Below are positions 1-64,000 of a stretch of DNA of 64,000 nucleotides, piece after piece. Below the pieces are notes generated by a model. That model made no database searches, was not told where the DNA came from, and worked only from the letters and a program-made list of their open reading frames with translations. The first letter of the stretch is position 1; each line of letters opens with the position of its first letter. Source of the DNA: Thermoanaerobaculia bacterium (lineage in GTDB: Bacteria; Acidobacteriota; Thermoanaerobaculia; Multivoradales; Multivoraceae). The position numbers and the translations under genes were made by a program. The DNA is taken from assembly GCA_963666565.1 (NCBI GenBank), contig OY762911.1:1696001-1760000 (forward strand), in the 5' to 3' direction.

Positions 1-1738
1 CACGTTGAAGGAGCTCGCGGTCCTTGACAATGGGCATGGCATGGATGGGCTCACCCTTAGGGGAAGCCTCCGATATGGGCACGGTACACGCCGTGCGAGA
101 CGGGGAATCGGCCGCTTTGGCCTCGGACTGCCTAACTCGTCCTTGTCGCAGGCCAGGCGAGTCGAGGTCTGGTCTTGGCAGGCTGGTGCGTCCAACGCTC
201 TCCACACATGGCTGGCGATAGAGGACGTGGAAGGCGGAGCGACGGAGATTCCGGAGCCGCGACTTCAAGCTCCACCGGCTGTGTATCTGGAGGCGAGCCG
301 GGTGCCCTTCTCCGAGTCCGGGACGCTGGTCGTTTGGAGGGAGTTGGACCGGGTCCAGTGGAAGAGCGCCGGTACTACCTTTAGTCATACGGAGTCGCTG
401 CTGGGGCGGATCTACCGTCGCTTTCTCGCATCGCCGACTGACCGCCTGCATGCGGAGGACCAACGAGGCAGGGACATTGGTGCGCAACGCCGCATCGTCT
501 GCATTCCCGTTGAAGAGGAAGCGGACGGGCTGAACGTCCGTGAGGACGCGATCGTGGAGGTGCGACCAAACGATCCGCTCTACCTGATGGCCGGCACGTC
601 GTGCCCTGAGCATTTCGGCGAAGGTCGGATGTTCGTGGAGCTCGAGTCCAGCCCCTTCTCGGTGCCGGTGCAGGTAGGCGACGAGACGCATGAGGTTCGA
701 GTGCGCGCGAGCTATGCCCGACCGCAGGTGCGCGACTCTGCCCACCCGGAGGCTGATTGGCCGGCCCGCTGGAGAGGTTCGGACGCTGGCCATACGGAAT
801 GGGGCAAACACGCCGACTCGAATCGGGGTGTCTCCTTGGTACGGGCCCATCGAGAGCTGCAGTTGGATGCTTCCTGGTTGAGCGGTGACGATCCGAGGGA
901 GAGATGGTGGACGGTCGAGATCGACTTTCCCACAGCGTTGGACGACGTGTTCGGCGTCACGAACAACAAACAGGGCGCCACGATTTTCCGGCGGCTCGCG
1001 CAGTACGACTACAGGCGGGACGCTCTTCCCGGTGAGAGCGTGGGCGACGTTCGTCGGCGGATGCAGGCCGATGGCGACACTCGCGTGTTTCTGCTTGACC
1101 TTCAGAAGCAGGTCAGGAACTGCATCAAGGCGATGCGCCCTCGCGTGAAGCAGGCGCGCAAGCGTAGGCACGACCAACGATCCAGTGAAGACGAACGGGC
1201 CGACGCGAAGGCCACGGTCGTGATCGAGCGCAGGGCCGAGGAAGGACACAAGGGGCGCTCTGATCAAGAGGGCGAGTCCACGAACGAGCAGGAGAAGAAG
1301 GAGAGGCAGCTTCAGTCCCTGGTCGAGAAACACCGCCTTGACCGGCCCGACGCCTTGCGGAGGATCGATGAGACGATCCGCGCCGGCAGCAGGGTCCGTT
1401 GGATACAGTCCGCCCAATCGAGCCCGGCCTTTTTCGACGTCGAGTCTCTCCCTAACGTGATTCAGGTCGCTCTCAACACGGATCATCCCGTGCACTCGGA
1501 TCTCTATGAGGTGATGCATCCGGATGTCGAGGATCTGAGCGAGCAGGAGGTTCGGGATCGCCTCGACAAGGCGGCGGCGGCTTTTCGTCTTCTTATCTAC
1601 TCTTGGGCGCGATTCGAGGAGGAGCAGACTACGCGGGACCGCAAGAACCTCCGCAACGCTCGCTACGAATGGGGGAAGTACGCTGAAGAGTTCTTCGACG
1701 AAGACGACGACTCGGTCATTGCCACGGACTTGGTCTGA
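1..1738 (+). CDS. MORC-like GHKL ATPase (HATPase_c_3 family), 5' end truncated by the window edge
   Basis: GHKL motifs VLDNGHGM (DxGxG) and IGRFGLGL; S5-like region GVTNNKQ; charged helical C-terminus. The N-box would lie upstream of the window. Confidence 0.8.
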   Translation, partial: TLKELAVLDNGHGMDGLTLRGSLRYGHGTRRARRGIGRFGLGLPNSSLSQARRVEVWSWQAGASNALHTWLAIEDVEGGATEIPEPRLQAPPAVYLEASRVPFSESGTLVVWRELDRVQWKSAGTTFSHTESLLGRIYRRFLASPTDRLHAEDQRGRDIGAQRRIVCIPVEEEADGLNVREDAIVEVRPNDPLYLMAGTSCPEHFGEGRMFVELESSPFSVPVQVGDETHEVRVRASYARPQVRDSAHPEADWPARWRGSDAGHTEWGKHADSNRGVSLVRAHRELQLDASWLSGDDPRERWWTVEIDFPTALDDVFGVTNNKQGATIFRRLAQYDYRRDALPGESVGDVRRRMQADGDTRVFLLDLQKQVRNCIKAMRPRVKQARKRRHDQRSSEDERADAKATVVIERRAEEGHKGRSDQEGESTNEQEKKERQLQSLVEKHRLDRPDALRRIDETIRAGSRVRWIQSAQSSPAFFDVESLPNVIQVALNTDHPVHSDLYEVMHPDVEDLSEQEVRDRLDKAAAAFRLLIYSWARFEEEQTTRDRKNLRNARYEWGKYAEEFFDEDDDSVIATDLV

Positions 1739-1741
1739 CCG

Positions 1742-2665
1742 ATGGCGGCGACGGTGCTTGCGACGGAAGGCGAACGGATTCGCGCTCTCTTTGCGGAGGA
1801 GAAGAGCAGTGTAGGCATTGTAGCTCCCTTCGTCAAGGTAGATGCCCTACGATCGTTGCTCGACGTGCTGGACGATGGCGTCCCGGTCAGATGCATCACG
1901 AGATGGCGCCCGCGGGAAGTGGCTGCAGGCGTGTCGGATCCAGAGATTCTGGAAGTACTCGATGACCGGGGGAACTCGACGGTCTCGATAGTGGATGAAC
2001 TCCACGCGAAACTCTACTTCGCCGGGGACAGATGCCTCGCAGGTTCGGCCAACGTCACGAGAGCAGGCTTCGGCGAGAGTACCGGCGGTGGGAACATCGA
2101 GGTTCTCGTCGAAACATCGATGACTGATCCTTCTGTGGCGGCCACTCTGGCGAGGATCGGCGAGCTCGAGAGGCCCGTGTCCAGGAGCATGGCGGATGCG
2201 GTGCGGCGTTTGGCCGACATTCTGGTGACATCGCCCCGACCGGTAGCGGACATGGAGGCACGTTGGTTGCCGCTGAGCAGAAGACCCGAGCAGGCGTACC
2301 GGCAGTACTCCACCCCCTCCGCGGCCTTTGTGTCAAGTGCAGATCGATTGCTTCTTGAGGATGTAGCGATGGCGGATGTTCCGGCTGGTCTTGCCGAGCA
2401 GGAGTTCAGGGAGTCCATTCGTGGCGTGCTCGCGGAGACGCCTCTCGGTGCATCGTTGTTGGGACGGGAGGAAGACGTGGTAGTGACGCGCGGGGAGCTA
2501 GGTGAGGAGCTTCGGGAATCGGCGAGGCAGGCAGGGGGTGGCTTTACGGAGGAGGATGTTTGGCGCGGTCTCGTGGAGTGGATGACGCACTTCTTTCCGG
2601 AGAAGCTGATGAAGCAGGAAGTGGCCGAGATCGCTCTGCGCCGCGCTCGGGTACTCGATCACTGA
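1742..2665 (+). CDS. PLD-family (Nuc/BfiI-like) nuclease domain protein
   Basis: IVAPF, LHAKLY...GSANVT and NIE motifs of single-HKD PLD nucleases; starts 3 bp after the ATPase stop. Confidence 0.75.
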   Translation: MAATVLATEGERIRALFAEEKSSVGIVAPFVKVDALRSLLDVLDDGVPVRCITRWRPREVAAGVSDPEILEVLDDRGNSTVSIVDELHAKLYFAGDRCLAGSANVTRAGFGESTGGGNIEVLVETSMTDPSVAATLARIGELERPVSRSMADAVRRLADILVTSPRPVADMEARWLPLSRRPEQAYRQYSTPSAAFVSSADRLLLEDVAMADVPAGLAEQEFRESIRGVLAETPLGASLLGREEDVVVTRGELGEELRESARQAGGGFTEEDVWRGLVEWMTHFFPEKLMKQEVAEIALRRARVLDH

Positions 2666-2860
2666 GTCCCCTGCGCTCCGCGTTGTTCTCACCGCTTCGT
2701 GGCTCTTCAGGTAGGCCACAGCGCGCAGGAACCGCATGCTCCGTTACTCGCGCTCTGGAGTGGAGCGCAATGCCGCCACCGTCAAGCGGCCTCTGCGCCG
2801 GGTCGGCAAGGGACGGGAAGCACACGCGATGCTGGGGATTGCAGCCCTGTGCACTGACCA

Positions 2861-2888
2861 GCGTGTCAGAAGACCCGCGCACCCAGCG
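2861..2888 (-). repeat. REP-like hairpin copy
   Basis: Reverse strand reads GGTGC-GCGGGTC-TTCT-GACACGC, matching the dispersed family. Confidence 0.7.
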
Positions 2889-2900
2889 CTGGCGCCCGGA

Positions 2901-3854
2901 TCAGAACCGGTACCGCAACCCCGCCGACACGCCTACGTACCCGATCCCTCCGAACTCCAGGTCGCTCGTGAAGGGCGTCGTGCCGTCCGCCTGGACGGGC
3001 ACGTGGCTGCGGATCAGGGTCCAGCCGGCGCTTCCGGTGAGGTCGGCGAACCGGGTCCAGCGGGCCTTGATGGTGAAGGACGTCCGGTCTCCCAGGGCGT
3101 GGTCGAGGCCGGCGAGGATCTGGTAGCCGAAGACACTCTCGCGAAACTCGCTGTCGAACAGGCTGAGACTGCCGGCCGCGGCGGCGGGGCGGTCCGCCAG
3201 GGTCAGCGGCGGCGCCACGTCCTGGTAGCCCTCGGCGAGCGTCTTGCGGACCAGTCGCGCCCCGTAGCGGAGGTTCGTGCGCGCCCAGCCGGCGCCGATG
3301 CCCAGGTACGGGGTCCACGACGAGTCGTTCTCGAAGTCCCAGTACGCGTTGACGAAGAACTCCCGGCTGCTGAAGTCGGAGACGCTTTCGGTGGGCGGGT
3401 CGACCGGGCTCCACTCGTTGCCCTTGCCGGCGAGGGCCACGTTGCCGCTTGCGGTGCGAAGCGGCACGATCTGTCCGCCCTGGTGGCGGCTCAGATGCTC
3501 GAGTTCCAGACGGAGCTTGCCCAGGTCGTAGCCGATGCTGACGCCACCGGCGAACTTCGCGCCCAGATCGAAGCTGTTGTCGAAGAGCGGCCTGCTCGTG
3601 TTGTCCCGGCACGCGGCGTCGGTCGAGGGCGCCATGCGGGGGTCGGGGTACAGGAGCGCGTCGCACTTCGTCGGGTGGTTGACGGCGGTCAATACCGATT
3701 CGAGCGTCGCGGCGTCCGCCACGCCGGTTTCGAAGCCCACGTAGAAGCCGCGGTCGCGATCGTCGGCGCCGGCCTGGACGGGAATGGCGAGGAGGCAGAG
3801 AGCGAGGGCCGGAAACAGGACTCCCGGGCTGGACTGCGCGAGGGGCGTCTTCAT
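2901..3854 (-). CDS. Outer-membrane beta-barrel protein (opacity/OmpA-like)
   Basis: ATG at 3854 with GGAG upstream; signal peptide; GFYVG, LRLELE, NAYWDF, PYLGIGAGWA, YQILAG motifs; terminal GLRYRF. Confidence 0.8.
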   Translation of the reverse strand: MKTPLAQSSPGVLFPALALCLLAIPVQAGADDRDRGFYVGFETGVADAATLESVLTAVNHPTKCDALLYPDPRMAPSTDAACRDNTSRPLFDNSFDLGAKFAGGVSIGYDLGKLRLELEHLSRHQGGQIVPLRTASGNVALAGKGNEWSPVDPPTESVSDFSSREFFVNAYWDFENDSSWTPYLGIGAGWARTNLRYGARLVRKTLAEGYQDVAPPLTLADRPAAAAGSLSLFDSEFRESVFGYQILAGLDHALGDRTSFTIKARWTRFADLTGSAGWTLIRSHVPVQADGTTPFTSDLEFGGIGYVGVSAGLRYRF

Positions 3855-3986
3855 CGGCGGACTCCTTGACGGCCATCGGCTGGCCGCGTGACGGTGGGAT
3901 CGGCTCGGCCGTTCCCGATTTGCGACGGCGCTGGGCGTGTCGGCGAAACGGCCGTTGCTGGTCGGCATCGAGCCTATTCCGTGCCG

Positions 3987-4718
3987 TTACGGGCGCCTGC
4001 AGACGAACAGTTCGTACTCGCCGGGTTCCATCTCCGAGTGGTCGCAGGGCACCGCTTCGGCTTCGAACCCCGCGTCGGCGAGCAAGCCGAGCCAGTCGCC
4101 GCGCCGGAACAGGCCGGTCACGTGCCGGTCGTGCACCACCTCGACGCTGCCGTCCGCGTCGCGCAGCAGGAAGGCGTAGTCGGTCGTGATCGTCGTGTCC
4201 TCGGGGTCGGGATCCCAGCAACGCTCCAGGTAGTGGGCGCTCCGGTCGCCGCCGTCGCAGCCGCCGCAGTCGGTCCTGGGCTGGAAGTTCTCGCGCAGGT
4301 GATCCGGCGCGAACAGTGCGGCGCCGCCGGGCCGGCAGTGGACCCGGGCGGTCTCGACGGCGGCGCGCAGGTCGTCGAGCGTCGTCATGTAGTCGATCGC
4401 GTCGTGGATGAAGACGCAGTCGAACGTCCGGTCGAGCCGGACGGTCCGCATGTCGCCCTCGACGTGGCGGCACTCGGGGTTGAGGTTCCGGCTCATCGCC
4501 AGCATTCCGGGCGACAGGTCGACCAGGGTCATCTCGAAACGCGCCTTGAGGTGGGATGCGTTGTGGCCGCCGCCGCTGCCGAGTTCGAGCATGGTCCGCG
4601 CCGGGCCGTTGCAGGCTTGGAGGAGGCGCCGCAGGTAGATCCCGGCTTCCTCCTCGTACTCCGCGGGGGGCGAGATGAGCGGCCACCAGGGCGCGATCTC
4701 GGCGTAGAGCTTGGGCAT
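3987..4718 (-). CDS. Class I SAM-dependent methyltransferase
   Basis: LELGSGGG motif I, VDLS, GDMR, FDCVFIHDAIDY; start MPKLY at 4718. Confidence 0.85.
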   Translation of the reverse strand: MPKLYAEIAPWWPLISPPAEYEEEAGIYLRRLLQACNGPARTMLELGSGGGHNASHLKARFEMTLVDLSPGMLAMSRNLNPECRHVEGDMRTVRLDRTFDCVFIHDAIDYMTTLDDLRAAVETARVHCRPGGAALFAPDHLRENFQPRTDCGGCDGGDRSAHYLERCWDPDPEDTTITTDYAFLLRDADGSVEVVHDRHVTGLFRRGDWLGLLADAGFEAEAVPCDHSEMEPGEYELFVCRRP

Positions 4719-4761
4719 GGCGGAGTGGAGGATACGGGCTCGCCGCTTCGCGGCGTCGCCC

Positions 4762-4817
4762 GGATGCGGGTCGGAAGACCCGCGCACCCGGCGGTTGGAA
4801 GACCCGCGCACCCAGCG
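4762..4817 (-). repeat. Two tandem REP-like copies
   Basis: GCGGGTCGGAAGACCCGCGCACC and GGTTGGAAGACCCGCGCACCCAG. Confidence 0.75.
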
Positions 4818-4818
4818 A

Positions 4819-6630
4819 TCAGAACGCCTCGCTCCAGGGGCGGCTCAGCCGGAGCGCGGAGTTGATCAGGCCGACCATGGAGTAGGTCTGGGGAAAGTTG
4901 CCCCAGAGTTCGCCGGTCGCGGGGTCGAGGTCTTCGGAGAGCAGCCCTACCGGGTTGCGGCGTTCGAGCATTCGCTCGAAGAGGTCGCGGGCCTCCTCGC
5001 GGCGGCCGAGGGCGTTGATCGCGTCGATGTACCAGAAGCTGCAGACGGCGAAGGAGGTGGCCGGGGCGCCGAAGTCGTCTTCCCGGTAGCGGAAGAAGTT
5101 GCTGCCGCTCCGCAGCGGTTCGAGGGAATCGACGGTGGCGGCGAAGCGGGGGTCGGCGGCGTCGAGGAAACCCAGGTCGTGGAGCAGCAGCAGGCTGGCG
5201 TCGATGCCTTCGCCGTCCAGCGTGGCGGCCAGGCCGCCGGCGCCGGTCTCGGCGTTCTCCAGGACATGCTCCCGGATCGCGGCGGCGCGGCCCGTCCAGT
5301 GCCTCTCCCGGTCGGCCAGGCCGAGCGCCGTCGCGATGCGCGCCAAGCGGTCGCAGGCGGCCCAGCACATGACGCTCGAGAACGTGTGGACGGCGCTCCG
5401 CTGCCGGAACTCCCAGAGGCCGGCGTCGGGCCGGTCGAAGAGGGCCGCGGCCTGGTCGCCGAGCTGCTCCAGCCAGCCGAACACGCGCCGGCTGCCGGGC
5501 ACGACGAGCCGCCGGTCGAAGAAGCTCTGGGTGACGGCCAGGATCGCGCTGCCGTAGTTGTCGTTCTGGAGCTGGCGCCAGGCGTCGTTGCCTACCCGCA
5601 CCGGCCCCATCCCGCGGTAGCCGGGCAGGCTGTCGACGGTGCGTTCCGTAATCTCCCGCTCGAACTTGATCCCGTAGACCGGCTGCAGCACGCCGCCCTC
5701 GGCCGCCGCGGCGAGGTTCGTGATGTAGCCGAGGTAGCCCTCCATCGTGCGGGTGGCGCCCAGCCGGTTGAGCGCCTGGACGACGAAGTGGGAGTCCCGC
5801 AGCCAGCAGAAGCGGTAGTCCCAGTTGCGGCCGCTGTCGGGCGCTTCGGGGATCGACGTGGTCATCGCCGCCAGCACCGCCCCGGTCTCCTCGAAGCTGC
5901 AGAGCTGCAGAGTGATCGCGGCCCGGATCACCGCCTCCTGCCACTCGAACGGCACGGCCAGGTGGCGCACGAACTCGCGCCACCAGGTCTCCGTCCGGCT
6001 GCGGAACTCGCGCGCCACGGAGTCGACCGGCTCGGTCAGGCTCTCGTCCGGGCCGAGCAGCAGGGTCAGCTGCTGCTCCAGGACGAAGGCGATCTCGTCC
6101 GTGATCAGCGAGACCGGCGCATCGGTGGTCAGCCGCAGGGTCAGGTCCGGGCCGACGTAGCGGACGTGGTTGCTGCCGCGGGTCACCTCCGGGCGGCGCG
6201 CACCGTAGTCGAACCGCGGCCGCAGCCGGATGCGGATGCGGGGTTCGCCGGCGACGCGTTCGACGGTGCGGACGATCGTCGTGGGCCGGAAGGAGCGGCC
6301 GAACTGTTCGAACCGGGGCGCGAAGTCGGTGATGCGGACCGCGGCGCCGGCATCGTCGCGGAGCGTCGTCACCAGGATCGCGGTGTTCTCGATGTAGTGC
6401 TGTTCGCTCTCGCGGAATCCCTCGATCACGACGTCGAAGAAGCCGCCGGCCTCGGGATCGCGGGCGCCGTCGTCGCTTCCGTTGCCGCCCAGCAGTGAGT
6501 GGAAGACGGGGTCGCCGTCGAAGTGGGGCAGGCAGGCCCAGCAGATCCGGCCGCGCGGGTCGATCAGCGCCCCGAAGCCGCAGTTCCCGATCACGCCCCC
6601 ATCGAGCGGCCGCACTTCCTCACTCGTCAC
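4819..6630 (-). CDS. Glycoside hydrolase family 15 (trehalase/glucoamylase-like)
   Basis: TTSIPE, RNWDYRFCWLRDS, DAGLWEFR, GLLSED, WGNFPQTYS; GTG start overlaps the otsB stop (GTGA). Confidence 0.9.
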   Translation of the reverse strand: MTSEEVRPLDGGVIGNCGFGALIDPRGRICWACLPHFDGDPVFHSLLGGNGSDDGARDPEAGGFFDVVIEGFRESEQHYIENTAILVTTLRDDAGAAVRITDFAPRFEQFGRSFRPTTIVRTVERVAGEPRIRIRLRPRFDYGARRPEVTRGSNHVRYVGPDLTLRLTTDAPVSLITDEIAFVLEQQLTLLLGPDESLTEPVDSVAREFRSRTETWWREFVRHLAVPFEWQEAVIRAAITLQLCSFEETGAVLAAMTTSIPEAPDSGRNWDYRFCWLRDSHFVVQALNRLGATRTMEGYLGYITNLAAAAEGGVLQPVYGIKFEREITERTVDSLPGYRGMGPVRVGNDAWRQLQNDNYGSAILAVTQSFFDRRLVVPGSRRVFGWLEQLGDQAAALFDRPDAGLWEFRQRSAVHTFSSVMCWAACDRLARIATALGLADRERHWTGRAAAIREHVLENAETGAGGLAATLDGEGIDASLLLLHDLGFLDAADPRFAATVDSLEPLRSGSNFFRYREDDFGAPATSFAVCSFWYIDAINALGRREEARDLFERMLERRNPVGLLSEDLDPATGELWGNFPQTYSMVGLINSALRLSRPWSEAF

Positions 6631-7430
6631 GGCTTCTCCAGACCGTCGCACAGCGCCTCCAGCCACCGGTGCAGCTCCGGCACGCCGCTCAGCCCGTACC
6701 GGGCGTTGCTGGTCCGGCCGGCTTCGGCCGCCAGGCCGACGACGATCGCCGCGCCGCCGGCGTTCTGGGCGGCCTCGAACCCTTCCTCGTCGGTGATGTC
6801 GTCGCCGACGAACACCGGCGCCCGTCCCCGGAAGGGCGCCTCGGCCATGAAGTCCTCCACCACGGTGCGCTTGTTCGGGCGGTGAGGCTTCAGTTCCAGC
6901 ACCATCTTGCCCTCCTGGACCCGGTAGGCGGAACCGAGCGCGGCCCGCACCCGCTCCATTTCTTCGCGAGCGGCGGCCTTGGCGCCGGCGGCCCGCCGGT
7001 AGTGGAGCGCCAGGGTCGCCGACTTGTCTTCGAGCAGCGTTCCGGGGTGTTCCGCCACGAAGCGCTCCAGTTCTCGGCGCGCCGGATCGAGAACCGCCGA
7101 GCCGTCGCTCCGGCTCACCTCGCCGGCCGCCGACCGCCGCTCCAGGCCGTGCAGCCCGGCCGCCGGCAACTCAAGCGGCTCGAAGAAACCGTCGAGGACC
7201 GCGAGCGACCGCCCGCTCGCCAGCGCCAACGCGCCGCCGAGGCTCTCCCTCAGCCGGGCCAGCAGGTTGCCGACGCCCTCGTCGACGCGAACCGCGTCGG
7301 GCGCCTCCGCGATCTCGATCAGCGTGCCATCGACATCCAGGAACAGCGCCCAGGACGACGGCGGGGGCGCGCCGGACCCGGCTTTCAGCAAGTCCCAGGC
7401 CGCGTGTGGAGGATGCGCTTTCTGGTTCAC
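6627..7430 (-). CDS. otsB: Trehalose-6-phosphate phosphatase
   Basis: HAD motifs FLDVDGTL, SGR, GLHGLE, GKMVLELKP, VGDDITDE; GTG at 7430 with GGAGG upstream. Confidence 0.9.
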   Translation of the reverse strand: MNQKAHPPHAAWDLLKAGSGAPPPSSWALFLDVDGTLIEIAEAPDAVRVDEGVGNLLARLRESLGGALALASGRSLAVLDGFFEPLELPAAGLHGLERRSAAGEVSRSDGSAVLDPARRELERFVAEHPGTLLEDKSATLALHYRRAAGAKAAAREEMERVRAALGSAYRVQEGKMVLELKPHRPNKRTVVEDFMAEAPFRGRAPVFVGDDITDEEGFEAAQNAGGAAIVVGLAAEAGRTSNARYGLSGVPELHRWLEALCDGLEKP

Positions 7431-7470
7431 ACGGGCCGACCTCCGACGATCCCTTACGATACAGAAACCG

Positions 7471-8868
7471 ATGGCTCCCCAACCCCGGCCGGCGGCGCGG
7501 CAGTCCGAACTCGTCATCGTGGCGAACACGCTGCCCGTGCGCCGCGAGGAGGTGGACGGCGAACCGGGCTGGGTGCAGAGCCCGGGCGGCCTGGTCAGCG
7601 CGTTGTCGCCGATCGTCCGCGAGGCGGGCGGTTGCTGGGTCGGCTGGACCGGCGGCGCCGACGACGCGCCCGAGCCGTTCCGCCACGAGGGCATCCTGAA
7701 CGTGCCGGTGCCGCTGTCGGCCGCCGAGGTCGCCGGCTCCTACCAGGGGATGTGCAACTCCACCCTGTGGCCGCTCTACCACGACGCGGTACGTCCGCCC
7801 GAGTACCACCGGCACTGGTGGAACCCCTACGTCGAGGTCAACCGGCGCTTCGCCGAAGAGGCGGCGCGACGTACCGCGCCCGGCGGCAGGGTGTGGATCC
7901 AGGACTACCACCTGCAACTCGTGCCGCGCATGCTGCGCGAACTCCGGCCGGACATCAGCTCCGGTTTCTTCCTCCACATTCCGTTCCCGCCGATCGAACT
8001 GTTCCTGCGCCTTCCCTGGCGGCGCGCCTTGCTCGAGGGGCTGCTCGGCGCGGACGTCGTCGGCTTCCAGACCCAGGCCGGCGCCGACAACTTCACGCGG
8101 CTCGCGGACCGGCTGATCGAGGCCGAGCCGCGGGGCGAGACGATCCGCTACCAGGGGCGCGACATCCGGGTCGGCGCGTTCCCCATCTCCATCGACACGG
8201 ACCGCTACGCGAACGCGGCGCTGTCGCCCGGGATCCGCGAGCGCGCCGAGGAACTCCAGCAGCTTCGCCGCGGCCGGAAGATCATCCTCTCCGTCGACCG
8301 CCTGGACTACACGAAGGGCATCGACCTGCGGCTCAAGGCGTTCCTCGAATGGCTGGGGCGCGAGAACCGGTCGATCCGCGACGCGGTGATGGTCCAGGTC
8401 GCCGTGCCGAGCCGGGAGCGCATCTCGGAGTACCGGATCCTGCGCCGCGACGTCGAGGAGCTCGTCGGCCAGATCAACGGGAAGTACGGCGAACTCGGCG
8501 TCGTGCCGGTGCAGTACTTCCGGCGCAACTTGCCGTTCGAGGAACTGATCGCCTTCTACCTCGTGGCCGACGTGATGCTGGTGACGCCGCTCTGCGACGG
8601 CATGAACCTGGTCGCCAAGGAGTACGTCGCCACCCGGCTCGAGGACGACGGCGTGCTCGTGCTGAGCGAGTTCGCGGGCGCGGCCGACGAGCTGCCGGAC
8701 GCCCTGCTCGTGAACCCCCACGACGTGAACGCGATGGCCGCGACCATCGAGCGGGCGATTACGCTCGATCCGGGCGACGGAGCGCGCCGGATGAAGGCCA
8801 TGCGCGAGGTGGTGCGGCGGCACTCCGTCCACGAATGGGCGGCGCAGTTCATCGAGGCCCTGGCCTGA
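7471..8868 (+). CDS. otsA: Trehalose-6-phosphate synthase (GT20)
   Basis: SPGGLVSAL, LWPLYH, WIQDYHL, FLHIPFP, VDRLDYTKG, DGMNLVAKEY, LSEFAGAA. Confidence 0.93.
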   Translation: MAPQPRPAARQSELVIVANTLPVRREEVDGEPGWVQSPGGLVSALSPIVREAGGCWVGWTGGADDAPEPFRHEGILNVPVPLSAAEVAGSYQGMCNSTLWPLYHDAVRPPEYHRHWWNPYVEVNRRFAEEAARRTAPGGRVWIQDYHLQLVPRMLRELRPDISSGFFLHIPFPPIELFLRLPWRRALLEGLLGADVVGFQTQAGADNFTRLADRLIEAEPRGETIRYQGRDIRVGAFPISIDTDRYANAALSPGIRERAEELQQLRRGRKIILSVDRLDYTKGIDLRLKAFLEWLGRENRSIRDAVMVQVAVPSRERISEYRILRRDVEELVGQINGKYGELGVVPVQYFRRNLPFEELIAFYLVADVMLVTPLCDGMNLVAKEYVATRLEDDGVLVLSEFAGAADELPDALLVNPHDVNAMAATIERAITLDPGDGARRMKAMREVVRRHSVHEWAAQFIEALA

Positions 8869-8896
8869 CGCGAATGAAGCGGCGGAGCGTACGACC

Positions 8897-10135
8897 ATGA
8901 AGGCCGAGCCGCGGGCCGGAAGTCACCCCGTCAGCGATGCCGAGGCGGGGTTCGAGGTAGGCGAGGGTTTCGAGCGCTTCTCGCAGAAGGACGACGTCTT
9001 CTGCCGTTCGTTCTGGGACCCCGAGGTGAGGACCTCCCGCTCGGACATGTTCTACGAGACCTATCGCACGCCGGAACTGCGCTGGCGTCCGGTGGACGGG
9101 TTCACGCGGCGCGACTACGCGCTTCGCAACGCGTCCTGGCACGTCACCGATCTGTTCGCGGAACTCAAGGGCGGTGCCGACCGTCGCGAGGGCTTTCTCG
9201 ATCCGTACACCGTGCTCCGGGACGGTCCGGGTCCGCCGGACGAGACCGACGAACCGGAGGAGCTCCTCGCCGCCCGGCTCGCCGCCGATCTCAAGACGGC
9301 CGCCCGCGCCCTGGGCGCCGACCTGATCGGCATCACCGGCTACGACGAGCGCTGGGTGTACACGCACGCCTACTCGAGGGAAACGGAGACGGAGAAACCC
9401 CAGGAGCTTCCGGGCGACCTCGGCAACGTCGTCGTCATCGCGCAGGCGATGGACCGGAAGCTGGTGCAGACGGTGCCGTCGGCCCTGAGCGGGACGGCGA
9501 CGGGGGCCGGCTACAGCAGCGACACGGTGGTGCTGCTCGCGATCGCCCAGTACATCCGGAACATGGGCTACGAGGCGGTGCCGACGATGAACGACACGGC
9601 TCTGGCGATTCCGCTCGCGATCAAGGCGGGCCTGGGCGAGTACGGCCGTCACGGTCTGCTGATCACCAGGGAGTTCGGCCCCAGGGTGCGGCTCGGGAAG
9701 ATCTTCACCGACATGCCTCTGGCGCACGACCGTCCGCGGCGCTTCGGGGTACGCGAGATGTGCGAGGTGTGCCGCGCGTGTTCGGATGCCTGCCCGCCGA
9801 AGGCCATCGCGATGGACGCGCCGTCGGACCGCGTCTACAACATCTCCAACATCCGCGGCGTCAGGAAGTGGACCACGGACGCCGAGAAGTGCTTCCGGTT
9901 CTGGTCGAACCAGAATACCGACTGCTCGATCTGCGTCCGGGTCTGCCCCTACAACCGGGACTACTCCCGGCGTCTCAGCCGGATCTGGCGCTGGATGGCG
10001 GGTACCCGCCTGCGCCGGATCGCCCTCTGGATCGACCGCCTCAGCGGGCGGGGGCGGAGGGTCACGCCGAACGCGTGGTGGCGGGGCCCCGCCGCCCGCC
10101 GTGACCGTCGGCGCCGTCAAGCGGCGCCGGCCTGA
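8897..10135 (+). CDS. Reductive dehalogenase / QueG-superfamily cobalamin-2x[4Fe-4S] protein
   Basis: GADLIGI, AIKAGLGEYGRHGLLITREFGPRVRLGKIFTDMPL, CEVCRACSDACP and C-x10-CSICVRVCP; no Tat signal seen. Confidence 0.8.
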   Translation: MKAEPRAGSHPVSDAEAGFEVGEGFERFSQKDDVFCRSFWDPEVRTSRSDMFYETYRTPELRWRPVDGFTRRDYALRNASWHVTDLFAELKGGADRREGFLDPYTVLRDGPGPPDETDEPEELLAARLAADLKTAARALGADLIGITGYDERWVYTHAYSRETETEKPQELPGDLGNVVVIAQAMDRKLVQTVPSALSGTATGAGYSSDTVVLLAIAQYIRNMGYEAVPTMNDTALAIPLAIKAGLGEYGRHGLLITREFGPRVRLGKIFTDMPLAHDRPRRFGVREMCEVCRACSDACPPKAIAMDAPSDRVYNISNIRGVRKWTTDAEKCFRFWSNQNTDCSICVRVCPYNRDYSRRLSRIWRWMAGTRLRRIALWIDRLSGRGRRVTPNAWWRGPAARRDRRRRQAAPA

Positions 10136-10150
10136 CGCCCGTCGCGCGCG

Positions 10151-10180
10151 CTGGGTGCGCGGACCTTCCGGTCCGCTTCC
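10151..10180 (+). repeat. REP-like copy with covariant stem
   Basis: GGTGC-GCGGACC-TTCC-GGTCCGC just downstream of the stop codon. Confidence 0.7.
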
Positions 10181-10275
10181 GGGAAGACCGCACCGCGAAA
10201 CGGCGACTGCCTTGTCCGGCGCCGAGCGTACGCAGCGCCGACTCCTGGCGAGCGGCTGCTACGATGCGGGGCACG

Positions 10276-11373
10276 ATGTGGATCAAGAAGTTCGACCCCG
10301 CCCGCTACCTTCCCGCCGACTCCGGCATCGCGCTGCCGAGCCGCGAGGCGACGCTGCGGGAGGTTTACATGGACCGGCGCAAGTTCGTGGCGACGGCCGC
10401 GGTCGGCATCGCCGGCGCGTCGCCCCTGGCGGCCCAGTTCCGCCTCCGCCGGCAGGTGCCCGCGCCGCCTCCCGCGCCTCCGCTGGAGGAGAAGCTGAAG
10501 CCGGCGCTCGAGCGGCCCGGCGTCTACGGCGCCGAGCCTGCCGCCCAGCCGAAGCGCAACGCGAAGTTCGCCGCGCCGCCGGAGAACGTCGGCGGCGAGC
10601 TGACGCCGCGCGACGTGGCGGGCAGCCACAACAACTTCTACGAGTTCCTGCCCGGCCGCGGCGGTCCGGTGTGGAAGTTCGCCGGCAAGTTCACCGTCGA
10701 GCCGTGGAAGGTCGAAGTGACGGGCCTGTGCGACAACCCGATGACCCTCGACCTGGACGACATCTTCGCCGAAGAGCACGAGGAGCGGCTGTACCACTTC
10801 CGGTGCGTCGAGCGCTGGGCGATGAACGTGCCGTGGAGCGGCTTCCCGTTGGCCAGGCTGATCGAGAAGGCCGCGCCGAAGTCGTCCGCCAGGCACGTGC
10901 GCTTCTTCACGGCCGTGAAGCGCGATGAGATGCCGGGCGTCCGGGAGGCCCACTGGTACCAGTGGCCCTACTTCGAGGCCCTGAGGCTGGACGAGGCGAT
11001 GAACGAACTCGCTTTCGTCGCCACCGGCATCTACGGCGAACCGCTGCTCAAGCAGCACGGCGCGCCGCTGCGGATCGTGGCGCCCTGGAAGTACGGCTAC
11101 AAGAGCCCGAAGTCGATCGTGAAGATCGAGTTCGTCGCGGAGGAGCCGAAGATCTTCTGGCAGATCCAGCCGCACGAGTACGGCTATCTCTCGAACGTCA
11201 ACCCGTACATCCCGCACCCGCGCTGGAGCCAGGCGACGTCGCACTGGCTGCAGGACAACCGGCCGTTCGATACGCCGATCTTCAACGGCTACGGCGAGTA
11301 CGTCGCCAAGCTCTATCCCGACGAGCCGACGACGATGCAGCGAGCGTTGCGGCAGGGGCAGGTCGCGCGATAA
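10276..11373 (+). CDS. msrP: Protein-methionine-sulfoxide reductase catalytic subunit (Mo cofactor)
   Basis: Tat motif DRRKFV; NNFYEF, ERLYHFRCVERW, WPYFEALRLDEAMNEL, QHGAPLR, PWKYGYKSPKSIV, HPRWSQA, FNGY. Confidence 0.9.
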   Translation: MWIKKFDPARYLPADSGIALPSREATLREVYMDRRKFVATAAVGIAGASPLAAQFRLRRQVPAPPPAPPLEEKLKPALERPGVYGAEPAAQPKRNAKFAAPPENVGGELTPRDVAGSHNNFYEFLPGRGGPVWKFAGKFTVEPWKVEVTGLCDNPMTLDLDDIFAEEHEERLYHFRCVERWAMNVPWSGFPLARLIEKAAPKSSARHVRFFTAVKRDEMPGVREAHWYQWPYFEALRLDEAMNELAFVATGIYGEPLLKQHGAPLRIVAPWKYGYKSPKSIVKIEFVAEEPKIFWQIQPHEYGYLSNVNPYIPHPRWSQATSHWLQDNRPFDTPIFNGYGEYVAKLYPDEPTTMQRALRQGQVAR

Positions 11374-11376
11374 GCG

Positions 11377-12978
11377 CTACGGTTCGTTACTTGCCGCCGC
11401 CAGTGCGGCTCCATCTCCGTGGCGTGCCGCCTGCACCGCCGCAGCGAACAGTCCGATCGCGGCGCCGAACGCGATCAGGCCAGCCAACTGGATCCAGCCG
11501 AACATGTCGGACGGGGTCGCGATCGCGAGCAGCGCCGATCCGAATCCGAAGTCGGCGAACTCGCCATCGCGCACTGCCTCCAGGGCGGCCAGACCCGTGA
11601 GCAGGAGCGCGCCTCCGGCCAGCGTAAGGCCGCCGTACGTCAGGCCGTGGGCGGCGAGTTGCGCCGGCGACCGCGGCGGCAGCGCCTCTCGGCGGCGGAC
11701 CTCGAACTTCGGCTCACGCTCGCTCGGCTTGACGAAGCGGCTGAGCATGTACAGGCCGGGCAGGCCGAGCGGGATCGTGAGCAGGAAGAAGTTGGACCAC
11801 CCCACCGAGTGGACCATGAAACCGGCGACGGGCCCCGAGACGATCCGTCCCATGCCGAACAGGGTGGAGAACAGCGCGTACTGGGTAGCCGAGAAGCGCT
11901 TCTGCGTCATGCGCAGCAGCAGCACGGAGAAGGCGCCGGTGCCAAGGCCCTGACATAGGGACTCGAAGCCCATCGCGCCGTAGAGGAGGCCCGGCTGCAT
12001 CGGCAGGTTCGCCAGCAGGATGTACCCGACGTTCGAGAAGATCTGCAGGAACCCGAAGATCCACAGAGCCCTGCCGAGGCCCATCACGTTGGTCCCCAGG
12101 CCGCCGGCGATCGAGCCGACGATCGTCGCGGTCGTGCCGACCGTGGCCAGGGCGACGCCACGATGGTCCGCTGAGTAACCCATGTCGACCAGGAAGGGGC
12201 GGAGCAGGCCCTGGGCCATGTTGTCGCCGAACTTGAACAGGATGACGAAGGCGAGAATCTCGACCGCTCGATGGCGGGAGAGGAAGCCCAGGAAAGGCTG
12301 CCAGACGGCATCCCGAAGCGTCTTCGGCGCCGGTGGCAGGTTCTTCGGCTCGGGCGCCCGAATGGTGATCGCCAGCATGGGCAGGTAGAGCGCCGCCAGG
12401 CCGACGCAGACGAGTGGCCAGGAGGTTCTGCCGGCAACCGTGATGGCGGTTCCGCCTGCAACGAGCATGGCCAGCCGATAGAGCCCGATCCGGGCGCCGA
12501 CCGCCGCGCCCTGTTCCTCCTTGCGGAGCACGTCCACGGCGTAGGCGTCGACCGCGATGTCCTGGGACGCGGCCGCCATGGCGATCGCCAGGGTCAGGGC
12601 CAGGGCCAGCCAGGGAGTGTCCGGGTGATCGCCGACGCCGGACAGCCCGAGAGTGCCGAGAAGCAGGCCGACCTGAGCGATCGCGGCCCATCCCCGTCGC
12701 CGACCGAGGAAGGGCGGCGGGAACCGGTCCATGAGGGGCGCCCAGACCACGTTGAACGTCCACGGCGCCTGGGCCAGGGTGAACAGGCCGACAAGCCGGA
12801 TGTCGACGCCGGCGTCGCGCATCCAGTCGGGTATCGCGATCCAGACCAGCCCCAGCGGCATGCCGGAGGAGAACGAGAGCAGGACGACCGACAGGGTCCG
12901 CCAGGAGCGGACGGCCTGGGCAAGGCTCCGCAACGTGCCCAGCCGTTCCGGCGCATGCTTTTGCTCCTGCTCAGCCAT
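11377..12978 (-). CDS. ampG: AmpG-family muropeptide MFS permease
   Basis: FSSGMP, WAPLMDR, LGRRRGW, ASQDIAVDAY, FSATQYALF; extra C-terminal TM segments. Confidence 0.88.
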   Translation of the reverse strand: MAEQEQKHAPERLGTLRSLAQAVRSWRTLSVVLLSFSSGMPLGLVWIAIPDWMRDAGVDIRLVGLFTLAQAPWTFNVVWAPLMDRFPPPFLGRRRGWAAIAQVGLLLGTLGLSGVGDHPDTPWLALALTLAIAMAAASQDIAVDAYAVDVLRKEEQGAAVGARIGLYRLAMLVAGGTAITVAGRTSWPLVCVGLAALYLPMLAITIRAPEPKNLPPAPKTLRDAVWQPFLGFLSRHRAVEILAFVILFKFGDNMAQGLLRPFLVDMGYSADHRGVALATVGTTATIVGSIAGGLGTNVMGLGRALWIFGFLQIFSNVGYILLANLPMQPGLLYGAMGFESLCQGLGTGAFSVLLLRMTQKRFSATQYALFSTLFGMGRIVSGPVAGFMVHSVGWSNFFLLTIPLGLPGLYMLSRFVKPSEREPKFEVRRREALPPRSPAQLAAHGLTYGGLTLAGGALLLTGLAALEAVRDGEFADFGFGSALLAIATPSDMFGWIQLAGLIAFGAAIGLFAAAVQAARHGDGAALAAASNEP

Positions 12979-13213
12979 CGGCCTCATCCTATGCGTAACC
13001 GTCTATGAATCGTCGCGGCTCGTCGCGTTGGCGGCCAGGGGTCGGAACGAGAGAGAAGCGGCCGCGGGAAACCTGACTCGTGCAGAATCCGTAGTCGGAC
13101 GTGAGATGCCGGCGCGCGGGTCGTCCGACCCGGTTCCGGGGCGAGACGCCGAACGGCGGAAACCCGGGAGATTCGACGCCGGCCGGAGCAGTGTCTCGCC
13201 AGGAGGAACCGAC

Positions 13214-13423
13214 GTGCCCGCGACAGCTACACAGTCCCGTCCCCTTCATCGTTCCGCGTCCGACCGCATGATCGGCGGGGTCTGCGGCGGTCTCGCCGAG
13301 TGGCTGGGCTGGAACCCGACCGCCGTGCGATGGCTCTACGTCCTGGTCTCCATCTTCTCGGTGGCCTTCCCGGGGATCATCGCCTACATCCTGCTCTGGA
13401 TCGCGATGCCGCCCGGCGACTGA
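13214..13423 (+). CDS. PspC domain membrane protein
   Basis: LHRSASDRMIGGVCGGLAEWLG...AYILLWIAMP; AGGAGG at 13201 before GTG 13214. Confidence 0.85.
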   Translation: MPATATQSRPLHRSASDRMIGGVCGGLAEWLGWNPTAVRWLYVLVSIFSVAFPGIIAYILLWIAMPPGD

Positions 13424-13457
13424 GCCCGAGCCTCCGCGTTGTAGGCTGAGTCGGTAG

Positions 13458-14915
13458 ATGACGTCTGCCGACGCAACGAACTTCCTCGATACCCTGACGC
13501 GGCGCCTCGGCCCCGACCGCGTCCTCACCGGCGCCGCCCCCATGGCGGCCTACGAGTCCGACGCCCTGACCGCGTTCCGGGCCCGTCCCCGGGCCGTCGT
13601 GCTGGTCGATTCGGCGGAAGAAGTCGTCGACGTGGTGCGGCTCTGCGCCGGCGCGAACGTGCCGTTCCTGGCGCGCGGAAGCGGCACCAGCCTGTCCGGC
13701 GGCTCGCTGCCGGTCCACGACGGCGTGGTCATCGCAATGAACCGGCTCAACCGGATCCTCGAAGTGGACCCGGTGCGGCGGACGGCGGTGGTCGAGCCCG
13801 GTGTCGTCAACCTCGCCGTGTCCGACGCCGCGGCGCCGTACGGCCTGTACTACTCGCCCGATCCATCGAGCCAGTCGGTCTGCACGATCGGCGGCAACCT
13901 GGCCTTCAACTCGGGCGGCGCGCACTGCCTGAAGTACGGCATGACGAGCAACCACGTGCTCGGCCTTGAAGTCGTCCTGCCGGACGGTGAGGTGGTCCAG
14001 CTTGGCGGCGACAGCCTGGAGGGCGTCGGCCCGGATCTCGTCGGCCTGTTCGTCGGCTCCGAAGGGCTGTTCGGGATCGCCACGAAGATCGTGCTGCGCC
14101 TGCTGCCGAAGCCGGAGACGTACTTCACCCTGCTGGCGGCGTACGACTCGCTGGCGGCGGCGGGGGAGGCGGTGGCCGCGGTCGTCGCCTCGGGCCTGCT
14201 GCCGGGGGCGATGGAGATCATGGACAACCTCGCCATCGAGGCGGCCGAGGCGGCGGTCGGCGCCGGTTACCCGCTCGACGCCGAGGGACTGCTCATCGTG
14301 GAACTGGAGGGCGAGAAGGGGCAGGTCGCCGCCGAGAGCGAGCTGCTGCTCGACGTCGTCCGGCGGTCGAAGCCGTATCTCGAACACGTCGCGAGCGACC
14401 CGGACGACCGGATGCGGATCTGGAAGGGCCGCAAGAGCGCCTTCTCGGCGGTGGGCCGGCTGAGCCCCGACTACATCGTGCAGGACGGCGTGGTGCCGCG
14501 GTCGCGGCTGGGCGAGGCGCTGACGAAGATCCAGCGCCTCGGCGAGGAGCACGGCATCCGGGTGGCGAACGTCTTCCACGCTGGCGACGGCAACCTGCAC
14601 CCGCTCATCCTGTTCGACGGCCGGGTCGAGGGCGAACTGGAGCGCGCCGAGGAACTGGCGGGAGAGATCCTGAGGCTCTGCATCGACCTCGGCGGCTCGA
14701 TCACCGGCGAGCACGGCGTGGGCATGGAGAAGCGGCAGTACCTGGGCGAGATGTTCGGCGACGCCGACCTGGACGCGATGCGGCGCATTCGCCTGGCGAT
14801 CGACCCCGGCGAACTGGCGAACCGCGGCAAGATGTTCCCGGACGCCGAGGCGCCGGCGCTGCTGAGCCACGGTCCGCATCCGTTGGAGGCGGCGGGGGTC
14901 ATCTCGCGCGAATGA
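13458..14915 (+). CDS. glcD: Glycolate oxidase FAD subunit
   Basis: [60 protein letters not shown]. Confidence 0.9.
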
Positions 14916-16015
14916 GCGGGGGCGACTTCGGCGCAGTGGCCGAGGCGGTGCGCGGGGCGGAACGGGTCGTGCCGCGCGGCGGCGGCACCAAGCCGGCGCT
15001 GTGGGCCGTGGAGGGCGCCGAGGTGCTCGATGTGTCGGTGCTCCGGGGAGTCACCGAGTACCTGCCGAGCGAGTACACGGTGACCGCCCTGGCCGGCACG
15101 CGGCTGGCGGACGTGGAGTCGCGGCTGGCGGCGGAGGGCCAGTACCTGCCGTTCGACCCGCTGCTGGTGGAGGCCGGCGGCACCGTCGGCGGCGCCGTGG
15201 CCGCCGGAGCGAACGGCCCGGGCCGGCTCCGCTACGGGGGCCTGCGCGACTTCCTGCTCGCCGTGACCTTCATCGACGGCCAGGGCGAGATCGTCCGCGG
15301 CGGCGCCAGGGTGGTGAAGAACGCCGCCGGCTTCGACCTGCCGAAGCTGATGGTCGGCAGCCTGGGGCGGCTGGGGGTCCTCACCGAATGCACGTTCAAG
15401 GTGTTCCCGCGGCCGGAGAGCTGCGCCACCCTCCGCGTCGTCGGCATGGCGCTCGACGAGGCCCTGGAGGCGGCCGGCCGCGTGGGCGCGGGCGCGGTCG
15501 AACTCGAGTGCCTCGACCTGGTCCACGGCCTGGCTGGCTGGGACCTGGAGATCCGCATCGGCGGCCGCGGCACGGCGCTCGACGCACGGCTGAAACGCAC
15601 GGCCGACCTGCTCGACACCGACGTCGCAACGCTCTCGGGCGATGCCGACGCGACGCACTGGCGTGCCCGCCGCGAGTTCGGCTGGGCCTCGCCGGACGCC
15701 TCCGTCCTCAAGCTCCCGCTGACTCCGGCCACGGCCGGCGCCCTGGAAGATGTCCTCGCCGGGCTTGACGCCGGGAGCATCGGCAGGGTCTACGGCGCCG
15801 GCGTCCAGCAGGCGTTTCTCGCCTGGCCTTCGGAACGCGCCGCCGACCTGCCGGCCCTGGACCGCGCCCTCGCCGGGGCCAGACTGACCGCGCTGGCCCT
15901 GCGCGCCCCGGCCGCCGCCGCCGCCGGGCCCATCCTCGGCTACCGCACCGGTGGCGCACTCCTGCGCCGCGTCCGGCGGGCTCTCGACCCGGACGGCCGC
16001 TTCGGCCGGCTGTAG
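14912..16015 (+). CDS. glcE: Glycolate oxidase FAD-binding subunit
   Basis: [45 protein letters not shown]; ATGA overlap with glcD. Confidence 0.85.
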
Positions 16016-16060
16016 CGCTGCGGGACGCCGGAGCGCCGGCGCACCGGGCCAACGCGAAGA

Positions 16061-16213
16061 CTTGCAATCTGCCGAGGCCGAAACCTGCAATCCGCCGGCG
16101 TCCAAACCTGCAATCTGCCGAAGCCTGAATCTGCATTCTGCCGACGCACAAACCTTCAATCTGCCGACCTTGAACCTTGCAATCTGCCGACACCTGACCT
16201 TACAATCAGCCGA
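16061..16213 (+). repeat. 7-unit direct-repeat array, exact 23-bp period (15-bp core YYTGCAATCTGCCGA + 8 variable bp)
   Basis: Units start at 16061, 16084, 16107, 16130, 16153, 16176 and 16199; the last core ends on the A of ATG 16213. Confidence 0.95.
16177..16206 (+). promoter_or_regulatory. Putative sigma70 promoter embedded in the array (leaderless)
   Basis: TTGCAA (16177) - 18 bp - TACAAT (16201) - 6 bp - ATG; no Shine-Dalgarno. Confidence 0.6.
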
Positions 16214-17559
16214 TGCCAGAGCCGGTCCTGTTCCCACGCCTCGCTGAGCGCCGACTCGTCGAAGCCCTGGAAGACTCGCCCGTCGTCCTCATCCACGGAC
16301 CGCGACAGTGCGGCAAGACGACGCTGGCCCGCATGGCGGCGGCCGGTCCCGACCGGCTCGGCTACGCCTACGTCAGTCTGGACGACGCGGTTGCCCGCGA
16401 CAGTGCCCGGCACGATCCGGCGGGATTCGTCGGCGAGTTTCCGGACCGGGTCATACTGGACGAGGTTCAGCGCGCACCGGAACTGTTCGAGGCGATCAAG
16501 CTGGAGGTGGACCGCAGGCGGAAGCCCGGCCGTTTCCTGCTCACGGGTTCGACGAACGTGCTGCTCCTGCCGACGCTGTCCGAGTCGCTCGCGGGGCGTC
16601 TGGAGATCGTTCGGCTTCATCCCCTGGCGCAGCGAGAGACCACGCCCCAACCGACGGCACCGGTGGGCGACGCGGCCCAACCGAAGGCGCCGGCGGGCGG
16701 CGCGCCACGCCGCGAGTTCCTGGACGCTCTGTTCGGCGGCGGATTCGGCGTCCGCCGGACGGAGCGGCTCGGCGCCGAACTTCCAGAGCGAGTCGCGGCC
16801 GGCGGCTTTGCGCCGGCGGTGCTTCGTCCCACTCACCGGCGCCGGGCGAACTGGCACCGGAGCTACGTCGAAACGCTGGTCGCCCGGGACGTGCGGGACG
16901 TGGCGAACATCCGGTCTCTCGACGTGCTGCCGAGGTTGCTTTCGGCCGTTGCCAGCCAGACCGCGCGCTTGTTCAACCTGACGGACCTGGCCGCGCCGTT
17001 CCAGCTCAGCCGGCCGACGATCGGCGACTACGTGGCGCTGCTTGAGCGCCTGTTCCTGTTCGAGCGGCTTCTCCCCTGGCACAGCAATCGTCTGAGCCGG
17101 CTCGTCAAGAGTCCGAAGCTCCACTTCGTGGACACCGGCGTCGCGACCACGCTTCTGGGCACGAGTCCGGCGGGTTTGATGGCGGACCGCCGCCTGCTCG
17201 GACAGCTACTCGAGAGCTTCGTTTACCAGGAGCTCCGGCGACAGGCCGGCTGGCACGACGCCCCGTTCGAGTTCTTCCACTTCCGCGACCGGGACGGCTA
17301 CGAGGTCGACGTCGTGATCGAGCAGGGACCGGCGGCCGTGGCCGGCGTCGAAGTCAAGGCGGCCGCCACGGTCAGAACGTCCGACTTCCGAGGCCTGCGG
17401 AAGCTGGCTGCGGCCACAGGCGACCGCTTCGCCGGCGGAGTGGTGCTGTACGACGGCGAAATGACCGCACGCTTCGGAGACCGGCTCCACGCGGTGCCCG
17501 TCCGCCGCCTCTGGGAGGCAACAGGCCGTCCTGGAAGGCTACGACGAACTACACAGTAG
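16213..17559 (+). CDS. AAA_14 + DUF4143 ATPase with C-terminal PD-(D/E)xK-like domain
   Basis: Walker A GPRQCGKT, Walker B ILDEVQ, FLLTGS, ESLAGR, KSPKLHFVDTG, EVDVVIE...GVEVK. Confidence 0.9.
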   Translation: MPEPVLFPRLAERRLVEALEDSPVVLIHGPRQCGKTTLARMAAAGPDRLGYAYVSLDDAVARDSARHDPAGFVGEFPDRVILDEVQRAPELFEAIKLEVDRRRKPGRFLLTGSTNVLLLPTLSESLAGRLEIVRLHPLAQRETTPQPTAPVGDAAQPKAPAGGAPRREFLDALFGGGFGVRRTERLGAELPERVAAGGFAPAVLRPTHRRRANWHRSYVETLVARDVRDVANIRSLDVLPRLLSAVASQTARLFNLTDLAAPFQLSRPTIGDYVALLERLFLFERLLPWHSNRLSRLVKSPKLHFVDTGVATTLLGTSPAGLMADRRLLGQLLESFVYQELRRQAGWHDAPFEFFHFRDRDGYEVDVVIEQGPAAVAGVEVKAAATVRTSDFRGLRKLAAATGDRFAGGVVLYDGEMTARFGDRLHAVPVRRLWEATGRPGRLRRTTQ

Positions 17560-17577
17560 TGCGCGCACACCTAGGGC

Positions 17578-17622
17578 TTGCGCTGCCGCCTGGCATCCTG
17601 TAGGGTGTCGGGACTACAGGAT
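17578..17622 (+). promoter_or_regulatory. Putative promoter overlapped by a 9-bp inverted-repeat operator
   Basis: TTGCGC-N17-TAGGGT; ATCCTGTAG (17595-17603) N10 CTACAGGAT (17614-17622); GGAGG before ATG 17645. Confidence 0.55.
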
Positions 17623-17644
17623 AGACTCTGTATCGGAGGGTTGT

Positions 17645-18304
17645 ATGAGCGTACAGGAGTACATCGAGGGCGTGCTTAGGCGGGCCGAGGAGCAGCTCGC
17701 CGTGCGGCTGAAGGAGGCTGTGGAGGATCGCCAGTACGCCGCCGCTGCTGAACTCGCATCGACCTCGGAGCGGGTGCGAGACTTGGTCGAATCCGTGGGC
17801 AACGCGGAGCGAAGCCGTGACCAGCAGGAGATGGGGCTCGCACCCAGTACGGAGGCCGACGCCCGCCGGTTAGCAAGGGCTCGCGCCTCGACTGGTCCTT
17901 CCTCAAGGGGTCCCGAGCGGAGGACGAGCAGGCGATACCCGAGGTTCATTCGCTCCGAGGGTCGTCTGGTCAAGGTTGGATGGTCAAAACGGGACCGAGC
18001 GGAGTACGAACATCGTGCCTCGGAGGCATCCGTGCGGGCGGTGGCAGCGGCGGTTCGTGATCTGGAGTCGCACGAGTTTTCGATGAATCAGTTGATGCCA
18101 GTGGACGACGGAAGTGGAGCGGAAGTCCCTTCCTATCAGGTGTACTTGATCGTGGCGTGGCTACGATCCCTCGGTGCGGTGCGAAGAGCAGGCCGGGGAG
18201 GCTATGTGAGCGTTCCCGATGGCCTGTCTACTGCCGCAATGGAGCAACACTGGCGCGCGTTGGACCCGGACCCAAGCGCGAACGGAGGAATCAGCAGTGA
18301 GTGA
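17645..18304 (+). CDS. Hypothetical protein: N-terminal helical region plus possible winged-helix C-terminus
   Basis: Good RBS; overlaps the next gene; C-terminal helix-wing pattern SYQVYLIVAWLRSLGAVRRAGRGGY. Confidence 0.7.
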   Translation: MSVQEYIEGVLRRAEEQLAVRLKEAVEDRQYAAAAELASTSERVRDLVESVGNAERSRDQQEMGLAPSTEADARRLARARASTGPSSRGPERRTSRRYPRFIRSEGRLVKVGWSKRDRAEYEHRASEASVRAVAAAVRDLESHEFSMNQLMPVDDGSGAEVPSYQVYLIVAWLRSLGAVRRAGRGGYVSVPDGLSTAAMEQHWRALDPDPSANGGISSE

Positions 18305-20816
18305 CGCGAGAAACCGGGAGTTGGCGCGCAGGCTTCTCCGCGCTGATTCGGAGGCCGACGTGGTGAAGATCCTTGAGCAGGAAGGCTTGTGGCGCGATGC
18401 GAAGTGCTGGCGGCTCTATGGGGATCGTGACGGGAACTTCTCGGTCATCGGGAATCAGCAGAGTCGTCCTGAGGCGGCTCTCGTCGAGAAGATCGTGAAC
18501 TCGGTTGATGCCCGGCTGATGAAAGAGTGTCTCGCACGCAGTATCGATCCGAGTTCGACGGACGCTCCTCAGTCTGTGCGCGAAGCAGTGGCGAGTTTCG
18601 TCGACGGCGTTGAACCAGAGAGTGAAACGGCCGGGGAGGTTCGTTTCTGGCCTCGCCAGAGACAACGGGAGCAAGCTCGTCAGATCACTCTCGCTGTGAC
18701 TGGCTCGAAGCCACGCCAGGCGGGAGGTGCATCGATAACGGTCGTCGACCTCGGAGAGGGTCAGTATCCGGAGAAGATGCCGACGACCTTCCTCTCCATC
18801 GATCGCGAGAACAAGCTGCGCATCCCGTTCGTGCAGGGCAAGTTCAACATGGGCGGTACAGGCGCACTCAAGTTCTGTGGGCGTAGCGGGCTGCAGTTGG
18901 TCATCACTCGGCGATGTCCAGACATCGTCGGCGCGGACGGCGGCGCGGAGTCACCTTGGGGGTTCACTGTCGTCCGAAGAGAACGGCCCGTCGAGGGCGC
19001 CGGAGAAATCCGCAACTCCGTCTATCGCTACCTTGCCCCCGTTGGAGCTGACGAAAGGCCAGGACGTGGCGCTGTCCTACAGTTCGCCGCGGCGAGGATC
19101 GAAGCCCTTCCAGAGAAGAACCAGGCATACGTGCGGAGCCTCCCTTGGGGGTCAGTCCTGAAGCTCTACGAGTACGACATGAAGGGTTTTGGTAGCCATG
19201 CTCTGCTGCCAGGCGGCCTCCTTGGCCGCCTTGAACTGATGCTTCCAGGGATAGCGCTCCCGGTACGAGTCCACGAGTGTCGCTCCTTCGGAGGTGATCC
19301 GAAAAGGAGCTTCGATACGACGTTACTTGGCCTCGCGGCACGTCTGGAAGCCGACCGGGCCAACAACTTGGAAGAGGGCTACCCAACGTCGGCTCTGATA
19401 CAGCTCGTCGGCCAGGATCTCCCTGTTGAGATCTACGCGTTCAAGCCCAAGAAAGCGGACAAGTACCGCTCGACTGAGGGTATCGTCTTCACGATCAACG
19501 GTCAGACTCATGGGTCGCTGTCGAAGGCCTTCTTTTCCCGCAAGAGGGTGAAGATGGGGCGGCTCGCGGACTCACTGTTGATAGTGGTCGACTGCTCGAG
19601 GCTTTCCGTAGACGCGCGGGAAGACCTGTTCATGAACAGCCGTGACCGGCTCAGCAACGGAGAGCTTCGAAAGGACATCGAGCGTGAACTGGAGGACCTT
19701 ATCGGTCGCCATCACGGTCTCAGGGAGCTGCGCGACCGCCGCAAGGCGGAGGAGATCGCGCAGAGACTCGAAGACTCGAAACCGCTAGAGGACGTACTCG
19801 ATACGCTTCTGCGGACATCTCCTACTCTCAACCGGCTTTTCCTACAGGGTCAACGGCTCGGCCGGCCGCATCGGGCCGGCACGAAGGGAGGAACCAACAA
19901 CGGGGCTGGTCAGCCCGGGAAGTACGTGGGAAAGGCCCACCCCACGTACTTTCGGTTCGCCAAGAAGCCCGACGCTGACTTTCTCCGGAGGTCAGCAGAG
20001 AAGGGCCGGAGATGTCGGATCAAGTTCGAGACGGACGTTGCGAACGACTACTTCAAGAGGCCCTCAGTTCCGGGTCGGTACACGGTCGAGGTCATTGGAG
20101 GGCCAGTGGAAGGCCGCGATGTGGCGCACAGTCTCGTGCTGCACGATGGAGTGGCCAACTGGAGCGTCCGTCTTCCGGACGATCTGGAGATCGGCGATGA
20201 AGTGACACTGCAGTGCACCGTCGCGGACGATTCGCTGATCGAGCCCTTCGTGAGCGTGGTCGAAATCTCGATCGTGCCGCAGGGACGAAGACAGTCAGGC
20301 AAGAGGAGTAAGCGCGAGCGCCGGCTGGACTCGGGCGACTCGACAGGCGGAAACGGCCAGGGGGGCAAGGGAAGTGACAACGAGGCCGGGATTCAGCTTC
20401 CGCACATTGAGCGTCTGAGAGAGAAGGACCCGTTATGGAGTGAGAGGGGGTTCGACCACTACACCGGATGCGAAGTCGTGGACGACTCGGACGTCGAGAA
20501 GGCGGCTAACGGGAGAGACCTGACCTTCTACGTGAACATGTCGAACCGAGCCTTGGAGACGGACCTGAAGGACAGTCGCGAGGATGCGAGGGTCGTCGAG
20601 GCGAAGTTCGTGTACGCAAACGTGCTCGTAGGTCTGGGACTTCTGAATGACCCTCGACAGGCGGGAGACGACGCGTCCGATTCCCTGGAGACGGCCGAAA
20701 CGCGCGTGGCCTCTACGACAAGGGCTCTGGCGCCCTTTCTTCTTCCCATGATCGACTTCCTCGGATCACTGGGTCCTGAGGACGTTTCGGCAGGGGGCGT
20801 CGGCGACGAGGACTAG
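18297..20816 (+). CDS. Uncharacterised large GHKL (MORC/Hsp90-like) ATPase
   Basis: ALVEKIVNSVDA (N-box), VVDLGEGQ (G1), QGKFNMGGTG (G2); S5-like FTINGQTHG...NSRDRL; GTG 18297 with GGAGG upstream. Confidence 0.75.
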   Translation: MSDARNRELARRLLRADSEADVVKILEQEGLWRDAKCWRLYGDRDGNFSVIGNQQSRPEAALVEKIVNSVDARLMKECLARSIDPSSTDAPQSVREAVASFVDGVEPESETAGEVRFWPRQRQREQARQITLAVTGSKPRQAGGASITVVDLGEGQYPEKMPTTFLSIDRENKLRIPFVQGKFNMGGTGALKFCGRSGLQLVITRRCPDIVGADGGAESPWGFTVVRRERPVEGAGEIRNSVYRYLAPVGADERPGRGAVLQFAAARIEALPEKNQAYVRSLPWGSVLKLYEYDMKGFGSHALLPGGLLGRLELMLPGIALPVRVHECRSFGGDPKRSFDTTLLGLAARLEADRANNLEEGYPTSALIQLVGQDLPVEIYAFKPKKADKYRSTEGIVFTINGQTHGSLSKAFFSRKRVKMGRLADSLLIVVDCSRLSVDAREDLFMNSRDRLSNGELRKDIERELEDLIGRHHGLRELRDRRKAEEIAQRLEDSKPLEDVLDTLLRTSPTLNRLFLQGQRLGRPHRAGTKGGTNNGAGQPGKYVGKAHPTYFRFAKKPDADFLRRSAEKGRRCRIKFETDVANDYFKRPSVPGRYTVEVIGGPVEGRDVAHSLVLHDGVANWSVRLPDDLEIGDEVTLQCTVADDSLIEPFVSVVEISIVPQGRRQSGKRSKRERRLDSGDSTGGNGQGGKGSDNEAGIQLPHIERLREKDPLWSERGFDHYTGCEVVDDSDVEKAANGRDLTFYVNMSNRALETDLKDSREDARVVEAKFVYANVLVGLGLLNDPRQAGDDASDSLETAETRVASTTRALAPFLLPMIDFLGSLGPEDVSAGGVGDED

Positions 20817-22590
20817 CTAGTGCCTGCCAGAAAACTCAGTTCCGACGGGATTCCTGGGCAAGTTTGAGGCTGTTGGCAGGCGCAAGAGGTCTGCGCAGGA
20901 GCCTGTGATCGGCGGCGACGGCGCTCCCTGGGGTTTCTTGGCGGCGATTCCCGGCGATGACGGCCGTTCGGGCACGGCGGCGCCTCCGGTCTCGCGCGGG
21001 CTGTCTTCGACGGAGGCTGCGGTGACGGTCAGGCGGCCCGGCGGCGCTTGCGTGCGCGTGCTTGCAGGAGCCGGCCCAGCCGGTGCAGGTTGCCCGCGAG
21101 CACCGAGAGCGCGACGGTGCGCTCGAAGCCTTCGGCGCCGCGGCTTCTGACGCGGTCGAGGCCGCGATGCTCCAGAGCGTTGATGGCGGACTCGACCGCG
21201 GGATGGGCACGGCGGGCGGAGAGGAAGGCTTCGTCGGTTTCCCGCTCCCGGTCGGCCTTCGACAGATACCCCTTCTTCGGCAGCGCGTTGAGGTCGAGAA
21301 GCTCGTCGAGCCGGACGCGGTTCTCCCGGCTGTGGAAGTTGCGGTCGAAACTGCACGCCCGAAGCTCGGGGAACCGCTTCTGCGCCGCCGCGACCAGGGG
21401 CACGACCGCATCGGCGTCGCCGCCCTTCCACATGACCTCGTGGTGAAGAACGAATCCGTGCTGATCCTCGATCAACGCCACCGGAACGCCGAGCTCCACC
21501 GGCGTACCCGCCTTCCCCTTCGACACCCAGCGCGTGTGCGGCTCGAAGATCGAAAACACCTTCTCCTCGTGAGGAATCGTCTCGCCCAGGAGCAGACGAC
21601 GCTCGACCTGGTCCATCTGGCGCCGCGCGTGAACGATCAAGCCCTAGAATCGTCTCCGCGGCCATGCCGTCCCCCGCGGCACGAAGCGCCTCCACCGTGT
21701 CCGCCGCGCGCGCCACGAGCGGCCGGCACCGATCGAGGTACGCCTTCACCCGGGCCGGAGACCGCTTCGCCCGCCGAGTCCCGCGCACCTTGTGGAACAG
21801 CCGGCGCACCAACCGAAGCTGATAACGCCACTGGCGCCAGCCAGAGATGCCGTGCCGACGCGCCGCCCGACCGCTCTCCCGCAGCATGCAGCGCATCGCG
21901 TCCCACAGCAGATTCACGTCCGTCGGGTAATGCACGTCGGTCTCGACCACGAACGAATCACACCGACCGCGCAACGGCCCGCCAGGCTTTTTTCGCGCGA
22001 CCGCATGGCCGCTTTCCACCACCAATCTGCCCACCGCCGACAACAACTCCGGCGTCAACAGGCTCACGTTGTCGACCACCGTCTGGTACTCGTAGTAGCT
22101 CTCCTCCCCGAAATCGCCGTGCCCCAGAAACGCACGCAGCGTCCCGTGATGGTTGGCCAGATCGTGAAGCCGGTCGAAGTCGCAGCCGAGACCCTGTTTC
22201 ACCACCCCCAACACCAGAATCCGCCACAACTCCATGCCCGGACGACCGACCGTCCGATCCGTACCCGGCAGCATGTGCTCGTCCAGCAACTCGAACAGCC
22301 GGGGCCGCAACGTCTCGTCGCAGTAGATGTGCTGAAGACCGCGAAACAGCGCCGGCGTGTCGTCGCGAGACTTCGGGTCGATCCAGATCTCGCCGATCGG
22401 CGCCTCGCCCAGCCTGAACTGCCGACTTTGAATCTCCCGCATCGCCTCGACCTCCGAAGATCCTCCCGAATCCGCCCAAAACGTCCGATTCAGGACTGGA
22501 TCCTACGGCATCGGCGACATCTTCAACCGACCGAATCCCTCGCAAAACCCCGTAGAATCAACGACTCCCGGGTTTTCTGGCGGGCACTAG
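20817..22590 (-). mobile_element. Insertion sequence (ISNCY / IS5-like DDE)
   Basis: Terminal IRs TGCCTGCCAGAAAAC (20821) and GTTTTCTGGCGGGCA (22572-22586), 14/15 match; CTAG on both sides (target duplication or IR tip). Confidence 0.9.
21029..22442 (-). pseudogene. DDE transposase with a +1 frameshift near 21642
   Basis: N-part DPKSRDD, GRPGMELW, RCDSFVVETDVHYPTD; C-part EKVFSIFEPHT, SFDRNF, HPAVESAINALE in another frame; one extra G in CTAGGGCTTG. Confidence 0.85.
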
Positions 22591-22595
22591 CTTAG

Positions 22596-23768
22596 CTAGC
22601 TCGCTCTGTGCACCAGAACGACCTCGCGCGCGGTTGGCGCCTTAGTGCGCAGCGAGGCGTGCCACCGGCGCCTAGGGACTTCGCGCCAGATTCGGCCGGC
22701 TTCGGGCAGCGGTGCTTCGACAAAGCCGGCAGTCCCGAGAGTCTCTAGGTAGAGGGACAAGTGAGCTTCTGGCTTTGAGAAGCCCACGACCTGGACTAGT
22801 CTGGCGCCGTCGCGTACGACGCGACGTATGGCTGACATTCTCTCGCCGAGTAGATTGAAGTAGTTCCGGCCTTGCCGGCCCCCCATCGTGTAGTACGACT
22901 CTCCACGCCCGTCCCTGGCTGCTGCGATCCAGAAGGGGACGGAGGTTTCTCTGCCGCCGCCTGTTTGCCAGCGATGATAGAGAACGTGGACTCCAGGGTA
23001 TGGCGGGCTCGTTACGACGAGGTCAGCGCGGGTTCCATTCGCGAAAGGTCGCACCGAACCTATGTTGAGGGCGTCCGAGGTAATGAGGCGTGGCTTGACG
23101 AGGCGTGGCTGGTGGACGCCTTTGGCCTCCGCTTGCTCCCAGAGTGACTCGAAGTCCTTCAACATTCTGTGGATGACTGTGTGCAGCCGTTCGCGGAAAG
23201 CGACCGCTGTCGCGACCTCTCGGCGCCCATCTATGGCCCACTGCGCTGCGTTCAAGATAGCCCCACGGGCGACTCTCTCTACTGTCGGGTCGGTGTCGTC
23301 CGGGAGGCCGGATAGAGCGACGCGGATGAGCTTGCGAATGGCTCCGCGAGCAGGTCCGGTGAGGTTCTGAAAGATCTCTGGTGGCGGCTGGTTCGTCTCG
23401 CTAATTGCGTCGTGGTATCGAATATTTCTGACGGTGACGTCCGCCCATGTGTTCAACACGCTTGCCGCGTGCGGCGATACTCGGGATGTCTTCAGCTTGG
23501 CGAGGAAAGTTGCAAGTTCACTGATGTCCAGACAGACCGTACTTCGGCCCGTCGCGATCGCTTCGACTGCGGTTGTGCCGCCACCGGAGAAAGGATCCAG
23601 CACCAACTCTCCCGGTTGGGAGAACTGGCGAATGGCGGCACTCGCCAGTTGAGGCGAGAAGCGACCAGGGTAACGGTAAAAGCCGTGGGTCAGGCCAGCT
23701 ACGGGACTCGGATCCAGAGCTGCTCGACGCAGGGCCTCGAACTCAGTGTGTAGATGAGACACGACCAT
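22596..23768 (-). CDS. Site-specific DNA methyltransferase (amino-MTase, probably N4-cytosine, alpha-type motif order)
   Basis: THGFYRYPGRFSP, VLDPFSGGGTT (motif I) before VVTSPPY (motif IV). Confidence 0.88.
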   Translation of the reverse strand: MVVSHLHTEFEALRRAALDPSPVAGLTHGFYRYPGRFSPQLASAAIRQFSQPGELVLDPFSGGGTTAVEAIATGRSTVCLDISELATFLAKLKTSRVSPHAASVLNTWADVTVRNIRYHDAISETNQPPPEIFQNLTGPARGAIRKLIRVALSGLPDDTDPTVERVARGAILNAAQWAIDGRREVATAVAFRERLHTVIHRMLKDFESLWEQAEAKGVHQPRLVKPRLITSDALNIGSVRPFANGTRADLVVTSPPYPGVHVLYHRWQTGGGRETSVPFWIAAARDGRGESYYTMGGRQGRNYFNLLGERMSAIRRVVRDGARLVQVVGFSKPEAHLSLYLETLGTAGFVEAPLPEAGRIWREVPRRRWHASLRTKAPTAREVVLVHRAS

Positions 23769-23825
23769 TGCCGCTCGGGTGCCGTCGAGGCTGGTGAGTA
23801 GTTCAGCAGTTCCAGAGCAGCTTCC

Positions 23826-25262
23826 TCAGCTCGCCTTCGGCAATGCTCCCATCACGGCCTTGACCTCCAGGAACTCCTCGAAGCCGAAGTCGCCCCATTC
23901 GCGGCCGTTGCCGGACTGCTTGTAGCCGCCGAAGGGGGCGCCGAAGTCGGCGGGGGCGCCGTTGATGTGGACGTTGCCGGCGCGGATCCGGGAGGCGACG
24001 CTGCGGGCGTGGTCGAGGTCGCCGGACTGGACGTAGCTCGACAGGCCGTACGGCGTGTCGTTGGCGATCCGGACCGCTTCCTCCTCCGTCTCGTAGGGGA
24101 GGATGGAGAGCACGGGGCCGAAGATCTCCTCGCGGGCGATCGTCATGTCGTTGCTGACGCCGCCGAAGACGGTGGGGCGGACGTAGTAGCCGCTGTCCAG
24201 GCCCTCGGGGCGGTCGGTCCCGCCGGCGACCAGCTCGGCGCCTTCCTCGATCCCCTGGGCGATGAGGCCCTGGATCTTGTCGTACTGGACCTTGCTGACG
24301 ACGGGACCGATGGCGACGCCTTCCTGTTCCGGCGGGCCGACGGCAGTGGCTTCGGCGGCTGCCTTGGCGACCTCGAGGGCGCGGGCGTGCGAGGCAGCCG
24401 GCACCAGCATCCGCGTCGGCGCGTTGCAGGACTGGCCGCTGTTCAGGAAGCACTGCCGGGTGCCGGCCTTGACCGCCTTGTCGATGTCGGCGTCCTCGAG
24501 CACGATGTTCGGCGACTTGCCGCCGAGTTCCTGCGAGACCCGCTTGATCGAGTCGGCCGCGGCCTTGGCCACCGCGCGGCCGGCGCGGGTGGAGCCGGTG
24601 AAGGACATCATGTCGATGCCGGGGTGGGCCGACATGGCGGCGCCGACCTCGGGACCCTCGCCGTTGATCAGGTTGAAGACGCCCGCCGGCACGCCGGCGT
24701 CGTGGAGAATCTCGGCGAGCAGGACGGCGTTGAGCGGCGCCACCTCGCTCGGCTTCAGGACCATCGTGCAGCCCGCGGCGAGCGCCGGCGCGACCTTGCA
24801 GGCGATCTGGTTGATCGGCCAGTTCCAGGGCGTGATCAGGCCGCAGACGCCGACCGGTTCCTTGACGATGTTCGTCGTGCCGCGGGTTTCTGTGAAGTCG
24901 TAGCCCTTCAGCACGTTCAGGGCGCCGGCGAAGTGGCCGAGGCCGGACGGGGCCTGCGCGGCCTTGGCGAGCCAGGCCGGGGCGCCCATCTCCATGGAGA
25001 TCGTCTCCGCCATCTCGCCGATCCGGGCCTGGTAGCCGGCGACGATCCGGCCCAGGAGTTCGACGCGCTCTTCCTGGCTGGTCCGAGAGAACGACTCGAA
25101 GGCGGCCCGCGCCGCGGCGACGGCCTTGTCCACGTCCGCCGCGCTGCCGAGGCTGATCCTGCCGATCGCCTCTTCCGTGGACGGGTCGATGACGTCCATC
25201 GTCTTGGGCGTGGCCGGGTCGACCCATTCACCGTTGATGTAGAACTGCAGCGCTTCCTTCAT
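23826..25262 (-). CDS. Aldehyde dehydrogenase
   Basis: ITPWNWP, LKPSE, FTGST, ELGGKSP, NSGQSC, EEIFGPV, PFGGYKQSGNGRE; ATG 25262 overlaps the hemY stop. Confidence 0.92.
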   Translation of the reverse strand: MKEALQFYINGEWVDPATPKTMDVIDPSTEEAIGRISLGSAADVDKAVAAARAAFESFSRTSQEERVELLGRIVAGYQARIGEMAETISMEMGAPAWLAKAAQAPSGLGHFAGALNVLKGYDFTETRGTTNIVKEPVGVCGLITPWNWPINQIACKVAPALAAGCTMVLKPSEVAPLNAVLLAEILHDAGVPAGVFNLINGEGPEVGAAMSAHPGIDMMSFTGSTRAGRAVAKAAADSIKRVSQELGGKSPNIVLEDADIDKAVKAGTRQCFLNSGQSCNAPTRMLVPAASHARALEVAKAAAEATAVGPPEQEGVAIGPVVSKVQYDKIQGLIAQGIEEGAELVAGGTDRPEGLDSGYYVRPTVFGGVSNDMTIAREEIFGPVLSILPYETEEEAVRIANDTPYGLSSYVQSGDLDHARSVASRIRAGNVHINGAPADFGAPFGGYKQSGNGREWGDFGFEEFLEVKAVMGALPKAS

Positions 25263-26869
25263 GGGGACTGTCTCCGGGTGTGTTGAGCAGTTGGAACGGG
25301 TGAGTGTAGCTCGATATGGCACCTCTGGCTGAGCAGCAGGCGGGCCGCTCTCTCGCCGCAGTCGGCGCCGACGGCCATGGCGCGGCTCAGGCCGACGCCG
25401 TGGAGGGCGTTGCCGGCGAGGTGGAATCCCTCGATGGGTTGCAGAGCCGCCTCGATCAGGGCCACGCGCCGCGGGTGACCGGGGGCGTACTGCGGGATCG
25501 CATGCGGCCAGCGGGCGACGCTGGTGTGGGTCGGCGCGGCGTCGATGCCGGCCGTCCGGCGCAGTTCGCGGAGGGTCAGGTCGACGAGCTGGGCGTCGCC
25601 GAGGTCGGCGGCCTCGGGGTCGACGGTGCCGCCGAACATGGAACGGGCCAGGAACTGGCCTTCCGGGCCGCGGCCGCCGAACGTCGCGGTTTCATACTGG
25701 CAGCCGAGCATGCGGATGCCCTCGCCGCGGGCGACGAGGAAGCCGTAGGCGGGCTCGAGGTGGGCCGCTGCGGCGGCGTCGAAGGCGGTGTGGACGACTG
25801 CCATCGGCGGAGATTCGATCTGCAGGAGTTCGTGCGCGGCCTGAGCCGAGACGCCTTCGACGAGGTCGGCGGCTGCAGGCAGGTCGGCCGCGACGATGAC
25901 GGCGTCCGCGGTGAGTTCGGCGGGAGCGGCCGTTTCGGCGTTGGTGGCGTGTTCGGATTTGGCGAGGTGGAGCGTGAAGCTGCCTCCGTTGCATCCGGCA
26001 CCGTGACGGTCACCGTCACCGTGGTGGCGCCGGCCCCCTCCTTCCCGTGAAACGGAAGCGACACGGCTGCCGCAACGCACCTCGATCCCCGGCAGCGCGG
26101 CGATCGCTCGCGGCAGGCTCTGGATGCCCCGAACGAAGGTTCGGTGTCCCGGAGGCGGAACGCGGCGCCTGCGGCCGGCCCGCATCGCCTTGAACAGCGA
26201 TCCGTGGGCCTGCTCCATCGCAACCAGTCGCGGGAAGGCGGCCGCGGCCGAGAGCCTCCGTGCGTCGCCGGCGAAGATGCCGAGGACGACCGGCGAGATC
26301 AGGCGCGCCGCCGCCTGCCGGCCCATGCGGCGGGCGGCGAAGTCAAACAGGGACTCGTCGTCGTTCGCCGCGACGCGGCGGCCCGCGGAATCCGTGTCGC
26401 CGCCGTGCCCGCCGCGACCGGCGTCGCTCCCGCCTCGACCGGCGTGGCTTCGGCGTGCCGGGACCAGCGGCTCCAGGGCCAGGCGGGCGAGACCGAGCGG
26501 CCCCAGCAGCCCGCTGCGAGCGAACGCCAGCGGGGTGCGCTGCAGCTCCCGCAGCTTGCCGCCGCGATAGATGTAGCGGCGATTCGCCGCCGGTTCCGGA
26601 GCCAGCACTTCGTCGGCAAGGCCGCAGGCGTCGATCATCTCCCGCACTACCGGCTGGTCGTCGAGGAAGCCCTGTGGCCCGGTCTCGATCAGGAGGTTCG
26701 CGGCATGCTCGGTCCGCGCCTTGCCGCCGACCTCGCTCTCCGCCTCGAGCACGACAATCTCGAGTGAGGCGCCGGCGCGTTCCGCCTCGGCGGACGCCTT
26801 CCACGCGGCGGCCAGCCCGGAAGGCCCGCCGCCGACGACGATCAGGCGCGGGATCGCCTCACCGCTCAA
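25259..26869 (-). CDS. hemY: Protoporphyrinogen oxidase (HemY-type FAD)
   Basis: VVGGGPSGL, VGGKART, ETGPQGF, GIFAGD, FGG, AIPQY, LAGNALHGVG; TTG start overlaps the hemE stop. Confidence 0.85.
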   Translation of the reverse strand: MSGEAIPRLIVVGGGPSGLAAAWKASAEAERAGASLEIVVLEAESEVGGKARTEHAANLLIETGPQGFLDDQPVVREMIDACGLADEVLAPEPAANRRYIYRGGKLRELQRTPLAFARSGLLGPLGLARLALEPLVPARRSHAGRGGSDAGRGGHGGDTDSAGRRVAANDDESLFDFAARRMGRQAAARLISPVVLGIFAGDARRLSAAAAFPRLVAMEQAHGSLFKAMRAGRRRRVPPPGHRTFVRGIQSLPRAIAALPGIEVRCGSRVASVSREGGGRRHHGDGDRHGAGCNGGSFTLHLAKSEHATNAETAAPAELTADAVIVAADLPAAADLVEGVSAQAAHELLQIESPPMAVVHTAFDAAAAAHLEPAYGFLVARGEGIRMLGCQYETATFGGRGPEGQFLARSMFGGTVDPEAADLGDAQLVDLTLRELRRTAGIDAAPTHTSVARWPHAIPQYAPGHPRRVALIEAALQPIEGFHLAGNALHGVGLSRAMAVGADCGERAARLLLSQRCHIELHSPVPTAQHTRRQSP

Positions 26870-28089
26870 GCCCTGGCTCCGCGGCGTCCGCGGCGCTCGG
26901 CATCCGGCGCCTCGGGGACGGCATCCGGCGCCTCGGGGACGGCATCCGGCGCCTCGGGCTCGGCGTCCGGACGAGGCGCGCCGCCGACTGCTTCGTGCCC
27001 GTCCTCCGCCTCGGTGTGGACCGCATCGACCAGGGCCTGCACCGCCTCGAGCGGCGTCTCCGGCAGTACGCCGTGCCCCAGGTTCACGATGTGGCCGCGG
27101 CCGGGCAGGCTGGCGAGCAGCCGGCCCGTCTCTCGCCGGATCGCTTCCCCGCCTGCGAGCAGCACCGCCGGATCCAGGTTGCCCTGCAGGCACAATTCCG
27201 GCCGGCGCCGCCGCAGCGCGGCGAGGTCTGTCCGCCAGTCGACGCCGAGCGCCTCGCAGGGCAAGTCGGCGTAGTCGTCCACCAGTTGCGGCGCCGAGTG
27301 AAGGAACAGGATGCGCGGCACCCCGGCCTCGCCGAGCCGCCGCAACAGCCGCTCGAGGTGCGGCCGAACTCGCCGCCGCCACTCGGCGCGCGGGAACAGA
27401 CCGGCCCAGGAGTCGAACACCTGGACCGCGTCCGCCCCCGCCTGGCGCTGCGCGATCAGGTAGCGGGCGCAGAGGCGGCCGAGGCGGTCGAGCAGGGCGT
27501 CGAAGGCGGCCGGCGCCTCGTGGGCGAACGCCCGCAGCCGGGGAAAGTCGCGCGCGCCGCGGCCTTCGACCAGGTAGGCCGCCAGCGTCAGGGGCGCGCC
27601 GGCGAACCCGAGCAGCGCCGTGCCGGGGTCGAGTTCCCGGCGGACGATCCGCTGCGCCGCCGTGACCTCGGGCGCGATCTCGGCGTCGTCGAGGCGGTCC
27701 GGGTCGGGCAGGCGGTCTACCGCCGCGGCGTCGCGGATCGGCCGGGCGATCACCGGGCCGGGGTCGAAGCGGAAGTCGACGCCCAGGGCCGGCAGCGGCG
27801 ACATGATGTCCGCGAAGGTGATCGCGGCGTCGAAGGGAAAGCGGCGGAGCGGCATCATCGTCACGCGGGCCGCCAGCTCGGGGCTGCCCGCGAGACCGGC
27901 GAAGCCGTGGCGTTCCTTGAGCGCCCGGTACTCGGGCAGGATGCGACCGGCCTGCCGCATGATCCACAGCGGCCGCCGCGGCGTCTCCTCCAGGCGGAGC
28001 GCGCGCAGCAGCAGGTCGGCGTCGGGCCGGGCAGGGCCGCGCGGCGCTGGAGCGGCCGGACGGGACGCGGACCCGGCGAAGGCGGTCAC
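26866..28089 (-). CDS. hemE: Uroporphyrinogen decarboxylase
   Basis: PLWIMRQAGRILPEY, DAAITFADI, LGFAGAP, QVFDSW, LQGNLDP, NLGHG; GTG 28089. Confidence 0.92.
   Translation of the reverse strand: MTAFAGSASRPAAPAPRGPARPDADLLLRALRLEETPRRPLWIMRQAGRILPEYRALKERHGFAGLAGSPELAARVTMMPLRRFPFDAAITFADIMSPLPALGVDFRFDPGPVIARPIRDAAAVDRLPDPDRLDDAEIAPEVTAAQRIVRRELDPGTALLGFAGAPLTLAAYLVEGRGARDFPRLRAFAHEAPAAFDALLDRLGRLCARYLIAQRQAGADAVQVFDSWAGLFPRAEWRRRVRPHLERLLRRLGEAGVPRILFLHSAPQLVDDYADLPCEALGVDWRTDLAALRRRRPELCLQGNLDPAVLLAGGEAIRRETGRLLASLPGRGHIVNLGHGVLPETPLEAVQALVDAVHTEAEDGHEAVGGAPRPDAEPEAPDAVPEAPDAVPEAPDAERRGRRGARA
26898..26960 (-). repeat. 21-bp tandem repeat x3 in the hemE 3' end (EAPDAVP)
   Basis: CGGCATCCGGCGCCTCGGGGA units. 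Confidence 0.9.
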
Positions 28090-29513
28090 CTGGGGCCCTC
28101 CGCGACGCTTGCGGAGTCGCCGCTGCCGCCGCCGGCGCGTCCTGCCGGCGCCCTGTCGTCGTCGCCGCGGTTGCCGTTGCCGCTGCCGGGCTCGGCCGAC
28201 TCGCGGCGGCTCTCGACAAGTTCCGGCGCCGCGGCGGCCAGGAAGGCGTCCACGCCCTCCTGGCCGATCTCGACCGCCACCGCGCGCAGGCCGACGACCG
28301 GCAGGTGGCTCAGACGCTTCGCCATCACGGTCGTCCACTCCCTGAGCGCCGCCCGTTCCGCCTCGGAGAGGCCCTTCAGGTCGCCCCGCAGCAGGCGGTC
28401 CAGGTTGGCGCCGAGCGAGTCCTGGTACTTGGCGCCGATCGCCCGGATGGCGCCGGCGACCGACCGCGTGGCCGTCGCCTCGCGGTACACGTCGAGTTCC
28501 TCGTCGATCAGGACGCGGGCCTCGGCCGTGCGCTCGCGCCGGTCGCGGAGGGTCCGCTGGGCCAGTTCGTTGATCCGGTCCATGCCGATCCGTTCCAGGC
28601 GGGCCCCGTTGGCGTCGCCGGGGGCCACGTCGGCCGGGATCGCCATGTCGATCAGCAGCGGCGCCGCGTCGAACCGGGCCAGCCCCTTCGCCGCGAGGGC
28701 CCGAAGAGAGCGCTGGTTCACCACCGCTCCGGGGGCGCCGGTCGAGAACAACGCCGCGGTGACCGCCGGAGGATCGGCCCGGAACGAGTCGAGGCTCATC
28801 GTCTCGACAGCCGGCGCGGCGCCGTTCGCCGCCGTCGCGCCGCCGGTTCTTTCCGCCAGTCCCTCGGCCTTCGAGCGCGTCCGGTTGACGAGGATCAGGG
28901 GAACGCCGCGGGTCCGCAGCCGCTCCGTGCAGGTTTCGGTCATCGCCGCCACGCCGACCAGCGCGACCGGCCCCGGGTTCTTCGCGGCGCGTTCCGTCAA
29001 CAGGTCGGCGGCGATCTCGGCGAGCGAAGTGCGCCCGGTGCCGACGCCGGTTTCCCGGTGAACCCGCTTGCCGGCCCGGAGCGCCGATTCGACGACGCGC
29101 CGCAACTCCGTGTCGACCGTGCCGCACTCGGTCGCCTCATCCAGTGCGTCGCGCAGTTGCCCGCGGATCTCCCGCTCTCCCGGCTGGGCCGAGTCGAGGC
29201 CGGCCGCGACCAGGTACAGGTGCTCGACCGCGCCCTCGCCCTCCCAGCTCCGGAACACCCGCCGCGCCGCGCCCTCCCCGGCCAGCAGCCGCAACAGTTC
29301 CCGCCGGCACGAGGCGAGCGTCGCTCCCGGCTCCGCCGAGAAGATGAACGCCGCCCGATTGCAGGTGGCGAGGTAGATCAACCCCTGCGCGCCGATCCTC
29401 TGCTTGAGCCGCCGCATCTCGGCCGCCCGCCGCTCGTCCGGCAGCGTGTACCGCGCGATCTCCTCGGCGCTCGCATAGCGCCAGGTCGCGGCGACGACGC
29501 AACAGTTGTCCAT
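28086..29513 (-). CDS. hemA: Glutamyl-tRNA reductase
   Basis: LATCNRA, HLYLVAAGLDS, GEREIRGQ, VNRT, IDMAIP. Confidence 0.9.
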   Translation of the reverse strand: MDNCCVVAATWRYASAEEIARYTLPDERRAAEMRRLKQRIGAQGLIYLATCNRAAFIFSAEPGATLASCRRELLRLLAGEGAARRVFRSWEGEGAVEHLYLVAAGLDSAQPGEREIRGQLRDALDEATECGTVDTELRRVVESALRAGKRVHRETGVGTGRTSLAEIAADLLTERAAKNPGPVALVGVAAMTETCTERLRTRGVPLILVNRTRSKAEGLAERTGGATAANGAAPAVETMSLDSFRADPPAVTAALFSTGAPGAVVNQRSLRALAAKGLARFDAAPLLIDMAIPADVAPGDANGARLERIGMDRINELAQRTLRDRRERTAEARVLIDEELDVYREATATRSVAGAIRAIGAKYQDSLGANLDRLLRGDLKGLSEAERAALREWTTVMAKRLSHLPVVGLRAVAVEIGQEGVDAFLAAAAPELVESRRESAEPGSGNGNRGDDDRAPAGRAGGGSGDSASVAEGPR

Positions 29514-29623
29514 CCCGCGATTCTGCCTCAGGCGCAGTCGCGGAGTGTCATGGTCCTGTCACACCTTCGCTCCCGGGCGGGGTTGGCAGCCGCCGCGCGG
29601 GAGGAGTCGGGCTCGGACGACGG

Positions 29624-30274
29624 CTACAGGGTGATCGTGATGCCTCCCCGCTCTCCGGCCCGGCGCACGTCTTCCTGGAACGACTCGTCCCGTCCGTGGC
29701 GGACAGTGACGATCGTGAGAACTCCGGCCGCTACGCGATCGCCGAACAAGAGCATCGCCGCGGCTGGAACGCACTGTCTGGAGGTCCAGATCAGCCCATC
29801 CACTTCGTGCTGGTCGTGGATCGCCTTCGCCCACAGAACCGTGCGCGGGTACCGGTCGGGAAGGCTGGCGATCAGACTCTCGCGGCGGATCCGCCACCTT
29901 CTGAGATCCGGCGCGCGCAGGCTTGCCAGGAGCAGGGGACGGTCCGGGAGCAGGATGCTGTGTCTTCGGTCCTCGACGGCACCGCGAGGCACTGTCTTCG
30001 GGTCGTCGGACTCCACCGGAATGTCGTGAAACACCGTTTCGTAGATCGCTGCCTCCGGGGTTTCGCCTGCGTAGAGCGAAGGAACGCGGAGCCCCATGTC
30101 GTCTCGAAACGGCGCGAATCTCGTCGGCGCCCCCTTGCACGGGTTGAACTCGTTTCCGACCGACTGCCGACTGTGGACGCGATGGAGCGGCACGTCCGTC
30201 GGGTGTTCGACAACGTTGGGTTCGGCGAGGACTTCAGGTGGCGGAGGAAGATGGTATGCGAGAGCTTCATCCAT
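29624..30274 (-). CDS. RES-domain toxin (NAD+-targeting family)
   Basis: HRVH, FNP..G..TRF, LYAG, IYETVFHD, DGLIWTSR. Confidence 0.82.
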   Translation of the reverse strand: MDEALAYHLPPPPEVLAEPNVVEHPTDVPLHRVHSRQSVGNEFNPCKGAPTRFAPFRDDMGLRVPSLYAGETPEAAIYETVFHDIPVESDDPKTVPRGAVEDRRHSILLPDRPLLLASLRAPDLRRWRIRRESLIASLPDRYPRTVLWAKAIHDQHEVDGLIWTSRQCVPAAAMLLFGDRVAAGVLTIVTVRHGRDESFQEDVRRAGERGGITITL

Positions 30275-30923
30275 ACGCCGGCTCCGCGAGCCGGCGGGCG
30301 GCTTGTACGACCTCCGCGTCGTCGTTCAGCCGATCCTGAGGGCGGTCGCCGTCAAGCCACCCGTTCGCCGACGCGAACCACAACGCCGTCTGCCAGGGCG
30401 TCATCGCTGTCGGGAGTTCGGCGAGCACGGCCTCTACCGCCGGTCGCGGCGACCCGTCCATGAACTGGAAGGCGGGGTAGTAGTTGCGGCCCTCCATTCG
30501 GAGCGCGAACGTCTTTCCTTCCGCCTTCCACCGCGACGCCGGCTCGCTGGTGTTCCTGGATTTCAGGCCCGACGAGCGGTGAATCTCCGCCGCCGTCAGC
30601 ATCGGCGTCTCCTCTACGTACCTCCGGCGCATCTCCAGGTTGTCGAGCGCCAACTCCCTTTCGATGTCGGCAGTCTCGCTCCCGAGAAGCGGTAGCGTCC
30701 CTTCCAGCCACCGGTTCCAGTCTTCGTGCTTCGACGCGGGCGAGGCCCCTTCCAACACTCGGTTCAACCGCCTGAACATTCCGGCGGCGCCGCCAGACGT
30801 TCGGACCAGAACCAGATCGTCTCCGGCATTGACCTTCCCGATCCGGCTCGTCAACCGCTCGGGGAGGCTCTCAAGCTCTTCGGGCTGAAGCGGCGCCCAT
30901 CGGATCGGTTGCAGTTTGCGCAT
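30267..30923 (-). CDS. Antitoxin of the RES toxin (Xre/MbcA/ParS-like)
   Basis: Overlaps the RES gene; ASRWK, YYPAFQF, WQTALWF..NGWLDGDRP. Confidence 0.78.
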   Translation of the reverse strand: MRKLQPIRWAPLQPEELESLPERLTSRIGKVNAGDDLVLVRTSGGAAGMFRRLNRVLEGASPASKHEDWNRWLEGTLPLLGSETADIERELALDNLEMRRRYVEETPMLTAAEIHRSSGLKSRNTSEPASRWKAEGKTFALRMEGRNYYPAFQFMDGSPRPAVEAVLAELPTAMTPWQTALWFASANGWLDGDRPQDRLNDDAEVVQAARRLAEPAYG

Positions 30924-31009
30924 CGTTCCTCACTTCTCGCTGGCGGGAACATGAGATTCGTGATCGAGGTGGAACGCTAACGGTTCTCTTGCCGCTCTGC
31001 AAGTGCCGG

Positions 31010-32095
31010 TCAGCCTCGGCGCCACTCGCGGGTGTTGCGGAGGATCAGGTCCGTCAGTGCGTCCACGTGGTCCGGCCGGTCGTTCAGGCAAGGGATGTAG
31101 CGGAGCCGCTCGCCGCCGGATTCCTCGAAGTAGCCGCGGTTCTCGACCTCGATCTCTTCCAGGGTCTCGATGCAGTCGGCGGAGAAGCCGGGGCAGGCGA
31201 CGTCGACGCTCTTGAGGCCGTCTCCCGGCAGTTCCCGCATGGCGACGTCCGTCTTCGGGCCGATCCAGAGTTCGCGGCCGAACTGGGACTGGAAGGTGCT
31301 GAGCACCCGCTCCTCGTCGACGCCGAGTTCCTCCACCAGCAGGCGCGTCGTCTCCAGGCACTGGCACTGGTACGGGTCGCCGTTGTCGATGTAGCGCTGC
31401 GGCACGCCGTGGTACGAGAGGACGAGCCGGTCGGGTTCGCCGTCGGCCCAGGTCTCGCGGATGCTGGCCGCGAGCGCCCGGATGTAGCCGGGGTCGGCGT
31501 GGTAGCTGGCGATCGTGCGGATCTCGGGAACGCGCCGCCAGGACCGCGCTTCGCGGTGCAGGACGTCGAGCGCCGACGCGGTGGTCGCCGCCGCGTACTG
31601 CGGGAACAGCGGAAGGAAGAGGATGCGCTCGGCGCCCCGGCGCCGCAGGTCGTCGAGGGCGGCGGCGATGGACGGTTGGCCGTAGCGCATGCCGACGGCG
31701 ACGTGGAACCGGGGTTCGCCTTCGCCTCGCGCCCGCTCCAGCCGGGATGCGATGCCTGCCGTCTGGCGCCGGGAGATGGCGAGCAGGGGGGAACCCTCGT
31801 CGGTCCAGATCTTCGCGTAGAGCTTGGCCACCCGCCGCGGCCGCGTGGTCAGGACGAAGAGGTAGAGGATGGGGAGCCACTTCCAGCGCGGCTGCTCGGC
31901 GATCCGGGTGTCGCTCAGGAACTCGCGCAGGTAGCTGCGAAGCGCCGGCGCGGTGGGCGCGGCGGGCGTGCCCACGTTTGCGAGCAGAACGCCGATCGCC
32001 CGCCGGTCGGGCGAGCAGACCGCGCAGGAATCGCGGTTGCCGAAACGGCAGCAGGTCGGTTCGGCGCGGACGGTGGGTTCGATGGGGTAGAGCAC
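31010..32095 (-). CDS. hemH: Ferrochelatase
   Basis: GVLLANVGTP, FLSD, GSPL, GMRYGQP, PLFPQY, SYHGVP, GDPY, FQSQFG, PGFSADCIETLEEI. Confidence 0.92.
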   Translation of the reverse strand: MLYPIEPTVRAEPTCCRFGNRDSCAVCSPDRRAIGVLLANVGTPAAPTAPALRSYLREFLSDTRIAEQPRWKWLPILYLFVLTTRPRRVAKLYAKIWTDEGSPLLAISRRQTAGIASRLERARGEGEPRFHVAVGMRYGQPSIAAALDDLRRRGAERILFLPLFPQYAAATTASALDVLHREARSWRRVPEIRTIASYHADPGYIRALAASIRETWADGEPDRLVLSYHGVPQRYIDNGDPYQCQCLETTRLLVEELGVDEERVLSTFQSQFGRELWIGPKTDVAMRELPGDGLKSVDVACPGFSADCIETLEEIEVENRGYFEESGGERLRYIPCLNDRPDHVDALTDLILRNTREWRRG

Positions 32096-32201
32096 GGCGA
32101 GCGTCTTCCGTTGGCGAGTGGTTGGGGGGCTTTACTGTTCCGGTCGTCGTTGGCGGCGTTGTGTTTGCCGTTGGCGGTCTTGCGTTGGAGGGACTTGGCG
32201 G

Positions 32202-33254
32202 TCAGAGCCAGTCGCGGCGGACCAGGAAGTCCGACGTCAGCCGCGCCTCGGCGGAGCCGGATTCCGGTTCGTAGTCGTAGCGCCACGCCGCCAGCGGCGG
32301 CAACGAGGCCAGGATGGACTCGGTGCGCGCCCGCGCCTGCAGGCCGTAGCGCGTGCCTCGGTCGTACACCAGGTTGAACTCCACGTACCGCCCCCGCCGG
32401 TGGAGCTGGAAATCGCGCTCCCGCTCGCCGTGATGCATGTCCTTGCGACGCTCGAGGATGGGAAGGTACGCGGGCAGGAAGTGGTCGCCGACGCTTCGGG
32501 CGAAGGCGAAGCAGCGCTCGAAGCGGCCCCGTTCCGGCGGCCGGTCGAGGCGGTTGAGATCGTCGAAGAAGAGGCCGCCGACGCCGCGCATCTCCTGGCG
32601 GTGGGGGAGGAAGAAGTAGTCGTCGCAGGCGGCCTTGCAGCGGGCGTAGAGGTCGTCGCCGAACGGCGCGCAGGCCGCGGACGCGGTGCGGTGCCAGTGG
32701 ACGGCGTCTTCCTCGAAGCCGTAGTACGGGGTCAGGTCGAAGCCGCCGCCGAACCACCAGCCGTCCTCGGCTGCCGCCGGCCCGCCCTGGGCTTCGGGAT
32801 CCCGGGGAGGATGGGCGATGAAGAAGCGGATGTTGGCGTGGCTGGTCGGGGCGTACGGGTTGCGGGGATGGACGATCAGCGACACGGAGGTCGCCTCGAA
32901 ACTGCGACCGGCGAGCTCCGGCCGACGCTCGGTCGCCGCCAGCGGCAGCGAGTCGCCGCGCGAGTGACTGAAGTTGACGGCCGCCTTCTCGATGACGGCG
33001 CCGTCGGTGAGTACCCGCGGCCGGGCGACGCCTCCCCGCTCGTTGCGGAGTTCGCGGGCGTCGAACGCCCCGCCGTCGATGGCGACCAGGGCGTCGCAGA
33101 TGCGGTTCTGGAGATCGCGGAAGTAGGCGGCGACGATCTCCGCGGCACCGCCGCGTTCGGCCGCCGCGCCTGTGCGTCCGCCGGTCTCGCCAGCAGCGAG
33201 TTCGCGCCCGGCCGCGGCCAGCCCGGCGTCTTCCGTATCGCCTCGGTCGTTCAC
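32202..33254 (-). CDS. hemF: Oxygen-dependent coproporphyrinogen III oxidase
   Basis: [64 protein letters not shown]; GTG 33254. Confidence 0.93.
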
Positions 33255-34549
33255 GGCGCCGGGATCTCCGCCAGTGCCTCGCCGACCGCGCCGGCAAAGC
33301 CGGCGAGCGCTCCCTCGTCGTGCGCCAGCGACAGGAAGCCGACCTCGAAGGCGGACGGGGCGAGCATGTAGCCGCGGTCGAGCAGCCCGCGGTGGAGCAG
33401 CGCGAAGATCTCGGCGGTGTTCGGGTGGAAGCAGTCGGCCCGGCGCGGCGGTTCGCCGCCGCCGTAGGCGAGCCAGAAGATGGAGCCGCAACGGACGAGC
33501 CGGTAGGGATGATCGCTCGCCTCGAACACGGGGCCGAGCTTGCGTTCGAGCAGCGCGCCCAGGGCGTCCATCCGCGCCCAGCCGTCGTTGGCCGCGAGCT
33601 CGCGCAGGGTGGCGAGCCCGCCGGCGACGGCGAGCGGGTTTCCGGACAGCGTGCCGGCCTGGTAGACCGGACCGAGCGGCGAGAGCCGGTCCATCAGCCG
33701 CGCCGGCCCGCCGTAGGCGCCGACCGGCAGCCCGCCGCCGATCACCTTTCCAAGGGTGACGAGGTCGGGATCGATGCCGAGCTGGCCGCCGACGGTGACC
33801 CCGGGGACCCGGAACCCGCTCAGCACCTCGTCGAAGATCAAGAGCGTGCCGTGCTCGGTGCAGAGCCGGCGCAGGAGGCGGAGGTACTCGGGCCGCTGAA
33901 CCAGCAGGCCGTTGTTCGCCGGCAGCGGCTCGACGATCGCGGCCGCGAGATTCGCGCCGTGGCGCCGGAAGGCCTCTTCGAGCGCTTCGCCGTCGTCGAG
34001 CGGCAGCACGATCGTGTCGCGGGCGGTCGCCGCCGGGATGCCGGCGCTGGAGGCGATCCCGAAGGTGGCAAGACCGCTCCCCGCCTCGACCAGCAGCGCG
34101 TCGACGTGGCCGTGGTAGCAGCCCTCGAACTTGAGCACGAGGTCGCGGCCCGTGCAGCCGCGGGCGAGCCGGACCGCGGACTGCGTCGCCTCGGTGCCGG
34201 AGTTGACGAACCGGATCTTCTCGACGATCGGCACGAGTTCCTTGACGATGCGCGCGAGCTCGACCTCGCCTTCGTGCGGCGCGGCGAAGGACGTGCCGCG
34301 GGCGGCCGCCTGTTGGACGGCCTCGACGACCGCCGGGTGGCCGTGTCCCAGCACGAGGGGGCCGAACGAGCCGATGAAGTCGACGTAGCTCTTGCCGTCG
34401 ACGGAGCGCATCGCGGCGCCCTCGGCCTCCGCGATGAAGGGCGGCGTGCCGCCGACCGCGCGGTAGGCGCGCACCGGGCTGTTCACGCCCCCGACCAGGT
34501 GGCGCCGCGCCTCGGCCCAGAGTTCGCTGCTGGTGCGTCCGGCGGTCAT
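33251..34549 (-). CDS. hemL: Glutamate-1-semialdehyde 2,1-aminomutase
   Basis: [51 protein letters not shown]. Confidence 0.95.
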
Positions 34550-34601
34550 TCGCGTCCTCCGGCGGTCGCTCCCGGCCGGCAGTCGCGGCGTTGGCCTGCA
34601 C

Positions 34602-36626
34602 TCATTCGGACGCCTCCGACGCCGTTGCGCCGTCCGTCCGTTCGCGCCAGAGGCGTTCGATGCCGGCGGCGGTCGGTTCGTGTGCGCATTTCACGTTGCC
34701 CGCTCCGGCGCTCCGGAGCGCCGCGGCCGTCGTGGCCCCGATCGCCCAGCAGCTTCCCGGCCAGTCGAGGCCGGACGCCGGGAAGGCCGCGACCGCCGAC
34801 GGAGCGGTGAAGAGTACGCGGGCGCGGGCCGCTTGCCAACCCTCGGGCCAGCCCAGGTCGTCCTTCGGATGCACCGTGTAGGCAGCCCAGGCGGTGACCT
34901 CCCGGCCGGCCGCCTCGAGCGCCTCGACGAGCGGGGCGCCGCCGCGGGCGGAATGCGGCACGAACAGCGGGCAGCGCGGGTCGAGGACGCGGGCCGCGTA
35001 GCCGGCGAAGTCCTCGCCCCCCGAGGCCCGCGCCGCGAGGTTCGGCGGCACGCCGGCCGCGAGCAACGCGCGCGCCGTGCCTTCGCCGAGCGCGCACCAC
35101 GGCAGGCGGCCCCAGACGGGATCCCGCTCCGCTCGCTCGACGACCACGCGCGCCGCCGTAGGTGACGAAACGAGCAGCCACGGCCACCGGCGGCGCGGCC
35201 TCTCAAGTTCGATGCGGCCGGCCGGCCAGGGCGTGTCGAAGACCTCGACTTCCGTCGCCGGCAGGGCTGCGACCCGGATGCGGGGATCGAGCCGGCCGGT
35301 CAGCCGGCGCACGGCAATCGGCGACGAAGTGACGACGAGATCCGGCACGCCGATGCCCGTCTCGTCAGGAGCCTTCCGCTCCCTGGGTGCGCGGGTCTTC
35401 CGACCCGCACTGGGTGCGCGGGTCTTCTGACCCGCCGCCGCCGAAGGCGGCCTAAAGACCCCGCCGGCCGCAAGGCCGGCATCCACTCCGCCAAGATCCC
35501 GCTCCAACCGCTCCGCCAGCGCGTCAAGTTCGCCACCGCCGTCGCCGTCCGCCGCCGCAGCCGCAGCGTGAACCACGCCTGGCGCCTCCCCGGCCGCGGC
35601 GGACTCGCGCCAGTCGTCCGGCGCAATCAGCGCATGGACCTCGCGCGGCGCCGGCCTCTCCGACTCTCCATCGCCGACCTCCGCCCACGCGCCGAACGGC
35701 CGCAGGCAGCCGCCCCCGAGCCGGCCGAGCAGGCCCCGCTCCGCGAGAACCGCGACCCGGCTCGGGGCGTGGTCGAGCGCCGCCATCGCCAGATGCCCGT
35801 CGAGCCGGCCTCCGCGCAGGATCTGCACCGCCAGAGCCCCCTGACCGGGAGCGCACGGCCAACTCCTCAGGTCGAGCCGGAAGCCACGCACCGCGGCCGC
35901 CGACCCGTCGAGCGCTCCACTGCGAGCCAGCCGCAGAACGCCGGCCTCCGCCGCCAGCAGAGCGTCGATCGCCCCGCTCCGGAGCCACTCCAGCCGGCGA
36001 CCCACCGACCCGCGCACCGCGCAGCAGACGAGATCCCGCCGGATCGCGAGCGCCCCGGCCTGCCGCCGTGGCGACGACGTACCCAGGCGTGCCCCGGCCG
36101 GCAGGAGAGCGAACGCCTCGGTGGCCGGAGTCGCGCTCTCGCCGACGGCCGTCTCGTCGCCCTCGAGCAGTTCCTCAAGTTGCGACGTCGACCCCGCCGC
36201 TCCGGCTGCACCCATCGCGCCGGTCGCCTCGGCTGGCCCCGTCGGCCCCGCTGTCCCGGCCGCCTCGGCTGCCTCCGCCGCCCCGACTGCCCCGGCGGCC
36301 TCCAACTTCGGCGCGAACAGCAGAAGATCGAACGGCCGCTCCCGTTCCGGCACGGCGGCGATGACCAGCCCCGGTTCGTTCTCGACAGGCAGGTCCTTCA
36401 GCGAGTGAACGACGAGGTCGACCGAGCCATCGCGCAGAGCAGCGCTCAGTTCGCCGGTGAAGACCCCCTTGGCCTGGGCGAAACTGCCGCCGAGGCTGCG
36501 GTCGCCCTGAGAGGACATGGCGCGGACTACGGTCGCCAAGCCCACTTCGCGGAGCCGGCGGGCGACGAGATCGGCCTGAATCCGCGCCAGCGGCGTCGCC
36601 CGAGTGCCGATGACGATGGGGTCCAC
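34602..36626 (-). CDS. hemC: Fused hydroxymethylbilane synthase - uroporphyrinogen III synthase (HemC-HemD)
   Basis: IGTR, VHSLKDLP, LGTSSPRR, APGQGAL, LGGGC; C-terminal LVSSP, ALGEGTA, FTAPSAV, AIGATTA; GTG 36626. Confidence 0.85.
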   Translation of the reverse strand: MDPIVIGTRATPLARIQADLVARRLREVGLATVVRAMSSQGDRSLGGSFAQAKGVFTGELSAALRDGSVDLVVHSLKDLPVENEPGLVIAAVPERERPFDLLLFAPKLEAAGAVGAAEAAEAAGTAGPTGPAEATGAMGAAGAAGSTSQLEELLEGDETAVGESATPATEAFALLPAGARLGTSSPRRQAGALAIRRDLVCCAVRGSVGRRLEWLRSGAIDALLAAEAGVLRLARSGALDGSAAAVRGFRLDLRSWPCAPGQGALAVQILRGGRLDGHLAMAALDHAPSRVAVLAERGLLGRLGGGCLRPFGAWAEVGDGESERPAPREVHALIAPDDWRESAAAGEAPGVVHAAAAAADGDGGGELDALAERLERDLGGVDAGLAAGGVFRPPSAAAGQKTRAPSAGRKTRAPRERKAPDETGIGVPDLVVTSSPIAVRRLTGRLDPRIRVAALPATEVEVFDTPWPAGRIELERPRRRWPWLLVSSPTAARVVVERAERDPVWGRLPWCALGEGTARALLAAGVPPNLAARASGGEDFAGYAARVLDPRCPLFVPHSARGGAPLVEALEAAGREVTAWAAYTVHPKDDLGWPEGWQAARARVLFTAPSAVAAFPASGLDWPGSCWAIGATTAAALRSAGAGNVKCAHEPTAAGIERLWRERTDGATASEASE
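35383..35435 (+). repeat. Two REP-like copies (27-bp period) in-frame in the HemC-HemD linker
   Basis: CTGGGTGCGCGGGTCTTCCGACCCGCA followed by a near-identical copy. Confidence 0.85.
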
Positions 36627-36801
36627 CGCGTGAGAATACGCCCTGTTGCGCGAAGGATCTCGGCGCGTGGCCGCGGCAGGTCCCCGGCTCGATGCCAGGC
36701 GGTAGGCTTCCACGCGCGAAGAGCGCTCGAACGCGAACGTCCGTTTCGCCCGGGGCGCTCGGCTGCGAGCCGACTCTCCGATTCAACCCCGAGGACTCGC
36801 C

Positions 36802-38628
36802 ATGACGCTGCCCTTCCCGCCTCGCTCCCGGCCTTTCCCGCTCGCGCTGGCCGCCGCGGTCGCGCTCCTCCTCCTTGCCGCCTGCGCCGGAGAACCGCGC
36901 CCGACGGCGGCCGAGTTCACGACGGCGGCGGAGGAGACGATTGTCGAGCACTACTACGACGGCAGCCGCGCCGCGTGGGTGCAGGCGACCTACATCAACG
37001 AGGACACGACCGCCCTGGCGGCCCGTTTCGGCGCGGAAGCGCTGACCCGCGCGATCGACTTCGCGCAGGAGGCGGCGACCTACGACGCGGCGTCGGAGCC
37101 GGACGAGGTGGCCCGCAAGCTCGGCCTCCTGCGCGGCGGCCTGACCGTGGCCGCGCCGGCGGACGAGGCGAAGATCCAGGAACTGAGCCGGATCGCGACC
37201 CGGATGGAGGCGGCCTACGGTTCCGGCAAGCACTGCCCGGACGGCCCCGACGCGGACACATGCCGCTCCCTGGGCGACCTGGAGGACGTGATCGACAACA
37301 GCCGCGACGCCGCCGAGCTGCTCGACGCCTGGGAGGGCTGGCGCACCATCTCGCCGCCGATGCGCGCCGACTACCGACGCTTCGTCGAGCTCTCGAACGA
37401 GGGCGCGCGCGGCCTCGGGTTCGCCGACACCGGCTCCATGTGGCGGTCGGGGTACGACATGCCGCCGGACGACTTCGCGGCCGAGGTCGACCGGCTCTGG
37501 GATCAGGTCAAGCCGCTCTACGACGACTTGCAGTGCCATGTCCGGGCCGAACTCTCGGACCGTTACGGAGCGGACGTCGTGGACCCGGCCGGCCCGATCC
37601 CGGCCCACGTCCTGGGAAACATGTGGGCGCAGAGCTGGTCCAACGTCTTCGACCTCGTGGCGCCGCCGGCTGCCGACCCCGGCTACGACCTGACCGAGAT
37701 CCTCCAGAGCCGCGGCACGTCCGAGGTCGAGATGGTCGAGATGGCCGAGGGTTTCTTCACCTCGCTGGGGATGGAATCGCTGCCGGACACCTTCTGGACC
37801 CGCTCCCAGTTCCTCAAGCCGCGCGACCGCGAGGTCGTCTGCCACGCCAGCGCCTGGCACCTCGACCTGGACGAGGACGTGCGGATCAAGATGTGCATCG
37901 ACATCAACGCCGAGGACTTCTCGACCATCCACCACGAACTCGGCCACACCTACTACCAGCTCGGCTACCGGGAACTGCCGCCCCTGTTCCGCGACAGCGC
38001 GAACGACGGGTTCCACGAGGCCCTGGGCGATGTGATCTCCCTGTCAGTGACTCCGGGCTACCTGGTCGACATCGGCCTGCTCGACGCCGAACCGCCAGCC
38101 GACGCCGACCTCTCCCTTCTCATGCGAATGGCGCTCGACAAGGTGGCCTTCCTGCCCTTCGGCCTGCTGATCGACCGCTGGCGCTGGAGCGTGTTCTCGG
38201 GCGAGACGCCGCCCGAGGAGTACAACGCCGCCTGGTGGGCCCTGCGCGAGCGGTACCAGGGTGTCGCCGCGCCGACCGAGCGCACCGAGGAGCACTTCGA
38301 TCCGGGCGCCAAGTACCACGTGCCGGGCAACACGCCGTACACGCGCTACTTCCTGGCCCACATCCTCCAGTTCCAGATCCACCGCGACCTGTGCGCGGCC
38401 ATCGGCTACGAAGGGCCGCTCCACCGCTGCTCGATCTACGGCAACGAGGAGGCGGGGCGGCGCCTGAGCGAGATGATGGCGATGGGCCTGAGCCTGCCGT
38501 GGCCGGACGCGCTGGAGGCGGCCACCGGCAGCCGCGAGATGGACGCGACCGCGATCCTCGACTACTTCGCGCCCCTCGCCGACTGGCTCCGCGAGCGGAA
38601 CGCTGGCCGCACCTGCGGCTGGAGCTGA
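36802..38628 (+). CDS. M2 family peptidyl-dipeptidase A (ACE-like), lipoprotein
   Basis: Lipobox LLLAAC; LGNMWAQSW, CHASAW, HHELGH, GFHEA, FDPGAKYHVP, PYTRYF. Confidence 0.92.
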   Translation: MTLPFPPRSRPFPLALAAAVALLLLAACAGEPRPTAAEFTTAAEETIVEHYYDGSRAAWVQATYINEDTTALAARFGAEALTRAIDFAQEAATYDAASEPDEVARKLGLLRGGLTVAAPADEAKIQELSRIATRMEAAYGSGKHCPDGPDADTCRSLGDLEDVIDNSRDAAELLDAWEGWRTISPPMRADYRRFVELSNEGARGLGFADTGSMWRSGYDMPPDDFAAEVDRLWDQVKPLYDDLQCHVRAELSDRYGADVVDPAGPIPAHVLGNMWAQSWSNVFDLVAPPAADPGYDLTEILQSRGTSEVEMVEMAEGFFTSLGMESLPDTFWTRSQFLKPRDREVVCHASAWHLDLDEDVRIKMCIDINAEDFSTIHHELGHTYYQLGYRELPPLFRDSANDGFHEALGDVISLSVTPGYLVDIGLLDAEPPADADLSLLMRMALDKVAFLPFGLLIDRWRWSVFSGETPPEEYNAAWWALRERYQGVAAPTERTEEHFDPGAKYHVPGNTPYTRYFLAHILQFQIHRDLCAAIGYEGPLHRCSIYGNEEAGRRLSEMMAMGLSLPWPDALEAATGSREMDATAILDYFAPLADWLRERNAGRTCGWS

Positions 38629-38640
38629 CGCTTGATCCCG

Positions 38641-38718
38641 CTGGGTGCGCCGGCGCCCTCGCCGGCTTCCGAGAGAGACGCGCCGACTGTCGGTGCGCGG
38701 GCCTTCTGGCCCGCATCC
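38641..38718 (+). repeat. Two REP-like copies with covariant stems
   Basis: GGTGC-GCCGGCG-CCCT-CGCCGGC and GGTGC-GCGGGCC-TTCT-GGCCCGC. Confidence 0.75.
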
Positions 38719-38777
38719 GGCGCGAAGCGCCGGCCTCCGCGAGTGCTGCCGCAGCGGCGCGGCCAGGGGAGGCGGAG

Positions 38778-39554
38778 GTGCTGATCGCCACCTGGAACGT
38801 CAACGGTCTGGGCGCCCGGTTCGACTTTCTCGTCCACTGGCTGAAGGCGCGCCGGCCGGACGTCGTCGGCCTCCAGGAGCTCAAGGCGACGGCGGAGAAC
38901 GTCCCCTTTCGCGAACTCGAGGCTCTCGGCTACCACGCCGCCGTCTGCGGCCAGAAGGCCTGGAACGGCGTAGCCGTCCTCTCCCGCCAGCCGATCGAGG
39001 AGGTTCAGTCCGGGCTGCCCGGCGAGGAGGAGGCCGGCGCCCGCCTGCTGCGGGTGCGCACCGCGGGCCTCGACTTCACGACCGTCTACTGCCCGAACGG
39101 CAAGGACATCGACCACCTGGACTATCCCCGCAAGCTGGCCTGGTTCGACTCGCTGCGCGGCTACCTTGCGGGTTCGCTCGCGGCGGAAACGCCGGCCGTG
39201 CTCTGCGGCGACTTCAACGTCGCGCCGACGCGCCTCGACACCCACGACGAGGACCGGCTGGCCGGCCGCATCCACCACACGGAGGCCGAGCGCGACCGCT
39301 TCCAGGCCCTGCTCGATATCGGGTTCTTCGACCTGTTCCGGGAACTCCATCCCGACACGGTCAAGTTCTCCTGGTGGGACTACCGCTTCGGCGCTTTCCA
39401 CCGGAACCTCGGCCTGCGGATCGACTTCCTGCTGGCGACCGAGGCGGTCCGTGCCCGCGTCGAGCAGGTCGAGACGGACCGCGACTACCGGAAGAAGAAG
39501 GAAGGCCTGATCGCCTCCGACCACGCGCCGGTGATGGCCCGGCTGAGGACGTAG
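38778..39554 (+). CDS. xth: Exodeoxyribonuclease III
   Basis: IATWNVNG, LQELK, NGVA, YCPNG, CGDFN, FSWWDYR, GLRIDF, SDHAPV; GTG 38778. Confidence 0.92.
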   Translation: MLIATWNVNGLGARFDFLVHWLKARRPDVVGLQELKATAENVPFRELEALGYHAAVCGQKAWNGVAVLSRQPIEEVQSGLPGEEEAGARLLRVRTAGLDFTTVYCPNGKDIDHLDYPRKLAWFDSLRGYLAGSLAAETPAVLCGDFNVAPTRLDTHDEDRLAGRIHHTEAERDRFQALLDIGFFDLFRELHPDTVKFSWWDYRFGAFHRNLGLRIDFLLATEAVRARVEQVETDRDYRKKKEGLIASDHAPVMARLRT

Positions 39555-39567
39555 CCCGGGCGCGGCG

Positions 39568-41175
39568 TCAGGCCGCTTCGACGACCTCTCCGACCGCCTG
39601 CGCGCGCTCGATCCGGCTGCTCTCTTCGGCGGCTACGCTGCGGCCGGCGAGCCAGAAGAAGATCACGCCGAGGACATACGCGCCCAGGCTCGCCAGCATC
39701 GCCAGTTGCAGGGAGCGACCGGAATCGGCGCCGCCGGCCTCCAGCGTGGTGCTCAACCAACCCATGAGGAAGGGCCCCAGGGCGAGACCCACGAAGGTCA
39801 CCATCAGGATGTAGAACGCCGATGCGGTTCCGCGCATCCTGGGCAACACGAGGTCGTTGGCCAGGGCGACGGCCGAACCGATCCATGCCGATCCGATGAC
39901 CGTGTAGACGAAGTTGACCACGTAGGCCGTGGTGACGTCTTCCGTCAGCACGAAGAACGCTCCCAGCGGGATCGAGGCCAGGGCGATGACGAGCCCGCAG
40001 AGCGGGCGGGCCCTCGCCGACTTCCGCTTCATCCAGTCGGAGAACCAGCCGCCTCCGGCGACTCCCATCCAGCCCGCGACGGCGGCCGTGATGCCCAGGA
40101 TCAGGCCGGCTTCGCCCGCGCTCTGATCGTGTACCCGCCGGAAGTAGGTCGGCGCCCAGAAGCCGAGGCCGTAGCCGACGAAGGCCATCCAGCCGAAGCC
40201 GAACATGCCGTAGATCATCGAGCGGGAGCGGTAGACCAGTTCGAACGTGGGCCGGTCCCTCAGCCGCAGCCCCTGGACCCAGGAGAGGAAGGCGTACGCG
40301 CCGATCGCGAGAGCGATCCACTGCACCGGGTTGCCGAAGACCTGGATCAGGCCTAAGGAGGCGACGGCGCAACCGACCGCGATCAGGAGGTTCCGGGCCA
40401 CTGTCCGGGCGCCGCCGGCACGCTGCAGCGAAAGCAGGGTCAACGGCGGCAGGATGGCGGCCGTCTCCTTCCCCAGTTCCTTGAACGGCGCGGGGTGATC
40501 CCTGGTGACGATGCCTTCCTGGAGGCCGCGGATCGGCTCGCGCAGGGTCCATACCCAGATCGCCATCAGCAGCCCGGGCAGGCCGACGGCGAAGAACGCG
40601 ACCTGCCAGCCGACCAGGCCGAACGGCGCGCCGCCGTCGGCGTAGGCGTTGTTCCACCTGTCCACGATCTGACCGCCGATCAGGATGCCGAGGCCCGCGC
40701 CGATGTAGACGCCGCTCGAGTACATCGCGGTCACCGTGGCCCGCAGCCGCGGCGGGTAGTAGTCGCCGAGCATGGAGAACGCTGCCGGCCCGGCGCTCGA
40801 TTCGCCGATCCCGACGCCAATCCGGTAGGCGGCGAGCGAGACGAAGCCGCGAGCGGTGCCGGACAGCGCGGTCATCAGGCTCCAGGCGGCCAGGCCGACC
40901 GAGATCAGGCTCTTTCGGGTCCACATGTCGGCCAGACGGCCGAGCGGGATGCCGAAGATGGCATAGAAGACGGCGAACGCCGTGCCGTAGAGGAAGCCGA
41001 GCTGGGCGTCGCTGACGCCAAGGTCGTTGCGTATGTCCTCCGCGAGGATCGAGAGGATCTGGCGATCGATGAAGTTGAAGACGTAGACCAGGACGAGGAC
41101 GCCCAGGACGTAGTTGGAGTACCGCCGGCTCGGCGCCTGCGGGGCCGGGGTCTGGGAGTCGTCTGGTTTCGTCAT
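39568..41175 (-). CDS. MFS transporter (spinster-like)
   Basis: YVFNFIDRQIL, GIPLGRLAD, RIGVGIGES, GLPG; multiple TM segments. Confidence 0.88.
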   Translation of the reverse strand: MTKPDDSQTPAPQAPSRRYSNYVLGVLVLVYVFNFIDRQILSILAEDIRNDLGVSDAQLGFLYGTAFAVFYAIFGIPLGRLADMWTRKSLISVGLAAWSLMTALSGTARGFVSLAAYRIGVGIGESSAGPAAFSMLGDYYPPRLRATVTAMYSSGVYIGAGLGILIGGQIVDRWNNAYADGGAPFGLVGWQVAFFAVGLPGLLMAIWVWTLREPIRGLQEGIVTRDHPAPFKELGKETAAILPPLTLLSLQRAGGARTVARNLLIAVGCAVASLGLIQVFGNPVQWIALAIGAYAFLSWVQGLRLRDRPTFELVYRSRSMIYGMFGFGWMAFVGYGLGFWAPTYFRRVHDQSAGEAGLILGITAAVAGWMGVAGGGWFSDWMKRKSARARPLCGLVIALASIPLGAFFVLTEDVTTAYVVNFVYTVIGSAWIGSAVALANDLVLPRMRGTASAFYILMVTFVGLALGPFLMGWLSTTLEAGGADSGRSLQLAMLASLGAYVLGVIFFWLAGRSVAAEESSRIERAQAVGEVVEAA

Positions 41176-41188
41176 TCTTCTCCCGTGG

Positions 41189-41716
41189 TCATTCGCCTCC
41201 GTCCGCTCCCGGTTCCGCCATGGCGCCGGGCACGGTGCCCTTGGCGAGTTCCTGGTCGATCATGAGCATACCGACCCCGTCGCCGCCGACGAGTCTCAGC
41301 CTGCCAAGCAACGTGCGGGCGACGTTCTCCTCCTCGACCTGCTCGTTGATGAACCACTGGAGCATGATCGAGGCGGCGCGGTCGTGCAGCTTCTCGGACA
41401 GGTCGTAGAGGTCCTCGATCGCCCGGGTCACCCGCTGCTCGCTCTTGAGGATGTCGGCGACGGCGGCCTCCGGCGACTCCCACTCGGTCGGCTGGGCCGG
41501 AATCTCCGGGATCCGCACCAGCAGGTCGCGGTCGGCGAGGTGATCGATGATGCGGTGGGCGTGGCCGAGTTCGTCGGCGGACTGTCCGCGCAGCCAGGCG
41601 CCGAAGCCCGGCAGGTCGATGCGCTCGAGCCAGAGCGCCATGGACAGGTAGCGGTGAGCGGCCTCGAACTCGAGTCGGAGGTGTGCGTTCAGACGGTCGT
41701 GGAGGGTCTGGTCCAT
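41189..41716 (-). CDS. ftnA: Non-haem ferritin
   Basis: LEFEAAHRYLSMA, QSADELGHA, EQRVT, LQWFINEQVEEE. Confidence 0.85.
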   Translation of the reverse strand: MDQTLHDRLNAHLRLEFEAAHRYLSMALWLERIDLPGFGAWLRGQSADELGHAHRIIDHLADRDLLVRIPEIPAQPTEWESPEAAVADILKSEQRVTRAIEDLYDLSEKLHDRAASIMLQWFINEQVEEENVARTLLGRLRLVGGDGVGMLMIDQELAKGTVPGAMAEPGADGGE

Positions 41717-41801
41717 CGTGTCCTCGGTGTTGGGCGGTTTGAAGTGGACGCCCTCAGCATAGCGCCGCCCGATGGAGAACCGGCGCCCGGGCATCGGTGC
41801 G

Positions 41802-41953
41802 GCCGGGTGTCGGTGCGCGGGTCTTCCGACCCGCATCCGCCGGGTGTCGGTGCGCGGGTCTTCCGACCCGCATCCGCCGGGCGTCGGTGCGCGGGTCTTC
41901 CGACCCGCATCCGCCGGGTGTCGGTGCGCGGGTCTTCCGACCCGCATCCGCCG
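41802..41953 (+). repeat. Four tandem 37-bp units each carrying the REP-like hairpin
   Basis: GCCGGGTGTCGGTGCGCGGGTCTTCCGACCCGCATCC at 41802, 41839, 41876 and 41913; one mismatch overall; no spacers. Confidence 0.95.
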
Positions 41954-41972
41954 CAGGCGGCCAAGGGAGCGC

Positions 41973-42953
41973 CTACGGCAACAGCTCTTCGACCCCGGCG
42001 CGCTCCTCGAACAGCTCGTCGAGCGTGGCCCGCATCCGGCCGCTGCTGAACTCGTCGACGTCGAGGCCCTGGACGATCTCGTAGTCGCCGCCGCTCACGG
42101 TCACCGGGAACGAGTAGACGACGCCCTCCCGCGTGCCGTAGCTGCCGTCGGCGGGGATCGCCATGCTGACCCAGTCGCCGTCCGCCGTGCCCTGGACCCA
42201 GGTGCGGACGTGGTCGATGGCGGCGGCGGCCGCGGATGCCGCCGACGAGGCGCCGCGCGCCTTGATGATCGCCGCGCCGCGCTGCTGGACCGTCGGGATG
42301 AACTCCTCGCGGGTCCAGGCCTCGTCGACGAGCTCCGGCGCCGGCCGTCCGTCGACGAGGGCGTGGTTGAGATCCGGGTACTGGGTCGCCGAGTGGTTGC
42401 CCCAGATCGTCATCCGGCGCACCCGGGTCGTGTGAGCGCCGGTCTTCCCGGCGAGCTGGCTGATCGCCCGGTTGTGGTCGAGCCGGGTCATCGCCGTGAA
42501 CTGCCGCCGGTCGAGGCCCGGCGCGTTGCTGGCGGCGATCAGCGCGTTCGTGTTCGCCGGGTTGCCGACCACGACCACCCGCACGTCGCGGCTCGCGTGG
42601 GCGTCGAGCGCCTTGCCCTGGACGGAGAAGATCGCCGCGTTCGCCTGCAGCAGGTCCTTGCGCTCCATGCCCGGTCCGCGGGGCCGCGCGCCGACCAGCA
42701 TCGCGATGTCGGCCCCGTCGAACGCCTCGTCGGCGTCGGAACTCGTGACGATGTCGTGGAGCAGCGGATAGGCCGAATCCCGGAGTTCCATCACCACCCC
42801 CGCCAGCGCGTCCATCGCCGGCGGGATCTCCAGAAGCTGCAGGCTCACTGGCTGGTCCGCCCCCAGCATCTCGCCGGCGGCGATGCGGAAGATGAGCGAA
42901 TAGCCGATCTGGCCGGCTGCGCCGGTGACGGCGACTCGAACGGGTGTCTGCAT
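41973..42953 (-). CDS. mdh: Malate dehydrogenase
   Basis: [60 protein letters not shown]. Confidence 0.95.
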
Positions 42954-43073
42954 GGCCTGGTTTCCTCCTCGATCCGGCGCGGGATCGTAGCACCGGCGCC
43001 GAGGCGCGTGGCCGGAACGGGCGGTCGGGAAGCGGCGCCTCCGTCGGCTGCACGCGCCAATAGACTCCCGCCC

Positions 43074-44099
43074 ATGGCGGAGCGGGTTCTGGTCACCGGC
43101 GGCGCCGGCTTCATCGGCAGCCACACGTGCGTCGAGCTGCTGGCGGCGGGCTGGGACGTCACGGTCATCGACGACCTGTCCAACAGTTCGCGGGAGGCGT
43201 TGCGGCGCGTCGAGGAGCTGACCGGGCGGCGCCTTCGATTCGTGGAGGGGGACGTGCTGGACGAAGCCGCGCTCGATCGCGCGTTCGGCGAGGGCGGCTG
43301 CTCGGCGGTTGTCCACTTCGCCGCGAAGAAGGCGGTCGGCGAGTCCTGCGCGGACCCGCTCGGCTACTACCGGACGAACGTGGGTGGCACGGTCAGCCTG
43401 CTGGAGGCGATGCGCCGCCATGACGTGCGCCGGCTCGTGTTCTCCTCGTCGGCGACGGTCTACGGCGATCCCGCGCCTGGCGCCTGCCCGCTGGCGGAGA
43501 GCGCGCCGCTTCGGCCGGCCAGCCCATACGGCCGCACCAAGCTCTTCGTCGAACGGATGCTGCGCGACCTCGCGGCGTCGGAGGGCGGCTGGCGGATCTT
43601 GTCGCTGCGCTACTTCAATCCCGCCGGCGCCCACCCGAGCGGCCGGCTCGGCGAGGATCCGCGGGGCGTTCCGGAGAACCTGCTGCCGAGTGCGGTGCAG
43701 GCCGCGGCGGGGAAGTTGCCGCACCTCCGCGTGTTCGGAACGGACTACCCGACGCGCGACGGCACGGCGATCCGCGACTACCTCCACGTCGTGGACGTCG
43801 CCGCCGGGCACCTGCGGGCCCTGGACCGGTTGCCGGCGGTCGAGGGTTGCGCCGAGTACAACCTCGGCGCCGGCCGCGGGGTCACGGTGTTCGAGCTGAT
43901 CGAGGCCGTCAAGCGAGCCAGCGGCTGCGAGATTGCCACCGTCCTCGAAGGACGGCGGCCGGGAGACGCCGCGGAGGGCTGGGCGGACCCGGCGCTCGCC
44001 GGCCGCGACCTGAACTGGAGAGCGGAGCGCGGCCTGGACGACATCTGCGCCGACGCCTGGCGCTGGCAGAGCGCGAACCCCGAGGGCTACGGGGGTTGA
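43074..44099 (+). CDS. galE: UDP-glucose 4-epimerase
   Basis: [48 protein letters not shown]. Confidence 0.93.
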
Positions 44100-44863
44100 G
44101 CGCCGGGGAACGAGCCGGCGTCGGCGAAGCGCCCCAGGCGACGCCGGGTGCGTTCGAGGCGCTCGAGGTGTTCGTCTACTACGACTTCGCCTCGTCGTTG
44201 AGCTACGTCGCCCACCGGGTGCTGGCGCGGATCGACCGGCAACTTGCCGAAGAGCGGATCGAACTGCGCTGGAAGCCGATCGACCTGACCGGAATCGGCA
44301 GCTTCCGGCGCGGGCGCCCGCTCGATCCCGCGCGCCGGCGGAGCCTGCTCGACGTGTCGGCGGCGCTCGGCGTCGAACTCGACCCGCCCGCCCGCTGGCC
44401 GGACGCGCGCCTGGCCGGCGAGGTCGCCCTGACGCTCGACATGGCCATCGACCGGGGACTCGACCCGGCGGTGGAGAAGGAGTGGCGGGAGGAGGCGTTC
44501 AAGGCGTTCCACGAGGCGGGCGCCGCGGACCCCGCGCACGCGGGCGCACGGCCCGCATCGGCGCGGCGCGATGCTCCCGGCCGCCGCGCCGCCGCGGTCG
44601 AGCGGCTCTTCGGCGACTTCGAGCGCCGCGGCCACTTCGGCAAGCGGGGCGTCGCTTCCCTCGACGACCTGGCTGCCGGCCGGCGGCTGGCGGAGGCCAC
44701 GCGCGCCGCCGTCGCGGCGGGCGTCGAAGGAGCGCCGACGCTGATGTTCGACATGTTCCCGCTGTGCGGCATCCACGACGAGGAGACGATGCTGGGGATG
44801 ATCCAGCGCTATGCGCGGCGGCGCCGCCGGCTGGAGGCGGACGCGGTTGCCGGGGTCAACTGA
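44096..44863 (+). CDS. DsbA-like thioredoxin-fold protein (HCCA isomerase / kappa-GST-like)
   Basis: [10 protein letters not shown] (no CxxC), WKPI, GVEGAPT; TTG overlaps the galE stop. Confidence 0.7.
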
Positions 44864-44905
44864 GAGGTCGGCGTCGCCGTTCGCCCCCTGGAGTCGCGGA
44901 GCCGC

Positions 44906-44997
44906 CCCGCGGTCTTCAGGTCCGCGAAACGGCCAGCCGTCCCGCGGTCTTCAGGTCCGCGAAACGGCTGGCCGTCCCGCGCTCTTCAGGGCCGCGA
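44906..44997. repeat. 35-bp tandem repeat (about 2.6 copies) of paired mini-hairpins between convergent genes
   Basis: CCCGCGGTCTTCAGGTCCGCGAAACGGCCAGCCGT at 44906, 44941 and 44976 (partial). Confidence 0.85.
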
Positions 44998-45021
44998 GGC
45001 GAGCCGGTTGGCCCAGGTACG

Positions 45022-46850
45022 TCAGGGCGGCGATGCGCCCGGCCGTTCCTCGCAAGCGGCGATTCGCTTCAGTTCGACGCGGTCGAACCAGGCGTCGCCC
45101 AGGTTCGCGCCGTCCCGGGCGGCGCGGATCCTGACCGCTCCCACCGACCCGGGAATGCACTTCGTCACGGCGCGGCACTCCCAAGTCCCGATGGAACTGG
45201 CCACCACGTGGGCGTCGTCGAAGTCCGCGTCCCTTCCCGCGCCGTCGTCGAAGTCCACGAACACGTTGTCGCGGGCGTTCTCCCGGACCATGCACGCCGA
45301 GAGCTGGTAGGTGCCGCCCTCGACCGGGATCCACTCCTCGGTGACCGCCGCGTCGGGCGTTGCGTCGCCTCCGCCGTCGTCGGCGCTGCCGCGAAGCACC
45401 ATGCTCCAGGCGCCGGCGTCGAGGCCCGAAGGCGGCCGGGCGACCGTCGCGTCGCCCCAGGCGGCCGTCCAGCCGGGCGCCGCGGAAGCCCTGTCCCGTC
45501 CGCCGAGGCGCCTCCGAACGTCCCCCAGTAGTCGAGGCCGCCTTCGACCTCCTCGAAGATGTCGTAGCGCTCGCCGCCCGGATCTCCCAGGAGGGCCACC
45601 TTCCTGCCCCACAGGTCGCCGCGCCAGAAGGAGCGGAGATACGCCGTGCCCTCGGCCGGCGCCGCGCGCCCGTCCCCGAGGCGCGTCCGCACCTTCACCG
45701 CGCTGCTGTGCGGCAGCAGCCAGTACTCGAACGTGTCGACGGCGCCGGACGGCGACGGAGGCGCAAGCGCCGCCGACGACTGGGACGACGGATCCTCGGC
45801 CACCGCGACCGAGAACGTCAGCGTCGCCTTGTCGCCGTCCGAGTCCGTCGCCGTGTACGTGTACGTCGTCGCCGTCCTCGCCGCCCTCGGCATCCCCGAC
45901 ACCGTCCGCGTCGAGGCCGTGAAAATCAGGCCGGGGGGCAACGCGGGCGTCAGCGAGTAGGTCAGCGACGCGTCGCTGCCGCCCGCCGCGGGCAGGGTCA
46001 GGTCGGCGATCGTCAGGTTCCTCTGCCACGACTGGTCGGCGACGCCGGGCTGACGACGACCGTCCGCGTATCGTCGTCCGTCACCGTCACGCTCACCGAG
46101 GCCGACACGCTGGCGTAGTCGCCGCCGCTTGCGCTCAGGCCGACCGTCGTGCTCTCGTTCGCCGCGTCCGCGTCCTGAACGCCCGTCACCGTCACCGTCT
46201 GCGCCGTGCCGTAGTTCGTCGTGGTGAAGGTCAGGCTCGCCGGACTCGCCGTCGCGGCCCCGGTGTCCCCGCTCGACACCGACACCGTCACGGCGGCCGT
46301 CGGAAGCGTCGCCAGACTCACCGTGAAGGTGCCGTTGCCGTCCTCGTCGATCCTCTATCGTGATGGTGAATTTCAACGACACCGAGTCCGGTGAGGTCGT
46401 GTCCGAGTCCGTCGCCGTGTAGTTGTACTCCGTCGCGTCCTGCGCCGCGGTCGGCGTGCCCGAAAGCGTCCGCGACGAAGAAGAAGCGTCGAACGACAGA
46501 CCCGCCGGCAACGTCGGCGACAGCGTGTAGGTCAAGTTTCCGTCGCCGCCGGTGGCCGCCGGCAGAACCTTCGAGGTCATCGCCCGGTTGCGGATCAAGA
46601 CCATGTCCTCGATGTCCTCGCTCCCGAACGACGGCGTCTTGTCCGGGGGCGTGGGCGCCATCACGCAGATCGTGAACGTCAGTATGGCCGCGTCGCTGTC
46701 GCTTCTGTTGTTGTCCGCGTCGATCGCCTTCCAGGTGCACGTCGTCACCTCCAGCAACGCCGTCGGCGTGCCGCTGATGGTCTTGTCCGACCGGTTCACG
46801 CCTGCAGGGGCCGGCAAGGCGACGATCACGCTGACGGCCAGCGGCGGCGA
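45022..46850 (-). pseudogene. Fragmented large surface protein (He_PIG/Ig-like and Calx-beta-like modules, C-terminal beta-sandwich)
   Basis: Thr-rich modules LPAATGGDGNLTYTLSPTLPAGLSF, TAQTVTVTGVQDAD, LTYSLTPALPPGL; reading frame switches near 46352, 46045 and 45500. Confidence 0.7.
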
Positions 46851-47357
46851 CTACAACACCTTGATCGTCCGGCTCGGCGTCTTCGCGCCGAAGGGAGTGC
46901 TCGTGACAGCCTCGATAATCGGCCCGATCGGCTTGTTGACGTCATCCGTGCGCCGCGTCATCTGCCACCGGAACACGTAGCTTCCCTTCGTCTTCGGCGC
47001 CCTGATCGTGAACTGGAAACTGCCATTTGCGTTCGGCGCCACGCCTGAAGCCCCCACGCTGCCGACGCCCCAACCGTGGCCGAGCGCGACCAGTGCGTAG
47101 CTGGTCACCGTCCCTCCGGAGATCGTGTTTCGCCACGTCGTCGTGCCGGTGTTCCGCATCGTCACTGTCACCGACGCCGAACTGCCCGGCTTCATCGTCG
47201 ACGGCACGCCGTCGTACCTCACGAACGCCGCGTTGTCCCCGCCGCGCGCCGCGCCGGCGGTGAATGCGAGGGCACCGAACAAGCCCGCCACGGCCCCGCG
47301 GCGAAGCGCCGTGCGACCGGATCCGACCATTCTCGAAGTCATCGTCGCGTCCTTCAT
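46851..47357 (-). CDS. Secreted NBR1/FW Ig-like domain protein, probably the truncated N-terminus of the fragmented gene
   Basis: Signal-like N-terminus; DNAAFV, VTVTMRNTGTTTW, FTIRAP..GSYVFRWQM; RBS upstream of ATG 47357. Confidence 0.7.
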   Translation of the reverse strand: MKDATMTSRMVGSGRTALRRGAVAGLFGALAFTAGAARGGDNAAFVRYDGVPSTMKPGSSASVTVTMRNTGTTTWRNTISGGTVTSYALVALGHGWGVGSVGASGVAPNANGSFQFTIRAPKTKGSYVFRWQMTRRTDDVNKPIGPIIEAVTSTPFGAKTPSRTIKVL

Positions 47358-47395
47358 TTCAGTCGCCCTCCCTTCGCAGCCGTGACCGGCTCCGC

Positions 47396-50300
47396 TCAAC
47401 GTGCCGCCGCGCCGGCGGCGCAGGCCAACGCCTCCGTATCGACGATCGCCGGGGCCGGCTGCCCGGCGGCCGTGCCGTACCCCTTCGCGGCCCCGGTCAC
47501 CGCGTCCTCCACCCGCAGGTCGAGGCCCATGTCGGTCGCCGAGGCGGCGAACACCCAGTGGTGCCCGTTGATCGCGCAGCCGTCCAGCACCTTCACCAGC
47601 ACCTCCCAGTTCTCCGGGTCGAAGAACCAGAAGAGGCCAGACCTGTCCGTGCCAGCCCGCGCAACGCTACCTTCGTGCCGCTCCCCTTCCAACGTGGACG
47701 CCTCGATGGCCAACGAGAACCGGCCGTTCCCCAAGCACAGCGTCGTCGCGCCAGCCTCGCACCGTCCCGTCCCCTGATCCGCCGCCACGAGCCCGGGCAC
47801 GGGGGCTCCCGTCCCCGCCGCGAACCGGCGGGACGCCTTGCCACCGGGAGTTTCCCCGGACGGCGCCCCGGCCGTCGCGGCGGCGCCGCAGGGCAGGGAG
47901 AACGCCTCCGTGTCCACGATCGCCGGCGCCGGCCGGCCGGGTTCGTTCCAGTACGACCGCGAATCGCCGGTGACCGTGTCCTTCACCCGTATCCAGTAAC
48001 CCAGATCGGTCGTCGAAGCGCCAAGCACCCAGATCCGCCCGTTGATCGCGCAGCCGTCCAGCACCTTGATCAGCACCTCCCAGTTCTCCGGGTCGAAGAA
48101 ACGGAAAAGGCCCGAGTCCTTGGCGCCGGCGTCAACGGCCCGCCCGGCGCCGGATTCCCCGGCGGCACTCCGCCACTTCATCTTCACCTCAAAGCGCGAG
48201 TCCCGCAGGCAGAGCGTCTCCGCGTCCGCCTGGCATGAGCCCGCGGACGGCGCGGCGCCGAGAACGCCAGGCAGAGAGAAGCCGCGCTCGTTGTACGCGA
48301 ACACCGATATCTTGTGCAGCGGGTCATTCACGTAGTCGGATGAAATGACGGCCGTCCTCGTACCCGGAGGGACGAGCGCCACCCTGGTGCCCTCCCACTG
48401 AACTTCGAAGCCCAGTTCATCGTTGGAATTGTCCTTCCAACCCAGGGTTGTCCAGTGGACCCCGGATTCGACGACGTGAACATCCGAGGGCGCCTGGGGG
48501 CCCGCGCCGCGGGCCCCCAGGTTCAGATGCGCCCAGGATGGCAGGCTGGGACCGTACTCGTTGTCGGCATAGACTTCGAACCTGTAGCGACCGCCCCGGG
48601 CGAGGCCCTCGATGTCCACCGACTCGGCCTGCAGCGGCCAGATAGAGTGGCCCCAGCCCGCAAGACGGGCCCGGACCGTGTAACTGTCACTCTCCGGGTT
48701 GCCCGTCCAACTGACCCGTACCGTCGTCGGCCCGATGGCCGTAGCGGTGAGATCGGCGACGGGGCCCGGGGCGAGCGGGTGTGCCCGCCAGCGGAAAGGC
48801 GCCGATTCGCCGCTCAGGGAATGGGCGGTGCGGTGTGCAGCGAACACCCTCAATCGGTACTCGCGGTCCCGGGGCCGTACGTGTATGACTGCAAGAGAGG
48901 CGCTGGTGCGGTCGGCCGGCGCCCATTTTCGCGCCACCGGTTCGCCTTCCTCGAGCAGCAGCACCTCGAACCCGGTTTCGTTGTCCGAATTGTCGATCCA
49001 ATGGACATCCAGGGTTGTGTGAGAGAATTGCACGGTTACATCAGACGGTGGCGCGAGTGGCTCGCCGGGGATGACCAGGTAGACGTAGCTGCTCCGCAGA
49101 GACCGCTCTTCGCCCTTTGTCGCCAGCACGTGGCACCTGTACTGCGTGCCTGGTTCGCGGTAATCGAGAGGAATCGTCGTCTCGCTGCGGCCCTCGACCC
49201 GCAGGACGACATATGGAGGGCCGACACCAAGTCGGTAACACCACACCTCGTATCCGTCTGCATCCGGCGCGTTGCGTTGCCAGGAAAGGCGAGCGGCAGC
49301 GCCTTCGCGCCAGATCAGAAGGTCGCTCGGCGGTGCCGGAACTCCCTCCAGAGAACGCAGGTAGTCGCTGTACCGCGCGCCGATGTGGACGGTTTCCTGC
49401 AAGAGCCGCTCGTTGTCCCGCGCGCCCGCTATGCCGACCACCCCGCCCCAGGGCCTGATCCGCGGCGTGGAGTAGAACGGCTCGATCTGACCCAGGTAGC
49501 TCATTGCCGTCCCGATGGTCGGCATCGCGTCGTCGTTCCAGTGGCCAAAGGCGTACGGCCTGAACGCCGTGTCCGGCCGCGCCACGTTGACCGGATCGTG
49601 CTGAGCGCCCAGATTGTGGCCGACTTCGTGCGCGAAGGTGACCACATAGTCGCAGCCACCGTCATTCCGCGTCCAACTGTGGGCTGATACGTAGAAGTTC
49701 TGCGCCGTGTCGCCCTTCTGTAGCGCACCGGCCATGCCGCAGAACTGGAGTGCGCTTTCGCCCGTGAAGAGGTGAACCACATCCGCCCTGTATTCATGGC
49801 GCAGGCGCAACAGGTCTCCGTCCTCCCGGAGGAGGTTGGACAGGCCCTGCTTCGGGAGACGCAGGTCTCTTCTCGCCCGATCCAGAACGGCAGACGCCCG
49901 CGCAACATGCACGATGTGCGGCTCGACCGCGAGCTCGTTGTTCCGAAACACCATCTTCAGGTAGTCCCCGGCGTGGCGGATCGCCGCCTCGGGGCCGCCG
50001 ATGCCGGCCCAGTTCTCGGCCGCCGTCGCCGTGTACGCCACCAGGATGTCCAGCCGGTCGTGGCTCTGCGGGTTGCTGACTGGCTGGGGAGGATGGGCTG
50101 CATGGGCCCCCGCCCGGACATGGGCCGCGGCGTCGTGGGCGCCTTCCGGGACCGTCTCCACCCCGCAGAAGGGCACCCCCTCCGGCCGCGGACCGCCCAC
50201 CGGCGCCATGCCGCCCCGGCCGTCCGACGCCGCGTGGATCTGGTACGCCCCGCCGCCCGCCGCGCCGAACCGGCCCACCAGACGGCCGCCCTCCACCGTA

Positions 50301-50656
50301 AGCACCACCGTGTCGTATCCCGCGTCGGGATGGCCGCCCGACCACATCAGGTCGCCGCCGCCGCGATCCTCGAACACGCTCCGCTCCGCCGACAGGACGC
50401 TGCCGTCCGGCGTCGGCACCTCCAGCCAGGGCGGCGCGCTGCGCAGCAGGCCCAAGTCCACCTGCACGGCCGTCGGAACCGGCCCGATCGACGGGCCGGG
50501 ACCGTCAGCAGAGGACGCCTCCGCAACGCTCGGGACGAGCGTCAGCAGCCGTTGCGCCTGAGCCGCCGGAGCCGTCGCCAGCAGCAACGCCGCCGCCAGG
50601 CCGCACGGCGCCGCTGCACGTCGCAATCCGGCCAACACGGGAGGCAACGGACTCAT
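47396..50656 (-). CDS. Secreted M12/reprolysin-like zinc metallopeptidase with FN3 repeats and two C-terminal Cys-containing repeats
   Basis: Signal peptide; HEVGHNLGAQHD; Met-turn TAMSY; WxDNSxxExGF FN3 motifs; ATG 50656 overlaps the upstream stop. Confidence 0.88.
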   Translation of the reverse strand: MSPLPPVLAGLRRAAAPCGLAAALLLATAPAAQAQRLLTLVPSVAEASSADGPGPSIGPVPTAVQVDLGLLRSAPPWLEVPTPDGSVLSAERSVFEDRGGGDLMWSGGHPDAGYDTVVLTVEGGRLVGRFGAAGGGAYQIHAASDGRGGMAPVGGPRPEGVPFCGVETVPEGAHDAAAHVRAGAHAAHPPQPVSNPQSHDRLDILVAYTATAAENWAGIGGPEAAIRHAGDYLKMVFRNNELAVEPHIVHVARASAVLDRARRDLRLPKQGLSNLLREDGDLLRLRHEYRADVVHLFTGESALQFCGMAGALQKGDTAQNFYVSAHSWTRNDGGCDYVVTFAHEVGHNLGAQHDPVNVARPDTAFRPYAFGHWNDDAMPTIGTAMSYLGQIEPFYSTPRIRPWGGVVGIAGARDNERLLQETVHIGARYSDYLRSLEGVPAPPSDLLIWREGAAARLSWQRNAPDADGYEVWCYRLGVGPPYVVLRVEGRSETTIPLDYREPGTQYRCHVLATKGEERSLRSSYVYLVIPGEPLAPPSDVTVQFSHTTLDVHWIDNSDNETGFEVLLLEEGEPVARKWAPADRTSASLAVIHVRPRDREYRLRVFAAHRTAHSLSGESAPFRWRAHPLAPGPVADLTATAIGPTTVRVSWTGNPESDSYTVRARLAGWGHSIWPLQAESVDIEGLARGGRYRFEVYADNEYGPSLPSWAHLNLGARGAGPQAPSDVHVVESGVHWTTLGWKDNSNDELGFEVQWEGTRVALVPPGTRTAVISSDYVNDPLHKISVFAYNERGFSLPGVLGAAPSAGSCQADAETLCLRDSRFEVKMKWRSAAGESGAGRAVDAGAKDSGLFRFFDPENWEVLIKVLDGCAINGRIWVLGASTTDLGYWIRVKDTVTGDSRSYWNEPGRPAPAIVDTEAFSLPCGAAATAGAPSGETPGGKASRRFAAGTGAPVPGLVAADQGTGRCEAGATTLCLGNGRFSLAIEASTLEGERHEGSVARAGTDRSGLFWFFDPENWEVLVKVLDGCAINGHHWVFAASATDMGLDLRVEDAVTGAAKGYGTAAGQPAPAIVDTEALACAAGAAAR

Positions 50657-53600
50657 GCGTTGTCCCCGCCGCGCACCGCGCCGGCGGCGCAGGCCAGCGC
50701 CTCCGTGTCGACGATCGCCGGGGCCGGCTGCCCGGCGGTCGTGCGGTACGTCCGCATCCCCCCGGTCACCCCGTCCTCCACCCGCAGGTCGAGGCCCATG
50801 TCGGTCGCCGAAGCGGCGAACACCCAGTGGTGCCCGTTGATCGAGCAGCCGTCCAGCACCTTCACCAGCACCTCCCAGTTCTCCGGATCGAAGAAGTGGA
50901 ACAGGCCCGCCTTGTCCGTGCCCACCCGCGCGACGAGGCCTTCGTGCCGCTCTCCACCCGCCGTGGACGCCTCGATTCCCACCGCGAACCGCCCGCTCCC
51001 CAGACACAGCGTCGTTGCGCCGGCCTCGCACCGCTCCGTAGCCCGACCCGCCGCCACTTCGGGGACGGAGGCTCTTGCCCCCGCCGCGGGGCGCCTGGAT
51101 GCCTTGCCGCCAAGTGGCTTCGCGAACGGCGAACCGGTCGTCGCGACCGTGCCGCAGGGCAGGGGGAACGCCTCCGTATCCACGATCGCCGCCGCCGGCT
51201 GGCCGGGCTCGTTCCAGTAGGACCGAGAGTCGCCCATCAACGTGTCCTTCACGTCGATTCGGTACCAAAGATCGGTCGTCGAGGCGCCAAGCACCCACAT
51301 CCGGCCGTTGACCGAGCAGCCGTCCAGCACCTTGATCAGCACCTCCCAATTCTCCGGATCGAAGAAGAAAAAGAGGCCCGAGTCGTTCGTCCCCGCGGGA
51401 ACGACCCGCCCGGCACCGTACTCCCAGGCGGCGTTCCGCCACCTCATCTTTACCTCGAAGCGCGAGTCCCGCAGGCAGAGCGTCTCAGCGTCGGCCTCGC
51501 AGCGGCCGGCAGGAGACGCAGCGCCGAGTACGCCGGGCAGGGAGAAGCCGCGCTCGTTGTACGCAAACACCCTCAGCTCTGTTCGGCGGTTGACGAAGTC
51601 GCTTGAGATGACAGTCGTCGTCGTGTCCGGAGGGACGAGTGCCGACCTGGTACCCCCCCATTGAACTTCGAAGCCCAGTTCGTCGTTGGAGTTGTCCTTC
51701 CAACCCAAGGTCGTCCAGTGGACCCCGGATTCGACGACGTGAACCTCCGAGGGCGCCCGCGGGCCCGCACCGCGAGATCCCAAGGTCAGGTGGGCCAGGG
51801 AGGGCAAGCTCCGGCCGTACTCGTTGGCGGCATACACTCCAAACGTGTAACGGCCGCCGCGGGCCAAGCCTTCGATGTCGACCGACTCGCCATGCACGGG
51901 CCAAATCGTGTACCCCCAGCCCTCAAGACCGGCTCCGACCGAGTACTGGTCGCTTTCGCGGTTGCCGGTCCAACTGACCCTCGCCGTCGTCGGCCCGATG
52001 GCCGTGGCGGTGACATCCGTGACAGGTTCCGGAGCCAGCGGATGTCTGCGCCAACGAAAGGTCTCCGACTCGGCGCCCTCGGAACGGGCGGTGGGGTTAC
52101 TTGCGAACACCTTCACCCGGTAGTCGCGGTCCCGAGGCTGTACCTTCGAAGTCAGGAAGTCCCCCTCCGCCCCCACCCCCACCCACTCGCGCGCGATCGG
52201 CTCGTTGCCCTCCAGCAGCAACATCTCGAACCCGTGTTCGTTGTCCGAATTGTCCGCCCAACGGACCGTCAGGACAGAGTCGGACGGCTCCACGACCACG
52301 TCCGACGGCGCCGCGACAGGCTCGCCGGGGATGCTCAGGAAGGCGTAGCCGCTGCGCAGGGACCGCTCTTCGCCCTTCGTCGCCACCACCCAACACTGGT
52401 ACGTCGTGCCCGGTTCAGGGCGTTCCAGTGGGATCGTTGCCTCGTTGCGACCGTCGACCCGAAGGGTGGGGTCGTGACCGCCGAAGCACCTGACCTCGTA
52501 TCCGTCGGCTTCCGGCGCGTTGCCTTGCCAGGAGAGGCGCAGGAACTCGCCCTCGCGCCAGATCCGAAGGTCGCTCGGCGGCGCCGGCACTCCCTCCAGC
52601 GAACGCAGGTAGTCGCTGTAGCGCGCGCCGATGTGGACCGTTTCCTGCAACAGCCGCTCGTTGTCCCGCGCTCCCGCGAAGCCGACGACGGCGCCCCAGG
52701 GCCTGAACCGCGGCGTGGAGAAGAACGGCTCGATCTGACCCAGGTTGCTCACGGCCGTACCGATGCTGGGCATCACGTCGGTGTCTCCGTGGCCGAAGCC
52801 GTACGGCCTGAACGCGTTCTCCGGGAAACGCGTGCTGCCTGGATTGTGGTTGGCCCCCAGATTGTGGCCAATCTCGTGAACGAAGGTGACCACGTAGTCG
52901 CAGTAGCCGGCGTTGCTCGTCCAGGCGAAGGCGCCCGAGTGGAAATTCCGGGGCGTGGGCCCGTCGTAGAAGCCCCTGATCAACAGAAAGGCCCGGCCGC
53001 ACGGACCGACGAGGGCCGGGCCTTCGCCCGTGAAAAGATGCACCAGGTCCGCCCGGTGTTCGTGGCGCAGGCGCAACACGTCTCCATCGTCACGGAGCCC
53101 GTCCAACAGTCCTCGCCACGGGGAGCGTTGGTCTCGCGCTGCCCGGTCGAGAACGGCCGACGTCCGAAAGGCGTGGACGATGTGCGGCTCGACCGGCAGC
53201 TCGTTGTTCCGAAAGACCATCTTCAGGTAGTCGCCGGCGTGGCGGATCGCAGCCCCGGGGCCGCCGATGCCCGCCCAGTTCTCCGCCGCCGTCGCCGTGT
53301 ACGCCACCAGGATGTCCAGCCGGTCGTGGCTCTGCGGACTGCTCACCGGCACGGGAAGATCGGCTGCGTGGGACCCCGCCCGGGCATGGGCCGCGGCGTC
53401 GCGGGGGTGCTCCTCGATTGTCTCCACCTCGCAGAGCGGCACGCCCTCCGGCCGCGGACCGCCCACCGGCGCCATGCCGCCCCGGCCGTCCGAGGCAGCG
53501 TGGATCTGGTAGGCGCCTCCGCCCGCGGCCCCGAACCGGCCCACCAGACGGCCGCCCTCCACCGTCAACACCACCGTGTCGTACCCCGCGTCGGGGTGGC

Positions 53601-53880
53601 CGCCGGACCACATCAGGTCGCCGCCGCCGCGGTCCTCGAACACGCTCCGCTCCGCCGAGAGGACGCTGCCGTCGGGCGCCGGCACTTCCAGCCAGGGCGG
53701 CGCGCTGCGCAGCAGGCCCAAGTCCACCTCCACCGCCGTCGGAACCGGCCCGATCGCCGGTCCTGGATCGTCAGCAGAGGACGCCTCCGCAACGCTCGGG
53801 ACGAGTGTCAGCAGCCGTTGCGCCTGAGCCGCCGGAGCCGTCGCCAGCAGCAACGCCGCCGGCAAGGCGCACCGCAACAT
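50653..53880 (-). CDS. Paralogous secreted M12-like metallopeptidase with FN3 and C-terminal repeats
   Basis: Collinear with the downstream gene; HEIGHNLGANHN; Met-turn position reads TAVSN. Confidence 0.88.
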   Translation of the reverse strand: MLRCALPAALLLATAPAAQAQRLLTLVPSVAEASSADDPGPAIGPVPTAVEVDLGLLRSAPPWLEVPAPDGSVLSAERSVFEDRGGGDLMWSGGHPDAGYDTVVLTVEGGRLVGRFGAAGGGAYQIHAASDGRGGMAPVGGPRPEGVPLCEVETIEEHPRDAAAHARAGSHAADLPVPVSSPQSHDRLDILVAYTATAAENWAGIGGPGAAIRHAGDYLKMVFRNNELPVEPHIVHAFRTSAVLDRAARDQRSPWRGLLDGLRDDGDVLRLRHEHRADLVHLFTGEGPALVGPCGRAFLLIRGFYDGPTPRNFHSGAFAWTSNAGYCDYVVTFVHEIGHNLGANHNPGSTRFPENAFRPYGFGHGDTDVMPSIGTAVSNLGQIEPFFSTPRFRPWGAVVGFAGARDNERLLQETVHIGARYSDYLRSLEGVPAPPSDLRIWREGEFLRLSWQGNAPEADGYEVRCFGGHDPTLRVDGRNEATIPLERPEPGTTYQCWVVATKGEERSLRSGYAFLSIPGEPVAAPSDVVVEPSDSVLTVRWADNSDNEHGFEMLLLEGNEPIAREWVGVGAEGDFLTSKVQPRDRDYRVKVFASNPTARSEGAESETFRWRRHPLAPEPVTDVTATAIGPTTARVSWTGNRESDQYSVGAGLEGWGYTIWPVHGESVDIEGLARGGRYTFGVYAANEYGRSLPSLAHLTLGSRGAGPRAPSEVHVVESGVHWTTLGWKDNSNDELGFEVQWGGTRSALVPPDTTTTVISSDFVNRRTELRVFAYNERGFSLPGVLGAASPAGRCEADAETLCLRDSRFEVKMRWRNAAWEYGAGRVVPAGTNDSGLFFFFDPENWEVLIKVLDGCSVNGRMWVLGASTTDLWYRIDVKDTLMGDSRSYWNEPGQPAAAIVDTEAFPLPCGTVATTGSPFAKPLGGKASRRPAAGARASVPEVAAGRATERCEAGATTLCLGSGRFAVGIEASTAGGERHEGLVARVGTDKAGLFHFFDPENWEVLVKVLDGCSINGHHWVFAASATDMGLDLRVEDGVTGGMRTYRTTAGQPAPAIVDTEALACAAGAVRGGDNA

Positions 53881-54127
53881 TGTCTCTCGGACTCTGAAAG
53901 GCAGTGAACCGATGCAAGATCTCACGAAGTCACTAGAATAGCCCCATAACCGGGCCGCGCAACCCGCAAGCCCCGGAGCCTCGGGCCGCCAGGCCGATGC
54001 CGCCGTCCCACATGCTCGGCGATCCGAGGTGAAGCCTCGTTAGCATTGGCGCGGCCAAGAGGGCTGGCCCCGCGGGCGCTCGTCGGTCCGCGTACTCCTG
54101 AAGACTGACGCAGCACGAAACCGGGTG

Positions 54128-55981
54128 ATGTCCGACAGTCGGTCCGCGTGGCGATTTCGTCTTCTGGCGCTCCCGGCGCTCATGGTTGCCGTCTCCGCGA
54201 TCCTCGGTTGCGCGGCGGCGGACGAGGGCACTTCGGAGCCGCCGACAGCGCTGTCTGCGGCCGCGCCGGCTGTGGGCGGCGTGCGGTTCGTCGACGTGAC
54301 CGCCGAGACCGGCCTCGACTTCGTTCACGCGACCGGCTCGGCGGGGTCGTACCCGATGCCGGCGATCATGGGCGGCGGCGTCGCGGCGTTCGACGCCGAT
54401 GGCGACGGCCTGCTCGATCTCTACTTCCCGAACGCGGGCAGCAAGATCGCCGGCGAGGCGGGTCGTAATCGCTTCTACCGGCAGGGCCCGCGCGGCCGCT
54501 TCGCGGACGCGACGGCTGATTCCGGACTCGACAACCCGGGCTACGGCATGGGCGCCGCGGTCGGCGACATCGACAACGACGGCGACCTCGACCTCTACGT
54601 GACGAATCTGGGCGCCGACGTGTTCTACCGGAACGAGGGCGCAGGCCGCTTCGTCGACGCGACGGCGTCCTTCGGCGTCGCGACGCCCGGCTGGTCGACC
54701 TCGGCGGTGTTCTTCGACGCGGATCTCGACGGCTGGCTCGACCTCTACGTCGCCCGCTACGTCCAGTGGCACGAGGCGCGGGAGTGCCAAGTCCAGGGCG
54801 GGCGGGTGGACTACTGCGGTCCGCAGCAGTTCGAGGGCGAGGCGGACGTGTTCTACCGGAACGAGGGCGGCCGCCGCTTCGTCGACGGCAGCCGGGGCGC
54901 CGGCATCTCGCTGATCGAGGACGCCGGCCTGGGGGTCGCCGCGGCGGACCTGGACGAGGACGGACGGCCCGACGTCTACGTCGCCAACGACGCCGACCCG
55001 AACCAGCTCTGGATCAATCGGGGCGGCGCGGCGTTCGAGGATGACGCGGTGCTGCTCGGCGCGGCCTACAATCGGTTCGGGGTCGGCGAGGCGGGAATGG
55101 GCACAGCACTGGGCGACATCGACGGCGATCTGGACCTCGACCTGTTCCTGAGCCACCTGATCGAGGAGACGAACACGCTGTACGTGAACCTGGGCGGCGC
55201 GCCGGGAGCGCCGGAGGGCTTCGAGGACCGGGCGGCCGAGGCTGGCCTGGCGGCGCCGAGCACGCCCTACACGGGCTTCGGCGCGGCGTTCTTCGACGCC
55301 GACAACGACGGCGACCTGGACCTCGCCGTGGTCAACGGGGCGGTCAAGCGGCGCCCGGAGACACTCTCGGAGCGCGACGACTGGTTCTGGCGCGGCTACG
55401 CCGAGCCGAATCTGCTGATGCTGGGCGACGGCGCGGCCGTCTTCGCCGACGCGAGCGGCGCTTCGGGCGACTTCGGAACGGCGCTCGACGTGAGCCGCGG
55501 CCTGGTTCCCTTCGACCTGGAGGGCGACGGCGACCTGGACCTGCTGGTCAGCAACCTGGAGGGGCCGGCGCGAATCTACCGCAACGAGACGATCGCGGCG
55601 CCGGCCGCCGAAGGTCCCGCCGTGTCCGGCAGCGACGCGCCGCCGCTCCCCGGCGATCCCGCCGTGTTCAGCACCGAAGCGGCGTCCCCGCCAGCGAGGC
55701 AGGGCCGAGGCTGGGTGCGGCTTCACGTCGTCGATCCCGAACTGCGTCGGACCGCCATCGGCGCTTCGGTCGTCGCGTGGGTCGATGGGCGGCCGCTGCA
55801 CCGCCTCGTGCTGCCGCTCGGCGGCTATCTGACCGGCGGCGAGGCGCCGCTCCACATCGGTCTCCGCGACGCTGCCGGAGTGGAGCGCTTCGAGGTGACC
55901 TGGCCCGGCGGTGCGCTCGAGGAGTTCGACGGCGCCGCCAGCGGCAGCGAAGTGACCTTTCTCCGCGGAGAAGGCCGATGA
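54128..55981 (+). CDS. CRTAC1-like FG-GAP repeat / ASPIC-UnbV protein, possible lipoprotein
   Basis: Repeated DxDxDGxLDLY motifs, FVDVTAETGL, AGMG, SRG, C-terminal GGYL...LHIGL...VTWPGG; ILGC lipobox-like. Confidence 0.88.
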   Translation: MSDSRSAWRFRLLALPALMVAVSAILGCAAADEGTSEPPTALSAAAPAVGGVRFVDVTAETGLDFVHATGSAGSYPMPAIMGGGVAAFDADGDGLLDLYFPNAGSKIAGEAGRNRFYRQGPRGRFADATADSGLDNPGYGMGAAVGDIDNDGDLDLYVTNLGADVFYRNEGAGRFVDATASFGVATPGWSTSAVFFDADLDGWLDLYVARYVQWHEARECQVQGGRVDYCGPQQFEGEADVFYRNEGGRRFVDGSRGAGISLIEDAGLGVAAADLDEDGRPDVYVANDADPNQLWINRGGAAFEDDAVLLGAAYNRFGVGEAGMGTALGDIDGDLDLDLFLSHLIEETNTLYVNLGGAPGAPEGFEDRAAEAGLAAPSTPYTGFGAAFFDADNDGDLDLAVVNGAVKRRPETLSERDDWFWRGYAEPNLLMLGDGAAVFADASGASGDFGTALDVSRGLVPFDLEGDGDLDLLVSNLEGPARIYRNETIAAPAAEGPAVSGSDAPPLPGDPAVFSTEAASPPARQGRGWVRLHVVDPELRRTAIGASVVAWVDGRPLHRLVLPLGGYLTGGEAPLHIGLRDAAGVERFEVTWPGGALEEFDGAASGSEVTFLRGEGR

Positions 55982-57417
55982 GGGTGCGGGGAAAGGCGGC
56001 GCCGGCCACTGGCCGGCGCGTCTTTCTGGCCGTCTGCGGCGGCAGCGGGTCGGAAGACCCGCGCACCCAGCGACCGACCACTGGGTGCGCGGGTCCTCTG
56101 ACCCGCATCCGAAGCGGCATGGTCGCCTCGACTCTCCTCCTCCTTCCCGCCGTCACCCAAGCCACCCAACTCCCCACACCCGACCTCACCGCCGTCGAAC
56201 CCCGCGTACGCGCCGCCGTCGAGAAGGACCTCGCCACCGCAACCCGCGAACCCGACTCGGCCTCCACCTGGGGCCGCCTCGCCATGACCCTCCATGCCCA
56301 CCAGTTCGACGAGGAGGCCGCGGCCGCCTACGCCGAGGCCTCGCGCCTGGCCCCCGGCGACTTCCGCTGGATCTACCTGCGCGCCAACGTGGAAGAGGCG
56401 CGCGATCCAACCGCGGCGGCGGCGCTGTATCGCCGGGCCGTCGAACTCGACCCCGCGTACGCGCCGGCCCGCATCCGGCTCGCTTCCGCCCTGGAGAAGA
56501 TCGACCTCGCCGCCGGCGCGGACGAGCATTACCGGGAAGCCGCGCGTCTCGAACCCGACAACGCGGTGGCGCACCTCGGCCTCGGCCGGCTGGCCCTCGC
56601 ACACGGCGAGGTCGACGAGGCCATCCGCCACCTCGAACGGGCCTACGAGCTGAGCCCCGAGACCCAGGCCGTCGTCGCCATGCTGTCGCGCGCCCGGCAC
56701 CGGTCGGGCGACCGCGCGGGGGCCAGACGGCTTGCCCAGGCGGCGCGTGGCCTGCCGCCGCTGCTCCACCAGCGCGACCCGCGGCGCGCCCAAGTCGACC
56801 TGCTTGCCGTGGACTCGGAGAGCTTCCTGCGCCGGAGCAAGACCTACCGCGAGACGGGTCAGTTGCAGGCTTCGCTCGGAGAACTGCGGCGGCTGATCGA
56901 ACTGGAACCCGGCAACGCCCAGGCGCACTTCGCGGCGGCCGGCGTGTACGACCGGATGAACCGGCCGCGGGAGGCGGCCGCGTCGGCGCGGCGCGCTCTC
57001 GAACTCGATGCCGAACTGGCGGGCGGACGGGCCGTGCTGGCGGGCGCGCTGTTCAAGCTCGGACAGTTCGGGGAGGCGGCCGCCGAAGCCGAGCGGGTCC
57101 TCGCCGAGGACCCGGCCGACATCCACATGTTGCTCGTCACCACCATGCTGGCGATGCGGGAGAACGACGTGGCGCGGGCTCTTGAGCGGCTCGACCGAGC
57201 GGCCGGGGCCGGCGCCTCGGATGCCCGGATGCGGGATCTGATGGTGCAACTCCAGCTCGAACTGGCCGATGCCCTGGGCGGCGCCGGCTTCTACGACGAC
57301 GCGGCGCGCCGGATAGAGCAGGTGGTCGAGACGCTGGAACGCGCCGGCGCGGCGGAGGCGGAGCTGCAGCCGCACCGCCGCCGGCTTGCCCTGTATCGCG
57401 AGAGGGCACGCGGATGA
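55978..57417 (+). CDS. Tetratricopeptide-repeat protein (alternative start 56119)
   Basis: TPR patterns AVELDP, ARLEPDN..AHLGLG, IELEPGN; ATGA overlap with the CRTAC1-like gene. Confidence 0.8.
   Translation: MRVRGKAAPATGRRVFLAVCGGSGSEDPRTQRPTTGCAGPLTRIRSGMVASTLLLLPAVTQATQLPTPDLTAVEPRVRAAVEKDLATATREPDSASTWGRLAMTLHAHQFDEEAAAAYAEASRLAPGDFRWIYLRANVEEARDPTAAAALYRRAVELDPAYAPARIRLASALEKIDLAAGADEHYREAARLEPDNAVAHLGLGRLALAHGEVDEAIRHLERAYELSPETQAVVAMLSRARHRSGDRAGARRLAQAARGLPPLLHQRDPRRAQVDLLAVDSESFLRRSKTYRETGQLQASLGELRRLIELEPGNAQAHFAAAGVYDRMNRPREAAASARRALELDAELAGGRAVLAGALFKLGQFGEAAAEAERVLAEDPADIHMLLVTTMLAMRENDVARALERLDRAAGAGASDARMRDLMVQLQLELADALGGAGFYDDAARRIEQVVETLERAGAAEAELQPHRRRLALYRERARG
56045..56110. 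repeat. Inverted REP-like doublet (REPIN-like)
   Basis: GCGGGTCGGAAGACCCGCGCACCCAG-N10-CTGGGTGCGCGGGTCCTCTGACCCGC. Confidence 0.85.
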
Positions 57418-58907
57418 TTGCGCCCGGATCGAAGACCGCGGCGCCGGTACGCGTCCGGGTGGCGCCGTCGCCGACCGGCGACCCCCACGTCGGCACGGCG
57501 TACCAGGCGCTGGTCAACCTCGCCTTCGCGCGCAGACGCGGCGGCACGTTCGTGTTGCGGATCGAGGACACGGACCGTGCGCGCTCGAGCCGCAAGTCGG
57601 AGGCGGCGATCGTCGAGGCTCTGCGCTGGCTCGGGCTGGACTGGGACGAGGGGCCGTACCGCCAGAGTGAGCGGCTGGACCTCTACCGCTCGGAGGTCGA
57701 CCGCCTGCTCGCCGTGGGCAGCTCCTATCGTTGCTTCTGCACCCGGGAGCGGCTCGACGAGATGCGCCGCGAGAACCGTGCCCAGCAGCGCTTCCCGGGC
57801 TACGACCGCCGGTGCCGTGACCTGCCGGCAGCCGAGGCCGAGCGACGGGCGGCGGCGGGGGAGCCCCACACGGTCCGCCTGGCCATGCCGACCGAGGGCG
57901 AATGCGTCATGCAGGACCTCCTGCGCGGCGAGATCCGCCGCGAGTGGGAACTGATCGACGACCAAGTCATCCTCAAGGCCGACGGCTACCCGACCTACCA
58001 CCTCGCATGCACCGTCGACGACCACGAGATGGCGGTCAGCCACGTGATCCGCGGCGAGGAGTGGATCAACTCGCTGCCGAAGCACCTGCGGCTCTACGAG
58101 GCGCTCGGCTACGAGCCGCCGGTCTTTTGCCACCTGCCGCTGCTTCGCAACAACGACGCGAACCGCTCCAAGCTATCCAAGCGCCGCAACCCCACCTCGA
58201 TCACCTGGTTCCGTGACGCCGGCTTCCTGCCCGAGGCGCTGCTGAACTTCCTGGGACTGATGGTGTCGAGCCGTGGGGAGGGCGAGGAGAAGTTCAGCTT
58301 TGAGCAACTCGTCGACGGCTTCGCCCTGGAGGACATCTCGCTCGGCGGCCCCGTCTTCGACCTCGACAAGCTGCGCTGGCTGAACGCCCGCTACCTGCGC
58401 GAGGACTACGACGCGGCCGGCCTCGCCGGTCTGGTGCGCGAGTGGTCTATGGGGCAGGAGCGTCTGGCCGGAATCGCCGCCCTCGCCCAGCCGCGGCTTG
58501 AGACGCTGGGCGACTGGGGACGGTTGACGAACTTCCTGTTCGTCGACGCGCCCGAAGTCGACCGCGAGAAGCTCGTCGTCAAGGGTCTGGAAGAGGCCCG
58601 GATCGCCGAAGCGTTTCAGTTCATGCTCTGGACGCTGGAGCGCGAACAGGAGTTCACCGCCGACGTCGTCCAGGGCCACTTCCGTCGCCTGTCCGAGGCC
58701 CTCGGCATCAGCCTGCGCAACCTGACCCGCCCCTTCTACGTCGCCATGTCGGGCGAGACGGCGTCATTGCCGCTGTTCCAGTCGATGGAGATCCTCGGCC
58801 CCGACCTCGTCCGCGCCCGCATCCGCCGCGCCATCGAGGCGCTGGGCGGCATCTCGGGCAAGCGGCTGAAGAAGCTGCAGAAGAGGTTTGACGAACTCGG
58901 CGGGTAG
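57414..58907 (+). CDS. gltX: Glutamate-tRNA ligase
   Basis: RVAPSPTGDPHVG, LRIEDTD, PYRQSER, YPTYH, HVIRGEEW, KLSKR. Confidence 0.95.
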   Translation: MIAPGSKTAAPVRVRVAPSPTGDPHVGTAYQALVNLAFARRRGGTFVLRIEDTDRARSSRKSEAAIVEALRWLGLDWDEGPYRQSERLDLYRSEVDRLLAVGSSYRCFCTRERLDEMRRENRAQQRFPGYDRRCRDLPAAEAERRAAAGEPHTVRLAMPTEGECVMQDLLRGEIRREWELIDDQVILKADGYPTYHLACTVDDHEMAVSHVIRGEEWINSLPKHLRLYEALGYEPPVFCHLPLLRNNDANRSKLSKRRNPTSITWFRDAGFLPEALLNFLGLMVSSRGEGEEKFSFEQLVDGFALEDISLGGPVFDLDKLRWLNARYLREDYDAAGLAGLVREWSMGQERLAGIAALAQPRLETLGDWGRLTNFLFVDAPEVDREKLVVKGLEEARIAEAFQFMLWTLEREQEFTADVVQGHFRRLSEALGISLRNLTRPFYVAMSGETASLPLFQSMEILGPDLVRARIRRAIEALGGISGKRLKKLQKRFDELGG

Positions 58908-58911
58908 TGCC

Positions 58912-59106
58912 CTATGCGTAGCCGCCCGCCGCCACCCTGTCGAGATGGGCGTGGACATGTTCGGCCCTTCCCTCCCGCAGCAGCAGGGCCGCAGTTGCGC
59001 CGGCGAAGCCCGGCAGCGGCTCCGCGCGAAACCAAGCGTAGGCCGCGAGCGTCGAGCCAGTCTCGGCTTCGACTCGGTTCAGGATCTCCACCATCTGGCG
59101 GAGACG
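58912..59106 (-). pseudogene. 5'-truncated Xre/MbcA/ParS-type antitoxin C-terminal remnant
   Basis: RLRQMVEILNRV...AYAWFRAEPLPGFAGATA..LLREGRA...GGYA; no HTH N-terminus or toxin partner. Confidence 0.65.
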
Positions 59107-59209
59107 GACCTTTGCGGGAACAGGTCGAAGACCCGCTCTGCCCAGGCGCAGGCGCCAGCGGCCCGGTGACCGCAACGCACGGGCGTCGGTGGACGGTTCG
59201 ATCGGAAAG

Positions 59210-59231
59210 AGCTAAAGTAGCTCCTTTAGCT
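59210..59231. promoter_or_regulatory. Palindromic operator upstream of the Phd antitoxin
   Basis: AGCTAAAG-N6-CTTTAGCT, AT-rich, about 20 bp before ATG. Confidence 0.6.
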
Positions 59232-59250
59232 GCTGCCAGCGTACGTCTTC

Positions 59251-59502
59251 ATGCAAGTCACCACCGCCCGGGAAGCCAAGAACCGATTCGGACAGTTGCT
59301 GGACCGTGCGCAACGCCGTCCCGTCGCCATTTCCAGGAACGGTCGCGCGGTGACCGTCATGTTGTCGGTCGAGCAGTACGAGCGGCTTCGCGGCGCCGCG
59401 TGGGCCCGGTTGGCCGGCATCATGGACGCCATGTCGGCGGAAGCCGCGGCCAACGGGCTGACGGACGCGACGCTGGAGGCGCTCCTTGCCGACGAGAGCT
59501 GA
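59251..59502 (+). CDS. Phd/YefM family antitoxin
   Basis: TAREAKNRFGQLLD...PVAISRNGR..VMLS.EQYE. Confidence 0.88.
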   Translation: MQVTTAREAKNRFGQLLDRAQRRPVAISRNGRAVTVMLSVEQYERLRGAAWARLAGIMDAMSAEAAANGLTDATLEALLADES

Positions 59503-59653
59503 ACGGCTCGTCGTCGACACGAACGTGCTGATCAGCGCCGCGTTGCGAAGCGACACCCCGCCGCGGCAAGTGCTCGATGCCGTGCCGGGCATGCATCCGT
59601 TCCGGAGCATTCCCATCCTCGACCCGGCTGCGTTTCTGGCCGAACGGGCGTGA
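59492..59653 (+). pseudogene. PIN-domain toxin remnant (start ACG, internal deletion)
   Basis: RLVVDTNVLISAAL joined directly to HPFRSIPILDPAAFL; only 53 codons. Confidence 0.8.
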
Positions 59654-59741
59654 GGGGGAGGCTTGCCGTCCGGCCGGCGAGCTGCAAGTCGGAGGACGGC
59701 GCGCCGGAAAGGCGCCGGCCCTCCGAAAGCCGTGCCAGGCC

Positions 59742-61445
<1,704 letters not shown>

Positions 61446-61508
61446 GGCGGCGGGGCGAGGCGGAATGCTGCGAAGCAGCGGAGGTTATCGCGCCTGGTTG
61501 CGCGTCGT

Positions 61509-62228
61509 TTAGCCGTCGAACCGGTAGCCGATCCCGTGAACCGTGACGATGAACTCCGGCTTGCCCGGGTTCGGTTCGATCTTCTGCCGCAGAGACGACA
61601 CGTGGACGTCGACGGTGCGGGTCGCCGGCGTCGCGTCGTAGCCCCAGACCTCGTCGAGCAGGCGGTTTCGGTCGTGGACCTCGCCGCGGTGCTCGATCAG
61701 GAACTTGAGCAGGCGGTACTCGAGCGCCGAGCAGGCGACTTCGGACTCGGCGCCGTCTTCGCCGCTGCGCCAGACCTGCGCGCGGTCGAAGTCGACGCGG
61801 ATGTCGCCGAAGCGGAAACCGTGGGCGTCGCCGGCAGAAGTCGCTGAGCCGGGCGTCTCTGCCTGGCTTCGCCGCAGCAGCGCTTCGATCCGCGCGAGCA
61901 GTTCCAGCGTCTCGAACGGCTTGGCGAGGTAGTCGTCGGCGCCCAGCTTCAGCCCGAGGACGCGGTCGACGAGTTCGTTGCGGGCGGTCAGCATCAGGAT
62001 GGGGACGGCGATGCCGTCCCGGCGAAGGTCGCGGCAGACATCGAAGCCGTTCTTGCCGGGCAGGTTGACGTCGAGCAGGACGAGGTCGAAGTCGCCGTCC
62101 ACGGCCAACCGCTGGCCCGAGGGGCCGTCGCCCGCGACCTCGACCTCGTAACCCTCGGCGGCCAGCCGGTCGCTCAACGTGCGGGCGAGGCTCGGCTCGT
62201 CCTCGACCAGGAGCAGGCGTGCGCTCAT
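61509..62228 (-). CDS. OmpR-family response regulator
   Basis: LVEDE, LLDVNLP, MLTA, GADDYLAKPF, RTVDVHV, TVHGIGY; ATG 62228. Confidence 0.93.
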   Translation of the reverse strand: MSARLLLVEDEPSLARTLSDRLAAEGYEVEVAGDGPSGQRLAVDGDFDLVLLDVNLPGKNGFDVCRDLRRDGIAVPILMLTARNELVDRVLGLKLGADDYLAKPFETLELLARIEALLRRSQAETPGSATSAGDAHGFRFGDIRVDFDRAQVWRSGEDGAESEVACSALEYRLLKFLIEHRGEVHDRNRLLDEVWGYDATPATRTVDVHVSSLRQKIEPNPGKPEFIVTVHGIGYRFDG

Positions 62229-64000
62229 GGAGCGTTCGCCGGCAGCACGACGCGGAACGTCGTCCGGCCGGGCTCGCTGTCCACGGCGATCGAGCCGCCG
62301 TGCTCTTCGATCGTGCTGCGGGCGAGGCTGAGGCCCAGGCCGGAACCGGGCAACGTGCTCTCGGTTGCCGCCCGGCCGCGGACGAAGGGCTCGAAGATGC
62401 GCCGCTGCTCGGCCTTCGGGATGCCGGGACCTCCGTCGGTGACGGAGACGACGACTCGTTGTCGGCCGGCGTCGCAACTGGCGACGACCCGTACCCGCGC
62501 GATGCCGTCGTCGCTCCGGCCGTACTTCACCGCGTTATGCAGGAGGTTCAGGAACACGCGAATCAGGGCGCTGCGGTCGCCGCTGACCGTCGGTAGATCG
62601 TCCAGTCCGTCGACTTCCAGTTCAACGCCGTTCTCGTCCACGAACCAGTTCGATTCGGCGATTGTCGTGCGCAGCAGTTCGCTCAGGTCGATCTCGACCG
62701 GGGCTTTCCGCGCCGAAGTCCGGCCGATGCCCGCCCACTGGAGCGCCTGTTCGACCAGCCGCATGAGTCGGCGCCCCTCGCGGTCGATGAGTTCGCCGTA
62801 GCCGCGGACATCCTCCGGCTCGCGGACGACGCCGGCACGCAGGTTCTCGCCCGCCGAACGGATCGCCTGGAGCGGCGTGTTCAGTTCGTGGGACACGCCG
62901 GCCACGAAGTCGACCTGCTGCGCCGCCAGCGCCCGGGCCCGACGGGCGGAGACCAGGACCAGCGCGAAGGCGACGCCGATCAGGAACAGGGCGCCGGAAC
63001 TGATGTAGAGGTTGCGCCGGCGGGCCGCCTCCGTGGCGGCTTCGAGCGATCCTCGGCGGTGCGTGATGCGCACCAGCCAGGCGCCGTCCGTCAGGTCCGG
63101 TTCGGCCGCGCCGCCCCGACGCGCTCGCTCGCCGAACAGGAAGAGACGCCGGTCGTCGCGGTCGATCGGTCGGAAGTCCGGCCCGTCGCGGCGTTCGGGG
63201 AACGGCCGCGTCCGAAGCGCCCGGAACTCGATGTCCGCGGTTCCGGATGGGTTCCTGGACGTGCGCCCTGGAGGGCTGGCCGGCTCGGGATAGAGATGGC
63301 GCGGCGCGGGACCGGACACGTCGGTCACCGAAACCAGGTACGGCGGCGCCTCGCCTGGAGACCCGGCGCCGAAGTGGTGTTCGATCAGCGCGGGCAGCAT
63401 CTCCCGTTCGAGCACCGCGACGTCCAGGCTGGCCACGATCAGGGTCGCCCGTGGGCCGGGCCGGCCGCCGGGTGTACGGGCGGGGACCGGAATCACCAGT
63501 CGATCCGGACGGGCCTCGGGCGGGTGGCGGTCTGGCGGCCGCAAGGGGCGAACCAGCTCGTTCAGGTCGTCGGGTCCCGGGTCCGGCTGCAATCGGCCGC
63601 TGTCCTCGTCGAGCCGGGAGGCGACGAGCGTTCCTTCGCGGCGGTCGGCGAAGACGATCCAGGTCTCGTCCAGAAGGTCCGGAAAGGCGGCGATCTCGCG
63701 CCAGTCCCGTACGGCTCGCGCGACCAGCACCTCGGACGATTCCGACGCGCCGCCCCGGCCACGGCGCGGATCGTCCCGGGCCGCAAGCCAGGCCCCTGCC
63801 GCGGCCGTTCGCCGACCGATGCGCTGGAAGGAGGCATGGAGCTGAGCCAGCGGGGCGTCGATGTCGTTGGCGAGCAACCGGCTCGACTCCTCCAGGTTCG
63901 CCCGCATCCGCTCGTTGGCGGCGGTGCTCAGCTCGCCGGTCCAGCGGTACTGCAGGACGGCGAGCGTCACGAGCAGCAACGAGGCGGCCACCGCGACGAA
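62225..64000 (-). CDS. Sensor histidine kinase (5' end beyond the window)
   Basis: Two TM segments; VSHELNTPL, NLLHNAVKY, DGGPGI, IFEPF, GSGLGL. Confidence 0.92.
   Translation of the reverse strand, partial: FVAVAASLLLVTLAVLQYRWTGELSTAANERMRANLEESSRLLANDIDAPLAQLHASFQRIGRRTAAAGAWLAARDDPRRGRGGASESSEVLVARAVRDWREIAAFPDLLDETWIVFADRREGTLVASRLDEDSGRLQPDPGPDDLNELVRPLRPPDRHPPEARPDRLVIPVPARTPGGRPGPRATLIVASLDVAVLEREMLPALIEHHFGAGSPGEAPPYLVSVTDVSGPAPRHLYPEPASPPGRTSRNPSGTADIEFRALRTRPFPERRDGPDFRPIDRDDRRLFLFGERARRGGAAEPDLTDGAWLVRITHRRGSLEAATEAARRRNLYISSGALFLIGVAFALVLVSARRARALAAQQVDFVAGVSHELNTPLQAIRSAGENLRAGVVREPEDVRGYGELIDREGRRLMRLVEQALQWAGIGRTSARKAPVEIDLSELLRTTIAESNWFVDENGVELEVDGLDDLPTVSGDRSALIRVFLNLLHNAVKYGRSDDGIARVRVVASCDAGRQRVVVSVTDGGPGIPKAEQRRIFEPFVRGRAATESTLPGSGLGLSLARSTIEEHGGSIAVDSEPGRTTFRVVLPANAP

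Follow-up and report, generated by a model that had tools for sequence, protein, structure and literature searches.

Why should a gene for a predicted ATPase-nuclease be preceded by a stack of near-identical DNA sites, the last of which runs into its start codon? The question arises from a 64-kb stretch of DNA from a Thermoanaerobaculia bacterium (64,000 nt, hereafter the window), where a phased direct-repeat array is followed by a gene (16213..17559, plus strand) encoding a 448-aa protein with AAA_14 and DUF4143 domains. PADLOC identifies the protein as PDC-S01 (HMM PDLC04790, residues 6-436, E 2.3e-156), a system called from this single gene; the locus shares with PDC-S01 the protein family and the single-gene composition, and the array is an added feature to a system defined by its protein alone. 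In the accessible part of its description, PDC-S01 is an unvalidated defence candidate, and AAA_14-DUF4143 proteins rank fourth in frequency among the candidate defence systems of prokaryotes, with mechanism and target undescribed (PMC12988326); according to the accessible part of a second report, one representative conferred no protection against T4, T5 and T7 (10.1101/2024.09.26.614923). The accessible portions of the PDC-S01 literature mention neither an array that could regulate the gene nor a DNA target or a mechanism; searches with the AAA_14 name or with the core 13-mers returned nothing connected to the family, and no published description of the array was found in the literature. A DNA element that is conserved, cognate to the protein and built into the promoter would provide a first concrete handle on this family.

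The array and the start of the gene

The array occupies positions 16061-16215 on the plus strand and consists of seven head-to-tail units starting at 16061, 16084, 16107, 16130, 16153, 16176 and 16199. The six intervals are all exactly 23 bp, and TRF delimits essentially the same segment (16061-16217, period 23, 6.8 copies), confirming the seven phased units that had been proposed from inspection of the letters. In a scan of the 64 kb, the 13-nt core TGCAATCTGCCGA was found with 0-2 mismatches at 7/7 phased positions and, at that stringency, at a single place outside the array (63588, 2 mismatches). When up to 3 mismatches were allowed, the 18 matches in the 64 kb were at chance level (16.0 expected, sd 3.8); thus, the array signal resides in clustering, phasing and low mismatch count, and not in the total number of matches. 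No clustered minus-strand copy of the core was present in the window. The family consensus, CTTKCAATYRGMCG after AA, leaves ~5 free bases per unit. The 8-bp linkers had been described as all different, but they are not entirely free: unit position 22 is A in all six linkers of the window, and family-wide an A stands at position 21 in 73% and at position 22 in 84% of units, with 16-20 alone unconstrained. Since the period of 23 is not divisible by 3, the array is not a peptide repeat. Its GC content is 48-60%, with 70-85% on both flanks.

A promoter scan of positions 15500-18000 identified one sigma-70-like site, TTGCAA-18-TACAAT, with 9/12 matches, and shuffled sequences gave a mean of 0.0 sites. 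The -35-like hexamer (16177..16182, plus strand) lies within unit 6 and the -10-like hexamer (16201..16206, plus strand) within unit 7. The original prediction had placed these boxes at the 23-bp pitch of the array; both boxes are indeed located in the last two units, but their starts are 24 bp apart, the spacer being 18 bp. The -10 is separated by 6 nt from the ATG at 16213, whose A is position 15 of unit 7, so that the last core runs into the start codon, as had been noted. With the -10 this close, transcription likely begins on the A of the ATG or on a base adjoining it, and the mRNA is, judging from the sequence, probably leaderless. The locus would then be an unusually clean natural case in which operator array, -35, -10 and leaderless start codon are contained in one repeat.

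Conservation across the protein family

The architecture was compared over a close set of 81 loci, comprising the window and 80 homologues with 51-88% identity from 15 phylum-level groups. Within 400 bp upstream of the gene, at least one unit with the same core was found in 80/81 loci and at least two in 78/81, showing that phased upstream arrays accompany the close homologues; of the 212 unit spacings, 179 measure 23 bp and 20 measure 22 bp (199/212 at 22-23 bp), and in 52/81 loci the distance from the first base of the last unit to the start codon is 14-15 nt. Orientation is nearly invariant: 292 upstream units have the same strand as the gene, and 1 has the opposite strand. A repeat scattered over the genome would have counted against a dedicated element; across the 64-kb window and ~870 kb of homologous loci, matches are instead concentrated upstream of the gene, where the upstream windows (33 kb in total) contain 292, versus 65 plus-strand and 20 minus-strand matches in ~835 kb elsewhere.

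The promoter reading also extends to the whole family. In 54/81 loci a TAnnnT hexamer precedes the start codon at a distance of 4-9 nt (6-7 nt in 49); it is exactly TACAAT in 35/81, and a TT[GT] hexamer at a 16-18-bp spacer accompanies 52 of the 54 loci having a -10; a Shine-Dalgarno-like sequence upstream of the start was detected in 2/81. An A at unit position 4 is almost confined to the last unit of the family loci. The other 27 close loci are without TAnnnT at the right distance, and several of these still have their last unit abutting the ATG.

Among 2,101 neighbouring ORFs at the 81 loci, the largest neighbour family reaches 7/81; the lack of any other gene conserved beside the array supports the one-gene system that had been suggested and leaves no rival candidate for the binder. 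Type I restriction-modification genes adjoin the family gene in 7/81 loci, as the PADLOC 'embedding' rationale expects. The window gene itself is chromosomal, with glcDE on one side and housekeeping genes on the other, and two further genomes show the same synteny. The protein family matched 22,321 cluster representatives at E ≤0.001, and homologues are present on 389 of 72,556 plasmid records; a 'distant' DNA search with the array against plasmids gave no match.

Further, the core changes along with the protein, as the original prediction required. Among 20 distant homologues (24-48% identity), 9 have arrays of 22-23-bp period with unrelated cores, 8 are without this periodicity and 3 are marginal; two of the 8 carry instead an inverted repeat adjoining or overlapping the start codon. 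Three different cores occur on Rhizobiaceae plasmids, with the period of 22-23 bp maintained. Cultured bacteria with an array at a family homologue include Sinorhizobium fredii NGR234 (pNGR234b), Salipiger profundus (pTPRO7) and Rhizobium sp. CCGE532. Within single loci, unit pairs with randomised linkers (142 pairs, 45 loci) have the same base at 67% of variable core positions, versus 42% sharing of the core variant between loci; none of 2000 permutations reached the within-locus value, a similarity that could be partly due to base composition. Core position 12 (A/C) was compared with every protein column over the 81-protein tree, and no associated column emerged from this test, which had no power, with only 5 independent pairs on supported branches.

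Array length is variable. Very long arrays occur at two loci, with ~28 units in L075 and ~13 in L059, numbers that far exceed an operator's need. Additional same-strand units are located 8-61 nt past the stop codon in a Gemmatimonadota clade and a few other loci.

Domain architecture of the encoded protein

Both expected Pfam profiles match above their gathering cut-offs and in the order that places the protein in the AAA_14-DUF4143 family: AAA_14 (PF13173) at residues 22-143 (E 9e-26, 90.8 bits, cut-off 27) and DUF4143 (PF13635) at residues 225-383 (E 2e-44, 151.8 bits, cut-off 28.1). No NCBIfam family matched the protein. Most of 35 aligned homologues share the same start methionine, a few being extended N-terminally (as annotated) or starting later. 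The structure model used was built from alignment A2 (116 diverse rows, pLDDT 92.7), an earlier model from the shallow alignment A1 (pLDDT 58.5) having been discarded.

The AAA+ core (16276..16641, plus strand; residues 22-143) has an intact Walker A motif (GPRQCGKTT, G29-T37), an intact Walker B motif (ILDE 81-84, with D83-E84) and a conserved R129. Residues K35, D83 and E84 are kept in 81/81 close homologues and in 114-115 of the 116 rows of alignment A2. By these intact motifs the protein is an AAA+ P-loop NTPase, with ATP hydrolysis predicted. A winged helix-turn-helix follows in the model (16918..17127, plus strand; residues 236-305), with helices at 236-247, 256-263 and 267-279 and wing strands at 283-286 and 302-305, the helix 267-279 being the putative recognition helix; the HTH_IclR profile matches residues 236-279 weakly, below cut-off (E 0.019). 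Within the one-core subfamily, conservation peaks in the recognition helix and the wing (entropy 0.86-0.92 versus 1.20 overall), and their conservation among distant members is only average.

The C-terminal part (17188..17511, plus strand; residues 326-433) corresponds, by model and conservation, to a PD-(D/E)xK nuclease domain with E334, E340, D366, E380 and K382. D366 and E380 are each kept in 80/81 close homologues and K382 in 81/81, and these three residues are located on model strands 364-371 and 375-381; with the triad on core strands, the domain belongs in the model to the PD-(D/E)xK superfamily, and nuclease activity is predicted. A restriction-endonuclease-like C-terminal fold had been anticipated for proteins of this kind, and DUF4143 is listed as a PD-(D/E)xK family in the accessible part of PMC3424549.

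The best fold matches of the model were the Orc1/Cdc6-DNA complexes 2qby_A (E 4e-6) and 2v1u_A. The matches to 2qby_A, 2v1u_A and 2qby_B have a probability of 1.00 and global TM-scores of just 0.23-0.28; therefore, the likeness lies in domain type and order, with a winged helix after the AAA+ domain, and not in overall shape. Sequence similarity to Orc1/Cdc6 is insignificant: the ORC-CDC6-like Pfam match is weak (E 0.097), and a search of the PDB by sequence gave nothing significant, the best match being 2fna (E 0.0019) over the P-loop region only.

Candidate functions of the array

In our judgement, the array (16061-16215) is rather probably the cognate operator-promoter of the adjoining gene, on which the protein polymerises with one protomer per unit and regulates its own expression. 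Each 23-bp unit would constitute one site, with two conserved blocks (AAnCTTKCAAT and GMCG) about one helical turn apart, and would be bound by one protomer through the winged helix, with the AAA+ domain possibly assisting, as in Orc1 on origin recognition boxes. Head-to-tail contacts between protomers would lead to cooperative occupancy, and the filled array would block RNA polymerase, because units 6 and 7 double as -35 and -10. A potentially toxic nuclease would in this way be kept under steep negative autoregulation by a self-contained module of ~1.5 kb, formed by array and gene. This module is duplicated and appears to pass from phylum to phylum in one piece: its duplicated or closely related copies have in common no more than the array, the ORF and ≤40 nt past it. 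We infer here that the encoded protein is itself the binder, together with its stoichiometry on the units, the cooperativity, repression in preference to activation, and any role of ATP. In the mechanism first suggested, oligomerisation of the ATPase on the array would lead either to repression or to its own sequestration.

Known systems display several elements of this arrangement. An Orc1/Cdc6 gene usually adjoins its repeated sites, and on origin recognition boxes one protomer occupies an asymmetric element of about two helical turns; unlike Orc1/Cdc6, the protein described here has an added C-terminal PD-(D/E)xK nuclease, there is no unwinding element or replication context, and the promoter is merged with an array whose sites follow one another strictly head to tail every 23 bp. 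In ParR-parC of plasmid R1 and in omega on its heptad arrays, direct repeats embrace the promoter of the binder's own operon and cooperative binding represses it, resembling the direct-repeat array around the promoter of the proposed binder's gene. However, ParR and omega are small ribbon-helix-helix proteins whose arrays are centromeres with 7-11-bp periods, whereas the putative binder here is a 50-kDa ATPase-nuclease with no partition genes among its neighbours.

If the array is a self-regulating operator, every family member would have a predicted DNA ligand readable from the genome, the fixed 22-23 bp per site would constrain how the protein assembles on DNA, and there would be a simple account of how a nuclease gene is safely carried across phyla. 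Clones that omit or truncate the native array, or that use a foreign promoter, may misregulate the gene, and such misregulation could be one cause of negative phage assays. That a gene of this family can be under regulation is shown by Thermus TT_P0211, whose expression rises 6.6-fold in a plasmid-bearing strain according to the accessible part of the source (PMC4406477).

A wider reading, which we regard as unlikely, takes the array as a platform on which a polymer of the Orc1-like AAA+ nuclease is held inactive on 'self', the module sensing foreign DNA. An incoming replicon with phased iteron-like repeats of its own, or one that perturbs the filament, would titrate the polymer or re-template it, with de-repression of the gene and release of the nuclease as the consequence; the ~28-unit array of L075 and the units past the stop codon would then be storage or looping sites. 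If so, a defence candidate that is among the commonest in prokaryotes would have its DNA specificity legible in its own promoter.

It is similarly doubtful that the units mark the end or boundary of a mobile or recombining module, with the nuclease as mobility enzyme and regulation secondary, either as multi-site ends like those of Tn7 or Mu or as excision sites between direct repeats. In favour of this reading, what paralogues and close relatives have in common is exactly array plus ORF; copies 2-6% diverged in protein occur in different phyla; and the 15 phylum-level labels require 23 changes on the tree versus a minimum of 14. Consistent with mobility are also L054, where an array accompanies a truncated gene remnant, the fast gain and loss of units (three syntenic loci have 7, 4 and 4, and L075 shows a higher-order repeat of 8 units), and the downstream same-strand units of the Gemmatimonadota clade and a few other loci. 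At the TnsB sites of Tn7 and the ends of Mu, several ~22-bp protein-binding sites likewise adjoin the first gene of an element with AAA+ ATPase and PD-(D/E)xK nuclease functions, as the packed units do here beside a gene for which both functions are predicted. In contrast to those ends, there is no second inverted end, transposase or target duplication here: across the 81 loci, the 20 inverted copies of the core are scattered minus-strand matches, none clustered, and no terminal inverted repeats or target duplications were found at the borders of L004/L010 and L065/L071. A transposon end with multiple transposase sites was rejected on these grounds. Moreover, the abutment on the start codon and the -10 variant exclusive to the last unit fit promoter function, not mobility.

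Quite improbable, in our view, is a stack of promoter-like elements that serves RNA polymerase or a general host factor and has no dedicated binder, the repeated TTGCAA/TTTCAA -35-like boxes acting as polymerase traps or UP-like elements. The core does hold TTGCAA or TTTCAA, and each adjacent pair of units mimics a -35, an 18-bp spacer and a -10. However, the conserved element spans 16-18 bp, with GMCG and AA blocks foreign to sigma-70 recognition; one core is found across 15 phylum-level groups with differing transcription machinery; and the distant homologues keep the period with cores unlike promoter boxes, including the three within Rhizobiaceae.

We give very little credence to an origin of replication of the iteron type, or a partition site, belonging to an integrated element with the ATPase as initiator, a reading for which the Orc1/Cdc6-like fold, the plasmid-borne homologues and the matching 22-23-bp period of plasmid iterons can be cited. 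In iteron plasmids (RK2, R6K, F, pPS10), Rep binds 17-22-bp iterons with a period of ~22 bp and represses its own gene, usually through an operator that is a separate inverted repeat. The window array (23 bp) and 199/212 family spacings fall at the iteron period, and the locus shares with these plasmids phased direct repeats of about two helical turns with a conserved core, variable linkers, an adjoining cognate protein and, as we propose, autoregulation of the adjoining gene. Unlike in iteron plasmids, the protein is an AAA+ nuclease (AAA_14/DUF4143) and not a Rep with two winged helices, the direct repeats themselves are the promoter, and the locus is chromosomal and syntenic in its glcDE-housekeeping context. 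The locus has no Rep initiator, DnaA box within 5 kb (DnaA-box-like 9-mers come no closer than 10277 and 23168) or AT-rich unwinding stretch, GC being at least 48% throughout the array and higher beside it; a replication origin was discarded for lack of an AT-rich flank and a nearby DnaA box. Also against it, a genome can carry several copies (L004/L010, L020/L028), and the nuclease motif is conserved, which would not be anticipated in an initiator.

An RNA role (a repeat-spacer transcript, a protein-bound 5' leader or a type III antitoxin-like repeat RNA) had already been thought less likely and appears extremely improbable: direct repeats immediately 5' of a nuclease gene would suit it, as would the longer leader possible in the 27/81 loci without a -10 at the expected place, but the sole promoter-like site of the window locus lies in units 6-7, leaving the other units upstream of the transcript, the free linkers of ~5 nt are too short for spacers, no terminator was found between array and gene, no Rfam family matched anywhere in the window, and neither strand of 16050-16215 folds better than shuffles (z +0.49, +1.14), on which basis a CRISPR array and a type III toxin-antitoxin repeat RNA were ruled out.

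Two further features concern the window copy of the gene. A 30-bp tandem duplication (16646..16704, plus strand) falls in a disordered linker (residues ~145-167, model confidence 57-78) and is common only to the 98%-identical protein P0001. Finally, relative to the syntenic locus L001, a 6.3-kb insertion (17518..23821), lying outside the module, supplants the last codons of the gene and results in an 11-aa C-terminal extension.

Array and promoter of the ATPase-nuclease gene

Seven head-to-tail units starting at 16061, 16084, 16107, 16130, 16153, 16176 and 16199 constitute an array (16061-16215) in which all intervals between units are exactly 23 bp, and Tandem Repeats Finder returned the same period with 6.8 copies, bearing out the seven phased units of the original prediction. 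Each of the seven phased positions carries the 13-base core with 0-2 mismatches, and elsewhere in the 64-kb window a match of this quality occurred only at 63588 (2 mismatches). Core matches with up to 3 mismatches numbered 18 in the window, at chance level (16.0 expected, sd 3.8); thus, the array signal resides in clustering and phasing. A peptide repeat cannot be encoded at a period of 23.

The promoter scan identified a single sigma-70-like site within 15500-18000 (mean of 0.0 in shuffles), constituted by a -35-like TTGCAA (16177-16182) and a -10-like TACAAT (16201-16206). These are the boxes that had been assigned to units 6 and 7, but the proposed 23-bp pitch did not hold, as the spacer is 18 bp and the hexamers start 24 bp apart. 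The A of the ATG at 16213 is position 15 of the last unit; since only 6 bases separate the -10 box from this codon, and no Shine-Dalgarno sequence precedes it, the spacing indicates that the transcript is probably leaderless, starting at the start codon.

A genome-collection scan with the family alignment yielded 568 confirmed relatives among 599 candidates, from which the best 80 loci were kept (51-88% identity to the window protein; 15 phylum-level groups), giving 81 loci with the window. A position weight matrix was refined on the upstream regions and then run over the whole loci, the same matrix outside the upstream windows serving as its own control. As had been predicted for homologues, phased arrays were found upstream: at least one unit lay within 400 bp in 80 of 81 loci and at least two in 78, with a median of 4 units per locus by a lenient count, and 179 of 212 spacings were 23 bp and 20 were 22 bp. 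The last unit begins 14-15 nt before the start codon in 52 of 81 loci, offsets being imprecise in 9 loci where the projected start is no start codon. Furthermore, the repeat is not scattered, with 292 units on the gene's strand versus 1 on the opposite strand in the upstream windows, and 65 plus-strand versus 20 minus-strand matches in approximately 835 kb outside them, where several of the plus-strand matches are real secondary arrays. In L061, the sole locus lacking a unit above threshold, an apparent coding sequence extends nearly as far as the start codon, and all that is kept of a last unit is its 3' half; the array may have been displaced by insertion.

The 23-column unit profile is conserved at positions 1-14 and again at 21-22 (AA), and only 16-20 are free, so that conservation falls into two blocks per unit, separated by about one helical turn, and the 8-bp linkers, formerly described as all different, are not wholly free. 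An A at unit position 4 is almost exclusive to the last unit, where TTGCAAT or TTTCAAT becomes TTACAAT. A TAnnnT ending 4-9 nt before the start codon was found in 54 of 81 loci (TACAAT in 35), accompanied by a TT[GT] hexamer 16-18 bp upstream in 52 of these 54, while a Shine-Dalgarno-like sequence was present in 2 of 81.

The encoded protein and its probable match to the array

The gene (16213-17559) encodes 448 aa with AAA_14 and DUF4143 matches above cut-offs, and PADLOC assigned the product, along its entire length (E 2e-156), to its single-gene candidate defence class PDC-S01. In the literature, DUF4143 counts among the PD-(D/E)xK families without an assigned function (PMC3424549). PDC-S01 is treated there as a candidate still to be validated, fourth in frequency among the defences of prokaryotes (PMC12988326), and it topped the single loci of a rumen survey (PMC13356809); one representative is reported to give no protection against T4, T5 and T7 in E. 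coli (10.1101/2024.09.26.614923). The main text of the preprint introducing these candidates names neither the family nor an upstream repeat (10.1101/2024.01.29.577857), and no account of the array was found in full-text literature on the family or the core sequences outside subscription journals.

Most of 35 homologues aligned with the window protein share its start methionine (MxEPxxYPR), with an annotated N-terminal extension or a later start in a few. A structure model built from 116 diverse sequences (pLDDT 92.7, pTM 0.93), replacing a poor one from a shallow alignment, displays an AAA+ core, a disordered linker, a helical lid, a winged helix-turn-helix (residues 236-305) and a PD-(D/E)xK domain (residues 326-433). 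The lysine of Walker A, the DE pair of Walker B and, in the nuclease, D366, E380 and K382 are each retained by 80-81 of the 81 close homologues. Searched by sequence, the PDB gave nothing significant for the product; the top fold matches were archaeal Orc1/Cdc6 on origin DNA (2qby_A, E 4e-6; 2v1u_A), followed by the archaeal ATPases 2fna and 2qen and CED-4/Apaf-1, all with low global TM-scores (0.23-0.40). A 30-bp tandem duplication at 16646-16704 (2.0 copies, 86% matches), in the low-confidence linker between AAA+ core and lid, is common only to the window protein and a 98%-identical homologue (P0001). Among homologues of 63-74% identity, most have an insertion directly after the P-loop helix, variable and about 25-30 residues long (columns 100-130 of the shallow alignment), which the window's clade lacks.

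Three lines of evidence support, without proving, that the array is cognate to the gene's own product: no neighbouring gene is conserved, each locus has its own dialect of the core, and distant homologues keep the geometry without the sequence. Among 2,101 flanking ORFs, the largest neighbour family, type I restriction-modification HsdM and HsdS, was found in just 7 of 81 loci (L032, L042, L050, L051, L062, L068 and L071; Pfam confirmed both on two examples), neighbours that fit the "embedding" rationale of PADLOC's nomination of the family; a Fic/DOC protein lies near the module in 4 loci. At five variable core positions, variant agreement was 67% within loci versus 42% between loci, a level reached by 0 of 2,000 permutations and to which base composition may contribute in part; this comparison comprised 142 unit pairs from 45 loci whose linkers had diverged to random (linker identity 0.19). 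The distant set comprised 20 homologues (24-48% identity), of which plasmids from cultured bacteria supplied 16 and phage-labelled contigs the other 4. Directly upstream, 9 displayed significant periodicity of 22 or 23 bp, a level that none of 200 shuffles attained, with cores unrelated to that of the window; three different ones are found among Rhizobiaceae plasmids, and another belongs to Bacteroides uniformis, whose homologue is 24% identical. Periodicity was marginal in 3 and absent in 8, two of which (Thermus and Moraxella) carry instead an inverted repeat that adjoins the start codon or overlaps it.

In the close subfamily, conservation peaks at the recognition helix and wing (entropy 0.86-0.92 versus 1.20 overall), which are only average among distant members; residues 264-268, 290, 293-294 and 304 do not vary within the close set but do so in the distant one. 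Residue-to-base covariation showed no association, with just 5 independent contrasts.

Proposed autoregulation, possible module mobility and alternative readings

The best-supported reading of these comparisons is that the product would occupy its own array through the winged helix, one protomer per 23-bp unit, possibly assisted by the AAA+ domain as in Orc1; head-to-tail contacts between protomers would make binding cooperative, and filling of the last two units would block the promoter built from them. The outcome would be steep negative autoregulation of the nuclease, the gene bringing its own control wherever it lands. To the extent that sequence comparison allows, the iteron-like array of the original prediction, on which the ATPase would oligomerise, is supported; we infer the stoichiometry, the ATP dependence and the sign of the effect, repression instead of activation. 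It may be speculated that, at about 2.2 helical turns per 23 bp, successive sites rotated by some 70 degrees would accommodate a helical protein array better than a flat one. An outside hint of regulation is Thermus thermophilus TT_P0211 (AAA_14, DUF4143), reported to rise 6.6-fold in a plasmid-bearing strain only with Argonaute present (PMC4406477). Both the protein family and the principle of iteron-like autoregulation are known; their combination, in which a cognate array of fixed 22-23-bp spacing merges with a leaderless promoter and is kept across a very large candidate-defence family, appears to be new and is open to direct test.

The strongest rival holds that the array is the boundary of a mobile module. 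Copies within one genome (L004/L010, 14 kb apart; L020/L028) share only the array, the ORF and up to about 40 nt past the stop, as do the near-identical L065/L071 from different genomes, borders that favour this reading; no terminal repeats or target duplications were visible at them. It also draws on L054, which carries two more arrays downstream, at about 3.2 kb and 4.7 kb from the gene start, the first followed by a gene copy with an internal deletion, and the second, which has five units, by no more than a short degenerate sequence like the gene's 5' end. Further, 1-3 extra units with the same core and strand lie 8-61 nt past the stop in L006, L008, L012, L013, L030 and L041, and post-stop units also occur in L036, L070 and L080, the clearest cases belonging to a Gemmatimonadota clade; no convincing ORF follows them, the 70-102-aa ORFs in L012, L030 and L080 looking spurious. 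Such units might serve in looping, mark a module boundary or be left over from a tandem copy. However, a second, inverted end is absent, and a boundary leaves the promoter fusion unexplained. That a host factor or polymerase alone reads the array fails, because cores diverge along with the protein inside one host family. A replication origin does not fit the composition and context, and an RNA role is without support.

Phyla are intermixed at short distances on the homologue tree, which is compatible with horizontal transfer but not proof of it. Of 72,556 plasmid records, 389 carry homologues; among 50,697 phage records the number is only 7, and each of these is an unverified metagenomic contig.

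Array growth and other features of the window

The window is syntenic with two homologous loci, L001 and L002, with glcD and glcE upstream. Four promoter-proximal units align among the three, and where the window has three extra distal units L001 and L002 are degenerate, which indicates that arrays grow and decay at the distal end. Expanded arrays were found in two loci from Bryobacterales genomes: L075 (4299-4978), with about 28 units and a 184-bp (8-unit) higher-order repeat of 3.3 copies at 96% identity, and L059 (4677-4974), with a 46-bp double unit of 6.5 copies at 99% identity.

Relative to L001, the window carries a 6.3-kb insertion (17518-23821) that swaps the last codons of the ATPase gene, creating an 11-aa C-terminal extension seen in 0 of 35 aligned homologues. 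It includes ORFs of 219 aa (17645-18304) and 865 aa (18219-20816) with no Pfam match, and, on the minus strand, an ISNCY-family transposase (20817-22442) and an N6_N4 DNA methylase (22596-23768). The nearest Atlas clusters of the 865-aa ORF are unnamed, and HATPase_c_3, present in 26-30% of the members of some, is only a lead. Finally, a REP-like hairpin repeat with a GC-rich stem and a TTCC loop was found at 4769-4824, 35383-35435, 38640-38740 and 41802-41953, one copy forming a 37-bp tandem array (4.1 copies, 98% identity), and the hairpin also lies directly after the ATPase gene in L001.
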